Source of the DNA: a virus
Direction: 5' to 3' (one strand)
Virus record (IMG/VR): IMGVR_UViG_3300050194_000017
Coordinates: 25,722-89,721 of that record
DNA length: 64,000 nucleotides
The notes below the pieces were generated by a model. It made no database searches, was not told the origin of the DNA, and saw only the letters and a program-made list of their open reading frames with translations. Shown piece after piece: positions 1 to 64,000 of this stretch. Made by a program: the position numbers and the translations under genes. Position 1 is the stretch's first letter. Each line of letters begins with the position of its first letter.

Positions 1-9105: not shown

Positions 9106-9516
9106 ATGACAGAACTTGTTATCGTTCGTGGAATTCCTGGCTCTGGTAAGAGCACATATGCCAAGACTCTGGGCTATCTGAATTACGAAGCAGATCAATA
9201 TTTTATTGATCCAGAAGGAAATTATCTTTTTGATGCAACTAAGCTTTATCAAGCTCATCGTTGGTGTCAGGAAAAGACTCGATCTGCTTTGAGCGATGGT
9301 CTTTCTGTTGTTGTGAGCAATACTTTCACAACTCGCAAAGAAATGAAAGACTATCTTGAAATGGCGTATGAACTGCATATTCCGGTTCGCGTTGTCAAGG
9401 TTCTTGGGAATTTTCAGAATGTGCACGGTGTCCCAGAAGAAGCATTGGAACGTATGCGCAATCGTTGGCAAGACGTCGAAGGCGAATCAGTAGTCGACAA
9501 TCGGATTATGATTTGA
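9106..9516 (+). CDS. P-loop kinase (AAA_33 / polynucleotide-kinase-like)
   Basis: VRGIPGSGKSTYAK, EADQYF, VVSNTFT, HGVP. Confidence 0.8.
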   Translation: MTELVIVRGIPGSGKSTYAKTLGYLNYEADQYFIDPEGNYLFDATKLYQAHRWCQEKTRSALSDGLSVVVSNTFTTRKEMKDYLEMAYELHIPVRVVKVLGNFQNVHGVPEEALERMRNRWQDVEGESVVDNRIMI

Positions 9517-9517
9517 T

Positions 9518-10090
9518 ATGGCAAATATTTTCTTAATTTCAGATCAACATTTTGGTCACAAGAATATCTTAAATTTCAAGCGTCGAGATGGGATCACGCC
9601 ACTACGTTTGTTTGATTCGTCCGAAGAAATGGATGAACACATGGTAGATTGTCATAATAAGGTCGTGAAGCCAAATGACAAAATCTACATGCTTGGTGAT
9701 CTTGCGATGAACAAGAAATTTCTTCCTATTCTGGATCGTTTGAATGGTGAAAAGATTTTGATCAAAGGAAATCATGATCAAGATTCTTTGGCTGTATATG
9801 CAAAGTATTTCAAAGATGTTCGAGCATCACATCAACTTGCTGGTCATATCTTGACTCACATCCCAATTCATTCAAATTCTCTGAGTCGTTGGAAGAAGAA
9901 TCTACATGGCCATCTACATGCAGATGTCGTTGGTGATCTTGATACAGATGGTATTTGGCAACCAGATCATCGGTATGTCTGTCTCTCTGTCGAGCATACC
10001 AATTATTTTCCGATTGCACTCGAAGACATTGATACGTTTGCTAATGAACAGCACGATAAGGCTATACTTTCAACAAAGACTGTTGTATAA
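9518..10090 (+). CDS. Calcineurin-like metallophosphoesterase
   Basis: SDQHFGH, LGD, GNHD, THIP, HGHLH. Confidence 0.85.
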   Translation: MANIFLISDQHFGHKNILNFKRRDGITPLRLFDSSEEMDEHMVDCHNKVVKPNDKIYMLGDLAMNKKFLPILDRLNGEKILIKGNHDQDSLAVYAKYFKDVRASHQLAGHILTHIPIHSNSLSRWKKNLHGHLHADVVGDLDTDGIWQPDHRYVCLSVEHTNYFPIALEDIDTFANEQHDKAILSTKTVV

Positions 10091-10118
10091 TTGATTTATT
10101 GAAACTTAGGAGATTGAT

Positions 10119-10529
10119 ATGAAGCGAGTTGATTTTAAGAAGCCTTTGGTTTGCTCTAATGATGCATATGAAGTAATCGCCGTGTTGAATGTGAATTATT
10201 CAAATAGCATGTTTAAGCATTGTTGCCACATCAGGGATACGCGATCTGGCGAAGAGTTTACTCCATCTGTGAATGTATATGGAGAGATTTCGTCTGGTAC
10301 TCCTCTTCATGGCGCGTTTGCAATTTGCAATCCAGAACCTGTTGTTATCAAGAAAATTTATACGCCTGTGTTGGCAAGTGGGTATGCCGCACCTTTCTGC
10401 TATGGTTCTTTTGAAGAAGCTATTGCAGTTAATCTGGTGAGTGAAACGATTGCACTTTTGCTCAGTAAGTATTATGACAATGGGAATGTAACAGTTGAAT
10501 TGATCACTGATTTGACTGTTGGTCAATAA
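10119..10529 (+). CDS. Hypothetical protein
   Basis: Type A promoter-leader with RBS AGGAG. Confidence 0.7.
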   Translation: MKRVDFKKPLVCSNDAYEVIAVLNVNYSNSMFKHCCHIRDTRSGEEFTPSVNVYGEISSGTPLHGAFAICNPEPVVIKKIYTPVLASGYAAPFCYGSFEEAIAVNLVSETIALLLSKYYDNGNVTVELITDLTVGQ

Positions 10530-10531
10530 AC

Positions 10532-10717
10532 ATGATACAGATCTTCGTCTTCAACGAAGATGCTATAAAATCTATGTTTAGTCGTGAACTTGGATTTCCT
10601 ATAGAAAATATCAAACTGATTCCTGTTTATGCATACCAAGAAGATTTAGTTGATTGTCCTCAAGCAGCTTTACGTGGTAGGCATTTCGTTGGATATCATG
10701 TAGAAGCAGAATCTTAA
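10532..10717 (+). CDS. Hypothetical protein, paralog of 7713-7904
   Basis: IKSMFSRELGFPIENIKLIPVYAY...RHFVGY. Confidence 0.6.
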   Translation: MIQIFVFNEDAIKSMFSRELGFPIENIKLIPVYAYQEDLVDCPQAALRGRHFVGYHVEAES

Positions 10718-10730
10718 TTTGATTCTTACA

Positions 10731-10819
10731 GGGCGGGTAGCCGAATTGGTCTAGGCATCAGACTTAAAATCTGACTGAAGGTAACTTCACTGTGGGTTCG
10801 AGTCCCATCCCGCCCACCA
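10731..10819 (+). tRNA. tRNA-Leu(TAA)
   Basis: TCAGA-CTTAAAA-TCTGA anticodon arm, long variable arm, ACCA. Confidence 0.92.
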
Positions 10820-10835
10820 TTCAAAGGAAGAATAA

Positions 10836-11237
10836 ATGAACAGTTCCACTATAACAATCTCAGAAGCAGAAGTATACAGAAAAAGCATGGCTTGTCTGAA
10901 AATATTGCATGCAGAACGAGTAACGCTAAAAAGAGAATTCTTAGATCAAGGGATTGCTCTTATCGAATCCCTACGGAATAAACCAAATCGTAGTTTCTTT
11001 TATTCAAAACTTCCAGATTATACAACTGACGAAAATGTAAAGAAATGGATGTATAAGAATGACATGCACGAATGTGCATATTATTGGTGGCGCGAAGAGG
11101 AATCGTTTCGTAGATTGATAGGTGCTATATCAGATCTTCCTAGAGATTCGACGAAAACAATGCAGCTATCAACAGAAGACGCTAATTTATTGAATACATG
11201 GATGAAAAAGGATCACAATGACACATCTAAAAGTTGA
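10836..11237 (+). CDS. Hypothetical protein
   Basis: RBS AAGGA; 133 aa. Confidence 0.7.
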   Translation: MNSSTITISEAEVYRKSMACLKILHAERVTLKREFLDQGIALIESLRNKPNRSFFYSKLPDYTTDENVKKWMYKNDMHECAYYWWREEESFRRLIGAISDLPRDSTKTMQLSTEDANLLNTWMKKDHNDTSKS

Positions 11238-11586
11238 ATCGTCCGATCGATCGCTTACTTTGAAAATTGATATCTTCGATTTGATCCACGAGAATCTAGA
11301 TCCAGATCAACATGTCGAATTCGTCGAATCTCTGTCTTGTTCTGATAAAGTAATCGATCATGTCATGGAACAGATCTTTGATGGATATACATATAACGGA
11401 TTTCGTGGAAATTTGTCCAGTAATCCAACATCAACTTACACTGCGCTTGATCGAGCGCGTAATCGCATTATCCAGCTTGCTGATAAAGAAGCGCAGGATA
11501 AAATCAAAGAGTTGTCAGATGCATATGATAAGTTACAAATTCGGTACAATGATTTGACCGAAAAGATGTACAAAACGGTTTATTGA
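11218..11586 (+). CDS. Hypothetical protein with C-terminal coiled coil
   Basis: RBS AAGGA; 122 aa. Confidence 0.7.
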   Translation: MTHLKVESSDRSLTLKIDIFDLIHENLDPDQHVEFVESLSCSDKVIDHVMEQIFDGYTYNGFRGNLSSNPTSTYTALDRARNRIIQLADKEAQDKIKELSDAYDKLQIRYNDLTEKMYKTVY

Positions 11587-11622
11587 TGTTATACTTGATT
11601 TATTGAAACTTAGGAGATCGAT

Positions 11623-11817
11623 ATGAAGAAGCTTTTTATTGTTTGCGCTGTAACTTTTGCTTTGACTGGTTGCGGTAAGTTTGCTCAGTTGACGGCTCAT
11701 TACACTGGCCAAGCTTCTGAAACATGTCATGATGGTATTGTGTATTTGCAGTGGACATCTGGCGCTACTGTAAAGATCGATAGCCATACGATGTTGCCAG
11801 AAAAGTGCCCTAAGTAA
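11623..11817 (+). CDS. Small lipoprotein
   Basis: MKKLFIVCAVTFALTGC lipobox; type A promoter-leader. Confidence 0.75.
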   Translation: MKKLFIVCAVTFALTGCGKFAQLTAHYTGQASETCHDGIVYLQWTSGATVKIDSHTMLPEKCPK

Positions 11818-11824
11818 ATCATAT

Positions 11825-11903
11825 TCCGCAGAATCCGAGCAAGGTGCATGGACGGGACTGTTAATCCCTGGTTAGACTGGATCGTTGCCAGTGTGCGGAG
11901 CCA
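11825..11903 (+). tRNA. tRNA-Asn(GTT), atypical T-loop
   Basis: CTGTTAA loop, acceptor TCCGCA/TGCGGA-GCCA; T-loop ATCGTTG. Confidence 0.75.
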
Positions 11904-11909
11904 TATTTT

Positions 11910-11981
11910 ACGTTCCTATTCCAATGGCAGGATGCTGGATTCCAAATCCATGCGGTCAGGGTTCGAGTCCTTGGGAACGTG
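11910..11981 (+). tRNA. tRNA-Trp(CCA), CCA end not encoded
   Basis: TGGA-TTCCAAA-TCCA anticodon arm, T-arm, ACGTTCC/GGAACGT acceptor. Confidence 0.8.
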
Positions 11982-11982
11982 C

Positions 11983-12060
11983 GCAGATATAGCTCAGTTG
12001 GTTTAGAGCAACGTGTTGATAACGCGTAGGTCCTTGGTTCAAATCCAAGTGTCTGCACCA
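11983..12060 (+). tRNA. tRNA-Ile(GAT)
   Basis: ACGTG-TTGATAA-CGCGT anticodon arm, ACCA. Confidence 0.9.
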
Positions 12061-12170
12061 AAATATAATTCATCTAGTGACTGATTGAAGCGGTCGTATA
12101 TTGTTTGGCTGGATGCCTGAGGTTCGATTCCTTAAACAATTACTTCAAACTAGATGAATTATATTTTGGT
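12057..12170 (+). ncRNA. Element with a 22-bp perfect inverted repeat enclosing a T-arm-containing mini-tRNA-like core
   Basis: ACCAAAATATAATTCATCTAGT (12057-12078) and its reverse complement (12149-12170); inner TGAGG-TTCGATT-CCTTA. Confidence 0.6.
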
Positions 12171-12175
12171 TCGTT

Positions 12176-12261
12176 GGAGCTGCGGCGCAGTGGGAGAGGC
12201 GCGAAAGACTGTAAATCTTTTCCTTCTAGGTGAGTAGATTCGAATTCTACTAGCTCCACCA
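12176..12261 (+). tRNA. tRNA-Tyr(GTA)
   Basis: AAAGA-CTGTAAA-TCTTT anticodon arm, variable arm, ACCA. Confidence 0.88.
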
Positions 12262-12268
12262 ATTTATA

Positions 12269-12357
12269 GGAAAGTTGGCAGAGTGGATTAATGCAACTGT
12301 TTGCTAAACAGTCGTTGCCCTATTGGGCGACCAAAGGTTCGAATCCTTTACTTTCCA
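12269..12357 (+). tRNA. tRNA-Ser(GCT), CCA not encoded
   Basis: ACTGT-TTGCTAA-ACAGT anticodon arm, long variable arm. Confidence 0.85.
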
Positions 12358-12422
12358 CAGATTTATTACGATGGTGGTCTGCATCCTTGTTATGATTGAT
12401 TTTTGATTTCTTTAGAAAATGC

Positions 12423-12468
12423 TTGACCTGACCTTTGATCTTCGTTATAATTGATACATACCGAAACA
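12423..12468 (+). promoter_or_regulatory. Promoter-leader cassette type B (TATAAT-TGATACATACCGAAACA)
   Basis: TTGACC-17-TATAAT; leader recurs at 15669-15685 (one mismatch) and 17845-17861. Confidence 0.8.
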
Positions 12469-12488
12469 CAACGTAACCGGAGATTATT

Positions 12489-12677
12489 ATGGAACAATAC
12501 AAGCATTTGAAGTTTGGCGATAAGTTGGTTCTGAAGTCTGTGGATGATATCCCAGAAGAAAATGTGATCTTTGTTGAAGATTATGTTGGCACGGGTTGCT
12601 TTATCGCAGAAGCAGTAGACGGCGAACGATTTGATGTTCCGTACGCTCAAATCAAGGTTGTTGTCTACGAGGAATGA
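12489..12677 (+). CDS. Small hypothetical protein
   Basis: Type B promoter, RBS GGAG. Confidence 0.7.
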   Translation: MEQYKHLKFGDKLVLKSVDDIPEENVIFVEDYVGTGCFIAEAVDGERFDVPYAQIKVVVYEE

Positions 12678-12708
12678 AATCGAAGAATAATGAAGAGTAA
12701 GTAGAATT

Positions 12709-12758
12709 AGGATATCTTTCAGCAACCATTAAACTCTTTTACAGTTAATGATATCCTG
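12709..12758 (+). ncRNA. Scaffold RNA copy 1 (AGGAT..TTCAGCAA..ATCCTG) carrying a Lys-like anticodon stem-loop (CTTTTAC)
   Basis: AGGATATC/GATATCCT outer stem; inner stem with 7-nt loop at 12736-12742. Confidence 0.7.
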
Positions 12759-12779
12759 TTAAAATGTTGGTGATAGTGT

Positions 12780-12853
12780 CAGAGCGTAGGCTAGTTGGTC
12801 AAGTCACTCGCTTTGGAAGCGAGAGATCGCAGGTTCGAGTCCTGCCGCTCTGA
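12780..12853 (+). tRNA. tRNA-Pro(TGG), no CCA, acceptor extended by an 11-bp flanking stem
   Basis: CTCGC-TTTGGAA-GCGAG anticodon arm; flanks GGTGATAGTGT/ACACTATCGCC pair. Confidence 0.88.
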
Positions 12854-12862
12854 CACTATCGC

Positions 12863-13000
12863 CCATTATCAAAGAGTTCTTTGTCTAAAATGACGGTCGA
12901 GTCAGCCGATTAATACATTTCTCACAAATTGATCATGTGACGAGTGTTAGGAAATGATAGATAGAGGATAGACTCTTTATCGGGAACTCTTTGATAATGG
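12863..13000 (+). ncRNA. Structured element bounded by a 17-bp perfect inverted repeat
   Basis: CCATTATCAAAGAGTTC (12863-12879) / GAACTCTTTGATAATGG (12984-13000) with internal stems. Confidence 0.5.
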
Positions 13001-13006
13001 AATTTA

Positions 13007-13106
13007 TCGTCGAGAATAGAACGCGAAGTGGGCAGCGACTACCCGGGAGGGAGGTATAGTAAAGTTCGAATCTTTACCTATTCAGCATAGACGTATGCAT
13101 CGACGA
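13007..13106 (+). ncRNA. Degenerate tRNA-like element
   Basis: GAATAG/CTATTC acceptor-like stem, GTAAAG-TTCGAAT-CTTTAC T-arm, outer TCGTCGA/TCGACGA stem; no canonical anticodon loop or CCA. Confidence 0.45.
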
Positions 13107-13117
13107 ATTAGTTTTGT

Positions 13118-13194
13118 TGCGGGATAGAGCAGTCTGGTAGCTCGTCAGCCTCATAAGCTGAAGGTCGTGGGTTCGAATCCCACTCCCGCTACCA
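13118..13194 (+). tRNA. tRNA-Met(CAT), initiator-like
   Basis: fMet-like body, 1:72 mismatch, CTCATAA loop, ACCA. Confidence 0.9.
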
Positions 13195-13196
13195 TC

Positions 13197-13272
13197 GGGG
13201 GTGTAGCTCAGTTGGTAGAGCAGGTGCTTTGCAAGCATCAGGTCGCAGGTTCAATTCCTGTCACCTCCACCA
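13197..13272 (+). tRNA. tRNA-Ala(TGC)
   Basis: TTTGCAA loop, G3:U70, ACCA. Confidence 0.92.
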
Positions 13273-13308
13273 TTTTATTGTTATGAAGATAAATCCTTAG
13301 GATATATC

Positions 13309-13551
13309 ATGAACATCGAATTTGTTTCAATTACGTCAAATATGAATTCTAATCAATTGATAAATGATAGGATTCATTCTTTGTATTTGCATTGTCAAGA
13401 ACACATGCAACGTCAGATTGATGGAGGCATTGCCGGTAAGCCAATCTCAGAATTGTACTCCGCTAGGCTCGAATTATGTCAGTATTCTAACTGGGTGATT
13501 GATGCAGAGGAAGACGACATGGATGAAGATGATCTTGACATCGATTTTTAG
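13309..13551 (+). CDS. Hypothetical protein with acidic C-terminus
   Basis: RBS AGGA; ends in TAG. Confidence 0.65.
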   Translation: MNIEFVSITSNMNSNQLINDRIHSLYLHCQEHMQRQIDGGIAGKPISELYSARLELCQYSNWVIDAEEDDMDEDDLDIDF

Positions 13552-13552
13552 A

Positions 13553-13662
13553 GGGTGTGCTCTGGTGAGGTGTATGCATGGTGAGTAGCCATAGGAGCAT
13601 TAACTGACATGTAGCCATACTGTTAGGGGGCAATTTGGGTTCGATTCCCAACATATCCACCA
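13553..13662 (+). ncRNA. 110-nt tRNA-like RNA with an alanine-type acceptor (G3:U70, ACCA) and non-canonical interior
   Basis: GGGTGTG/CATATCC-ACCA; T-arm TTGGG-TTCGATT-CCCAA; no normal D or anticodon arm. Confidence 0.6.
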
Positions 13663-13679
13663 TTTTAAACGAGGAAATA

Positions 13680-14009
13680 ATGAGCGAAAGAAAAACAGTT
13701 ACTTCCAATGTTCATTTGTTTGGGACATATGAAAAATTCACATTTGATGATCTTTTTGAACGTCTACAAACAGAAATCATAGATCGTCCTGAAATTGATC
13801 CTCAAACAATCAAATTTGGGATTGAAGAAGAACGATACGATTATACTGATGGATCATATTTCTATTTCGCAATGTATTACGATCGTCCAGAGACAGATCA
13901 GGAATATCAAACCAGAATTGATCGAGAAAACAATAGGAAAGTTGATCAAGAAGAACGAGATCGTCGAGAATTTGAACGACTCCAAAAGAAATTTGGAGAA
14001 AAGGCTTGA
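13680..14009 (+). CDS. Hypothetical protein
   Basis: RBS GAGGA before ATG 13680; charged C-terminal helix. Confidence 0.7.
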   Translation: MSERKTVTSNVHLFGTYEKFTFDDLFERLQTEIIDRPEIDPQTIKFGIEEERYDYTDGSYFYFAMYYDRPETDQEYQTRIDRENNRKVDQEERDRREFERLQKKFGEKA

Positions 14010-14034
14010 TCTTTCTTTGAAGTTGTTGTATAAT
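14006..14034 (+). promoter_or_regulatory. Sigma70-type promoter immediately upstream of the amber suppressor tRNA
   Basis: TTGATC-17-TATAAT; the tRNA starts 9 nt downstream. Confidence 0.7.
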
Positions 14035-14042
14035 TGATTTAT

Positions 14043-14119
14043 CGGTAGTTAGCTCAGTTGGTTAGAGCGGAGAACTCTAAATTCTTTGGTCATCGGTTCG
14101 AATCCGATACTACCGGCCA
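14043..14119 (+). tRNA. Amber suppressor tRNA, anticodon CTA
   Basis: Perfect cloverleaf: CGGTAGT/ACTACCG-GCCA acceptor, GAGAA-CTCTAAA-TTCTT anticodon arm, ATCGG-TTCGAAT-CCGAT T-arm. Confidence 0.9.
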
Positions 14120-14126
14120 TGATTGA

Positions 14127-14266
14127 AAATTTTAGCGCAGATGTTGGCAATTGGTTAGCCAGCTCTTGGGAGGTGGATGCAAGGTCCATCGAAGTGTCTT
14201 CTCGAAAGAGTGCCAAGTGCATAAGACATGATGTCAGTTCGATTCTGGCCTTCTACGCTAAAATTT
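14127..14266 (+). ncRNA. tRNA-like RNA with D-arm and T-arm and a multi-hairpin domain replacing the anticodon arm
   Basis: AAATTTTAGCG/CGCTAAAATTT outer stem, TGGC-AATTGGTTA-GCCA D-arm, GTCAG-TTCGATT-CTGGC T-arm. Confidence 0.55.
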
Positions 14267-14284
14267 CTTATTACGGAGATTGTA

Positions 14285-14494
14285 ATGAAAACAAATCTTG
14301 AACTTGATACAAAGAAATTTCTGCTGAGCAGTTTGGGTCGAATGATTCAGAGTTATGATTATGCTTATCCTAACAGTAGGCTAGATAAGGATCGAGCACA
14401 TGTTGCATTATGTGCAATCAAAGCTCAGATTGATGTACTGCAGAATTTCTTGAATGCAATGAACGAGCAGAAGAATACGTCCTCCTCGGATTGA
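14285..14494 (+). CDS. Hypothetical protein
   Basis: RBS GGAG before ATG 14285. Confidence 0.65.
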   Translation: MKTNLELDTKKFLLSSLGRMIQSYDYAYPNSRLDKDRAHVALCAIKAQIDVLQNFLNAMNEQKNTSSSD

Positions 14495-14657
14495 ATCCTT
14501 AAGATTTAATGTGGATGCTTTACCAATCGAGTAAGGTAAAGACGCAAAGAGTACGCGCTATAAAGAGGCTGTGGTAAGCCGCTAGTAACTCCAATGAAAG
14601 AAGTTCAAAAGAAGACTTTCTATGAAATTGCCCGATTTGTTACCGTAAGTAACTTAT

Positions 14658-14732
14658 GCTTCCATCGTCTAAAGGTAGGACAGCGGATTTTCGATCCGCT
14701 AATTGCGAGTTCAATTCTCCATGGAAGTACCA
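14658..14732 (+). tRNA. tRNA-Glu(TTC)
   Basis: GCGGA-TTTTCGA-TCCGC anticodon arm, ACCA. Confidence 0.85.
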
Positions 14733-14758
14733 TTTAACCATCAACAAAAGGAAAGAAA

Positions 14759-15100
14759 ATGCGATCGTAGATCAACAAAGAAAAGACTTGGGTGTATGTG
14801 TTTATTCGGAAGGATCTTCCAATAGAACAAATCATTGTGCAGACAGCACATGCAGCCTTGGAGTCTGGAATCCATCTAAAACACGATAAAGAAAACGAAC
14901 CATCTTCTCTGATTGTTCTTCAAGTGAAGAATCAAAAGGAACTAGAAAAAGCTTATGAGAAGCTTAAAGATTCTGGAATCGAACTGATAAAGTTCTTTGA
15001 ACCAGACTGGGATTATGGATTTACATCGTTTGCTTCTGAACCTGTAACACAAGAACACAGGAATAAATTCAAGAAGTATCGTCTTTTTAATGGAGGTTGA
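14759..15100 (+). CDS. Pth2/PTRHD1-family peptidyl-tRNA hydrolase-like protein with in-frame TAG at codon 4
   Basis: RBS AAGGA then ATG CGA TCG TAG ATC AAC..., in frame with VYVFIRKDL...QTAHAA...LIVLQV...FFEPD. The ORF track starts it at a GTG (14792) lacking a good RBS. Confidence 0.75.
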
Positions 15101-15102
15101 TC

Positions 15103-15657
15103 ATGTATGCATAGACTTTTGATGATCTGATTGCAAAGATGCAATCGTGTTACCAATTTGAAAATATCAACATGTTGGATCATGGGAAGATGGTTGCTTC
15201 ATCGTATGATGAATTGATCGATCAACTTGAATCTGGAACTCATGAAATCCAATTGTTGAATGATTTATATGAACTACTGAAGAATAATCTTGTTGATTCT
15301 TTAGCAATCAGAAGATATCAAGTCTATCATGACTGTGGAAAACCTTTCTGTGAACCTACAGAAGAACGGAAGTATCCAGATCATGCTAGACATTCTTCTG
15401 AACAATGGTTGACTCTTTTCCCTGAAGATGTTGACATTGCAGAGTTGATGAGGCTTGATATGGTCTTTCATGAAGGAGCTGATGAATCTTTTTATCATCA
15501 TAGACTTGCTCCTACATTGTATTTGACTGCATGGGCGGAGATCTATGCGAATTGTCAGATGTTTGGTGGAACGAATTCGACATCTTTCAAGATCAAGAAA
15601 AAGAAGTTGATTCAACAAGGTAAGAAATTCATTAAGCACTTGACTAAACAAGAGTAA
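15103..15657 (+). CDS. HD-domain phosphohydrolase with in-frame TAG at codon 4
   Basis: RBS GGAGG then ATG TAT GCA TAG ACT TTT..., in frame with MLDHG...YHDCGKP...HARHS...DMVFH. Confidence 0.75.
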
Positions 15658-15700
15658 CATGTTAAAATTGACACATACCGAAACATAATAGGTGAACATT

Positions 15701-15934
15701 ATGAGCAAACAATTTACTGAAGATGACATCAAAGTTTGGAAATCTATGATCGGCGAAAAGGTTTGGAAGAATCCAAAAACAACATCTAAATTTCAACCAA
15801 AGCCTTTCAAGTCTGGTTTGAAAGTGAATACGGTCAAAGATGTTGTTCAACATGATCATACTGTAAATCTTGCATTCGTGTTTCATGAAGATGAATCTCA
15901 GGTTGAATGTTGGCGTTGTAGCATTGCGCCATAA
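15701..15934 (+). CDS. Hypothetical protein
   Basis: Type B promoter-leader at 15640-15685; RBS AGGTG. Confidence 0.7.
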   Translation: MSKQFTEDDIKVWKSMIGEKVWKNPKTTSKFQPKPFKSGLKVNTVKDVVQHDHTVNLAFVFHEDESQVECWRCSIAP

Positions 15935-15941
15935 AGAATTT

Positions 15942-21881: not shown

Positions 21882-23285
21882 ATGACTCTCTATGCTGCTA
21901 TTTCTACTGATCATTCTGGCTCGATGGACAACCGAACCAAGGCTGCGATGAATGACTTTAATCAAATTTTGAATTCGTTCAAGCAATCCGCGATCGATGA
22001 TCATCAAGATATTCGTTTGACACACTTGCAGTGCTCGATTGAACGAAATGGTAATAACCGTCTTGCCCAGAATGGTAAATCTGTACAATGTGTGCAAGAG
22101 TTGACATCCTACTCGTCTCCAGGTTGCTATACCCGACTGTATGATTCTGTTGATACTATCATCAATAATCTCCATCAACTTTCTTTGGGAGATCAAAATC
22201 CAAAGTTCATTGTAATGGCCATCACAGACGGCGCAGACAATGCATCTAGTGTTTCGGCAATCAAGCTTGGTCAACGAATCAAGGAACTCCAGGCTACGGA
22301 TCGTTGGACATTTGTTTTCCGTGTTCCTGTTGGTCATCGACACAGTATCGCATCAAAGCTGAACATTCCAGTTGATAACATTCAAGAATGGGAACTGAGT
22401 TCTGCTGGTATGGAAAAGAGCTCGACGCAAACCCAAACCGCTCTGCGTGGTTATACGAAGAGTGTTGCTGCTGGTGCAACGTCTACAGACAAGTTCTATG
22501 CAAACTTGGACAACGTGAGTCAGAGTACAGTGAAAGCTGCTCTTCGTGATATTTCGCAAGAAGTTATGATTCTTCCTGTTTCTGGTGCAGAAGGTATGCA
22601 AATTCGTACATTTGTTCAAAATCGTACTGGCAAGACATACAAGAAGGGAGCAGCTTTCTACCAATTGACTAAGACGGAATCAGCTGTTCAAGATTACAAG
22701 AAGATCATCATTCGAGATAAGTCATCGAATGCAATTTATGAAGGAGCGGCTGCTCGTGATTTGCTTGGTGTTCCACATAATGGTAATATCCGTCTTGCTC
22801 CAGGTAAGCATGGTAACTACGATATCTTTATCCAATCAACATCCGTAAATCGAAGCCTGGATAAGAACACTCAGGTGATCTATTGGGAAAATTTTAATGT
22901 GACGTATGTTGCTCCTATCCCTAACGTTCAGGCTTCACCGGCACAATCCCCTGCTCCTGTGAATACATGGCCATTTGCTAATCTCCGTACCAAGAACGTC
23001 CAGCCTATTGCTCCGAAGACGCCTACGAAGAAGACAACTAAGCGTGTGCGCAATCGTAACACTGTTCAGGATCAACTTCGTAAGATTTTGGTTGCCAATT
23101 CTCGTAATCATGTTACGGTCAAGAATACAACCAACACCAAGAATCTTGCAGATCACCTTGGATTCGATAAGATTGATCTGGTGAATCTTCATGGTACATT
23201 TGAATCGACATTCGGTAAGGCTGTGTCGCTGGCGAGTTGGCTGAAGGCATCGACTGTCGGTGATTTGATGAATTTCTTGAAGTAA
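21882..23285 (+). CDS. vWA-domain protein with a C-terminal degenerate ACP-like domain
   Basis: STDHSGSM, TRLYDSV, ITDGADN; Pro-rich linker; ending QDQLRKIL...LADHLGFDKIDLVNL...FESTFG...TVGDLMNFL. Confidence 0.75.
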   Translation: MTLYAAISTDHSGSMDNRTKAAMNDFNQILNSFKQSAIDDHQDIRLTHLQCSIERNGNNRLAQNGKSVQCVQELTSYSSPGCYTRLYDSVDTIINNLHQLSLGDQNPKFIVMAITDGADNASSVSAIKLGQRIKELQATDRWTFVFRVPVGHRHSIASKLNIPVDNIQEWELSSAGMEKSSTQTQTALRGYTKSVAAGATSTDKFYANLDNVSQSTVKAALRDISQEVMILPVSGAEGMQIRTFVQNRTGKTYKKGAAFYQLTKTESAVQDYKKIIIRDKSSNAIYEGAAARDLLGVPHNGNIRLAPGKHGNYDIFIQSTSVNRSLDKNTQVIYWENFNVTYVAPIPNVQASPAQSPAPVNTWPFANLRTKNVQPIAPKTPTKKTTKRVRNRNTVQDQLRKILVANSRNHVTVKNTTNTKNLADHLGFDKIDLVNLHGTFESTFGKAVSLASWLKASTVGDLMNFLK

Positions 23286-23290
23286 GAAAA

Positions 23291-23338
23291 CGATGGCTTA
23301 GAAAGTGCTTGACATAATCTAAGCCATCGTGTTAGAAT
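23291..23338 (+). promoter_or_regulatory. Promoter with its -35 box inside a 12-bp perfect hairpin (may also terminate upstream transcription)
   Basis: CGATGGCTTAGA/TCTAAGCCATCG; TTGACA at 23309 and TAGAAT at 23333. Confidence 0.65.
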
Positions 23339-23368
23339 AGTGAACAATAATAAAAACAGGGAGCAGAA

Positions 23369-24049
23369 TTGAGTACACAGTTACAACTACAAAAGATCAG
23401 GGAAGTTTTAGTTCTACAAGATAATTTCAACAAGATAGTGAATCCGAACTGGCAGACAGCAGGATATCCATTTTATCGAGCTGTTTGGCTTGAACTTGGC
23501 GAGTTTGTAGACGGCATTGGAACGTGGAAGTGGTGGAAGAAAGCTGAGAGAGGTAATCGAGAACAATGTGTCTTGGAACTTGTTGATGTTTTTCACTTTG
23601 TTCTATCTGATGCGATTATACACCGAAGAAATGAAGATGTCATCCAAGGATGTTACATTAAAGCATTGAAGGCAAAGAACACCAATGCAAAAGACAAAGA
23701 TGAATATGTATTTGAAGAAGTTGAAACATTCATTGAATTCATGTTATCGTCTGTCCGTCAAGGTTCTGGAATTCCGCTAAATTCTTTCTTTGATGTTCTG
23801 GTTTCATTTGATGTTACATTGGATGAACTACTTGAAAAGTATGTTGGTAAGAACGTTCTGAATAAATTCCGTCAAGACTTTGGTTATAAGTCTGGTGGAT
23901 ATATCAAGAAATGGGATGCCGATAACAACGAAGACAATTTTTATCTTGTGAAGTTCCGAGATGAACTAGGTGATTCGTTGACATTTGACCTTTTATACGA
24001 CAAGCTTCGGGAGAAGTATCAAGAAGTCGTACTAAGCAAGAAAGGTTGA
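23369..24049 (+). CDS. Dimeric dUTPase / gp56-type dNTP pyrophosphatase
   Basis: ELGEFVD...WKWWK...LELVDVFHF...YVGKNVLNKFRQDFGY. Confidence 0.88.
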   Translation: MSTQLQLQKIREVLVLQDNFNKIVNPNWQTAGYPFYRAVWLELGEFVDGIGTWKWWKKAERGNREQCVLELVDVFHFVLSDAIIHRRNEDVIQGCYIKALKAKNTNAKDKDEYVFEEVETFIEFMLSSVRQGSGIPLNSFFDVLVSFDVTLDELLEKYVGKNVLNKFRQDFGYKSGGYIKKWDADNNEDNFYLVKFRDELGDSLTFDLLYDKLREKYQEVVLSKKG

Positions 24050-24393
24050 ACATGACAAGAATCCATACAGATCACAATGGCGTTTATGCTAATGCAATTT
24101 CTTCTCTAGCAGATGGAACAAATGTTGAAGGACATCAATATCACATTGTAGCCGGAAAAGAAAGAGTTGATTTGAACTTCCAATTTGGAGGTGTTGCAAA
24201 CAACGGAGTAAACGGAATTACGAACGAAGCACTGCTTGCTATCTTGATTCATCGAATGCACTTCTTGAATCGACAATTCTGGTCCAGAGAAAACGAGCGA
24301 GTCATAACAAGTCTAGAAGATGCATTAGCTTTCCTGGAAGTTCGAACAGCCAGACGAATTTCTCGTGGCACTGAAGGTAAAGACGTTCTATGA
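24046..24393 (+). CDS. tad1: Tad1-family anti-defence signalling-molecule sponge
   Basis: HQYHI...FQFGG...GVNGITNEALLAILIHRM...FWSRENERVITSLEDAL..L..R..RRISRGTEG aligns with the Tad1 consensus (FQ.G...G....LL.I..DRL..F...SREN..A.T..EEAL.W...R..R). Confidence 0.7.
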   Translation: MNMTRIHTDHNGVYANAISSLADGTNVEGHQYHIVAGKERVDLNFQFGGVANNGVNGITNEALLAILIHRMHFLNRQFWSRENERVITSLEDALAFLEVRTARRISRGTEGKDVL

Positions 24394-24641
24394 CAGCAAC
24401 AGAATTGTACTTCCAAGATCAGATAGAAAACGAAAAGATTTTCTATTGGTTGCTAAAATTTGAAGAATACGAAAAAGAAGTAAAACAACTATCTATGAAG
24501 ATTTTATCGATCACGAAAGAAGACATCGATTCTTATGTTCCGGAAAATCTCGTATTTGTATACAGAGGATCGTTGGATCCATTTCCTAGATTCTATCTGA
24601 AGACAGATGTTGATGCAGGGTATTTCCGAGTTCCAAAATGA
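24390..24641 (+). CDS. Hypothetical protein
   Basis: Overlapping start/stop in the operon. Confidence 0.6.
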   Translation: MTATELYFQDQIENEKIFYWLLKFEEYEKEVKQLSMKILSITKEDIDSYVPENLVFVYRGSLDPFPRFYLKTDVDAGYFRVPK

Positions 24642-24892
24642 ACATTGACATAAAAGTTATTTCAATTGGCCCACTTCTGTGGCATCCTGTATCGATAGAT
24701 CTTTGGCGAGAAATTACGATTCAGTTTTATGACTGTTCCGTTATGATGATGAATTACAAAGATTCTCCCTTGAAAAGATCTGTAATCGAGCAAGAAATAG
24801 GACATCAAATAATGTCTCAATTATTAAATGTAAACCAAGAAAAGGAAAATAATAAAAATGAAGATCTCAGCACGCACAAAGCAAATTCTTAA
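24638..24892 (+). CDS. Hypothetical protein
   Basis: Overlapping start/stop in the operon. Confidence 0.55.
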   Translation: MNIDIKVISIGPLLWHPVSIDLWREITIQFYDCSVMMMNYKDSPLKRSVIEQEIGHQIMSQLLNVNQEKENNKNEDLSTHKANS

Positions 24893-25511
24893 GAACTTTG
24901 CATCAATTAATCAAAACGTACTTCTTTCGAAGGGTAACAAGATTCGTACAATTTCGCCATCGCGTACAGTTTACGCCGAAGCAGAAGTTGAAGAAGAATT
25001 TCCATCGGAGTTTGGTATCTATGATCTGAACGAATTCCTGGGCGTCATTAGTTTATTCACAGACCCAGATGTTCTGTTTGATGATAATGTTCTAACAGTT
25101 GTTCAAGGAAAGAATTCTGTTCGATATCTCCCAGCAGATGCATCTGTACTGATCGCACCAAAGAAAGCTCTTTCTCTGAAGGAAGAAACAACGAAGTTCG
25201 ATCTGGAACTCGAAGCTCTGGGCTCTGCTCTGAAGGCAGCAGCAGTTTTGAAGAGTCCAATCGTTACTTTCCAAGGTAATGGAACATCGATTTCTTTGAT
25301 TGCACATGATAAGACAAATGTGAACTCGAATAGCTTCTCTGTTGAAGTTGCAGACAATACGACAGAATTCGAATTCCATGTGAAGACAGAATTCCTCAGC
25401 AAGCTGCTTGCTGAAAAGTTCGAAGTGAAGATTCTTGAGAACAAGATGCTTGTATTCCAAGGCGATGCAAAGCTCTACATCATTGCAGCAGAGTCTGACT
25501 CGACTATCTAA
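24858..25511 (+). CDS. 45: Sliding clamp, T4 gp45-like
   Basis: MKISARTKQILKNFASINQ...EFGIYDLNEFLG...YIIAAESDS. Confidence 0.93.
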   Translation: MKISARTKQILKNFASINQNVLLSKGNKIRTISPSRTVYAEAEVEEEFPSEFGIYDLNEFLGVISLFTDPDVLFDDNVLTVVQGKNSVRYLPADASVLIAPKKALSLKEETTKFDLELEALGSALKAAAVLKSPIVTFQGNGTSISLIAHDKTNVNSNSFSVEVADNTTEFEFHVKTEFLSKLLAEKFEVKILENKMLVFQGDAKLYIIAAESDSTI

Positions 25512-25525
25512 AAATAATCGAAGAT

Positions 25526-25564
25526 AGACCCGTTAGATTTTAGGCGATCTAACGGGTCTTTTTG
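25526..25564 (+). terminator. Rho-independent terminator
   Basis: 13-bp stem AGACCCGTTAGAT/ATCTAACGGGTCT followed by a T-run. Confidence 0.8.
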
Positions 25565-25627
25565 CTTTGGACATACAACGACACTAAAGATAGAAAATAA
25601 TCGACGAGAGACGGTTTAAACAAGGAT

Positions 25628-28225
25628 ATGACAGTAAAAAACAACTATTCGATCTATACATCTGTATCCAGAGAAGGAAACAACATCCTTTTCATGGGAT
25701 ACAACAATGAAGGAGCACCAGTAAAGGAAAAGATTCGATTTGCACCAGAACTTTTCATCGAACGTGCAGGAGGTGAATTTCATACACTGAAAAAGACATC
25801 ATGCGTTCGTAAAGAATTTGATACGATGAATGATTGTTATGATTTTGTAAAAACTCATAAAGATGTCTATAACTTGTACGGATGTTCAGACTTTGTTCGT
25901 CAATTCACAGGACGACATTTTCGTGGAGAACTGAAGCCACGCAATGATTTGATTCAAGTCTGGTTCTTTGACATCGAGACAAAGATTGGCGGAGGAGCTA
26001 CTGGAGAAATTGACGAAGAAGGAAATGACATTCTTTCTAAAGGAGGTTTCCCGGATCCAAAATCTGCAGCAGAATCAATTTCTTTGATTACGATGTATAA
26101 TCGTTCAAAGAAACAGATCACCACATGGGGACTATATGCAATTGATGCCCCTGATGTAAATTCTAAACAAACAGAAGAACAGATCCAAGAAGACATCGAT
26201 TGGATTCGCAGCAAGAATGTCGATTATCGCATGTTCTCTGATGAAACATCCATGCTCAAAGATTTTTTGATGTTCGTGAAGACAAACCGTTTAGATATTC
26301 TTTCTGGATGGAATTCGGAATTCTTTGACGTCCCATATCTCTACAATAGATTGGTGAATCTTCTTGGAGAAGCACTAGCTGCACATCTTTCACCCTGGAA
26401 GATTGTCAATGAACATAAAAAGTTCGTAAATGATAAAGAGAAGTTGACATATGAGATTGTTGGTGTTGGTCATGTTGATTTGCTTGATCTGTATAAGAAG
26501 TTCAATCCAGGATCTAAAGAATCTTTCGCACTTGGATTCATTGCAGATGTTGAACTTGGAGTTACAAAGGTAGAACTGCCAGGGGAAGATTTCAAGGATT
26601 CTTATGAGAATTATTGGTCTACATTTGTAAAGTACAACATTGTAGACGTGCTTCTTTTGGATGATCTTGACAAGAAGAAACAGATTGTTGATCTTTGTAT
26701 GTCTATTGCATACATGGCAAAGTGTAATTACGAAGATGTCGTCTCAGCCATGCGTACATGGGAATCTCTGATTTATAATCATTTCTTGGATTTAGATATT
26801 GTTGAAGACTGGACTAAGCCTCATTCTAAGAAGTTGCCGTTGGAAGGAGCATATGTTCATGTTCCTAAGCCAGGAGCATATCGATGGGTTGTTTCTGTAG
26901 ATGCAACATCAATGTATCCTTCTATCATGATGCAGAATAATCTTTCCCCAGAAACAATCCAATACAAGATCGACTATACCGTTCAAGATGTATTGGATGG
27001 TAAGATTCCAGAATTGAAATCGAATGAAATTCTTTCATGCAATGGTCTTGTTACGCGATCTGACATCAGCGGATTTATTCCTATCTTGACGAAGCAAGTT
27101 TTCGATGGACGTAAAGAAGCGAAAAACAAGATGTTGGATCTAAAGAAAATTGTTAAGTCTATTGAAAATGCTCTAGAAAAATCTAGCACAGAATCTGATA
27201 TTTCTGCATTGAACATGAAGCAAAATGTGCTGAAGGTGTTAGGTAACAGTCTGTATGGCGTTTGCAGTTTGCAGCACTTCCGTTATTACAATCATTACAT
27301 TGCAGAAGCAATTACGTTATCTGGACAAGCGTATCTGAAGCTGACGATGAAGATCATAAACGATGTTTTGAATAAGCTATGTGGAACTGTTGGTAAGGAA
27401 TATGCTTTCTACGGTGATACAGATTCGATCTTTTTTACTGCTGATGCGATGGTCAAGAAGATGTGGTCGAACAAGACAGATGATGAAATTGTCGCTGCTC
27501 TGGAAAAGTTTGTTATGAAAGTTCTGCAACCAGAAATCAATGATAAGCTGTCTGTTTTGACTAAGAAAATGGGAGCTCCGGAAAATTACATGTTCTTCAA
27601 GTTGGAAGGTATTTCCAAGAATGCAATCTGGTTAGCTAAGAAAAGATACATTGCTGCACTTCGTTATAATGAAGGTGTCTGGTATAATCCACCAGAAATG
27701 AAGATCATGGGAATGGAAATTGTCCGATCATCTACACCGAAGTTCATCAAAGAGCAACTTCGTAAAGCTGTTCAGATTTGCATTGATGGCGAAGAATCTG
27801 ATCTTCAGAAGTTCGTATCTGTTTGTAAGTCTGATTTCATTAAGAAAGATGTAGAAGATATCAGTTTTCCTCGTGGATGTAATGGACTGGGAGTTTATTC
27901 TGATGAAAAGACAATCTATAAATCTGGAACACCAATCCACGTTCGAGCTGCTCTGATGCACAATCATATTATTCACGAAAAGAATCTATCAACAAAGATT
28001 CAAGCAATTGGCGACGGAGATAAGATTAAATTTGTTCATTTGAAGATGCCGAATCCAATTCACGAGAACATCATTGGATATACATCTAAGCTTCCTGTTG
28101 AATTTGGTCTTCACAAATACGTAGACAAGAACATGATGTTTGAAAAGGGATTTGTCGGACCTCTTGAAGGTGTACTGAAGGCGATTGGATGGACCTCAGA
28201 AGAGCAGAATACGTTGGACTTTTGA
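25628..28225 (+). CDS. 43: Family B DNA polymerase, T4 gp43-like (no intein or intron seen)
   Basis: FDIET, GWNSEFFDVPY, YNIVDV, SVDATSMYPS, KVLGNSLYG, YGDTDS, KKRY. Confidence 0.97.
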   Translation: MTVKNNYSIYTSVSREGNNILFMGYNNEGAPVKEKIRFAPELFIERAGGEFHTLKKTSCVRKEFDTMNDCYDFVKTHKDVYNLYGCSDFVRQFTGRHFRGELKPRNDLIQVWFFDIETKIGGGATGEIDEEGNDILSKGGFPDPKSAAESISLITMYNRSKKQITTWGLYAIDAPDVNSKQTEEQIQEDIDWIRSKNVDYRMFSDETSMLKDFLMFVKTNRLDILSGWNSEFFDVPYLYNRLVNLLGEALAAHLSPWKIVNEHKKFVNDKEKLTYEIVGVGHVDLLDLYKKFNPGSKESFALGFIADVELGVTKVELPGEDFKDSYENYWSTFVKYNIVDVLLLDDLDKKKQIVDLCMSIAYMAKCNYEDVVSAMRTWESLIYNHFLDLDIVEDWTKPHSKKLPLEGAYVHVPKPGAYRWVVSVDATSMYPSIMMQNNLSPETIQYKIDYTVQDVLDGKIPELKSNEILSCNGLVTRSDISGFIPILTKQVFDGRKEAKNKMLDLKKIVKSIENALEKSSTESDISALNMKQNVLKVLGNSLYGVCSLQHFRYYNHYIAEAITLSGQAYLKLTMKIINDVLNKLCGTVGKEYAFYGDTDSIFFTADAMVKKMWSNKTDDEIVAALEKFVMKVLQPEINDKLSVLTKKMGAPENYMFFKLEGISKNAIWLAKKRYIAALRYNEGVWYNPPEMKIMGMEIVRSSTPKFIKEQLRKAVQICIDGEESDLQKFVSVCKSDFIKKDVEDISFPRGCNGLGVYSDEKTIYKSGTPIHVRAALMHNHIIHEKNLSTKIQAIGDGDKIKFVHLKMPNPIHENIIGYTSKLPVEFGLHKYVDKNMMFEKGFVGPLEGVLKAIGWTSEEQNTLDF

Positions 28226-28286
28226 TATGACTTGACACCACGATCTCTTTGTCGTACAATTGAACCATTGTAATAAGGAGATCGTT

Positions 28287-28691
28287 ATGAAAATGAATCC
28301 AACTATCAAGCAACTTTGGTGCGAACATCTTCGATCTGATTGGTACGATCAGAATTTCCAACGAGATTCTGGTGGATACATTCCGCTTCGTACAGAAGAT
28401 AACAAGTGGAATGCCTTTGGTGTTCTTTGCAACATTCATGCTCAAACTTTCCCAGATGTTGCAGTAGATGAAACACGAATTGATGAATATCTTGAATACG
28501 AATATATCATTCCAAACGATGTTGCTGCATGGGCTGGCCTCAAGTCTCATGGTGTTGATGCTAAATACAAATCTGTTCTACCTATCAAAGAAACTGAAAT
28601 TTTTGGTTTCTTCTACAATTCGATCGAGTCTCTTTTCTTGAATGGCATTCCATTCTTCATGATTGCAGACATCATCGATATCAATTTTTAA
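28287..28691 (+). CDS. Hypothetical protein
   Basis: RBS AAGGAG; W..LRS..Y.Q...GVLC motif common in phage hypotheticals. Confidence 0.7.
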   Translation: MKMNPTIKQLWCEHLRSDWYDQNFQRDSGGYIPLRTEDNKWNAFGVLCNIHAQTFPDVAVDETRIDEYLEYEYIIPNDVAAWAGLKSHGVDAKYKSVLPIKETEIFGFFYNSIESLFLNGIPFFMIADIIDINF

Positions 28692-28701
28692 AAGGAAATA
28701 A

Positions 28702-29562
28702 ATGATAAAGATCTCTGAGATTTTTGGAGGAACTGGAGGATCATCTCCTACTCTGCAAGGAGAAGGCAAGTATGCTGGGGTTCCTTCTATCTTCATTCGA
28801 ACATTTGGATGCAATCATCGCTGTCCAGGATTCGGTCTTCCTGCTGGGACGACTGAGAATGAAGAAGTGAAGGAATACATCAAGAACATTCCAATTTACA
28901 AGAACATTCTTGAAATGCCAATTGCAAAGACTGGATGTGACACCTATATGGCAGTCTATCCAGAATTTAAGAACTTTGCTCCGAAGATGTCAATTGATGA
29001 AATCGTTGCAGATGTTGTTGGTCGAGTAAATCCGAATGCATACGAACGTCCTCATATCGTCATTACTGGCGGTGAACCTTTGCTTCCAGGTTGGCAGAAA
29101 GAATTCCATGATCTCATCATTCGTTTGATGGTGTCGGAGGTTGGATTTACAGATTTTACATTCGAGACAAATGCAACTCAAGTTCTTAATCATGATATGT
29201 ATGAATTTGTCAAAGAATTTACTTCTATCGGGACTAATATCCTTTTCTCGATGTCACCGAAGCTATCTTGTTCCGGAGAAAATCCAGAAGCAGCAATCAA
29301 GCCAGATGTGATCAATTCTTACTTTGAAATTGCTAGAAATTCTTATCTGAAGTTTGTTGTCGGGAATCAAGCTGATGTTGATGAAGTTTTTGACGTTCTA
29401 AAGAAAATCAACAATCGAGCAATTCCAGTTTATCTGATGCCAGTAGGTGGTGCTTCTGTTGAATTGACAGAAAAAGATGTATATGATCTTGCTAGATTGA
29501 ATGGTTTCCGTTTCAGTCCTCGTTTGCAAGTTTCCATTGCTGGAAACGGAGCAGGTGTATGA
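28702..29562 (+). CDS. queE: 7-carboxy-7-deazaguanine synthase (radical SAM)
   Basis: TLQGEG...FIRTFGCNHRC...GCDT, ITGGEP, FETNAT, SPKL, FSPRLQ. Confidence 0.88.
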   Translation: MIKISEIFGGTGGSSPTLQGEGKYAGVPSIFIRTFGCNHRCPGFGLPAGTTENEEVKEYIKNIPIYKNILEMPIAKTGCDTYMAVYPEFKNFAPKMSIDEIVADVVGRVNPNAYERPHIVITGGEPLLPGWQKEFHDLIIRLMVSEVGFTDFTFETNATQVLNHDMYEFVKEFTSIGTNILFSMSPKLSCSGENPEAAIKPDVINSYFEIARNSYLKFVVGNQADVDEVFDVLKKINNRAIPVYLMPVGGASVELTEKDVYDLARLNGFRFSPRLQVSIAGNGAGV

Positions 29563-30074
29563 TTCCAGTTGCATATAAGTACACATCAACAAAAGAATGG
29601 GTGGATGCTTTCCCATGTGCATATCGACAATGGCGAGCAGATGACAAACCAGATGGGCGTCCAGGATGTAACCGAATCCACGGCTACGCATTTTCGATCA
29701 AAGTCTACTTCGGTACAGACAATCTAGATGCACGAAACTGGTGCGTTGATTACGGATCGCTCAGAGATCTAAAGACAACGCTAGAAGATCAATTTGATCA
29801 TACACTCATTGTTGCTCAAGATGACCCGCATCTTGCTTGGTACGAAGAAGCAAATCGTCTAGGAATTGCAAAGGTCGTTGTTCTTCCAAAGCTAGGATGT
29901 GAATGTCTTGCTGATATGATCTACAAATATATTAACAGCGTTTTTATTCCTGATCAATGGGGAACAGGCGAAGCAGAACGGATCTGGTGCTATCGTGTTG
30001 AAGTCAGAGAGACTCAATCAAATATGGCTTTCCGAGAAGGTCATCGAGAATGGAAAGAGGACTTGATTGAATGA
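29559..30074 (+). CDS. queD: 6-carboxytetrahydropterin synthase
   Basis: CAYRQW...CNRIHGY...NWCVDYG...FDHTL...GCECLA...VEVRET. Confidence 0.88.
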   Translation: MIPVAYKYTSTKEWVDAFPCAYRQWRADDKPDGRPGCNRIHGYAFSIKVYFGTDNLDARNWCVDYGSLRDLKTTLEDQFDHTLIVAQDDPHLAWYEEANRLGIAKVVVLPKLGCECLADMIYKYINSVFIPDQWGTGEAERIWCYRVEVRETQSNMAFREGHREWKEDLIE

Positions 30075-30119
30075 ATTGATCATGGTATAATGCAAACAGA
30101 ATAATAAGAAAAGGAAGAC

Positions 30120-30812
30120 ATGAGTAAAAATTTGAGTCAAGCTCTTCGCGAGAAGATGCATTTAGATGGTAAGCGTTTCTGGGCTGGCGATAACATCTCA
30201 GAATACATTGATGAAAAAACCAAGAACAAGTTAATTGATGAAGCCGAGAAGGCTTTTGAAAAGGTTCTGGATTCGTTGCTGATCGATCGAGAAAATGATC
30301 CAAACAGCAAGGGAACTGCTCGTCGTTTGGCGAAGATGTACTTCAACGAGATCATGAGTGGTCGCTACGACAAAGCACCAGATGCTACTGCATTTCCAAA
30401 TGATTCTTCTGATCGTTATGATGGAATGCTTGTTGTTCGTAGCGAACTCAAGAGCATGTGTTCCCATCACCATCAACCAGTGACTGGCGTTGCTTATATT
30501 GGCATCATCGCAGCACAAAAGTTGATTGGTCTTTCGAAATATACACGCATTGCCCAATGGTGTGCTCGTCGAGGAACCCTGCAAGAAGAACTTGCAAATG
30601 ATATTCTTCGAGAAATTAGCAAAGCAACTGAAGCAAAAGATGTCGGTGTTTACATTCAGGCAGTTCATGGGTGTTGCGAAAACCGCGGTATTATGGCTCA
30701 TAGCTCTCTAACTCAAACTACTGTTCTAACTGGTTCGTTCAAGACAGATCCAGATACGAAGAAGGAATTCTTCGATAACATCAAGCTACAACAGGAGTTT
30801 GCTCCACGATGA
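30120..30812 (+). CDS. folE: GTP cyclohydrolase I
   Basis: SMCSHHHQP, IGLSKYTR, LQEEL, HGCCENRG. Confidence 0.93.
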   Translation: MSKNLSQALREKMHLDGKRFWAGDNISEYIDEKTKNKLIDEAEKAFEKVLDSLLIDRENDPNSKGTARRLAKMYFNEIMSGRYDKAPDATAFPNDSSDRYDGMLVVRSELKSMCSHHHQPVTGVAYIGIIAAQKLIGLSKYTRIAQWCARRGTLQEELANDILREISKATEAKDVGVYIQAVHGCCENRGIMAHSSLTQTTVLTGSFKTDPDTKKEFFDNIKLQQEFAPR

Positions 30813-31327
30813 AAAGAACATATGATGTGGGTGTTTCATCCGAAGTAAATATTTTCATAGGTAACGAAGTTGAATCTTCAAAAGCATATGAACTAAAAAC
30901 ATTGTTTATTGTACCAGAAAACATTGTTGATATCATAGAAGTTATCAAGAAATATGAAGATCAAGTAGAGCATATCTATTTGAATGCAAATCATACAATC
31001 ATTGAATCAGATGTTCTTGCCGGAAAGTATTACGATGTTTTGAACTATATCGAACAATCTGATAAAATCAAGCATGTAACTCTGGAAATTTTCTTCTATG
31101 AGCCAACGCATCTGGAACTTTTACATGCTTATCCAAAACTTCTATTGAATATCTCTATTCAGATTCCTCGTGTTGACAAAATTTCTAGTAGAATCGCAAT
31201 CAAGATTGATGATGTCGATTTTGATGCAACAAATGCAGGAGTATGGACATCAAGAGTAGATGATCTTCTGAATAAAAAGATGAGATTCACTCCATGGATT
31301 TCTTATACGAAGGATGAAATTCAATGA
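30809..31327 (+). CDS. Hypothetical protein within the deazaguanine cluster
   Basis: ATGA overlaps on both sides. Confidence 0.7.
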   Translation: MKRTYDVGVSSEVNIFIGNEVESSKAYELKTLFIVPENIVDIIEVIKKYEDQVEHIYLNANHTIIESDVLAGKYYDVLNYIEQSDKIKHVTLEIFFYEPTHLELLHAYPKLLLNISIQIPRVDKISSRIAIKIDDVDFDATNAGVWTSRVDDLLNKKMRFTPWISYTKDEIQ

Positions 31328-32601
31328 ATAAAACAAACGGAAATTATTTTGAATACGTTCTATCTGGGCCTTCATATACTCGTATCACGTATCAAGAATG
31401 CGTAGAAGATCCAGCATTGAATGAATGGATTCATCGAACACTGAACAAGATGAATACGGAAACAAATCACAAGTTTTCCTTTCTATACAATGCTTGGACC
31501 GAAAAAGAGTTTGGATCTACTCTTGCAGATTACAAGAAATCGACAAATTCACTTTATACAGACTCTGGCGGTCTTCAAATTGTTACACGAGGAATGACAG
31601 CAACTCCAGAAATCAAGAAGGAAGTTTATGTTGATCAAGCTAAGTTTTCTGACCTAGCGATGTCTTTTGATGAAATTCCTGTTTCTATTGCTGGTGAAAA
31701 ATCAACTAGACTAGATACTTCAAATCGTTGGTTTGACAAGACAAAGTTTGAAGAGTGCGCCAGACAAACAGGAAGAAACATCGATCAACAAATCGAACAT
31801 TTCTTAGAAAGCAAGTCCGATACAAAACCTGTAGCAATTGTGCAGGGTAATTGTTACGACACTTATATGAAATGGTGCGAATACATGATTTCAGAGATTG
31901 CTCCAAGCAGACGAGATTACATCGGCGGCATTGCTATGGGAGCAGCTTCTTTCGGACATGGATTCCTAGAAGACATCCAACGAGCGTACTACTTCACGCA
32001 ACTGCCATTCAAAACAACAGAAAGTCATTGTCACTTTCTTGCTGTTGGATCTATTGAACGAATTCTTCCTGCTGTGATCTTTGCTCAAACAGGAGTCTAT
32101 TCCGATACAAGAATTTCTTATGATTCGACATCACATGCTTCTGCAATGTTGTATGGTCGAATGTTCTTGCCATCTTCAAAGGGAAATTATGTAAATTTCA
32201 CTCGTGTATACGACAAGACAGTGTATACTATGATGTATGATGCAATCGACAAAGAATTTGATCTGGGATTTTCTGTCGATGATTTCCACTACTTCTTGAA
32301 TAATCCATCAGGCAAAGTCAAAGAAGCAAGAGGAGATCGAATCAATCAAATCAAGACATTCGTAGCTGGATCTATGATGTCCGTTATATGCTTCATGAGA
32401 GAATTGGATCGGTTAGTTCTTGCAGATCACGATCAAGTAATCAAGAAAATGGGTAAATCTGGAAAGGCAAACGTATTTTCTTCTTTGTATGAAATCAAGA
32501 CATTTGATGATTTCAAGCATTGGGATAAGCACTTCTCCAGATATATCCCAAGCGAACGTATTCCATCTTCTTTAGTTCATCCTAACATATTAGATCTATG
32601 A
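31324..32601 (+). CDS. TGT/DpdA-family deazaguanine transglycosylase (probably DNA-modifying)
   Basis: YTDSGGLQ (TGT DSGG.Q motif), MSFDEIP, AIVQG, HFLAVG, SYDSTSH; located in the folE/queDE cluster. Confidence 0.72.
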   Translation: MNKTNGNYFEYVLSGPSYTRITYQECVEDPALNEWIHRTLNKMNTETNHKFSFLYNAWTEKEFGSTLADYKKSTNSLYTDSGGLQIVTRGMTATPEIKKEVYVDQAKFSDLAMSFDEIPVSIAGEKSTRLDTSNRWFDKTKFEECARQTGRNIDQQIEHFLESKSDTKPVAIVQGNCYDTYMKWCEYMISEIAPSRRDYIGGIAMGAASFGHGFLEDIQRAYYFTQLPFKTTESHCHFLAVGSIERILPAVIFAQTGVYSDTRISYDSTSHASAMLYGRMFLPSSKGNYVNFTRVYDKTVYTMMYDAIDKEFDLGFSVDDFHYFLNNPSGKVKEARGDRINQIKTFVAGSMMSVICFMRELDRLVLADHDQVIKKMGKSGKANVFSSLYEIKTFDDFKHWDKHFSRYIPSERIPSSLVHPNILDL

Positions 32602-32981
32602 AAACAAAAAGCCAAATTAATAACAGAACACAATCATATATTCGAGTTCGAACAGAATTTGAAGGATTTCATTGCTATCCAGAAGCATCAAAGATTGATC
32701 CACGTATCAAGTTCCTTGAAGATGTGCATCGACATATTTTCAAAGTTGAAGTGAAGATTTCTGTAACACATGATGACAGGGAACTTGAATTCTTTTTGGT
32801 AAAATGGGATCTCAATGAATTCATCAAAGGTGGGGATATGAATAGGAAGTCGTGTGAAATGATGGCAACCGATATCTTGTATCATCTTCTGTTCAAGTAT
32901 GGTGATGATCGCTACTATGAAATTACAGTTTCTGAAGATGGCGAATCCGATGGTATTGTTGAATACATTCCAACTCTATGA
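32598..32981 (+). CDS. T-fold QueD-like protein, DpdL-type (putative CDG decarboxylase)
   Basis: FEGFHCYP...FLEDVHRHIF (LxxxHRHxF), RELEF, SCEMMA, VSEDGE. Confidence 0.6.
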   Translation: MKTKSQINNRTQSYIRVRTEFEGFHCYPEASKIDPRIKFLEDVHRHIFKVEVKISVTHDDRELEFFLVKWDLNEFIKGGDMNRKSCEMMATDILYHLLFKYGDDRYYEITVSEDGESDGIVEYIPTL

Positions 32982-34045
32982 AAAAACTTTACATTGTAGA
33001 CCTCGAATATATCGAGAGTCGATACACTGCTCAATGGAAGACAGAACTTCCGAAATATCTTCGAGATAAGTTGAAGACATATGAGGTTGTCGTCATCGAT
33101 GGAAATGATGTTCCTCAAATGACGACGCCAGGAGCATTCTTGAATTTTGGCGGAACAACAGTATACAAAGCTCAACAAATTGAAAAGATTGGGCGTATGT
33201 TTTGTTCTGATCAAATTCAAGAAGGCGATGAATTCTTGTTTACGGACTTCTGGCATCCTGGAATTATCTTCGTGAAGTACATGAGTACTCTTCTGAACAA
33301 AAAAGTCATTACACATGGTTTAATTCATGCTGGGAGCTATGATCCGCATGACTTCTTAGGCAGAGTAGAGCCAAATAAATGGCTCAGACAAACAGAGATG
33401 GCTATGTTTGAATCTTTTGATCATGTTTACTTTGCTACATTTTTTCATTACACTTTGTTCTGTGAGACATATGGTGAAGACATTTTTAGAATGAAATCTA
33501 AAGTTCGTTTTACAGGCTGGCCATTCGATTTCATGAAAGATAAGATCGAAAAAGACATCTATCATATTTCCGAAAAAAAGAACATTGTTGTTTTCCCTCA
33601 TAGACTTGCACCAGAAAAACAACACTGGACATTTCTTAGATTGAAAGAAGCACTTCCAGAATTTGAATTTGTTACATGTCAAGATAGGAATCTGACAAAG
33701 AAAGAATATCACGAACTGCTTGGATCAGCTAAAGTTGTTTGGTCTGCAGCATTACAAGAAACTCTTGGTATCTCTACTTGTATCGAAGGCCCATTGGCTG
33801 GCTGTATTCCTATTTGTCCGAATTCTCTGTCATATGCTGAGATTTTCAGAGGCAGACCGTTTGTTTACAATGCAGCATTTGTATCTTCTGAGCAATCATT
33901 TGAAGACAACATACCTTTCTTCAAAACATTGATACAATCATGCATGTACGACTATCCATTGTGGAAGAAATCTATTGATCTATATGTGGAAGAAAGACTT
34001 CATCTGTATTCTTCTTTTGATTCTTTTGTTGATTACCTAGAATAA
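32978..34045 (+). CDS. GT-B glycosyltransferase
   Basis: FTDFWHPG, HAGSYDP, FPHRLAPEK, QETLGIS...EG...GCIPICP. Confidence 0.78.
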   Translation: MKKLYIVDLEYIESRYTAQWKTELPKYLRDKLKTYEVVVIDGNDVPQMTTPGAFLNFGGTTVYKAQQIEKIGRMFCSDQIQEGDEFLFTDFWHPGIIFVKYMSTLLNKKVITHGLIHAGSYDPHDFLGRVEPNKWLRQTEMAMFESFDHVYFATFFHYTLFCETYGEDIFRMKSKVRFTGWPFDFMKDKIEKDIYHISEKKNIVVFPHRLAPEKQHWTFLRLKEALPEFEFVTCQDRNLTKKEYHELLGSAKVVWSAALQETLGISTCIEGPLAGCIPICPNSLSYAEIFRGRPFVYNAAFVSSEQSFEDNIPFFKTLIQSCMYDYPLWKKSIDLYVEERLHLYSSFDSFVDYLE

Positions 34046-34131
34046 CCATACATAGAAGTAGGTCATTTCTTGACTAGATGGTTCAACGATCCTACAATAA
34101 GAACTGTTGAAACTTACTAAGGATTTTGAAA

Positions 34132-34296
34132 ATGAACAATCTTATGATCTTCTTTGTGATCCAGAATTTCTTGCTGGGTTTTGTCTGGACACGAAGCAAC
34201 TGGTTCAATGTGTTCATCAAGTTCACTCTGTTTGCTACGGCGTCTGCCGGTGCTTTTCATGTTCTGCAATCTCTTGGTTATGTTGTGAAAGGCTAA
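34132..34296 (+). CDS. Small membrane protein (54 aa; not in ORF track)
   Basis: RBS AAGGA; MNNLMIFFVIQNFLLGFVW...; two hydrophobic segments. Confidence 0.6.
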   Translation: MNNLMIFFVIQNFLLGFVWTRSNWFNVFIKFTLFATASAGAFHVLQSLGYVVKG

Positions 34297-34297
34297 A

Positions 34298-34513
34298 ATG
34301 AAAGTTCCTGTCTATACAATTCGGATTGTCCATAAAAGTGGGTATGTTCACGAATTCGATGCTTACTATTTCAAGAAGACACCCGATGGGTTTTCTTGGG
34401 AAAGTGTTTCTTCAGGTAATCATCCAACGCATCTTGATGTTGATTCTATCGAAGCAATCTATCAAGTAGGTACGCGCATGGAAGAAAAGAATGAGGAAGA
34501 AGATGCAGAATGA
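34298..34513 (+). CDS. Hypothetical protein
   Basis: 71-aa ORF in the operon. Confidence 0.6.
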   Translation: MKVPVYTIRIVHKSGYVHEFDAYYFKKTPDGFSWESVSSGNHPTHLDVDSIEAIYQVGTRMEEKNEEEDAE

Positions 34514-34760
34514 AATCGATGTTGGTAGAATTTACTTCAATGAAAGTGGTCATCTTGTTCAGATCAAATCATATGATAAAATCTATGATTTTTACGACGG
34601 ATAAATGATCAAGTCTAAAGAAATTTTCTGGTTTCATCCAACAGGCGTTGCATGTGGGAATATCACTAATTCAGAATTTGATTTGGTACGAGAACATTCT
34701 TCTTTTCATGATCTTGTTGCTCAATGCATCCAGTTTGATTCTCTCTGGAAGCTGAACTAA
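34503..34760 (+). pseudogene. ORF interrupted by an in-frame TAA (codon 34), or two tiny in-frame ORFs
   Basis: IDVGRIYFNESGHLVQI...DG*MIK...FHPTG...DLVRE resembles the continuous domain of 37299-37679. Confidence 0.4.
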
Positions 34761-34826
34761 TTCTTCTTGACACCATCTATGAATGATGGTAAAATTTAAT
34801 CACTGAAACTTTATAAGGATAATTTT

Positions 34827-35444
34827 ATGACTATTTCTAATGAACTGATCAAGGCTGTTGCTCGGAACATCAACGAACAACCTGATCAAAATCCAAACGA
34901 TCGAGTGAAGTACATTCATATTCGGAAGGATGTTCTCTTGAATGATTTTGATGTTTCTTTGGATGGTAAGACTTTCAATGGTCGTGATCATATGAAAGCA
35001 AAGTTCTTTCCGATGCTTCGTGATTCGGATGGGAATGTAAAACTCAACACTGTCACATTCAACTTTGATGCTTTTACATTTGCATACAAGCAAAATGATA
35101 ATGGTGATTTGGACGTTGCTATTGTCTTCAAGTCTCCTAAAGATGAATACCGAAAGCGAATTGGTGCAGAACTTGCAAATACAGTCTTGCAAAGGTATCT
35201 GAACAGCAACAAGAAAGCATACGAAGTGCACTACACCGATGTATGTGGATATCATGCCTTTGTCTACACCATCGAGACTGCTGATATTGTCCGGAATAAC
35301 TTCATTCTTCCGGAGTCGTATACACGAAAGTTGAGTGTATCTGATCTGAAGAACTCGCTTGTCCTTGGTATCCTGAAGGACAATGCACATCAGCTTTTGA
35401 AAGGTATCAACATTGATAGTAAAGTCGAAACTTTTACCTTTTGA
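34827..35444 (+). CDS. Hypothetical protein
   Basis: Own promoter, RBS AAGGA; 205 aa. Confidence 0.75.
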   Translation: MTISNELIKAVARNINEQPDQNPNDRVKYIHIRKDVLLNDFDVSLDGKTFNGRDHMKAKFFPMLRDSDGNVKLNTVTFNFDAFTFAYKQNDNGDLDVAIVFKSPKDEYRKRIGAELANTVLQRYLNSNKKAYEVHYTDVCGYHAFVYTIETADIVRNNFILPESYTRKLSVSDLKNSLVLGILKDNAHQLLKGINIDSKVETFTF

Positions 35445-35665
35445 TCATGAAAAATAAAGGTCAAAAATTCTTGAAGTCTCTTCAAACAGGCAAGAAGATT
35501 TCACGTAAACAAGCAACTGCTCGTTGGAAAATGGGCAATCCATCTGCCTGGATCAAGATCTATCAAGAAAATGGAATCAAGATCAGCCGCCAATATAAGT
35601 CAAAGGTGACAAATGGTGTAAATACTCGAACAGTTTCGTACACATTAATTCAAGATCCTGCTTGA
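35441..35665 (+). CDS. Small winged-HTH-like basic protein
   Basis: FLKSLQTGKKISRKQATARW...NPSAWI..Y..NG.KI pattern. Confidence 0.6.
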   Translation: MIMKNKGQKFLKSLQTGKKISRKQATARWKMGNPSAWIKIYQENGIKISRQYKSKVTNGVNTRTVSYTLIQDPA

Positions 35666-35731
35666 CGAAACACAAATAAGAGGCTATCATTGGCCTCTTA
35701 TTCTTTTACAATCTAAACGAAAGGAAAAGAG

Positions 35732-36154
35732 ATGCGATTTTTTCGATATCTAATTCTTTGTGTTTTTGTTCTTTTTTCTGTAAGTTCGAATGCGCAAAAC
35801 CTAACAACCCAAGACAAAGAATGTCTTACGAAGGCTCTGTATCACGAAGCCCGTGGCGAACCTCATAAAGGAATCGTTGCTGTTGCATCTGTTATTCTTA
35901 ATAGAATCGAAGCAGATGGATATCCAGATAGCGTATGTGGTGTGATTGAACAGAAGGGTCAATTCACATATGACAAACGTAAGAAGATGACAGAAGAATC
36001 TTCTGTTGCTAAGATCAAATACGTCGTTGCTTCGATCGAAGATAATTTGATCCCGAAGTATCCATTCTTGTATTTTCATCGTGTAGATGTTCCGGGACCC
36101 TGTTCAAATAAGAAGAATCGGGTTGTCATTGGTAATCATTTTTTCTGTAGGTGA
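35732..36154 (+). CDS. SleB-like cell wall hydrolase (Hydrolase_2)
   Basis: Signal peptide; CLTKALYHEARGE, VILNR, VCGVIEQKGQF, IGNHFF. Confidence 0.88.
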   Translation: MRFFRYLILCVFVLFSVSSNAQNLTTQDKECLTKALYHEARGEPHKGIVAVASVILNRIEADGYPDSVCGVIEQKGQFTYDKRKKMTEESSVAKIKYVVASIEDNLIPKYPFLYFHRVDVPGPCSNKKNRVVIGNHFFCR

Positions 36155-36157
36155 TAG

Positions 36158-36760
36158 ATGAAACTTCCTATTCTCGTTGATTTGGATGGTGTTCTCTTTG
36201 ATTTTGTTGATGGATTTTATTCCATCGCAATGGAGAAATATCCAAATCTTTATGCGATTCTTCCTGACATTGTAACAACATTTTACATCGAAGAATCAAT
36301 CGATCAAACTTTGCTGACCAGAGAACTTCGTCGTCAAGCATATGCAATTGTCGATGATAAAGATCTATTTCGTCGATTGTCATTGATTGAAAATGCTGTA
36401 GCTGGGATCAACTATCTGAAAGAATTATCTGGAAGAGAAGTAAAGTTTGTCTCTGCACCACACTGTTCTAACTTCAATTCTTATAGTCAGAAAGCCGAAA
36501 GCATTCATGATAAGTTCGGGAGACAATGGGTTGATAATTTAATCTTGACACGAGATAAATCTTTGGTTTCAGGAATTGTTCTTATTGATGATAAGCCATT
36601 GCCAATGGGATCATATAAAGAAAATTGGGAACACATCGTATTCGATCGATCATATAACATGACTCAATCGGAAGTTAAAGGCAAATATCGTATGTTCGGA
36701 TGGAGCAATTCAGAAGTAGAACGTCTAGTGGAATATATCAATCAGAAAGGTGATAAATGA
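36158..36760 (+). CDS. 5'(3')-deoxyribonucleotidase (HAD family)
   Basis: LVDLDGVLFDF, LIDDKP, FDRSYN. Confidence 0.85.
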   Translation: MKLPILVDLDGVLFDFVDGFYSIAMEKYPNLYAILPDIVTTFYIEESIDQTLLTRELRRQAYAIVDDKDLFRRLSLIENAVAGINYLKELSGREVKFVSAPHCSNFNSYSQKAESIHDKFGRQWVDNLILTRDKSLVSGIVLIDDKPLPMGSYKENWEHIVFDRSYNMTQSEVKGKYRMFGWSNSEVERLVEYINQKGDK

Positions 36761-37257
36761 AATTGCTTATCGTCGGACATGGACGACATGGAAAAGATAC
36801 CGTATCAGCGTACTTGAAAGAAAAGTATACTCTTGATTTTTTATCAAGTTCAGAATTTTGTGCAGAGAATGTAATCTTTCCGGTACTATCCGAAAAGTAC
36901 AGCTATAAAACTGTTCAAGAATGTTTCGATGATCGTCATAATCATCGAACAGAATGGTATAATTTGATTCATGCTTACAATGAAATCGATCATGCAAGAC
37001 TTGGACGTGAGATTTTTTCCAAATACGATATCTACTGTGGACTTCGGAACGCCAAAGAAATGATTGCAATGAAAGATCAACATGTTTATGATCATGCAAT
37101 CTGGGTTGATCGATCGGAACATCTCCCTTCAGAAGATATTTCGTCTATGACGATTTCTAAAGATATGTGTGATATCGTCATTGATAACAATGGAACATTG
37201 GATGAATTGTATGAAAAAATCGATGACATGATGAAGATCTTCTTGACTTCTGACTAG
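36757..37257 (+). CDS. dNMP kinase-like P-loop protein
   Basis: IVGHGRHGKDTV...IVIDNNGTLDEL; ends in TAG. Confidence 0.75.
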   Translation: MKLLIVGHGRHGKDTVSAYLKEKYTLDFLSSSEFCAENVIFPVLSEKYSYKTVQECFDDRHNHRTEWYNLIHAYNEIDHARLGREIFSKYDIYCGLRNAKEMIAMKDQHVYDHAIWVDRSEHLPSEDISSMTISKDMCDIVIDNNGTLDELYEKIDDMMKIFLTSD

Positions 37258-37298
37258 GAAGATGATACAATAGAAACACATTGAACATGGAGATTGTT

Positions 37299-37679
37299 AT
37301 GGCAAAGAATTTTGAAACTCTTGAAGTTGGCAAGTCTTACAAAAATGGTGCTGGCCTGATCGTTAAAATTATTAAATTCGAAATTGAATACAACGGCGAT
37401 GAATGGCCTTATTGTGGCGATGATTTATCATTCTATAGAAAAGATGGTTTTTATGACAATGAAAACCCATCATCAAGAGATCTTGTCGAACTGATTGAAG
37501 ATAATCTAGTCTCGAACGAAACATTGTTCTTGATTGAGCAAAACAATACACTTGTCTTGGTGAAAGATCTTCCGATTGGAAAGTCTATTAAGGTTTTTCA
37601 AGTAAATGCAACTCCTCGAGATCTTGATACTGCTTTCAATGTTTATCAAGCTATAAACTTCACTTGGATCACGCGATGA
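37299..37679 (+). CDS. Hypothetical protein
   Basis: RBS GGAG; LEVGKSYKN...DLVEL small beta domain. Confidence 0.7.
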   Translation: MAKNFETLEVGKSYKNGAGLIVKIIKFEIEYNGDEWPYCGDDLSFYRKDGFYDNENPSSRDLVELIEDNLVSNETLFLIEQNNTLVLVKDLPIGKSIKVFQVNATPRDLDTAFNVYQAINFTWITR

Positions 37680-38950
37680 TCAAAATCGAATCAACAAATC
37701 CAAAGTTTTCTTGGATTCTCAGGAAAAATCCTGAGACACAACGAACAAAGAATGAGCCATTCTCAAAAGCATTGCGTAAAGGAATGTCGTATGGATGGTT
37801 CACAACGGATCAACAATTCAATCTTTTGTTCATCGATTCGAAGACAGAGACATCCTTCAATACGATTGGCGACTTCGAATATCTCGATCGGACACGCTAC
37901 TGTTCGCCATATCTTCCGATTGCATTGATTGCTAATCTTTTGGCATCTGCACAAAAAGAAGATGTTCCGGAAGATACAGCTGACTTTCAAACGACTATCG
38001 AGTTCATTTCAGAATTTTCTGATCCAAAACTTGCACATCGAGTCATCAAAACAGTAACAGATGCAAAGATTGAGCTTGTGCAGATGCAACACCATCTATA
38101 CAATGTGAAAATCAGTGCAACCGGAGTTCGAAAAGCTCTGAATTGGACTATTGCTTTCTTGATCACACAAGCTGTCTTGGATCCGATGATTTACATTCCC
38201 ATGGATGATGAATCTGTGAAGAAGTACATCAATGCACTGAATATCGTTGACGCGCCGTATTACATGCGTTACATCACAGCAAACAAATGCATTAAATCTC
38301 CTGTTGTTTTTGACACGGTGAAGAATTCTCTGGAAAACGAAAAGTTCCAGATGAACTTTGGAGATTCACAGAATCATCGTTGGCTTGCTATTGAGAAGCA
38401 TTTGAATGGTGGCGCTGCTCTTTTTGATATTGGTTGCGGTGAGTTGTATTATACTCGTCGTCTATACAATCGATATGAGAAGTTCTTTGCTTTTGATGCA
38501 GATGAAAAGATCCAAGATCGAAATAAACATCTAGTAAATCTACGTTGTCAAGATAAGATTGATCTACTGGGGAAATTTGATTCGACGTATGCAGATGGAA
38601 GTATCACAGATAAAGATGATGTTCTATTGACAGAAGTGTTGGAACACATGCCCAAGGAAACTGCTGTGGAACTACTGGATCAGGTTCTACGTGGTGATTT
38701 CCGTCGAGTTGTTGTCACTGTACCTAATGTTGATTTTAATCGATTTTACGGCCTCTACGGCGATGATAAACGACATCCAGATCATCATTACGAACCGACT
38801 CAAACAGAATTCGAAACTTGGATGAAAAATGCAGCATCAAAAGTTGGATGTGGTGTTGAATTCTTCAATGTTGGAGATGGAGTAATTGTAAATGGACAAT
38901 CGATCTATGCTTCACTTGGAGCAACTTTTAAAAAGGAAAAGAATGAGTAA
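37676..38950 (+). CDS. hen1: Bacterial-type Hen1 RNA 2'-O-methyltransferase
   Basis: N-terminal ...SWILRKNP; C-terminal DIGCGE, TEVLEHM, VTVPN..FN, RHPDHHYE..QTEF..W. Confidence 0.78.
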   Translation: MIKIESTNPKFSWILRKNPETQRTKNEPFSKALRKGMSYGWFTTDQQFNLLFIDSKTETSFNTIGDFEYLDRTRYCSPYLPIALIANLLASAQKEDVPEDTADFQTTIEFISEFSDPKLAHRVIKTVTDAKIELVQMQHHLYNVKISATGVRKALNWTIAFLITQAVLDPMIYIPMDDESVKKYINALNIVDAPYYMRYITANKCIKSPVVFDTVKNSLENEKFQMNFGDSQNHRWLAIEKHLNGGAALFDIGCGELYYTRRLYNRYEKFFAFDADEKIQDRNKHLVNLRCQDKIDLLGKFDSTYADGSITDKDDVLLTEVLEHMPKETAVELLDQVLRGDFRRVVVTVPNVDFNRFYGLYGDDKRHPDHHYEPTQTEFETWMKNAASKVGCGVEFFNVGDGVIVNGQSIYASLGATFKKEKNE

Positions 38951-39953
38951 TTTCACTTTGGCTAACAATGTGATGCTCGAGATCCAAGATATCTCAGAGT
39001 TGCGTTTTGTTAATTTCATCAATGATCTAGCAAAGAAGAATCTTTCGACGCTAATGCGAAAGTTTAACTTCATGAAGAATACTGATTTTTCATTCCATCG
39101 TTTTGCAACACTTCATGGATTCGTTGTGATTGAAGGCGAGGATCGTTATTCTTCTGATACGAACTATGTGATGATCAATGAGAATGAGAACGTTGCTATC
39201 AAAGTGGAAACAAAGTCTGCATTTCTTCCATTCAAGTTCTATGGAGAAAGCTCGAAGGTGAATCATTACATTTCTTTCTTCAAGGAACATTTCACAGAAA
39301 CAGGACCGATGATTCGCTGGGTATATGATGAACATGGAAGTTATACAAACGTTCCTCTTGTTTCTCGTGGTCTTGTGAAATCTGCATATCCATTCATCGA
39401 AGGAAATGTATCAGATTACATTGATGACTATATCAATTCGGATGCCTCGATCATTGTTTTTATTGGGCCACCTGGAACAGGAAAGACATCTTTGATCAAA
39501 GAAATCATTTCTAGATCAACTCGTCCTGCTCATGTTTCATATGACATGAAGGTCATGAATGGCGAATCTCTTTTTACAGAATTTATGACATCTGATTCGA
39601 TGTTCTTGGTTATGGAAGATGCAGACGCTTTCCTTGCTTCGCGCAAAGAAGGTAACACTATGATGCATCGATTTTTGAATGTTGGTGACGGTTTGATTTC
39701 AACGAAAGGTAAGAAGATCATCTTTTCGACGAATCTTCCGAACATCGAAGAAATTGATCCTGCTTTGCTTCGTCCTGGGCGTTGTTTTGATGTAATGAGT
39801 TCCAGAGAACTGACTCGTTCAGAAGCAGAAGCAGTACGTGAAGAATTGAAGATTCCTTTTGAACTCGAAGATAAAGAATCGTTCTCTCTTGCAGAAATCA
39901 CGAACAAGATGCGCACACATAAACAAAAAACAAGAACAGTAGGATTTTATTGA
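38943..39953 (+). CDS. AAA+ ATPase
   Basis: GPPGTGKT, LVMEDAD, FSTN, DPALLRPGRCFD. Confidence 0.88.
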   Translation: MSNFTLANNVMLEIQDISELRFVNFINDLAKKNLSTLMRKFNFMKNTDFSFHRFATLHGFVVIEGEDRYSSDTNYVMINENENVAIKVETKSAFLPFKFYGESSKVNHYISFFKEHFTETGPMIRWVYDEHGSYTNVPLVSRGLVKSAYPFIEGNVSDYIDDYINSDASIIVFIGPPGTGKTSLIKEIISRSTRPAHVSYDMKVMNGESLFTEFMTSDSMFLVMEDADAFLASRKEGNTMMHRFLNVGDGLISTKGKKIIFSTNLPNIEEIDPALLRPGRCFDVMSSRELTRSEAEAVREELKIPFELEDKESFSLAEITNKMRTHKQKTRTVGFY

Positions 39954-40297
39954 TGGAAAAGATTTTACAACTAGATGTTCCAACTAAAAATGGAACCACA
40001 TATACAACTGAATGTATCTCAGCAATGTTGAAAACCATTAAACCTGAAATATTCGGTCAAATTGGAATGGCTACATTCGTAGATTTAGAGAAAGTGTCGC
40101 ATGTTTGCACAAATTTCAAAATTGAAGACGGATGGCTACAATGTGATATCAAAGTTCTAGATACGCCATGCGGTAAGATTTTGAAAGATATGAATGGTGG
40201 CAATTTTGCTGCTTCTGGAATAGGAAATATTGATACAGATAAAATTGTCTCAAACTACGAGTTGACAGGCGTGCATTATGTCATGAATAGATCATGA
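39950..40297 (+). CDS. Short prohead-protease (gp21/S77)-like protein
   Basis: KNGTTY, LEKVSHV, KVLDTPCGKILK, ASGIG resemble the gp21 fold; the catalytic His context is missing. Confidence 0.45.
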   Translation: MMEKILQLDVPTKNGTTYTTECISAMLKTIKPEIFGQIGMATFVDLEKVSHVCTNFKIEDGWLQCDIKVLDTPCGKILKDMNGGNFAASGIGNIDTDKIVSNYELTGVHYVMNRS

Positions 40298-40716
40298 CTC
40301 ATTGGGATAAACGATATCTTGATCTAGCAAAGCATATCTCGACATGGAGCAAAGATCCAAGCACGAAAGTCGGAGCTGTGATAACAAAGAACAACAAAGA
40401 GATTGCTCTGGGGTTCAATGGAATTCCATCTGGTCTTGATGATGGGAAATATCTAGGATCCAGAGATATCAAAATCGCTTGCGTTCTTCACGCAGAGATC
40501 AATGCAATCTTCAGTACATCTCAAGATCTGGAAGGAGCAACGATGTATACTTCATCTGCGCCTTGTTCAAATTGTGCTGCTGCTATTGTTCAGAAAAAGT
40601 TTGCTCGTGTTGTCATGCCACCTGTTGATTTTGAACTTGCAAAGAGATGGAACTATCATCTGTCAAAGCAGATGTTTGATGAAGTTGGAATTGAAGTAGT
40701 TGAGATCGAGGATTGA
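40294..40716 (+). CDS. cd: dCMP deaminase
   Basis: SKDPSTKVGAVI, GFNG, HAEINA, PCSNC. Confidence 0.92.
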   Translation: MTHWDKRYLDLAKHISTWSKDPSTKVGAVITKNNKEIALGFNGIPSGLDDGKYLGSRDIKIACVLHAEINAIFSTSQDLEGATMYTSSAPCSNCAAAIVQKKFARVVMPPVDFELAKRWNYHLSKQMFDEVGIEVVEIED

Positions 40717-40947
40717 ATGTCAAATTATCGTAAAATTGTTCGTCAGCAAATTTCACACCAGACATCATCTGGAATAAATGTAGCTTTCTATCCAAAGACA
40801 AATATTATCGAGATTGATGGCTTCTACGATTCATGTGTTCATATCGAAGGTAACGTCTTTCGGCTAAGAGAATTCTTTGATTTGATGAACATAACTATGG
40901 AAGACTGTGAAGAAGCATTCGGTAAGAAATCTTCAAAAGTTCTATGA
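40717..40947 (+). CDS. Hypothetical protein
   Basis: 76-aa ORF adjacent to cd. Confidence 0.6.
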   Translation: MSNYRKIVRQQISHQTSSGINVAFYPKTNIIEIDGFYDSCVHIEGNVFRLREFFDLMNITMEDCEEAFGKKSSKVL

Positions 40948-41014
40948 AATCTGCTTGACTCGTTGGTTGGATCATCATACAATAGAGACATGTTGAAACA
41001 AACGAAAGAACATT

Positions 41015-41206
41015 ATGATTCACGATCTGACTACTAAAACTATCCAGATGACTCAACAAGAAGCAATTGATATGATTACTCTTCTTTCTTTGGCTCTGAC
41101 GGATTCTAATTCATTGGATCGTGGAGTCTTTGCTAAAAACGTTGTTGCAGAATCCACTGACAAGCAATTTGCATCGAAGATTATTTTTGTTGTTAATAAG
41201 GAATAA
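41015..41206 (+). CDS. Hypothetical protein
   Basis: Own promoter (TTGACT/TACAAT). Confidence 0.6.
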   Translation: MIHDLTTKTIQMTQQEAIDMITLLSLALTDSNSLDRGVFAKNVVAESTDKQFASKIIFVVNKE

Positions 41207-41208
41207 TC

Positions 41209-41382
41209 ATGGAAAATCCATTCTTTATCAAAAGAAATTCAGATGATATGATCACTGTCTTCCTTGGAAATCCAGATGAAATTGGTGCAGAAGCAGAACA
41301 TATCATGACTATTAACAATTTCTGGTTGAAGATGTTCCAAGAAAAGTTACAAGATCATATCAAGGAGACTAATCATGTGTGA
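41209..41382 (+). CDS. Small hypothetical protein (not in ORF track)
   Basis: RBS AAGGA; 57 aa. Confidence 0.55.
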   Translation: MENPFFIKRNSDDMITVFLGNPDEIGAEAEHIMTINNFWLKMFQEKLQDHIKETNHV

Positions 41383-41596
41383 TTGTTACAAAATCGGCGG
41401 ACCTTGGATTGCCGAAGATCCAGAATGTCCAATTCATGGTCAGCGAGCTCAAAAAAATGAAAAAGAACAAGCAGAACGAGATACACAGTATCAAGAGAAG
41501 ATCGAATCATTGGAAGCGAGAGTTCTTGATCTGGAAGAGAAGTTGACTTTCATTGTTCTTTTGCAATCTATGATATCTGTATCAGATAATCCTTGA
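41375..41596 (+). CDS. Hypothetical protein with Cys motif and coiled coil
   Basis: RBS AAGGAG; MCDC...CPIH. Confidence 0.65.
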   Translation: MCDCYKIGGPWIAEDPECPIHGQRAQKNEKEQAERDTQYQEKIESLEARVLDLEEKLTFIVLLQSMISVSDNP

Positions 41597-41649
41597 TTTC
41601 TTTTGATCAATCTGGTAAAATTTTAAATCCTAACATTTTGGAGATTATT

Positions 41650-41862
41650 ATGGACGATAACGTTGTTCACTTGTTGATGAAAAAATATGAGAGAAAAGAA
41701 GAAGAAGCTCGTGCACAGGCTAATGCGTATGCAGTTTCTTACACAAAGACACTTGATGCAAAACATCGTGTTTGTTATGAAATTTATGAAAGCAAAGCCG
41801 AGTTGTGGAAGGAAGCCGGTCGTCTTCTCAGAACTGCTCGTTTTAGTTCAACTGTTGATTAA
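41650..41862 (+). CDS. Hypothetical protein
   Basis: RBS TGGAG-ATTATT-ATG. Confidence 0.6.
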   Translation: MDDNVVHLLMKKYERKEEEARAQANAYAVSYTKTLDAKHRVCYEIYESKAELWKEAGRLLRTARFSSTVD

Positions 41863-41874
41863 TTGGAGATTATC

Positions 41875-42342
41875 ATGAGTTCTGTAAAAATTGGTGATTT
41901 CATTCGTGTGAGTTCTGATGTTATTGATTCATATTCACATCTGGCAGGAGAAGAATTTGAAGTTGTGAAGGTTGTTCCTTCTGCTATTATTGTTGTTAAA
42001 TATTCTATTCGGTATGTTCTTTTGGATGGTGAATATGAATTGATCGATAAAAATATTGTAGAAGAAAAGATCGAACAGAAGGTTAGCCAAATCAGTCAAT
42101 CTTCTTTGGATATTTCAATCAACGCACTTAAATTGTCATTACGTCTTCTCGAAGAAGAATTCCGGAAAAACAAGCGATTGATTCGTGATATCAAGAAATC
42201 TGAATGGTGGGATGCTGTTTGTCAAGAAGCAAAGAACGCAATCAACAAAGATCATGCTCGTTTCTTTTCTAAGAATCGTGAAGATCGCAAGAAGATTGCG
42301 ATTGCTCTGAAAGAAATCAAGAATGCTAAGACTTTCAAGTGA
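41875..42342 (+). CDS. Hypothetical protein (small beta domain plus helical domain)
   Basis: RBS TGGAG. Confidence 0.7.
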   Translation: MSSVKIGDFIRVSSDVIDSYSHLAGEEFEVVKVVPSAIIVVKYSIRYVLLDGEYELIDKNIVEEKIEQKVSQISQSSLDISINALKLSLRLLEEEFRKNKRLIRDIKKSEWWDAVCQEAKNAINKDHARFFSKNREDRKKIAIALKEIKNAKTFK

Positions 42343-42429
42343 AATCTGCTTGACTCTCTGAAGAATCAATCATATAATTGAGACATGTTGTGATAGACAA
42401 CAAAACTTTTAACCTGATTGGAGATTATT

Positions 42430-43398
42430 ATGGCCCACGAATTGACACAACGAAAGAACGGTTTCATCGAATTTGCTGCTCTTGGCGAACGTAAGAATGT
42501 CTGGCACAAGCTTGGTCAATACCTTGAAGAAGGTGCTTCCATTGAAACTTGGAAGGAACAAGCTGGTATGGAATGGATGGTGAATTCTTCTCCTTTGATG
42601 TACAGCGGTAAGGCAGACATCATTGTTGATGATTCGAAGCAAATCTTGCATCGTTCAGATACCGAAGAACTCCTGGGCATTGTTTCGAAGGATTACAAGA
42701 TTGTTCATCCTGGCGAAGTTCTGGAATTCTTCCGTGACCTGACGGAACAGAATCAAATGAAGCTGTCTGCAGCTGGCACGTTGTTCGGTGGCAAGCGTTT
42801 CTGGGCTACTGCAGAAATGGGCAAGTCTGCTCATATTGTTGATGGTGATCGAATCGATGGTTTCCTTCTGTTGACTAGCTCGGCAGATGGTTCTGCTTCG
42901 ACTACAGCAAAGTTCGTTTCTACTCGTGTGGTTTGCAATAATACGCTGCAGATTGCAATGAACGAAAAGGCCCGTAACGCTATCAAGATCACACACGCAA
43001 GCACATTTGATCCCAAGGAAGTCAAGATTGATTTGGGTCTTCTGGATGTTGCATGGGATAGCTTTATCGGCAACCTGAAGACGCTGGCTTCGAAGAAGGT
43101 TTCTGATGATCTGGCTCAACAATTCTTTGCCAAGCTGATCACACCTGATAACTCTGCTATTGATATGGAACTGTTGAAGACTCAACGTCATGTTGATGCT
43201 CTGATGCATTTTTACCGTTCAGGTGCGGGTGCTGAGTTCAGCTATGGTACGCAGTATGGTCTGCTCAACGCAGCTACTGAACTGTGGACTCATGGTACGG
43301 GCAAGACCGATGCATCCAAGCAGTTCGAAAGTTCCGAATTCAAGGATGGTTCGAAGATGAAGACTTTGGCTATGAACCGTCTGCTGGCTTTGGTATAA
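42430..43398 (+). CDS. DUF932-family phage/plasmid protein
   Basis: MAHEL...WHKLG...LGIVSKDYKIVHP...AGTLFGGKRFW...SADGS...RVVCNNTL. Confidence 0.85.
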   Translation: MAHELTQRKNGFIEFAALGERKNVWHKLGQYLEEGASIETWKEQAGMEWMVNSSPLMYSGKADIIVDDSKQILHRSDTEELLGIVSKDYKIVHPGEVLEFFRDLTEQNQMKLSAAGTLFGGKRFWATAEMGKSAHIVDGDRIDGFLLLTSSADGSASTTAKFVSTRVVCNNTLQIAMNEKARNAIKITHASTFDPKEVKIDLGLLDVAWDSFIGNLKTLASKKVSDDLAQQFFAKLITPDNSAIDMELLKTQRHVDALMHFYRSGAGAEFSYGTQYGLLNAATELWTHGTGKTDASKQFESSEFKDGSKMKTLAMNRLLALV

Positions 43399-43497
43399 GA
43401 ATAGAGGGGACTTCTTTCAAAGTTCCCCAATTTCGTATTGATTCTTTTGGAAAACTTCTGTATAATCAATTTATTGGTTAACGAAGAGGAGATTGAG

Positions 43498-43680
43498 ATG
43501 ACATACGTTAAAGCTGAAGAAGGCAATACATTCACAAAGAATGATCGACAATTTGTCTTCTTGATGATTGCCAATGATACACTGAAAATCTTTTCTGTTG
43601 GTTCTTACAATCGTTACAGCGACGTAGAATATCGTCTGTTCCAGATGGTCGACATCGATGCTCTCTTCAACACAAAATGA
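43498..43680 (+). CDS. Hypothetical protein
   Basis: RBS GAGGAG before ATG 43498. Confidence 0.6.
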   Translation: MTYVKAEEGNTFTKNDRQFVFLMIANDTLKIFSVGSYNRYSDVEYRLFQMVDIDALFNTK

Positions 43681-44180
43681 AAGAATTGAAAATGATCAAA
43701 ATCACAAACTATCCAGGCAAATTTACTCGAGAATTTTTGCTGAAATCACAAAAAGATCTTGGTGAGATTTTCCTTTATGAAGGAACATCTGGCACTATGG
43801 GATTTTATCATATATACAGCATCCATCATTCCAAAATCGGTGCATTCGACAAATACGTGAAAGAAAATATGAAGATCCCACATCCACATGCTGATCTGAT
43901 GATCGCTTTTGCCAAAGATTCTTCTTTGGAATTTGAAAATTCTATCGATGGCCGTCGTTGGACACTTTGTAAGAATCCTTCTTGGCTTCCAGGTACGAAA
44001 TATCGTATCAAGAAGAATTATGTGAAACATTATCAGGTTGTTTTGTTCAATACATCAACTCAACATGCATTCATTTCAGATGATCGATTTATTTCTTTGG
44101 AAGTTGCTCGAAAATTTTACGAAGATCATATTAAGGTTCTATATCTTATTGAAGAATCCGGTTTCGATGTTGAGGTGTAA
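43677..44180 (+). CDS. Hypothetical protein
   Basis: PHPHADLMIAFA...W...P.W.P...YRIK motif common in phage hypotheticals. Confidence 0.7.
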   Translation: MKELKMIKITNYPGKFTREFLLKSQKDLGEIFLYEGTSGTMGFYHIYSIHHSKIGAFDKYVKENMKIPHPHADLMIAFAKDSSLEFENSIDGRRWTLCKNPSWLPGTKYRIKKNYVKHYQVVLFNTSTQHAFISDDRFISLEVARKFYEDHIKVLYLIEESGFDVEV

Positions 44181-44182
44181 TC

Positions 44183-44419
44183 ATGAAACTCTATTGCATT
44201 GTATGTGAAATTGAAGTACTCAATCAAACAGCAGGATGTCCTGAATGTGGTCGTCTTTCGACAACATCAGTTAAGCCAATAGATGTGACGCGTCAAGAAT
44301 CTAATTTGTATGCAATTCGAGCGTCGAAGGATTATGTTCCAGAATTTCCACCAAGTCGACTGATTGATGATTCTGTTGAAGGATGTGTTAGCGCATATAA
44401 CGCTATAAGGAGATGGTGA
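44183..44419 (+). CDS. Zn-ribbon hypothetical protein
   Basis: CIVC...CPECG. Confidence 0.6.
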   Translation: MKLYCIVCEIEVLNQTAGCPECGRLSTTSVKPIDVTRQESNLYAIRASKDYVPEFPPSRLIDDSVEGCVSAYNAIRRW

Positions 44420-44420
44420 T

Positions 44421-44753
44421 ATGTCACTGGATGATTCGATCAAAGATGCATTCAAATACGCTTTTGAAGAGGGATACTTCTCAAAATCAACATACAACGA
44501 TGTAGATGTTGGTTCGTGTGAAGAGTCTTGGGAATCATCTGAAGCAAAAGAAAAATCCGATAGAATGAAAGTCTTCGGATGGGCGATAGTTGATAAGGAT
44601 GGATCGGAATACAAAATTCGTCCAAAAATCCATAACTTCTTTGGTGCTGTAATGGAAAGAGAGTCTTATACTTCAGAAGACATCAAGAAAGCTAATCAAG
44701 AATTTCCTGGATGTGCTCCTCATAAAATTATCACACTCTACACAGATAGTTGA
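44421..44753 (+). CDS. Hypothetical protein
   Basis: RBS AAGGAG. Confidence 0.65.
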   Translation: MSLDDSIKDAFKYAFEEGYFSKSTYNDVDVGSCEESWESSEAKEKSDRMKVFGWAIVDKDGSEYKIRPKIHNFFGAVMERESYTSEDIKKANQEFPGCAPHKIITLYTDS

Positions 44754-44807
44754 CTTTACATCTTCTGTAGATCATTGTATAATCAATAAATTGAACATGG
44801 ATACAAA

Positions 44808-47174
44808 ATGAAACAACATACAATCGTTCTACTCGTTGGTCCTTCTTGTTGCGGAAAGACAACGTTTGCCAAGAAGATCCAAGCAGCAATCGTCGAAGAA
44901 AATCTGAAATGTGTGATCATTTCATCAGATGACATTCGACGTGATCTGCTTTGCGACAATGAGATTCATAAGCTCGATGCATCGATGTCTTCTGTATCAG
45001 CCGAAGCCCATCATATCCTGAAGACAAAGGTTGATTTTCACTCGAAGTTTCCTATCAATACGGATGTCATCATCGTTGATACGACTGGATTGTCTGCTCA
45101 TTTCCGTGAAGAAATGATCGAGATTGCAAAGAAGAATCATTACAACATTGATATGTTCGTGTTTGATTATCCTCGTTCTGATCTCGAAGGATTTGTTGCT
45201 TTGAATCACGGCGACATGTATGTTACTGGTCATCAAATGAAACGCCTCCGCGAAGAGGTTATGCCCAATCTAAATCGCAAGGCATATGGAATGGTTCAAA
45301 TTTTCAAGAAGCCAGAAGATGCTGTTGCTTGGATTCCTACTATCGAGAATCGTGATGTTGTCATTCAAGCAAATGAAGATGATAAGATCGTCGTCATCGG
45401 AGATGTGCATGAATGTGTCGATGAGCTAGTTGCTCTGTTTGATAAAATTCCAACTAACGTCAATCATATCGCTCTTCTAGGGGATATCGTTGATAAAGCT
45501 GAAGACACAGAACGTCTGATCAACTTGATTTTTGATATGACAAAGAGTCAGAAGAATTACGATTTCTTCTTGATTCGAGGAAATCATGAACGATATGTTT
45601 ACAAGCGACTGAAGGGGATTCTTGCTCCCAACGAAAAGCTTGACAATGAATTCTTCCAATCATTCAAAGTGCTTTCTGTAGATGAAAATCTTCGAGAAAA
45701 GTTCTTCTTCCTGTATGAAAATGTGATGGTGGATCATCTGAAGTTTATTCGTGGACGAGAAAAAGCTATTATTCTGACTCATGCTCCTTGCTCCAATGTT
45801 CATCTGGGAAAGCATGACAGCAAGTCATCTGGTAAACAGATCAACTTCTACTTCACTTCTCGTGATCAAGAAAAGATGCTCGATGAACTGAAATTCATCG
45901 AAGATGAAGCAGATAGCAATCATCCTTGGCATCTGTTTGGTCATGTTGCTCATGATGGTCGTCAACCTAAGATGATCAAGAACAAGATCTTCATGGATAC
46001 TGGCTGTGTTCATGGCGGGAAACTGTCTGCCGCAGTATTCAATGGTCGTCATGTTGATTTCATCACAGTTGATTCCAAACGTGAAGTTCATGGTTTGATT
46101 TCTCTGGAAAAGAAAGAAACGAAACTGGAGAAGATTGTTCGTTCTGATATCAATCTTTCCGAAGAAGATCAACGATCGGTAGATAAAATTGCAAAGAGCG
46201 GAGCGAAGTTCATTTCCGGGACAATGGCTCCTGCTCCTTCAAAAGATATGGATATCGAGTCTCTGGAAGCTGCTGTTTCATATTTCAAGGAACGAGTGAC
46301 AGATGTTGTAATTCAACCGAAATATATGGGATCTCGTTGTCAATTTTATCTCTACAAGGATCGAGCAAAGAACTTTGCAACTTCCAGGAATGGATTCAAA
46401 ATCAAGATTGATAAACTTCAAGAATACATGGATGTGTATCAAACATGGATCGAGAAGTCTATCAAATTTGAAGATGAGTTGATTTTGGATGGAGAACTTC
46501 TTCCTTGGTCAGCACTCGGTAAAGGTCTGATTGATGGTGCTTTTGGTCAATATCAAAGCGCTATCAGTTGGACTCTAGATAACCTGAGTCTCGATGAAAC
46601 TTTTGCTGGATTTGATATTTGCAAGAAACTGAACATCACAGAGCAACAAAACAATCTTGTTCAGTTTCAGGAACAGCTTGCTCTATATGGCCAAGATCGT
46701 CATCTGGAATATAAAGCATTCGACATCCTTTCTATTGATGGGAAGATTGTTGCTGGTAAGCAAAATGATACGAGCTTCTTTGTGTTGAATTCAGATAAGA
46801 CTTTGAAGATTAATCTGAACGAACCAGATGCACTTTTCCGTATTCAGAATTTCTTTGATGTGCTTGTTTTTGATAAGGGATTTGAAGGTATTGTGATCAA
46901 GCCTGTTTCTTATGATTCGAGCAAGAATTGTGTTCCTTACATGAAAGTCCGCAACAAAGAATATCTGCGTCTTGTGTATGGTTTCAACTATGCATCGCGC
47001 TTGTCCGAACTATGCAAGCAAAAGAATACTCGTGGAAAGATGAACTTGTCGATTGATGAATTTGAACTTGGTCAGGCTATTCTTGCTGAGAAGGATGATG
47101 TAAAGCGTAAGCATCTGATTTCTGCGATGTTCGGTAAGATCGCTAAAGAACGCACTTTGGATCCACGTCTGTGA
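44808..47174 (+). CDS. pnkp: Bacterial-type Pnkp (5'-kinase / 2',3'-phosphatase / adenylyltransferase-ligase)
   Basis: GPSCCGKTT kinase; GDVHE, GDIVD, GNHE, FGH, DTGCVHGG phosphoesterase; QPKYMGSR, DGELLPW, EGIVIKP, KVRNKEYLRLVYG ligase motifs. Confidence 0.88.
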   Translation: MKQHTIVLLVGPSCCGKTTFAKKIQAAIVEENLKCVIISSDDIRRDLLCDNEIHKLDASMSSVSAEAHHILKTKVDFHSKFPINTDVIIVDTTGLSAHFREEMIEIAKKNHYNIDMFVFDYPRSDLEGFVALNHGDMYVTGHQMKRLREEVMPNLNRKAYGMVQIFKKPEDAVAWIPTIENRDVVIQANEDDKIVVIGDVHECVDELVALFDKIPTNVNHIALLGDIVDKAEDTERLINLIFDMTKSQKNYDFFLIRGNHERYVYKRLKGILAPNEKLDNEFFQSFKVLSVDENLREKFFFLYENVMVDHLKFIRGREKAIILTHAPCSNVHLGKHDSKSSGKQINFYFTSRDQEKMLDELKFIEDEADSNHPWHLFGHVAHDGRQPKMIKNKIFMDTGCVHGGKLSAAVFNGRHVDFITVDSKREVHGLISLEKKETKLEKIVRSDINLSEEDQRSVDKIAKSGAKFISGTMAPAPSKDMDIESLEAAVSYFKERVTDVVIQPKYMGSRCQFYLYKDRAKNFATSRNGFKIKIDKLQEYMDVYQTWIEKSIKFEDELILDGELLPWSALGKGLIDGAFGQYQSAISWTLDNLSLDETFAGFDICKKLNITEQQNNLVQFQEQLALYGQDRHLEYKAFDILSIDGKIVAGKQNDTSFFVLNSDKTLKINLNEPDALFRIQNFFDVLVFDKGFEGIVIKPVSYDSSKNCVPYMKVRNKEYLRLVYGFNYASRLSELCKQKNTRGKMNLSIDEFELGQAILAEKDDVKRKHLISAMFGKIAKERTLDPRL

Positions 47175-47184
47175 AGGAACTTTT

Positions 47185-47415
47185 ATGATTTATTTTTATG
47201 GAATTTTATACATCATCTTTGCTATTAGTTGTTCTATAGCAACGTATGGAATGCTTTATGCTTATTGGACTAGCTTTGCGCAATATGATTATGATCTAAC
47301 ATACATCAAGGCTGTTTGTGTATGGATGGCTTTTGTAATTTTGGTCGCACCAATTTTGATTATTCTTCCTATAGTAGAAACAGAATTCGTAAAATACGGT
47401 TTTAAATACAAATGA
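47185..47415 (+). CDS. Small membrane protein
   Basis: Two hydrophobic helices. Confidence 0.6.
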   Translation: MIYFYGILYIIFAISCSIATYGMLYAYWTSFAQYDYDLTYIKAVCVWMAFVILVAPILIILPIVETEFVKYGFKYK

Positions 47416-47498
47416 ATACACAGATACCAATTCTGTGAAACAATTGAACCTAGAAGGTTCTCGTAAGTCCTAGAAGTACAATAATAAGAAGGAACTAC

Positions 47499-48995
47499 AT
47501 GGAATGTAATCACTGTGGAAGCACGAACATTAGATCAGCTGGTGTTCTTATCAGAGGCAAGGACCTCGTTCGTTATCGTCAATATGTTTGTTCGGACTGC
47601 GGTCGCCGAGATGAGTATGCAGAAGGCGTGAAGAATGTAGGGCATTCGGTTCAGGGTAAGAAATCGCGATATGTCGTGACTTCCGCTTTGAATAACAAGT
47701 CGATTGATAAGAATTTCTTGAAAGTTCTGGAATCATACTGCAAAGCTATCAATGCTACTCTTCTTGTCATTCCTGTTCGTTACATCAACGAGATGCAAGG
47801 CGAAGAGGTTTGGTATCCAGAAGAAATCCATGATTATTTGATCGAAGATAATTTGACAATCCCAGATGCAAAATGTAAGATTTTAGGTGGACTTCGGATT
47901 TCTGCAACTGCTGAAAATCCTCTTTCTGGAATTGATCCAATGTCCAAAGGAGATTCTCTTATCATTGGACATCCTCAGGTTCAGATGAGAACACTTCCGG
48001 TTATCTCTGGAAATGCTCCTATTCTCTGGACAACAGGAACAGTTTCTGAAAGTGCTTATTCGGATACAAAGTTAGGATATAAAGCAACATTTAATCACTC
48101 GCAATCTGCTCTTTTCGTTGATTTTTCTGATGGAACGCTTCATATCCGAAATCTAAACTATGATGGAAAAGGTTTCAATGATCTGGGCTGGCGATATGAA
48201 TCCGCCATCCTAGCTAAACAAGAAAATATTCATGCTCTAGTAACAGGAGATGAACATGCAATGTTTGCAGACAATGGAGTAAAGAATGCAACGTATCTTG
48301 ATTGGCATTCGATCGTAAAAATTCTGAAGCCATCGTATATCGTTCGACATGATGTCTTAGATTCATACTCTATCAGTCATCATGATAAAGGGAACTTCAT
48401 CAATCGTTTTAGAAAGCATGTAACTGGATTTGATAGCTTGACAGATGAGCTAGAGATCACAAGAAAGCATATCGAAGAAACAACTCCGTTCGGAGCTATC
48501 AATGTAATCGTATCAAGCAACCATAACGATCATCTCATCAAATGGTTGAACGAATGCGATCCAAAGCAAGATCCAGAAAATGCAATTCTTTATCATGAAC
48601 TGATGTATCATGTTCTTTGCTTAATTCGAGATGGAGCAGGAACAGTTGATCCATTCCAAATCTGGATGAAGTTGAATTCTAGCTTGAATGATGTGATTTA
48701 TACACATCGAGAATCAATCAAGATATTTGATATCGAAATCGGATTGCATGGCGATAAAGGATCAAATGGAAGTCGAGGTACTAGATCATCGTTTGCTAAG
48801 CTTCCAGAAAAATGTATCGTTGGCCATAGCCATTCTCCTGGGTGGGAAAAGGGATGTGTTCAAGTAGGAACTTCTGGAATTCTTGATGTTGGCTATGCCA
48901 AAGGTTCTCCGTCATCGTGGCGTCATTGTCATTGTATCATTCACAAGAATGGAAAGCGACAGATCGTTTTTGTAACAGATGGTAAGTGGAGATAA
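47499..48995 (+). CDS. Zn-ribbon plus metallophosphoesterase protein, T5 A1-like
   Basis: CNHC...CSDC; YVVTSALNN, GHPQVQ, GDEH, HD, SNHNDH, HGDKG.NG.RG, GHSH, GTS. Confidence 0.6.
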   Translation: MECNHCGSTNIRSAGVLIRGKDLVRYRQYVCSDCGRRDEYAEGVKNVGHSVQGKKSRYVVTSALNNKSIDKNFLKVLESYCKAINATLLVIPVRYINEMQGEEVWYPEEIHDYLIEDNLTIPDAKCKILGGLRISATAENPLSGIDPMSKGDSLIIGHPQVQMRTLPVISGNAPILWTTGTVSESAYSDTKLGYKATFNHSQSALFVDFSDGTLHIRNLNYDGKGFNDLGWRYESAILAKQENIHALVTGDEHAMFADNGVKNATYLDWHSIVKILKPSYIVRHDVLDSYSISHHDKGNFINRFRKHVTGFDSLTDELEITRKHIEETTPFGAINVIVSSNHNDHLIKWLNECDPKQDPENAILYHELMYHVLCLIRDGAGTVDPFQIWMKLNSSLNDVIYTHRESIKIFDIEIGLHGDKGSNGSRGTRSSFAKLPEKCIVGHSHSPGWEKGCVQVGTSGILDVGYAKGSPSSWRHCHCIIHKNGKRQIVFVTDGKWR

Positions 48996-49008
48996 CCAAC
49001 TAATCTAC

Positions 49009-49030
49009 AAGGGCTTCGAAAGAAGCCTTT
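49009..49030 (+). terminator. Terminator hairpin overlapping the next promoter
   Basis: AAGGGCTTC-GAAA-GAAGCCTTT followed by a T-rich tract. Confidence 0.65.
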
Positions 49031-49106
49031 ACTTTTTGTTGAATTGATGTCATAATAGAGATGTTGTGAAAATGATTGTAAACAAACCTTACTTTTGGAG
49101 ATTATT

Positions 49107-49301
49107 ATGAAGAATCAACGTGGTTATGCTACCGAATTGATTGTCGTTACCATTTGGCTTGCTTTTGTTGGTGGTTGGATTGCAAACATCTATAAGCTTG
49201 CTAGTTCGAATTTTGAATTTGTTCATATGACACTGTTTCAACTTCTTCGAATCATTGGTATCTGTGTTGCTCCTCTTGGTGCTGTTCTTGGTTTCATGTA
49301 A
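49107..49301 (+). CDS. Small membrane protein
   Basis: GWIANIYKL...LRIIGICVAPLGAVLG. Confidence 0.7.
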   Translation: MKNQRGYATELIVVTIWLAFVGGWIANIYKLASSNFEFVHMTLFQLLRIIGICVAPLGAVLGFM

Positions 49302-49312
49302 GGATTTATATC

Positions 49313-49483
49313 ATGCTTCCAATCTTTTCCGTTATCACATGTTTGAGTTCTGGAATTCTTTTTGATACAAAATATCACAATACAGCAATTGCTTTTGCTG
49401 TAATAACAGGAGTTACTTTGTTCTGGATGGCTCTTTGTTATTTGAACAATGAAAAATTTGACGGTACTCCTAAAAATCGATAA
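49313..49483 (+). CDS. Small membrane protein (not in ORF track)
   Basis: RBS AAGGA; 56 aa, hydrophobic. Confidence 0.55.
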   Translation: MLPIFSVITCLSSGILFDTKYHNTAIAFAVITGVTLFWMALCYLNNEKFDGTPKNR

Positions 49484-49497
49484 TTGAAGGAAATATC

Positions 49498-49926
49498 ATG
49501 CAATATTGGAAAGTATATCTAGCAAAAGCTTTTGAAGAAGCAAACATCAATAAAAACGACAGTCTTCCTATTGTTCGAGAGTCCTACCGAGCAATGACAA
49601 AATCTGGAGATGTTCTTAATACAGATGTGAAAACTGAAGCAGATAAGTTTGCAGGCAGAGCAGGGTTTGTTGCTACCATCAAAAATGAAGAAGACAAAAA
49701 GGCACTTCAAGAATATTGGGATGTTCGTACACATGCTGAAGTTAAAGCGCAAATTGCTTGGTATGAAGATCTTCGGGAAGAAAACAAACATTATAACGAA
49801 GGTATTTTCAATCTGATCTATAGTCGAGCATATGACAGAGGCCATAGTTCTGGTTATGATGCTGTTGCTATTGAATTTGACGATATCGCAAATTTTGCCT
49901 ATGACATCCTGGCTGCAGCAAAATGA
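49498..49926 (+). CDS. Hypothetical protein
   Basis: RBS GAAGGA; IYSRAYDRGHSSGY motif. Confidence 0.7.
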   Translation: MQYWKVYLAKAFEEANINKNDSLPIVRESYRAMTKSGDVLNTDVKTEADKFAGRAGFVATIKNEEDKKALQEYWDVRTHAEVKAQIAWYEDLREENKHYNEGIFNLIYSRAYDRGHSSGYDAVAIEFDDIANFAYDILAAAK

Positions 49927-50297
49927 AAATTCTTATTTTATTTGCATTGTTCGTTACAAAGCATTTTATTGTTGATTTTGTTCTTCAGAAGCCATATCAA
50001 TGGATGAACAAAGGAAATTATGGACATCCAGGTGGAATTCTTCATGCTGTCCTTCATGGCATCGGAACATGGGCTATCTTGAATTCTTCGCACATTCCGG
50101 TTGATCTTATCATAGAGTTGTGCTGTATGGATATCATTGTCCATTATCACATCGACTGGGCAAAGATGAACATCAACAAGAAAATGGGATGGGCATCGAA
50201 CACGCACGAAGAATTTTGGATTTTGACTGGATTTGATCAATTCTTGCATTACATGACATACATCTTGATTTTGTATTTTGTCATTGACAAGATTTGA
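49923..50297 (+). CDS. DUF3307-like membrane protein
   Basis: KHFIVDFVLQ...HAVLHG...HYHIDWAK...GFDQFLH. Confidence 0.7.
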   Translation: MKILILFALFVTKHFIVDFVLQKPYQWMNKGNYGHPGGILHAVLHGIGTWAILNSSHIPVDLIIELCCMDIIVHYHIDWAKMNINKKMGWASNTHEEFWILTGFDQFLHYMTYILILYFVIDKI

Positions 50298-50334
50298 CAT
50301 TGTTTGTATAATCTGTTCATAGAGGAGATTAACT

Positions 50335-50652
50335 ATGACGTATAAACTTTTTATCGATGACGAAAGATTTCCAGTTGATGATTCTTGGGTAATTGTTCGA
50401 ACTTCTGAAGAAGCGATCCAACACGTCAAAGAAAACGGAATGCCAATCTACATCTCGTTCGATCACGATTTAGGTGGAGATGATACATCAGTGAAATTCA
50501 TTTGGTGGATGATTGATTTATTTCTAGATGGCAACATTGAGATATCAAAAGATTTCGATTTCTATGTTCATTCTCAAAATCCAATTGGTGCTGAAAATAT
50601 TCGGAAGCTTATGCAAGGCTTTTTAATGCATTATTGTAAGGAAATATCATGA
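50335..50652 (+). CDS. Stand-alone receiver-like domain of the cyclic-phosphate-processing type
   Basis: KLFIDDER.P...IVRTSEEAI...ISFDHDLG...VHSQNPIGA. Confidence 0.65.
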   Translation: MTYKLFIDDERFPVDDSWVIVRTSEEAIQHVKENGMPIYISFDHDLGGDDTSVKFIWWMIDLFLDGNIEISKDFDFYVHSQNPIGAENIRKLMQGFLMHYCKEIS

Positions 50653-50855
50653 AATGTCCACATTGTGAATATAAGAACGGCTGGTCTCCAGAAAAATTAG
50701 ATGTTGTTCGAGGAGAACACGGCGAATTCTATGAAGTGAGCAACGATATAAAGATGGAACGAGAAGATAAAGGATCGTATCATCGAAGAACAGAAACTCG
50801 CAGTTTAATTGGATGTCCATCATGTAATAAGATTTTCATGGGCGAGTCATGCTAA
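50649..50855 (+). CDS. Zn-ribbon hypothetical protein
   Basis: CPHC...CPSC. Confidence 0.65.
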   Translation: MKCPHCEYKNGWSPEKLDVVRGEHGEFYEVSNDIKMEREDKGSYHRRTETRSLIGCPSCNKIFMGESC

Positions 50856-51091
50856 ATTGTCCATTTTGTGGTAAAATTCCATACATGGAAGGCGATGATA
50901 CTCTTTATCCGACATCTCGTTGGAGAGAAGATCGCGGATTTCGCCATTACATTCTTCCAGATGATCAAAGAGAAGAACACGGAAGGCATTGGACTATGCA
51001 TTGTCCGACTGTTTATGGTGGATGTGGTGCTGAAGTCGGAGGCGATTCCAAAGAAGAAGCAATTGCTGCTTGGAATCGAAGATCAATCTAA
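50849..51091 (+). CDS. Lar-like (restriction alleviation) Zn-ribbon protein
   Basis: CPFCG...C...GCGAE...SKEEAIAAWNRR. Confidence 0.65.
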   Translation: MLNCPFCGKIPYMEGDDTLYPTSRWREDRGFRHYILPDDQREEHGRHWTMHCPTVYGGCGAEVGGDSKEEAIAAWNRRSI

Positions 51092-51103
51092 AGAAAGAAT
51101 TTC

Positions 51104-51325
51104 GTGGTTTATATCTTACTGTTTCTGTATGCTTTTCCAGCAATTGTCAATGCAATCTTTATCTATTTTGAGATCAGAAAGACTGGATTGAAATTATCCG
51201 ATGCATGGGTTCCTCTAGCTGTAATTCCGATCCCATTCTTGAATATTATCTGTATGTTCGTTATGCTGAATGAATATGCTGAAAACAACGATCGCATGAT
51301 CATCAAACCATGGAGCAAGAAATGA
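51104..51325 (+). CDS. Small membrane protein
   Basis: Hydrophobic segments; IPFLNI motif. Confidence 0.55.
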   Translation: MVYILLFLYAFPAIVNAIFIYFEIRKTGLKLSDAWVPLAVIPIPFLNIICMFVMLNEYAENNDRMIIKPWSKK

Positions 51326-51555
51326 CATTCTATCTTTTTTATCTTTTTTATCTTTTCCCTGCACTTGTTATTGCAATTTTGCACATCAATCTTTTCTATC
51401 AAAGTAAATCAATGTCGGTCGAGTGTGGTAAGTTCAGTACGTTCAAAGTAACGCCATTGATAGCAGCAATTGCATCGCTTACTCCGATTGTCAACATTGC
51501 TACGACAGTTGCTATCTTGACAATTGCGATTAAACAATGGTACAATAAGAAATAA
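51322..51555 (+). CDS. Small membrane protein
   Basis: Hydrophobic segments; TPIVNI motif; similar to the previous gene. Confidence 0.55.
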   Translation: MTFYLFYLFYLFPALVIAILHINLFYQSKSMSVECGKFSTFKVTPLIAAIASLTPIVNIATTVAILTIAIKQWYNKK

Positions 51556-51575
51556 ACCAAACGAAGGAATACAAA

Positions 51576-52106
51576 ATGATTCAACTCAAGACTCAACAAG
51601 AACTTATCGATTTCTTGACAAACTTCAAGTCCACAAAGACTGCAACTATTGTTTCGAAGACTTCTTTGAAGATGAACAAGAAGGATATCGCAACAAAGAC
51701 GATCAAGAATCCTTATGAAAATATCTCGAAGGTTGCTCTGTTCGAAGCAGAAGTCAACTTCAATTACGAAGACAAGGTAAACGATGCTCTGCTTATGGAA
51801 GGCAAGCCACAAGAATTCGAAGCACAAGCTTCTAAGTGGGGAGAATATGTTTCGAAGTCTCTGACAAAGAAGGATGATACATATTACATCAAGCTCATTC
51901 CTCAGAAGTCTCTAACCAAGACGACATACGAAAACGAAGCTGGTGCAAGCATTGACTATGAAGAACTGAAGCCGTACACGCCTCAACCAAGTGGTACTGC
52001 TAGCGCAAATCAAAATCTGGAGAAGGCTGTTCCTTTCCGCACTTTCAAGCTGGAATCGATCATTCACTTCAAGATTCCAGATGTTGTTGAATACACTCAG
52101 GAGTAA
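51576..52106 (+). CDS. Hypothetical protein
   Basis: RBS GAAGGA; 176 aa. Confidence 0.75.
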   Translation: MIQLKTQQELIDFLTNFKSTKTATIVSKTSLKMNKKDIATKTIKNPYENISKVALFEAEVNFNYEDKVNDALLMEGKPQEFEAQASKWGEYVSKSLTKKDDTYYIKLIPQKSLTKTTYENEAGASIDYEELKPYTPQPSGTASANQNLEKAVPFRTFKLESIIHFKIPDVVEYTQE

Positions 52107-52110
52107 GAAA

Positions 52111-52473
52111 ATGTCAAACGACAAGAAAGAAACATTCGAAGAAACTGCTGGTATTCAAAATGAACTGATGACTTTTTGCGCAACAGGACAAGATACAGAA
52201 TCAAAGCTTCTCTTTCGTGCTGCTGTTGAACTGATTACTCTTCGTTTGGCTTTGGAACAGACACAAGAATATGCATTGAATACGATTCCTTCTTTGACTA
52301 TTGATTCCGATCGTTGGAAGAAAGTTGAATCAATCATTTCTGCGGAAACTATGTCTGGTGGAACTCAGCGATTTGTGTTCAATATGTTGCATCCAATTCC
52401 TGATACAGATATTATGCGAGGTTCTGTTTCGGAACATTTTCGTAATGCTGTTGATTCTTATCAGATTCGATGA
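52111..52473 (+). CDS. Hypothetical protein
   Basis: RBS AGGAG before ATG 52111. Confidence 0.65.
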   Translation: MSNDKKETFEETAGIQNELMTFCATGQDTESKLLFRAAVELITLRLALEQTQEYALNTIPSLTIDSDRWKKVESIISAETMSGGTQRFVFNMLHPIPDTDIMRGSVSEHFRNAVDSYQIR

Positions 52474-53243
52474 TATCAAGTCCATTACCATCTTTTGATG
52501 ATATGTATAAGAATGTATCATCAAAACTAACATATCCAGCAACTAAGATATCAATTCCATCTTTGCCAATTCTTCCATCTCCGATGATTCCAGGATTTAA
52601 GATTCCAAATTTTGAAATCGTACATTTTGTGTCCGAGTTACAAAGTCTACAAATACTGACAACATCATTGGCTATGATCTTTCCACTGGCTTCGTTTCTG
52701 AATCAAAACATCAATTCGATTATCCCAAAAATATCAGGATCTTCGATTGGTTTAGTAGAACTATTGAACGGAAATCCAGCAAGTTTAAAATCTTTGGCCA
52801 TACAAAATAGTTCGATTCCATATGTTCCTAATCAACTATACCAGAGCTTGAAAATTCCAGAGATCGATATTCTGCAAAAAATGTCAATTGCTGTCAAAGG
52901 ATATCTTATCTTGATTCCTTCTTTGATTTTTAGTCTGATCAGTCAAGTCACATCAAATCTACATATTTCAAACATACAAAGTCCACCTACAATCCCAGAT
53001 CAAACTACGATCATGAATGCTGTAAAGAACAAAAGTCAACTTTCAGGATTCCCAGGTATGCCAACATTTCCAACAAATTTATTTCCTTCTTTTGCTATGC
53101 CAGAGATAGAACTCATAGAAATGTATGGTATCGTTATGAACTATCTGACAACATATTGTTTAGGGCTTCTGATGACATTTTGCACTGGTGCGCTCAGTCA
53201 TTACATTGGATTTTCTTTTCCAATTCTTCCAATAAAAATCTAA
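52470..53243 (+). CDS. Pro/Ile/Ser-rich protein with three internal repeats
   Basis: P.LP.P...(F/L)KIP..E(I/L) units; few charged residues. Confidence 0.65.
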   Translation: MISSPLPSFDDMYKNVSSKLTYPATKISIPSLPILPSPMIPGFKIPNFEIVHFVSELQSLQILTTSLAMIFPLASFLNQNINSIIPKISGSSIGLVELLNGNPASLKSLAIQNSSIPYVPNQLYQSLKIPEIDILQKMSIAVKGYLILIPSLIFSLISQVTSNLHISNIQSPPTIPDQTTIMNAVKNKSQLSGFPGMPTFPTNLFPSFAMPEIELIEMYGIVMNYLTTYCLGLLMTFCTGALSHYIGFSFPILPIKI

Positions 53244-53245
53244 AA

Positions 53246-54544
53246 ATGAATCAAATTAAACGCATTGGAATTCTTGTTCTAGGCAGACATATTTCTAGTC
53301 TAGGTGGGATTGGATTCTATATCGATTCTTTCATTGCTGCATCAAAAGGTCGTTACATATGCGATATCATAGTCGATCGACCAATCAAGAAGACAGACAT
53401 CCCATTTCAAAATATCAAAGCCTGCGATATCATATGCTCGAATGAATCTGTTTCGTACGGGAAATCTTCGGAATTCTTCATGTTCTATGGTGAGAAATCA
53501 TTCTTTGAGCTAGGTATCAACATTATTGCTTCGATCAAAGAAGCATATAAGACTAGAATTTATGATTGTCTCTTTGTAAACAGCCATGAGATCGGAACTT
53601 ACATGGCGCATGTCGGTTTCAATGATTTTGTTCCGACTGTTGCATATACACATCATAACATATTTTATCGAGGATATCCAGAAAGCATCGATGAATGTGG
53701 AGCAATCAATCTTGGTCTTCTAGAATTGCCTCATATCACCCAAGCGCCAGGAAAAAGATTTGACTTTATCAAGGAACTGTATCATGTTCCGATGGTAACA
53801 TCTGAATACGATCTATTCGTAAAGACATATCCTAAGCCAGAACCGAACACTGTATTCTACAATGGAACATTTCGAGACATCAAGCGTCCCAAAGATTTCT
53901 TAGAGCTTTGCATCAAGTTCAAGAAGAAAGGGTTGATCATTACAAACAGCAAAGGCAAGGATTTCTTCGAAAAAGAATTCGCAAAAGCTGGTCTAGAATG
54001 TGAAATTAGAACTAGCATTTTTGGTCAAGAGAAGGTAGACTTTATATCAAGAGGCGAAGTGATGTTTCATCCTGCAAAGAACGAAATGATGAGTCTAGCT
54101 GTTCTTGAAGCATTGTTCTTTATGCCGGTCTTCGTGTATCAAGAGAATTGGGTTGATATGTGTCCACCCGGAATACTTACTGTTTTGGATAACATGGATC
54201 ACTTTGAGTTCAGAAAACCAGAAGTGATGGATCGACGAGCATGGGTTACATCATATTTTGATCCAGAATGGAATATGAAATTGTTCGACGATGTGCTGCT
54301 TGATTTAGATCGATTGACACCAAAAACAACATCTTCAACTTTGCAAGATGTTCAGACAGAAATTGAAAATTTTGGTGGAGTTTCTGTTGAAAATTATTGG
54401 GGAAAAATCAAGAACAGATCAAGCATTACGCTGGCTGATCTTGTTACGTTCTATAAAATTTCAAAGAATGTGAAAGTTACACATACCGAACACGAATCAT
54501 TCTTTGGAGATCAAGTCAAAACAGGATTGGATTCTTTATTTTGA
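53246..54544 (+). CDS. GT-B (GT4-like) glycosyltransferase with C-terminal extension
   Basis: SSLGGIG, AYTHH, KRP, FHPAKNEMMSLAVLEAL. Confidence 0.7.
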   Translation: MNQIKRIGILVLGRHISSLGGIGFYIDSFIAASKGRYICDIIVDRPIKKTDIPFQNIKACDIICSNESVSYGKSSEFFMFYGEKSFFELGINIIASIKEAYKTRIYDCLFVNSHEIGTYMAHVGFNDFVPTVAYTHHNIFYRGYPESIDECGAINLGLLELPHITQAPGKRFDFIKELYHVPMVTSEYDLFVKTYPKPEPNTVFYNGTFRDIKRPKDFLELCIKFKKKGLIITNSKGKDFFEKEFAKAGLECEIRTSIFGQEKVDFISRGEVMFHPAKNEMMSLAVLEALFFMPVFVYQENWVDMCPPGILTVLDNMDHFEFRKPEVMDRRAWVTSYFDPEWNMKLFDDVLLDLDRLTPKTTSSTLQDVQTEIENFGGVSVENYWGKIKNRSSITLADLVTFYKISKNVKVTHTEHESFFGDQVKTGLDSLF

Positions 54545-54690
54545 TGGATATCTGCTAGAGTCATTCAAATAAATCATACAAAGACAAAGGGTCTTTCATT
54601 AGATTTCTTTGTCTTTTCTTTCATCTAATGTATAATCACTTTATTGGTTAGGTTGTTAAACATTTTAATTTTGATATTGAAGGATACGAT

Positions 54691-55716
54691 ATGCGCCAAC
54701 AAACTCTTTCCCAGATGATTACTTTGATCGCAGCTCTGCGTGATATGTTCAAGAAGGATGTTGTTACTACCATCGAAGTACAGAGCTTCCGTGGCAATCG
54801 CCCAGATGTATATATCCCTAACGCGTTCTGGCATATTTGCCGCGCAGAACGTGGCACAGCAGATATGAAGAAGTTTGACTCGTTCTTGAAGGCAAATGGA
54901 CAAGCGATCGAATCGTCTGTTACTGATGTTCAGATCGCAGTCGAAGAAATCATCAAGATTGAAGAAACAGATGAAGAAATCGAAGCTCGTATCAATCTGC
55001 GATTTGATGTGATGGACATGATGGCACGTGCTGCAGTCCAAGGCGATTGCCGTTCGATGATTGTGTCTGGTTCTGCTGGCATTGGTAAGTCGTTTACTGT
55101 GTTGTCTTCTGCATCCGAGTTGCCTGAAGAACGTTGCTCGATCCTGAAGGGTAAAATTACTCCAACAGGCTTGTTCCGTACTCTTTGGAAGCATCGTTTT
55201 AATAACCATCTGATTGTAATGGACGATGCTGATAGCGTTTTTGACAACGAGACATCTTTGAACTTCTTGAAGGCTGCTTGTGATTCTTCTGACGAACGGT
55301 TCATTACTTGGGCTTCGAATGCTCAGCAAATTGACGAAGACGGTGATGAAATTCCAACTACATTTGAATTCCGTGGTGCTTTGGTGTTCATCACCAATAA
55401 GGATTTCAAGGCAGAAATTGCTCGCGAAACTCGTTTGTCTGTTCACTTTGAAGCAATGATTAGCCGTTCGCATTACATCGATTTGGCTATCAAGACTGAA
55501 CGCGAATACATGGTGCGTATTCGTTCTGTTGTCTACAAGTCTGGTATGCTTGATGAATATGGTGATCGTATGCGCGATGAAATTGTCCAGTTCATCGACA
55601 TGAACAAGACTTCTATGTCCGAACTGAGCCTGCGTATTGTGAAGAAGATTGCAGACCTGACCCGTATCTCTCCTGACAACTGGCGTCAGATTGCTTCTGT
55701 AACTTGCATGAAGTAA
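54691..55716 (+). CDS. AAA+ ATPase with small N-terminal domain
   Basis: SGSAGIGKS, VMDDADSV, FITN, SRSHYID. Confidence 0.8.
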   Translation: MRQQTLSQMITLIAALRDMFKKDVVTTIEVQSFRGNRPDVYIPNAFWHICRAERGTADMKKFDSFLKANGQAIESSVTDVQIAVEEIIKIEETDEEIEARINLRFDVMDMMARAAVQGDCRSMIVSGSAGIGKSFTVLSSASELPEERCSILKGKITPTGLFRTLWKHRFNNHLIVMDDADSVFDNETSLNFLKAACDSSDERFITWASNAQQIDEDGDEIPTTFEFRGALVFITNKDFKAEIARETRLSVHFEAMISRSHYIDLAIKTEREYMVRIRSVVYKSGMLDEYGDRMRDEIVQFIDMNKTSMSELSLRIVKKIADLTRISPDNWRQIASVTCMK

Positions 55717-55779
55717 AGGAGACTTGACGGATATGATTCCGTCAAGTATAATCAAATTTTTTATAATGAACTGTCAATT

Positions 55780-56178
55780 ATGCAAAAAATTTACAGAGTT
55801 GAATGTGAAGAAGGCAAAGGTCCGTTTGTAAGATATAACGAAGCTTTAAGCGATCATCCAAACTGGAATGAGTTGTATTACAACAATCAAACAACTCATC
55901 CAACTCCAAAAAACGACGAACTACTCAAGGCAATTTGGGGAGAATGTCGAAGAGATAGTTTGAATTCTTGGATCTTCGGATTTGAATCAATGGCAAGTCT
56001 AGATCGTTGGTTTGATGTTGATGCACATGTCCATGCTTTGAGTGTGTCTGGCTTCAGTATTTCTGTCTACGAAGTTGAACATAGATGGTATCATATCGGA
56101 GAAAGACAAGTGATTTTTGTCAAAAATTACAGCAGAAAAATTCAGCAAATCAGTCTTTTGACTTTACTTTCAGAATAA
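55780..56178 (+). CDS. Hypothetical protein
   Basis: IYRVE...GP...HP.P..D...FGFES..L..WF pattern. Confidence 0.7.
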   Translation: MQKIYRVECEEGKGPFVRYNEALSDHPNWNELYYNNQTTHPTPKNDELLKAIWGECRRDSLNSWIFGFESMASLDRWFDVDAHVHALSVSGFSISVYEVEHRWYHIGERQVIFVKNYSRKIQQISLLTLLSE

Positions 56179-56184
56179 GTTCTC

Positions 56185-56589
56185 GTATAATCCATTTATT
56201 GAAACACACTGGAGAACATTATGGGCTATCGTACTGTTGTTATCTTGAGCAATGATCAAATGCATGAATGGGAAAATGATCCAATGCTTGGCACAAAGAT
56301 TGCTAATGCTTCTGGCAAATTCCTCACATTTCACGATTGTAAGAATTTCCAATATGGTTCTATCGTAGAAACAGTTCATGCTGATCGTCAAAGTCTTGTT
56401 GTTCTGGATTCTTTGTCTTCGGATAAGATTACTTTTGATAATTGGTCTCGTTTTGATACCAAGGAAAGCGTTCGCCTGAAGTTGCTCCAACGTGCGGCAG
56501 AAGAACTTGGATATAAACTCGTAAAGAATTGACATTTCATCGAAGTTCTTGTATAATCCATTTATTGAAACACATTGGAGAACATTATG
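56185..56589 (+). repeat. Two near-identical 39-nt promoter/RBS cassettes (56185-56223 and 56551-56589)
   Basis: GTATAATCCATTTATTGAAACACA(C/T)TGGAGAACATTATG. Confidence 0.85.
56221..56532 (+). CDS. Hypothetical protein
   Basis: MGYRTVVILSND; own promoter cassette. Confidence 0.7.
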   Translation: MGYRTVVILSNDQMHEWENDPMLGTKIANASGKFLTFHDCKNFQYGSIVETVHADRQSLVVLDSLSSDKITFDNWSRFDTKESVRLKLLQRAAEELGYKLVKN

Positions 56590-56907
56590 AGCAAGTTTAA
56601 AGTTGGAGATCGTGTTCGTGTTGTTAACATCTCTTCTAGCGCAAGTGCCGCTTTGCAGTCTATGAGAGGGACTGAAGGAGTCATCGAAGCCATTCGATCA
56701 GCAGGAGTTTGCACGATCAAAGGTCGAGTCTTCTATGAAGAAGAACTTCAGTTGATCACAGATGTAAAGACTGAATATTGCATTGCTCTGCATACATCTA
56801 ATGGTGATGTTCGAACATGTTATCCATTCTCGATGGAAAAAGAAGTTTTCGACTTGATGAAATTTTATCGAGAATCAGGTAAGAATTTTACTGTAACAAT
56901 CGAGTGA
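56587..56907 (+). CDS. Hypothetical protein with an N-terminal SH3/KOW-like domain
   Basis: FKVGDRVRV...G.I...ELQL. Confidence 0.7.
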   Translation: MSKFKVGDRVRVVNISSSASAALQSMRGTEGVIEAIRSAGVCTIKGRVFYEEELQLITDVKTEYCIALHTSNGDVRTCYPFSMEKEVFDLMKFYRESGKNFTVTIE

Positions 56908-56937
56908 CACTCGATAACAATTGAAAAAGGAAATATC

Positions 56938-57696
56938 ATGAATCAGAATGTTGAAAAGTATTTGAAATATGGTCTGGGTGCTGCAGCAATTGGCGTAGGT
57001 GGCTTTGCTGCGTTATTCCTTATCAAGAGCATTATTGCGCTGGCGATTGTTGGTTTTGGTGGGCTTGCCATTGTGAACTTTCTTCCTGTGTTTGCTCAGT
57101 GGGCAGCACAAATGAAGATCAAGGCCATCAAGTTCAATTCTTCTCGAAATCCGGTTGAAGATCTTCAGCTGCTGTATGCAAAGAAGACACAAGAACTCAC
57201 AAAGTCTGCAGAAGCAATTGCTCAGTTTTCCACTGAAGTGAAAGATTATCGAGACAAGTTGAATGAATTCAAGCAGCGACGTCCGCAAAAGGCAGTTGAA
57301 TTCCAAGATACATATGACAAGATGAATCATGTTCTATCTGTTCGAACTGCAAAGTTGAAGCAAGCAAAGGAAAAGCTTGGTGAGTTCAACCAGATCATTG
57401 TCGAGGCGCAAGATATCTGGGATATGACTCAAGCTGCAATGAAGGCCAATCGAGCAATGAAGAAGTTCGATAACATTGATCCGATGGATGAGATTCGACA
57501 GAAGACTGCTCTGGATTCCGTAACATCTTCTTTGAATGAAGTTATGGCTGATCTTGAAACATCGATGGCACTTGATTACAATGACATGACGTTCAACAGC
57601 CCACCTGCTTTGACGAATAATTCTTCCCAGGTCATTGACATCCAAGCGCGTACTGTTGTATCATCGACGCCTAGCAACGTTAAAGTTATCCGATAA
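56938..57696 (+). CDS. Membrane-anchored coiled-coil protein (PspA/IM30-like)
   Basis: Two N-terminal transmembrane helices followed by a long coiled coil. Confidence 0.65.
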   Translation: MNQNVEKYLKYGLGAAAIGVGGFAALFLIKSIIALAIVGFGGLAIVNFLPVFAQWAAQMKIKAIKFNSSRNPVEDLQLLYAKKTQELTKSAEAIAQFSTEVKDYRDKLNEFKQRRPQKAVEFQDTYDKMNHVLSVRTAKLKQAKEKLGEFNQIIVEAQDIWDMTQAAMKANRAMKKFDNIDPMDEIRQKTALDSVTSSLNEVMADLETSMALDYNDMTFNSPPALTNNSSQVIDIQARTVVSSTPSNVKVIR

Positions 57697-57706
57697 GGAG
57701 TAAATC

Positions 57707-57859
57707 ATGTATCGCATTGTAATGAGTATTTTGTTTATTGTTGTTCTTGCTGGTGGTTATTTCGTTGCCAATGGTGGTTTTAACGAATCTCCGGTAAAGG
57801 AATCACAAGTTCCTCAACAAAGTCCTCCTCCATCTGGTTCTACGTTCAACGGTCTGTAA
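57707..57859 (+). CDS. Small membrane-anchored peptide (not in ORF track)
   Basis: RBS AAGGAG; N-terminal transmembrane helix, Pro-rich tail. Confidence 0.6.
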   Translation: MYRIVMSILFIVVLAGGYFVANGGFNESPVKESQVPQQSPPPSGSTFNGL

Positions 57860-57890
57860 GAAATCTTAATCAACTGAAAAGGAAATTATC

Positions 57891-58814
57891 ATGAAGAATA
57901 TGAATAGCATTTTTAAGAAGTTCGCTGCCATGGCTATTTTGGCTGTTGCATCTATCGCTAACGCACAAAGTCTGCCTCCGCTGAAAATTGCAACAGGTAC
58001 TTCTGGCAAGGGCTACTCTGCTCTGTTTGCAAATATCAAAGCTGTATGTGGCTCTACTGTTCCTTTGTCGGAATATATCACAGCCGGAGGTCTGGATAAT
58101 TTGATGGCATTGAGTGCTAATCATGCTGACCTGGGCATTGCTCAGATTGACACTTTGCTGACAATGCGAACAGGCGATGAAAACATCGGTGCTCTACAGC
58201 AAGTCATTGCTCTGAACAACAATTTCCTCCATGTATTCGCGGCTACAAATGGTTCTCGAATTGCCGGTGCCAAGAAGTGGGGCGGGATTACATCCGAACC
58301 AGATCAAGTTGTTTACATCCGGAACTTCTCCCAATTGCGTGGTCGTCGTGTTGCTCTAGTTGGTTCTGCCCAGTTGCTTGGTCGTAAACTGGATAAGCAA
58401 CTTGGATACAATATGCAGATCTCTGATTTTGACACAGATGCCAAAGCAATTGCAGCTCTGAAGACTGGTCAAATTGATGCTATGATGTCTGTAACTGGCT
58501 GGCCTGCTGCTGTTTTCGAAAAGCTGAAGCCAGAAGATGGCGCGACGATGGTTAATTTTGATGTTCCATCGAGCGCTCCTTTTATTGTGAAGGCTATCAC
58601 GTATCGTAACATCGGTGTCTACAATGCCCAAGCACTTGCTAGTCGTAATGTGTTGATCACACGTCCGTTTAAGGGCGCCAAGGCTAAGTCTGTTGCTGCT
58701 CTGAAGAAGTGTATTGTTGATAATCTCCTAGATCTGCAAGAAGGCGAATATGAGCCAGCTTGGAAGGAAGTGAAGACTATTGATCAAAACTTTGGTGTTG
58801 ATCTGTTCAAGTAA
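57891..58814 (+). CDS. TAXI/TRAP-type periplasmic solute-binding protein
   Basis: Signal peptide; IATGTSGKGY, GGLDNL..L, DLGIAQ.D, G.IDA..V.G.P. Confidence 0.72.
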   Translation: MKNMNSIFKKFAAMAILAVASIANAQSLPPLKIATGTSGKGYSALFANIKAVCGSTVPLSEYITAGGLDNLMALSANHADLGIAQIDTLLTMRTGDENIGALQQVIALNNNFLHVFAATNGSRIAGAKKWGGITSEPDQVVYIRNFSQLRGRRVALVGSAQLLGRKLDKQLGYNMQISDFDTDAKAIAALKTGQIDAMMSVTGWPAAVFEKLKPEDGATMVNFDVPSSAPFIVKAITYRNIGVYNAQALASRNVLITRPFKGAKAKSVAALKKCIVDNLLDLQEGEYEPAWKEVKTIDQNFGVDLFK

Positions 58815-58908
58815 GATGTAACGGTTTAAAAGAATGGCTTGGAGGTCTTTACTTCCAAGCCATTTCCTCATATAATTATGATATTGCGAAACATATTGGA
58901 GAAACATT

Positions 58909-59199
58909 ATGAGTGATTATTTTGATCAAAATGGTAATCGACTTCATGTAGGTGATACAATTATTTACATCAACCCTGGAAATTCTGATCACAATGATAT
59001 CGGAGTGATTGAAGAATTATACGAAAATTTTGATTCCGACAAAATAGTCAAAGCAAGGTGGACAAAGACTGATAATGTTCAAACATGCAATGTCAGCTAT
59101 GTTCGATTGAAAAACATGCGAATTGATTCGGTCGAATCAGCAATCGAATTCTTGACATCCAAAGGCTACGCAGTTACAATCACCAAAACATCGAACTAA
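58909..59199 (+). CDS. Hypothetical protein
   Basis: FDQNGNRLHVGDTI SH3-like start. Confidence 0.65.
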   Translation: MSDYFDQNGNRLHVGDTIIYINPGNSDHNDIGVIEELYENFDSDKIVKARWTKTDNVQTCNVSYVRLKNMRIDSVESAIEFLTSKGYAVTITKTSN

Positions 59200-59211
59200 G
59201 AAGGAATCATC

Positions 59212-60195
59212 ATGGAAAAATTTGGATCTATTGAACAATTCAAGAATATCATCAAGCAAGTGCGAGATCAATCTAACTGGAATGGTACTCCTCTTCCAAC
59301 TCTGGAATTCATCGGCACTGTCAAGCTGCATGGAACGAATGCCAATGTTGTATTTGATGAAGATGGCTCTCATACATTTCAAAGTCGTGATCGCGAGCTG
59401 ACCCTCGAATCAGACAATGCTGGGTTTGCTATGTGGGGAGAACGAAATATCGAGGCTCTTCGTAAATCTTTGGTTTTTGCATCTGCAATTCTCGAAGGTA
59501 GCAAGAAGATCATCATCTTCGGTGAATGGTGCGGCGGTTCTATTCAGAAGGGCGTTGCTCTAAATCAACTCGAAAAGATGTTCGTGATTTTCAACATCAC
59601 TGGCGTTGATGAAGACGGTAAACGTAACGAACTGACTCCTCATGAAATCAAAGCAACTGTTCATCGAACCGATGATATCCGTTGCATCTATGATTTCGAT
59701 GTATGGAACATTTCAATCGATTTCTCGAAGCCAGAAGAAATTCAAAATCATCTAGTTGAATTGACCATCGCAGTTGAAGAAGAATGTCCTGTTGGCAAAG
59801 CATTTGGTGTTTCTGGTGTTGGCGAAGGAATCGTCTGGTGGAATCATGAAAAGAACTTGAAATTCAAGGTGAAAGGTGAAAAGCATAGTTCGTCGAAAGT
59901 AAAGACTCTCAAGGAAATCGCAGCTGTTGATATTGAAAAGCTGAATTCGATCAAAGAACTTGTTGATCAAGCTGTTACAGAAAATCGACTCAATCAAGGC
60001 ATTGACAAGCTCGGTGAAATGAGTTTGGAGATTGATATCAAGAACACTGGCGCTTATATCAAATGGGTTGTCGGTGATGTAATAAAGGAAGAAAAGGATA
60101 CGATCATTGCTTCTGGCTTCGATGTCAAAGAGATCATGCCACATGTTTCAGAAAAAGCCAAGAAATTTTGGATGAACTACTTGAACACGCATTGA
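59212..60195 (+). CDS. RNA ligase, Rnl2 family
   Basis: TVKLHGTNA, QSR, FGEWCGGSIQK, GEGIVW, KVKGEKH. Confidence 0.88.
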   Translation: MEKFGSIEQFKNIIKQVRDQSNWNGTPLPTLEFIGTVKLHGTNANVVFDEDGSHTFQSRDRELTLESDNAGFAMWGERNIEALRKSLVFASAILEGSKKIIIFGEWCGGSIQKGVALNQLEKMFVIFNITGVDEDGKRNELTPHEIKATVHRTDDIRCIYDFDVWNISIDFSKPEEIQNHLVELTIAVEEECPVGKAFGVSGVGEGIVWWNHEKNLKFKVKGEKHSSSKVKTLKEIAAVDIEKLNSIKELVDQAVTENRLNQGIDKLGEMSLEIDIKNTGAYIKWVVGDVIKEEKDTIIASGFDVKEIMPHVSEKAKKFWMNYLNTH

Positions 60196-60237
60196 AATTG
60201 TCGTATAATTGATTTATTGGAAACAAGGAGATCAATT

Positions 60238-60501
60238 ATGACAAAACTTACCAAACTTCAAAACGGTTACTCTGTTGATCTCAGCACTGCTAGGATCGAA
60301 AAGAAGCCACATTTTTCCAGTGATTATCTGGAACGATACGGTAAGGCCGATGAAATCATGGTCATGATGTTTGCAGATGCTGTTGAACCTTCTGGTCGTC
60401 GTTGGCCTTGTTTGATTAATGTGTTTACTGGTGCTCCTTCTAGCGAAAAGAAGATCATTGCTCGTTTGAATTCTGATCTTCGTAAACTTAAATCTCAATG
60501 A
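60238..60501 (+). CDS. Hypothetical protein
   Basis: Promoter-leader variant with RBS AAGGAG. Confidence 0.65.
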   Translation: MTKLTKLQNGYSVDLSTARIEKKPHFSSDYLERYGKADEIMVMMFADAVEPSGRRWPCLINVFTGAPSSEKKIIARLNSDLRKLKSQ

Positions 60502-60836
60502 AAGAAAATATTATGACTCAGTTGAAAATCTCAGAAATCTTCCATCAAGCAGCAGATATACATCTCTATCATTTGCCAGAATATTTTGGAGGGTTTATTT
60601 CGTCAGACATCGGATATCGTTCAGAATTTTCTTGCGATGCTCTGAATGCTGTATTTGAAAGGAATGAAATTGATCGAGAGTTGATTGATGAAATTCATGC
60701 AGGAATGTATAATCTAGGTTTTAATGCGCACTACTTGGATTCTTTAGATACGTTCAAAGATGTGAAAGATTCTCAAGGTGCTCGCTACATGTGGCTCAAG
60801 CTATGTGCAATGCTTGCTGAAGAACAAGGTCTTTGA
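60498..60836 (+). CDS. Hypothetical protein
   Basis: SCDAL...QGARYMWL motif. Confidence 0.65.
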   Translation: MKENIMTQLKISEIFHQAADIHLYHLPEYFGGFISSDIGYRSEFSCDALNAVFERNEIDRELIDEIHAGMYNLGFNAHYLDSLDTFKDVKDSQGARYMWLKLCAMLAEEQGL

Positions 60837-60854
60837 TTTTAAAAAGGAATTATT

Positions 60855-61016
60855 ATGAATGACCAGCAATTGAAAGAACTCCAAGAACGCAACGCTCAAC
60901 GACTCCAAGCTGCGAAAGAAGCTCTTGGTCCGAAGTACCTCTTGCACAAGGACAATCAAGTCAAGCGAATCAAGAAGAAAGCAAAGAAGAAAATCCAACA
61001 AGGAGCTGTTCTTTGA
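60855..61016 (+). CDS. Small basic hypothetical protein (not in ORF track)
   Basis: RBS AAGGA; 53 aa. Confidence 0.6.
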   Translation: MNDQQLKELQERNAQRLQAAKEALGPKYLLHKDNQVKRIKKKAKKKIQQGAVL

Positions 61017-61456
61017 AACATAAAATCAAAGACATCGTTTCAGGTTTGACTAAAATCGAACTGGAAATGGATAAGAAAGATTCTTATCTTTATCCAAATC
61101 TTCTGACAATGGAGTTTACATATGCATGCATCAAGTCAGAAGAAATATATGGTGCGCTTGACTTTTTGGAGAAAGCTTCAAAAGATCAAACTGTGTTTGC
61201 TGTTGAAAATGATATCAAGGCAAATGTCTATCGTGTACAATTCAATCCAGATCATGTCGGAGAAGTGTTCAAGACACTAAAGCGGCATCAGCATCGAGGT
61301 TTGCTTGATCCAGATTTCAAAACTCGAGAGATGTATTGCTCTTCGATAGATGAGTCAAAGAAAGTTATTCAAATTGTACTTGCTCTCTGTAGCTACAACA
61401 TGTATTCTGGATATGCTTATGATTACACTACACAAAATCTAACAATTTTTACATAA
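61013..61456 (+). CDS. Hypothetical protein
   Basis: 147-aa ORF. Confidence 0.6.
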   Translation: MKHKIKDIVSGLTKIELEMDKKDSYLYPNLLTMEFTYACIKSEEIYGALDFLEKASKDQTVFAVENDIKANVYRVQFNPDHVGEVFKTLKRHQHRGLLDPDFKTREMYCSSIDESKKVIQIVLALCSYNMYSGYAYDYTTQNLTIFT

Positions 61457-61467
61457 GAAAGTCTTTG

Positions 61468-61593
61468 ATGAAAAAAGTTCTAATGATTCTCACGGTGATC
61501 GTTTCAGGCTATTTTCTATATCTGTCTGTCAGGTCGAGAATTGAAATCGAAGAACGAATCAATCAAGGATCTATTATTGGGAATCCGCTATGA
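61468..61593 (+). CDS. Small membrane peptide (not in ORF track)
   Basis: MKKVLMILTVIVSGYFLYL; stop overlaps the next start. Confidence 0.45.
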   Translation: MKKVLMILTVIVSGYFLYLSVRSRIEIEERINQGSIIGNPL

Positions 61594-61838
61594 ATGAAAT
61601 CAGAACTCCTCCTTGCGTTGAATGCAAGCATTTTATCAATAGTTATACTAGTCCAAGGTTTGGTCGTTGTAAGATATCAATTCTTTACAGAAGGACAGAG
61701 CAATACAACAGAGTAACAGGAAAAGTTGATAAAACTAATGAATTATACAATTATTGCTGTCATATTCGTAAAGATGAGTGCGAAAGCTTCGAACAAAAAC
61801 CAACATTCATGGAAAAGGTGATCCAATGGCTCAAGTAA
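61590..61838 (+). CDS. Cys-rich hypothetical protein, paralog of 62634-62864
   Basis: CVECKH...C...VTGK...C...FEQKPTF. Confidence 0.65.
   Translation: MNEIRTPPCVECKHFINSYTSPRFGRCKISILYRRTEQYNRVTGKVDKTNELYNYCCHIRKDECESFEQKPTFMEKVIQWLK

Positions 61839-64000: not shown

Follow-up and report, generated by a model that had tools for sequence, protein, structure and literature searches.

The stretch of DNA analyzed here, referred to as the window, comprises 64,000 nucleotides (positions 25,722 to 89,721) of IMG/VR virus record IMGVR_UViG_3300050194_000017. The host contig is a metagenome-derived viral sequence of 96,962 bp with 38% GC and ~44% completeness by CheckV. The window encodes 17 tRNA genes on the + strand, one of which has the anticodon CUA. 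Downstream of this amber suppressor tRNA lie two adjacent genes that each combine a Shine-Dalgarno (SD) sequence, an ATG, and a TAG at codon 4, an arrangement first noticed in a reading of the sequence alone and confirmed here by direct inspection. Gene 1 opens with ATG CGA TCG TAG and continues for 109 sense codons to a TGA, and gene 2 opens with ATG TAT GCA TAG and continues for 180 sense codons to a TAA. The features of the locus are as follows:

14006–14034, + strand: sigma-70-like promoter TTGATC-17-TATAAT, a consensus match only (10/12 positions), directly 5' of the suppressor tRNA
14043–14119, + strand: tRNA(CUA), amber suppressor (ARAGORN), with G73 and CCA encoded
14658–14732, + strand: tRNA-Glu(UUC), a member of the tRNA array, between the suppressor tRNA and gene 1
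14748–14752, + strand: Shine-Dalgarno-like AAGGA, 6 nt 5' of ATG 14759
14759–15100, + strand: gene 1, Pth2-fold protein, 113 codons including TAG as codon 4, stop TGA at 15098–15100
14768–14770, + strand: in-frame TAG, codon 4 of gene 1, next base A; homologous early stop in relatives
15092–15096, + strand: Shine-Dalgarno GGAGG, 6 nt 5' of ATG 15103
15103–15657, + strand: gene 2, HD-motif protein (phrog_14850), 184 codons including TAG as codon 4, stop TAA at 15655–15657
15112–15114, + strand: in-frame TAG, codon 4 of gene 2, next base A; orthologues have a sense codon here, ACC (Thr) among others

The start codons of gene 1 and gene 2 lie 640 and 984 nt past tRNA(CUA), matching the distance of 640–1000 nt given by the sequence-only reading. 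The sigma-70-like site was the sole match on the + strand 5' of both genes. From the suppressor tRNA to gene 1, the + strand contains no promoter-like or terminator-like site, in line with the earlier remark that no new promoter intervenes, and it is therefore possible that tRNA(CUA) and the two genes are co-transcribed on one transcript. Canonical starts past the TAGs are present in the window at GTG 14792 (8 codons on) and ATG 15139 (9 codons on); as previously stated, neither has an SD-like motif before it.

We scanned the whole 97-kb contig for an SD-ATG followed after 1–4 codons by a stop and a long open reading frame (ORF), which returned only gene 1 and gene 2, both with TAG. A third ATG-x-x-TAG candidate, on the contig's minus strand and outside the window, was rejected, since its frame derives from a tRNA and an ordinary start lies downstream. 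The same pattern in ~950 kb of related DNA, with ORFs of at least 90 codons, yielded 36 cases with TAG, five with TGA, and none with TAA; nearly all of the TAG cases belong to the gene 1 or gene 2 family.

The two protein families

Gene 1 scored 29.1 bits with PF01981 (PTH2), for which the gathering threshold is 23 (E 1.3e-6; profile positions 3–76 of 115). Its AF2 model, computed from IMG/VR sequences only (pLDDT 91.4, pTM 0.85), was compared with the PDB using Foldseek, and the top 14 matches were all Pth2 or Bit1 structures with TM 0.7–0.81 and E down to 3e-6; a profile of the gene 1 family gave weak matches to Pth2 PDB chains. The profile score above cut-off and the predicted fold together bear out the Pth2-like assignment made from sequence alone. 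The gene 1 family shares with Pth2 structures (3erj, 2zv3, 1wn2, 1q7s Bit1, and 1xty) the fold and an N-terminal R-x-D-L ... Q-x-x-H-A motif. In contrast, profile alignments show a two-residue deletion at the canonical G-K motif, with E/A-Q instead. The Lys of this motif has been proposed as catalytic in Pth2. The conserved Lys is absent from gene 1, and Q20, conserved in at least 90% of the family, aligns in its place. This replacement means that substrate or chemistry may differ from those of canonical Pth2, and on the model gene 1 is best described as a very divergent member of the Pth2 fold and a putative hydrolase. The window also encodes a second, canonical Pth2 (63321–63746; PF01981, E 1e-32) that has the G-K motif and is ungated, so the gene 1 product would be a specialized paralogue.

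Gene 2 has no Pfam match at E ≤ 0.01 and matched only phrog_14850. Residues H23, H72-D73, H90, D115, and H119 are invariant in 11 divergent homologues. They match the H ... HD ... D signature of HD domains, and the invariant H..HD..H..D..H motif upholds the earlier HD assignment. The gene 2 model (pLDDT 94) had as its best structural match, a weak one, the C-terminal part of a 'tRNA processing enzyme' entered in the PDB as 'Poly A polymerase' (3wfo–3wfs; TMq ~0.6, E ~1e-2), and weaker matches to the HD hydrolases 1xx7, 2pq7, PgpH, and YfbR. Entries 3wfo–3wfs belong to the tRNA-nucleotidyltransferase family. From the models, the two products plausibly act at tRNA 3' ends.

Early stops, start sites, and the suppressor tRNA

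Searching GenBank phages by tblastn, with gene 1 as the query, gave 36 records. An SD-ATG-x-x-TAG or SD-ATG-x-TAG opening was observed in Pectobacterium phage CBB, Cronobacter phage GAP32, and Serratia phage BF, and likewise SD-ATG-x(-x)-TAG in Acinetobacter phage ME3, Salmonella phage Arash, Ralstonia phage RsoM2USA, and the uncultured 595-kb phage LR756511; an early TAG is also present in Tenacibaculum phage pT24. The GenBank records of these orthologues are annotated from an internal codon or carry no annotation of the gene. Megablast of the region against GenBank phages retrieved tRNA matches only and no close relative. While an IMG/VR scan with the single gene 1 protein gave no matches, an alignment-based scan with the gene 1 family succeeded and recovered 44 loci; these are phylogenetically related, and their counts are not independent events. 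A TAG directly precedes the conserved domain at 38 of them, a TGA at one, and an ordinary start at five. A start codon lies 1–5 codons 5' of the TAG in ~36 of the 38 TAG loci, mostly behind an SD sequence.

The maximum-likelihood tree of the gene 1 family has the TAG state throughout, with the five ordinary-start loci (in the tree as L093, L098, and L106) in a single clade. With few exceptions, the stop is followed by A or G. Context studies in E. coli have found that A or G in this position favors suppression. The sequence-only reading had placed the stop at exactly codon 4; this holds for both genes of the window and fails as a rule, given that the stop falls between codons 2 and 6 across gene 1 relatives. 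As far as the alignments indicate, the tandem codon-4 arrangement is a detail of this lineage. The metagenome scan revealed two further HD genes with an early TAG, and it contained no near-identical relative for a re-check of the TAG in gene 2.

All 12 of the TAG-bearing genomes checked encode tRNA(CUA) (window, G003, G004, ME3, CBB, BF, Arash, RsoM2USA, LR756511, Xoo-sp13, RAS14, and pT24), and it is the sole suppressor tRNA in most of the TAG-bearing genomes examined. Phage XacN1 also encodes this tRNA (PMC5852040). Among the IMG/VR loci, tRNA(CUA) was found within 10 kb at 31 of 38 TAG loci, compared to none of the five loci without the stop, and it often lies within 200–500 nt 5' of the gene 1 homologue. 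Phages RaK2 and Hallingskeid, which have gene 1 homologues with ordinary starts, lack tRNA(CUA). The neighborhoods of three of the seven TAG loci with no tRNA(CUA) within 10 kb are cut by contig ends, and in one TAG locus (L068) a tRNA-Arg(CCG) occupies the syntenic slot of the suppressor.

The one TGA locus, L088, begins AAGGA-ATG GAA TCG TGA and has a tRNA(UCA) ~170 nt upstream; none of the 22 tRNAs in its 20-kb locus is a tRNA(CUA). In the maximum-likelihood tree, L088 is nested in the TAG clade as sister of L089. Comparison of the loci shows that stop type covaries with suppressor anticodon, on the strength of this single TGA lineage. As in a stop-gated gene, therefore, a cognate suppressor occurs in the same genome and the two covary, within that one lineage. 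This covariant and the co-occurrence across genomes lend support to the original proposal that the TAGs depend on the phage tRNA(CUA). The paired suppressor tRNA and early-stop module recurs in dozens of distant phages and, judging from these comparisons, looks like a conserved translational switch.

The nearest paralogue of the window tRNA(CUA) among the tRNAs of its genome is the phage tRNA-Gln(UUG), with 77% identity. Together with G73, this indicates that the amino acid inserted at UAG in the window phage is probably Gln. The same nearest-paralogue comparison was uninformative for G003, G004, CBB, Arash, and RsoM2USA, the tRNA backbones of which differ.

The start sites were assessed through orthologues in four IMG/VR phages (L004–L007; ~50% amino-acid identity, 52–53% GC, 172–176-kb genomes with terminal repeats). 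Gene 2 of these phages opens SD-ATG TAC GCA ACC AAT TTT GAT (M-Y-A-T-N-F-D), to which the ATG TAT GCA TAG ACT TTT GAT of the window aligns codon for codon. As the orthologues open with M-Y-A-T, ATG 15103 is the ancestral start of gene 2. This alignment of homologues, proposed with the original observation, places ACC (Thr) or other sense codons at the site of the gene 2 TAG. The gene 1 orthologue adjoins gene 2 upstream in the same four phages and opens SD-ATG CTG (or TTA) TAG AAC AAA CAC TGG; its first ATG, GTG, or TTG past the TAG is 48–58 codons into the 109-codon frame. Many other gene 1 relatives likewise have no canonical start for 48–60+ codons past the TAG, in a protein of ~109 residues. 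Within the gene 1 family, the codons that follow the TAG and precede the first canonical start have a dN/dS of 0.03–0.22; they are under purifying selection, which argues that they are translated. Coding constraint thus extends beyond a conserved in-frame stop, as in a stop-gated gene.

These observations support the upstream ATGs as the true starts, with the TAGs inside coding sequence. They agree with the earlier claim of initiation at the SD-ATGs, since orthologue starts align with those of the window and the SD-ATG-x(-x)-TAG opening is kept. Homologues that lack the N-terminal extension and carry the TAG independently of the suppressor would have counted against this claim; instead, the extension is kept and the co-occurrence is seen.

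A different account is that the mini-ORF ATG-x-x-TAG ends normally, that the enzymes are made by re-initiation or from an independent downstream start, and that the suppressor is unrelated. We consider this account unlikely. The window does have canonical starts 8–9 codons past its TAGs, an ATG or GTG directly follows the stop in L076, L088 (a GTG after the TGA), and L109, and ATT or ATC is often the next codon after the TAG. However, the downstream starts lack an SD sequence, and many orthologues have AAC or AAT after the TAG and no ATG, GTG, or TTG over the 48–60+ codons described above. The stretch from the TAG to the downstream start encodes conserved residues, which align with those following the ATG of TAG-free orthologues. 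Nor would a mini-ORF be expected to end always in frame and nearly always at TAG, the rarest terminator, or to be linked to tRNA(CUA) and switch to TGA together with tRNA(UCA). In the window phage, slightly shortened proteins could still be made from GTG 14792 and ATG 15139 without read-through.

Genetic code and stops of the second gene

Large ORFs on the + strand of the window, up to 865 aa, are unbroken under table 11. Coverage under the standard code is 0.80–0.91 and hardly changes when TAG is counted as sense. TAG also remains in use as a terminator (~4 of the + strand ORFs of at least 80 aa in the window), which means that an efficient suppressor would carry a cost. Comparison of G000 with G003 and G004 revealed no homology-spanned internal TAG, the only candidates being tRNA or antisense artefacts. 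The window therefore lacks the features of genome-wide TAG recoding found in code 15 phages. The intact table-11 ORFs and the absence of homology-spanned mid-gene TAGs in this comparison rule out whole-genome recoding and, with the TAGs confined to the module, sustain the distinction from recoding drawn by the first reading.

The position of the TAG in the gene 2 family differs between lineages. It was found at codon 3 in L094, L095, L105, and L131, at codon 4 in the window and LR745206, at codon 6 in L129, at codon 47 in all CBB/GAP32/BF-like phages, and at about codon 52 in L073, L076, and L078–80; no TAG is present in gene 2 of G003-like phages, ME3, and L091. The codon-47 position accounts for the annotation of gene 2 as two small ORFs in CBB/GAP32/BF-like phages. 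Residues aligned to the gene 2 TAGs in other lineages are T, V, I, K, N, and D, and this variation suggests tolerant sites at which the inserted amino acid hardly matters. According to the alignments, the gene 2 TAGs appear to have arisen independently at four or more positions, lineage by lineage.

In some phages, both domains are joined in one protein, with the order HD-Pth2 in Xoo-sp13, RAS14, and XacN1 and the reverse order, Pth2-HD, in pT24. All of these fusion genes have ATG-x(-x)-TAG as their opening, and this one early TAG lies 5' of the annotated start. Fusion in both orders argues that the two proteins act together, and the single early TAG in either order shows that the stop goes with whichever reading frame comes first in the module, regardless of the domain it encodes.

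Less probable again than normal termination of a mini-ORF is that the TAGs are read through without regulatory meaning, having drifted into tolerant sites as an incipient, near-neutral step of recoding, with the suppressor kept for another reason. The TAGs of gene 2 do lie at variable, tolerant residues, TAG is a rare terminator (the ~4 ORFs noted above), and acquisition of a suppressor before recoding has been proposed (Borges et al., 10.1101/2021.08.26.457843). Such drift would nonetheless be expected to scatter TAGs, and none were found outside the module in G000, G003, and G004. Moreover, the gene 1 stop has been held in place over very deep divergence and different host phyla, and the fusions keep exactly one early TAG in either domain order. 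That the TAGs reflect nonsense mutation or faulty assembly, leaving both genes dead or truncated in the window contig, is scarcely credible: the contig is metagenome-derived and the orthologues appear in GenBank annotation as truncated genes or not at all, but the early stop recurs in independently sequenced cultured phages and dozens of contigs, purifying selection past the TAG is strong, the frames are otherwise intact, and both models are high-confidence folds.

Proposed gate and its relation to known systems

The comparisons across genomes show that the stop lies in conserved coding sequence, is itself conserved, and co-occurs and covaries with the suppressor anticodon. On this basis, read-through by the phage suppressor tRNA is very likely. 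We judge it likely that the genes start at ATG 14759 and ATG 15103 and are completed only when tRNA(CUA) reads the codon-4 UAG in competition with release factor 1 (RF1), the tRNA and the stop being a conserved lock-and-key pair that gates a module for tRNA 3' ends. Under this model, ribosomes would initiate at the SD-ATG and meet the UAG at codon 4, where they would either terminate, releasing a tripeptide, or continue through decoding by the phage tRNA(CUA). Functional suppressor tRNA would be required for, and would limit, output of the divergent Pth2-fold protein and its HD phosphohydrolase-like partner. Given that the stop falls at codons 2–6, a failed attempt would cost just a di- to pentapeptide.

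We infer from sequence features that the two proteins cooperate on tRNA 3' ends and that the arrangement may serve regulation, whether of timing, dose, or condition. Candidate purposes of the gate are timing, dose, a check on phage tRNA function, and silencing of a harmful enzyme. The purpose put forward in the sequence-only reading, sensing of tRNA-pool integrity or silence of the genes in other contexts, remains a hypothesis. A more elaborate and distinctly tentative version is a self-contained translational sensor, an AND-gate for tRNA state, in which the sole conserved client of the suppressor would be an enzyme pair with tRNA 3' ends as its own substrate. The enzymes would then be made in proportion to how well the suppressor tRNA is processed, charged, and beats RF1, with possible feedback from the enzymes to the suppressor itself or to tRNAs that are blocked or damaged, as part of the conflict with tRNA-targeting host defenses.

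The closest parallels are code 15 phages, in which TAG encodes Gln (10.1101/2021.08.26.457843; PMC9523058). There, too, a phage tRNA(CUA) is needed for genes with in-frame TAGs, and the in-frame stop has likewise been proposed as a post-transcriptional gate, in that case for late and lysis genes. In contrast, the phages described here use the standard code and confine the stop to one small module of one or two genes, nearly always within the first six codons of the first gene. Their clients are putative tRNA-directed enzymes in a tRNA array rather than structural or lysis genes, and the stop, instead of being scattered, has stayed at a single site through deep divergence. Borges et al. (10.1101/2021.08.26.457843) reported late-gene gating in recoded phages and acquisition of suppressors by standard-code relatives, and did not describe a gated Pth2-like/HD module. 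Full-text literature searches yielded no published description of the pairing of a suppressor tRNA with an early-stop Pth2-like/HD module.

In standard-code, tRNA-rich large phages, suppressor tRNAs are common and their purpose has been an open question. The XacN1 study did not identify targets of its tRNA(CUA), and reading through 18 annotated amber stops was likewise unproductive (PMC5852040); the RsoM2USA study named no target of its suppressor tRNA (PMC8504454). These orphan suppressors are of the same tRNA(CUA) kind, occur in tRNA-rich jumbo phages, and are in both cases accompanied by the gated gene. The proposed XacN1 target, ORF364, was missed because its TAG precedes the annotated start. 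The Pth2-fold/HD module, with a matching stop in its first codons, thus offers a concrete, conserved, and testable client for orphan suppressors.

Two further systems resemble the arrangement in part. In prfB (RF2) autoregulation, as in other programmed recoding, an early in-frame stop likewise ties a translation-factor-like protein to the decoding state, but prfB uses a +1 frameshift and senses RF2 itself, whereas a dedicated co-encoded suppressor tRNA would be the key here. The bar minigenes of phage lambda are free-standing SD-AUG-AUA-stop units that are toxic when Pth is limiting. They share with the present genes a strong SD, a frame of 2–4 codons with a stop, and a link to peptidyl-tRNA drop-off and Pth; in contrast, the mini-frame here runs in frame into a Pth2-like gene, and its stop type is tied to the suppressor.

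With one tRNA and one or two genes, the locus would be a minimal natural case of stop-codon gating, which could seed change of the genetic code in phages and supply synthetic translational AND-gates with a compact part of natural origin. It also exposes a systematic annotation error, in that the gene is truncated or missing in the GenBank entries of CBB, GAP32, BF, ME3, Arash, RsoM2USA, XacN1, and others.

TAG as a terminator in the window

In addition to the gated Pth2-like gene, the window encodes a canonical Pth2 that is not gated (PF01981, E 1e-32); its gene is terminated by TAG. When this codon is read through, the frame stays open for 20 further codons, up to 63806, so that the suppressor tRNA could, judging from the frame, yield a C-terminally extended form. 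Besides this gene, three ORFs of at least 80 aa on the + strand terminate with TAG; their read-through extensions reach only 7–18 codons until the next stop. TAG is seldom used as a terminator in this phage genome.

63321–63806, canonical Pth2 gene, including the read-through extension
3282–3578, + strand, ORF ending in TAG
6465–6887, + strand, ORF ending in TAG
36757–37284, + strand, ORF ending in TAG

Suppressor tRNAs and departures from the usual arrangement

In the CBB-like locus L068 (358-kb contig), both the Pth2-like and HD genes retain their TAGs, and in the syntenic tRNA slot a tRNA-Arg(CCG) at 13902–13977 takes the place of tRNA(CUA). In locus L104 (9960–10000), a TAG lies upstream of the Pth2-like domain, with no in-frame start codon between the preceding TGA and this TAG. 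An ATG is present but in a different frame, so that this locus may contain an indel or use an unusual start.

Some phages encode tRNAs with a UUA anticodon (ochre suppressors) close to the module; early TAA codons were not seen in any of the client genes.

L098, 8761–8836, tRNA(UUA)
L086, 15135–15213, tRNA(UUA)
RAS14 (L118/L119), tRNA region, tRNA(UUA)

In the window itself, the stretch between tRNA(CUA) and a small ORF (~14287–14494) has a tRNA-like or structured appearance (14130–14260). It contains the T-arm-like sequence GTTCGATTC, and ARAGORN called no tRNA within it.

Annotation in cultured phages

Annotation problems are present in GenBank records, among them those of Salmonella phage Arash (OQ632216.1, L040), CBB (L037), GAP32 (L041), and Serratia BF (L038). 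The tRNA(CUA) of Arash (49173–49247) is labelled tRNA-Phe. The Pth2-like gene is annotated in truncated form as CBB_406, GAP32_397, Arash gp84c, and ME3_195, and is absent from the annotations of BF, RsoM2USA, and the pEa_SNUABM phages. The HD gene is annotated as two ORFs divided at its TAG (CBB_407/408, GAP32_398/399).

Xanthomonas phage XacN1 carries an HD-Pth2 fusion whose frame begins ATG AAG TAG, six codons upstream of the annotated start. For the suppressor tRNAs of this phage, the fusion gene is a candidate "missing" target.

AP018399.1 (L121), locus 1489–2349, ORF364, HD-Pth2 fusion
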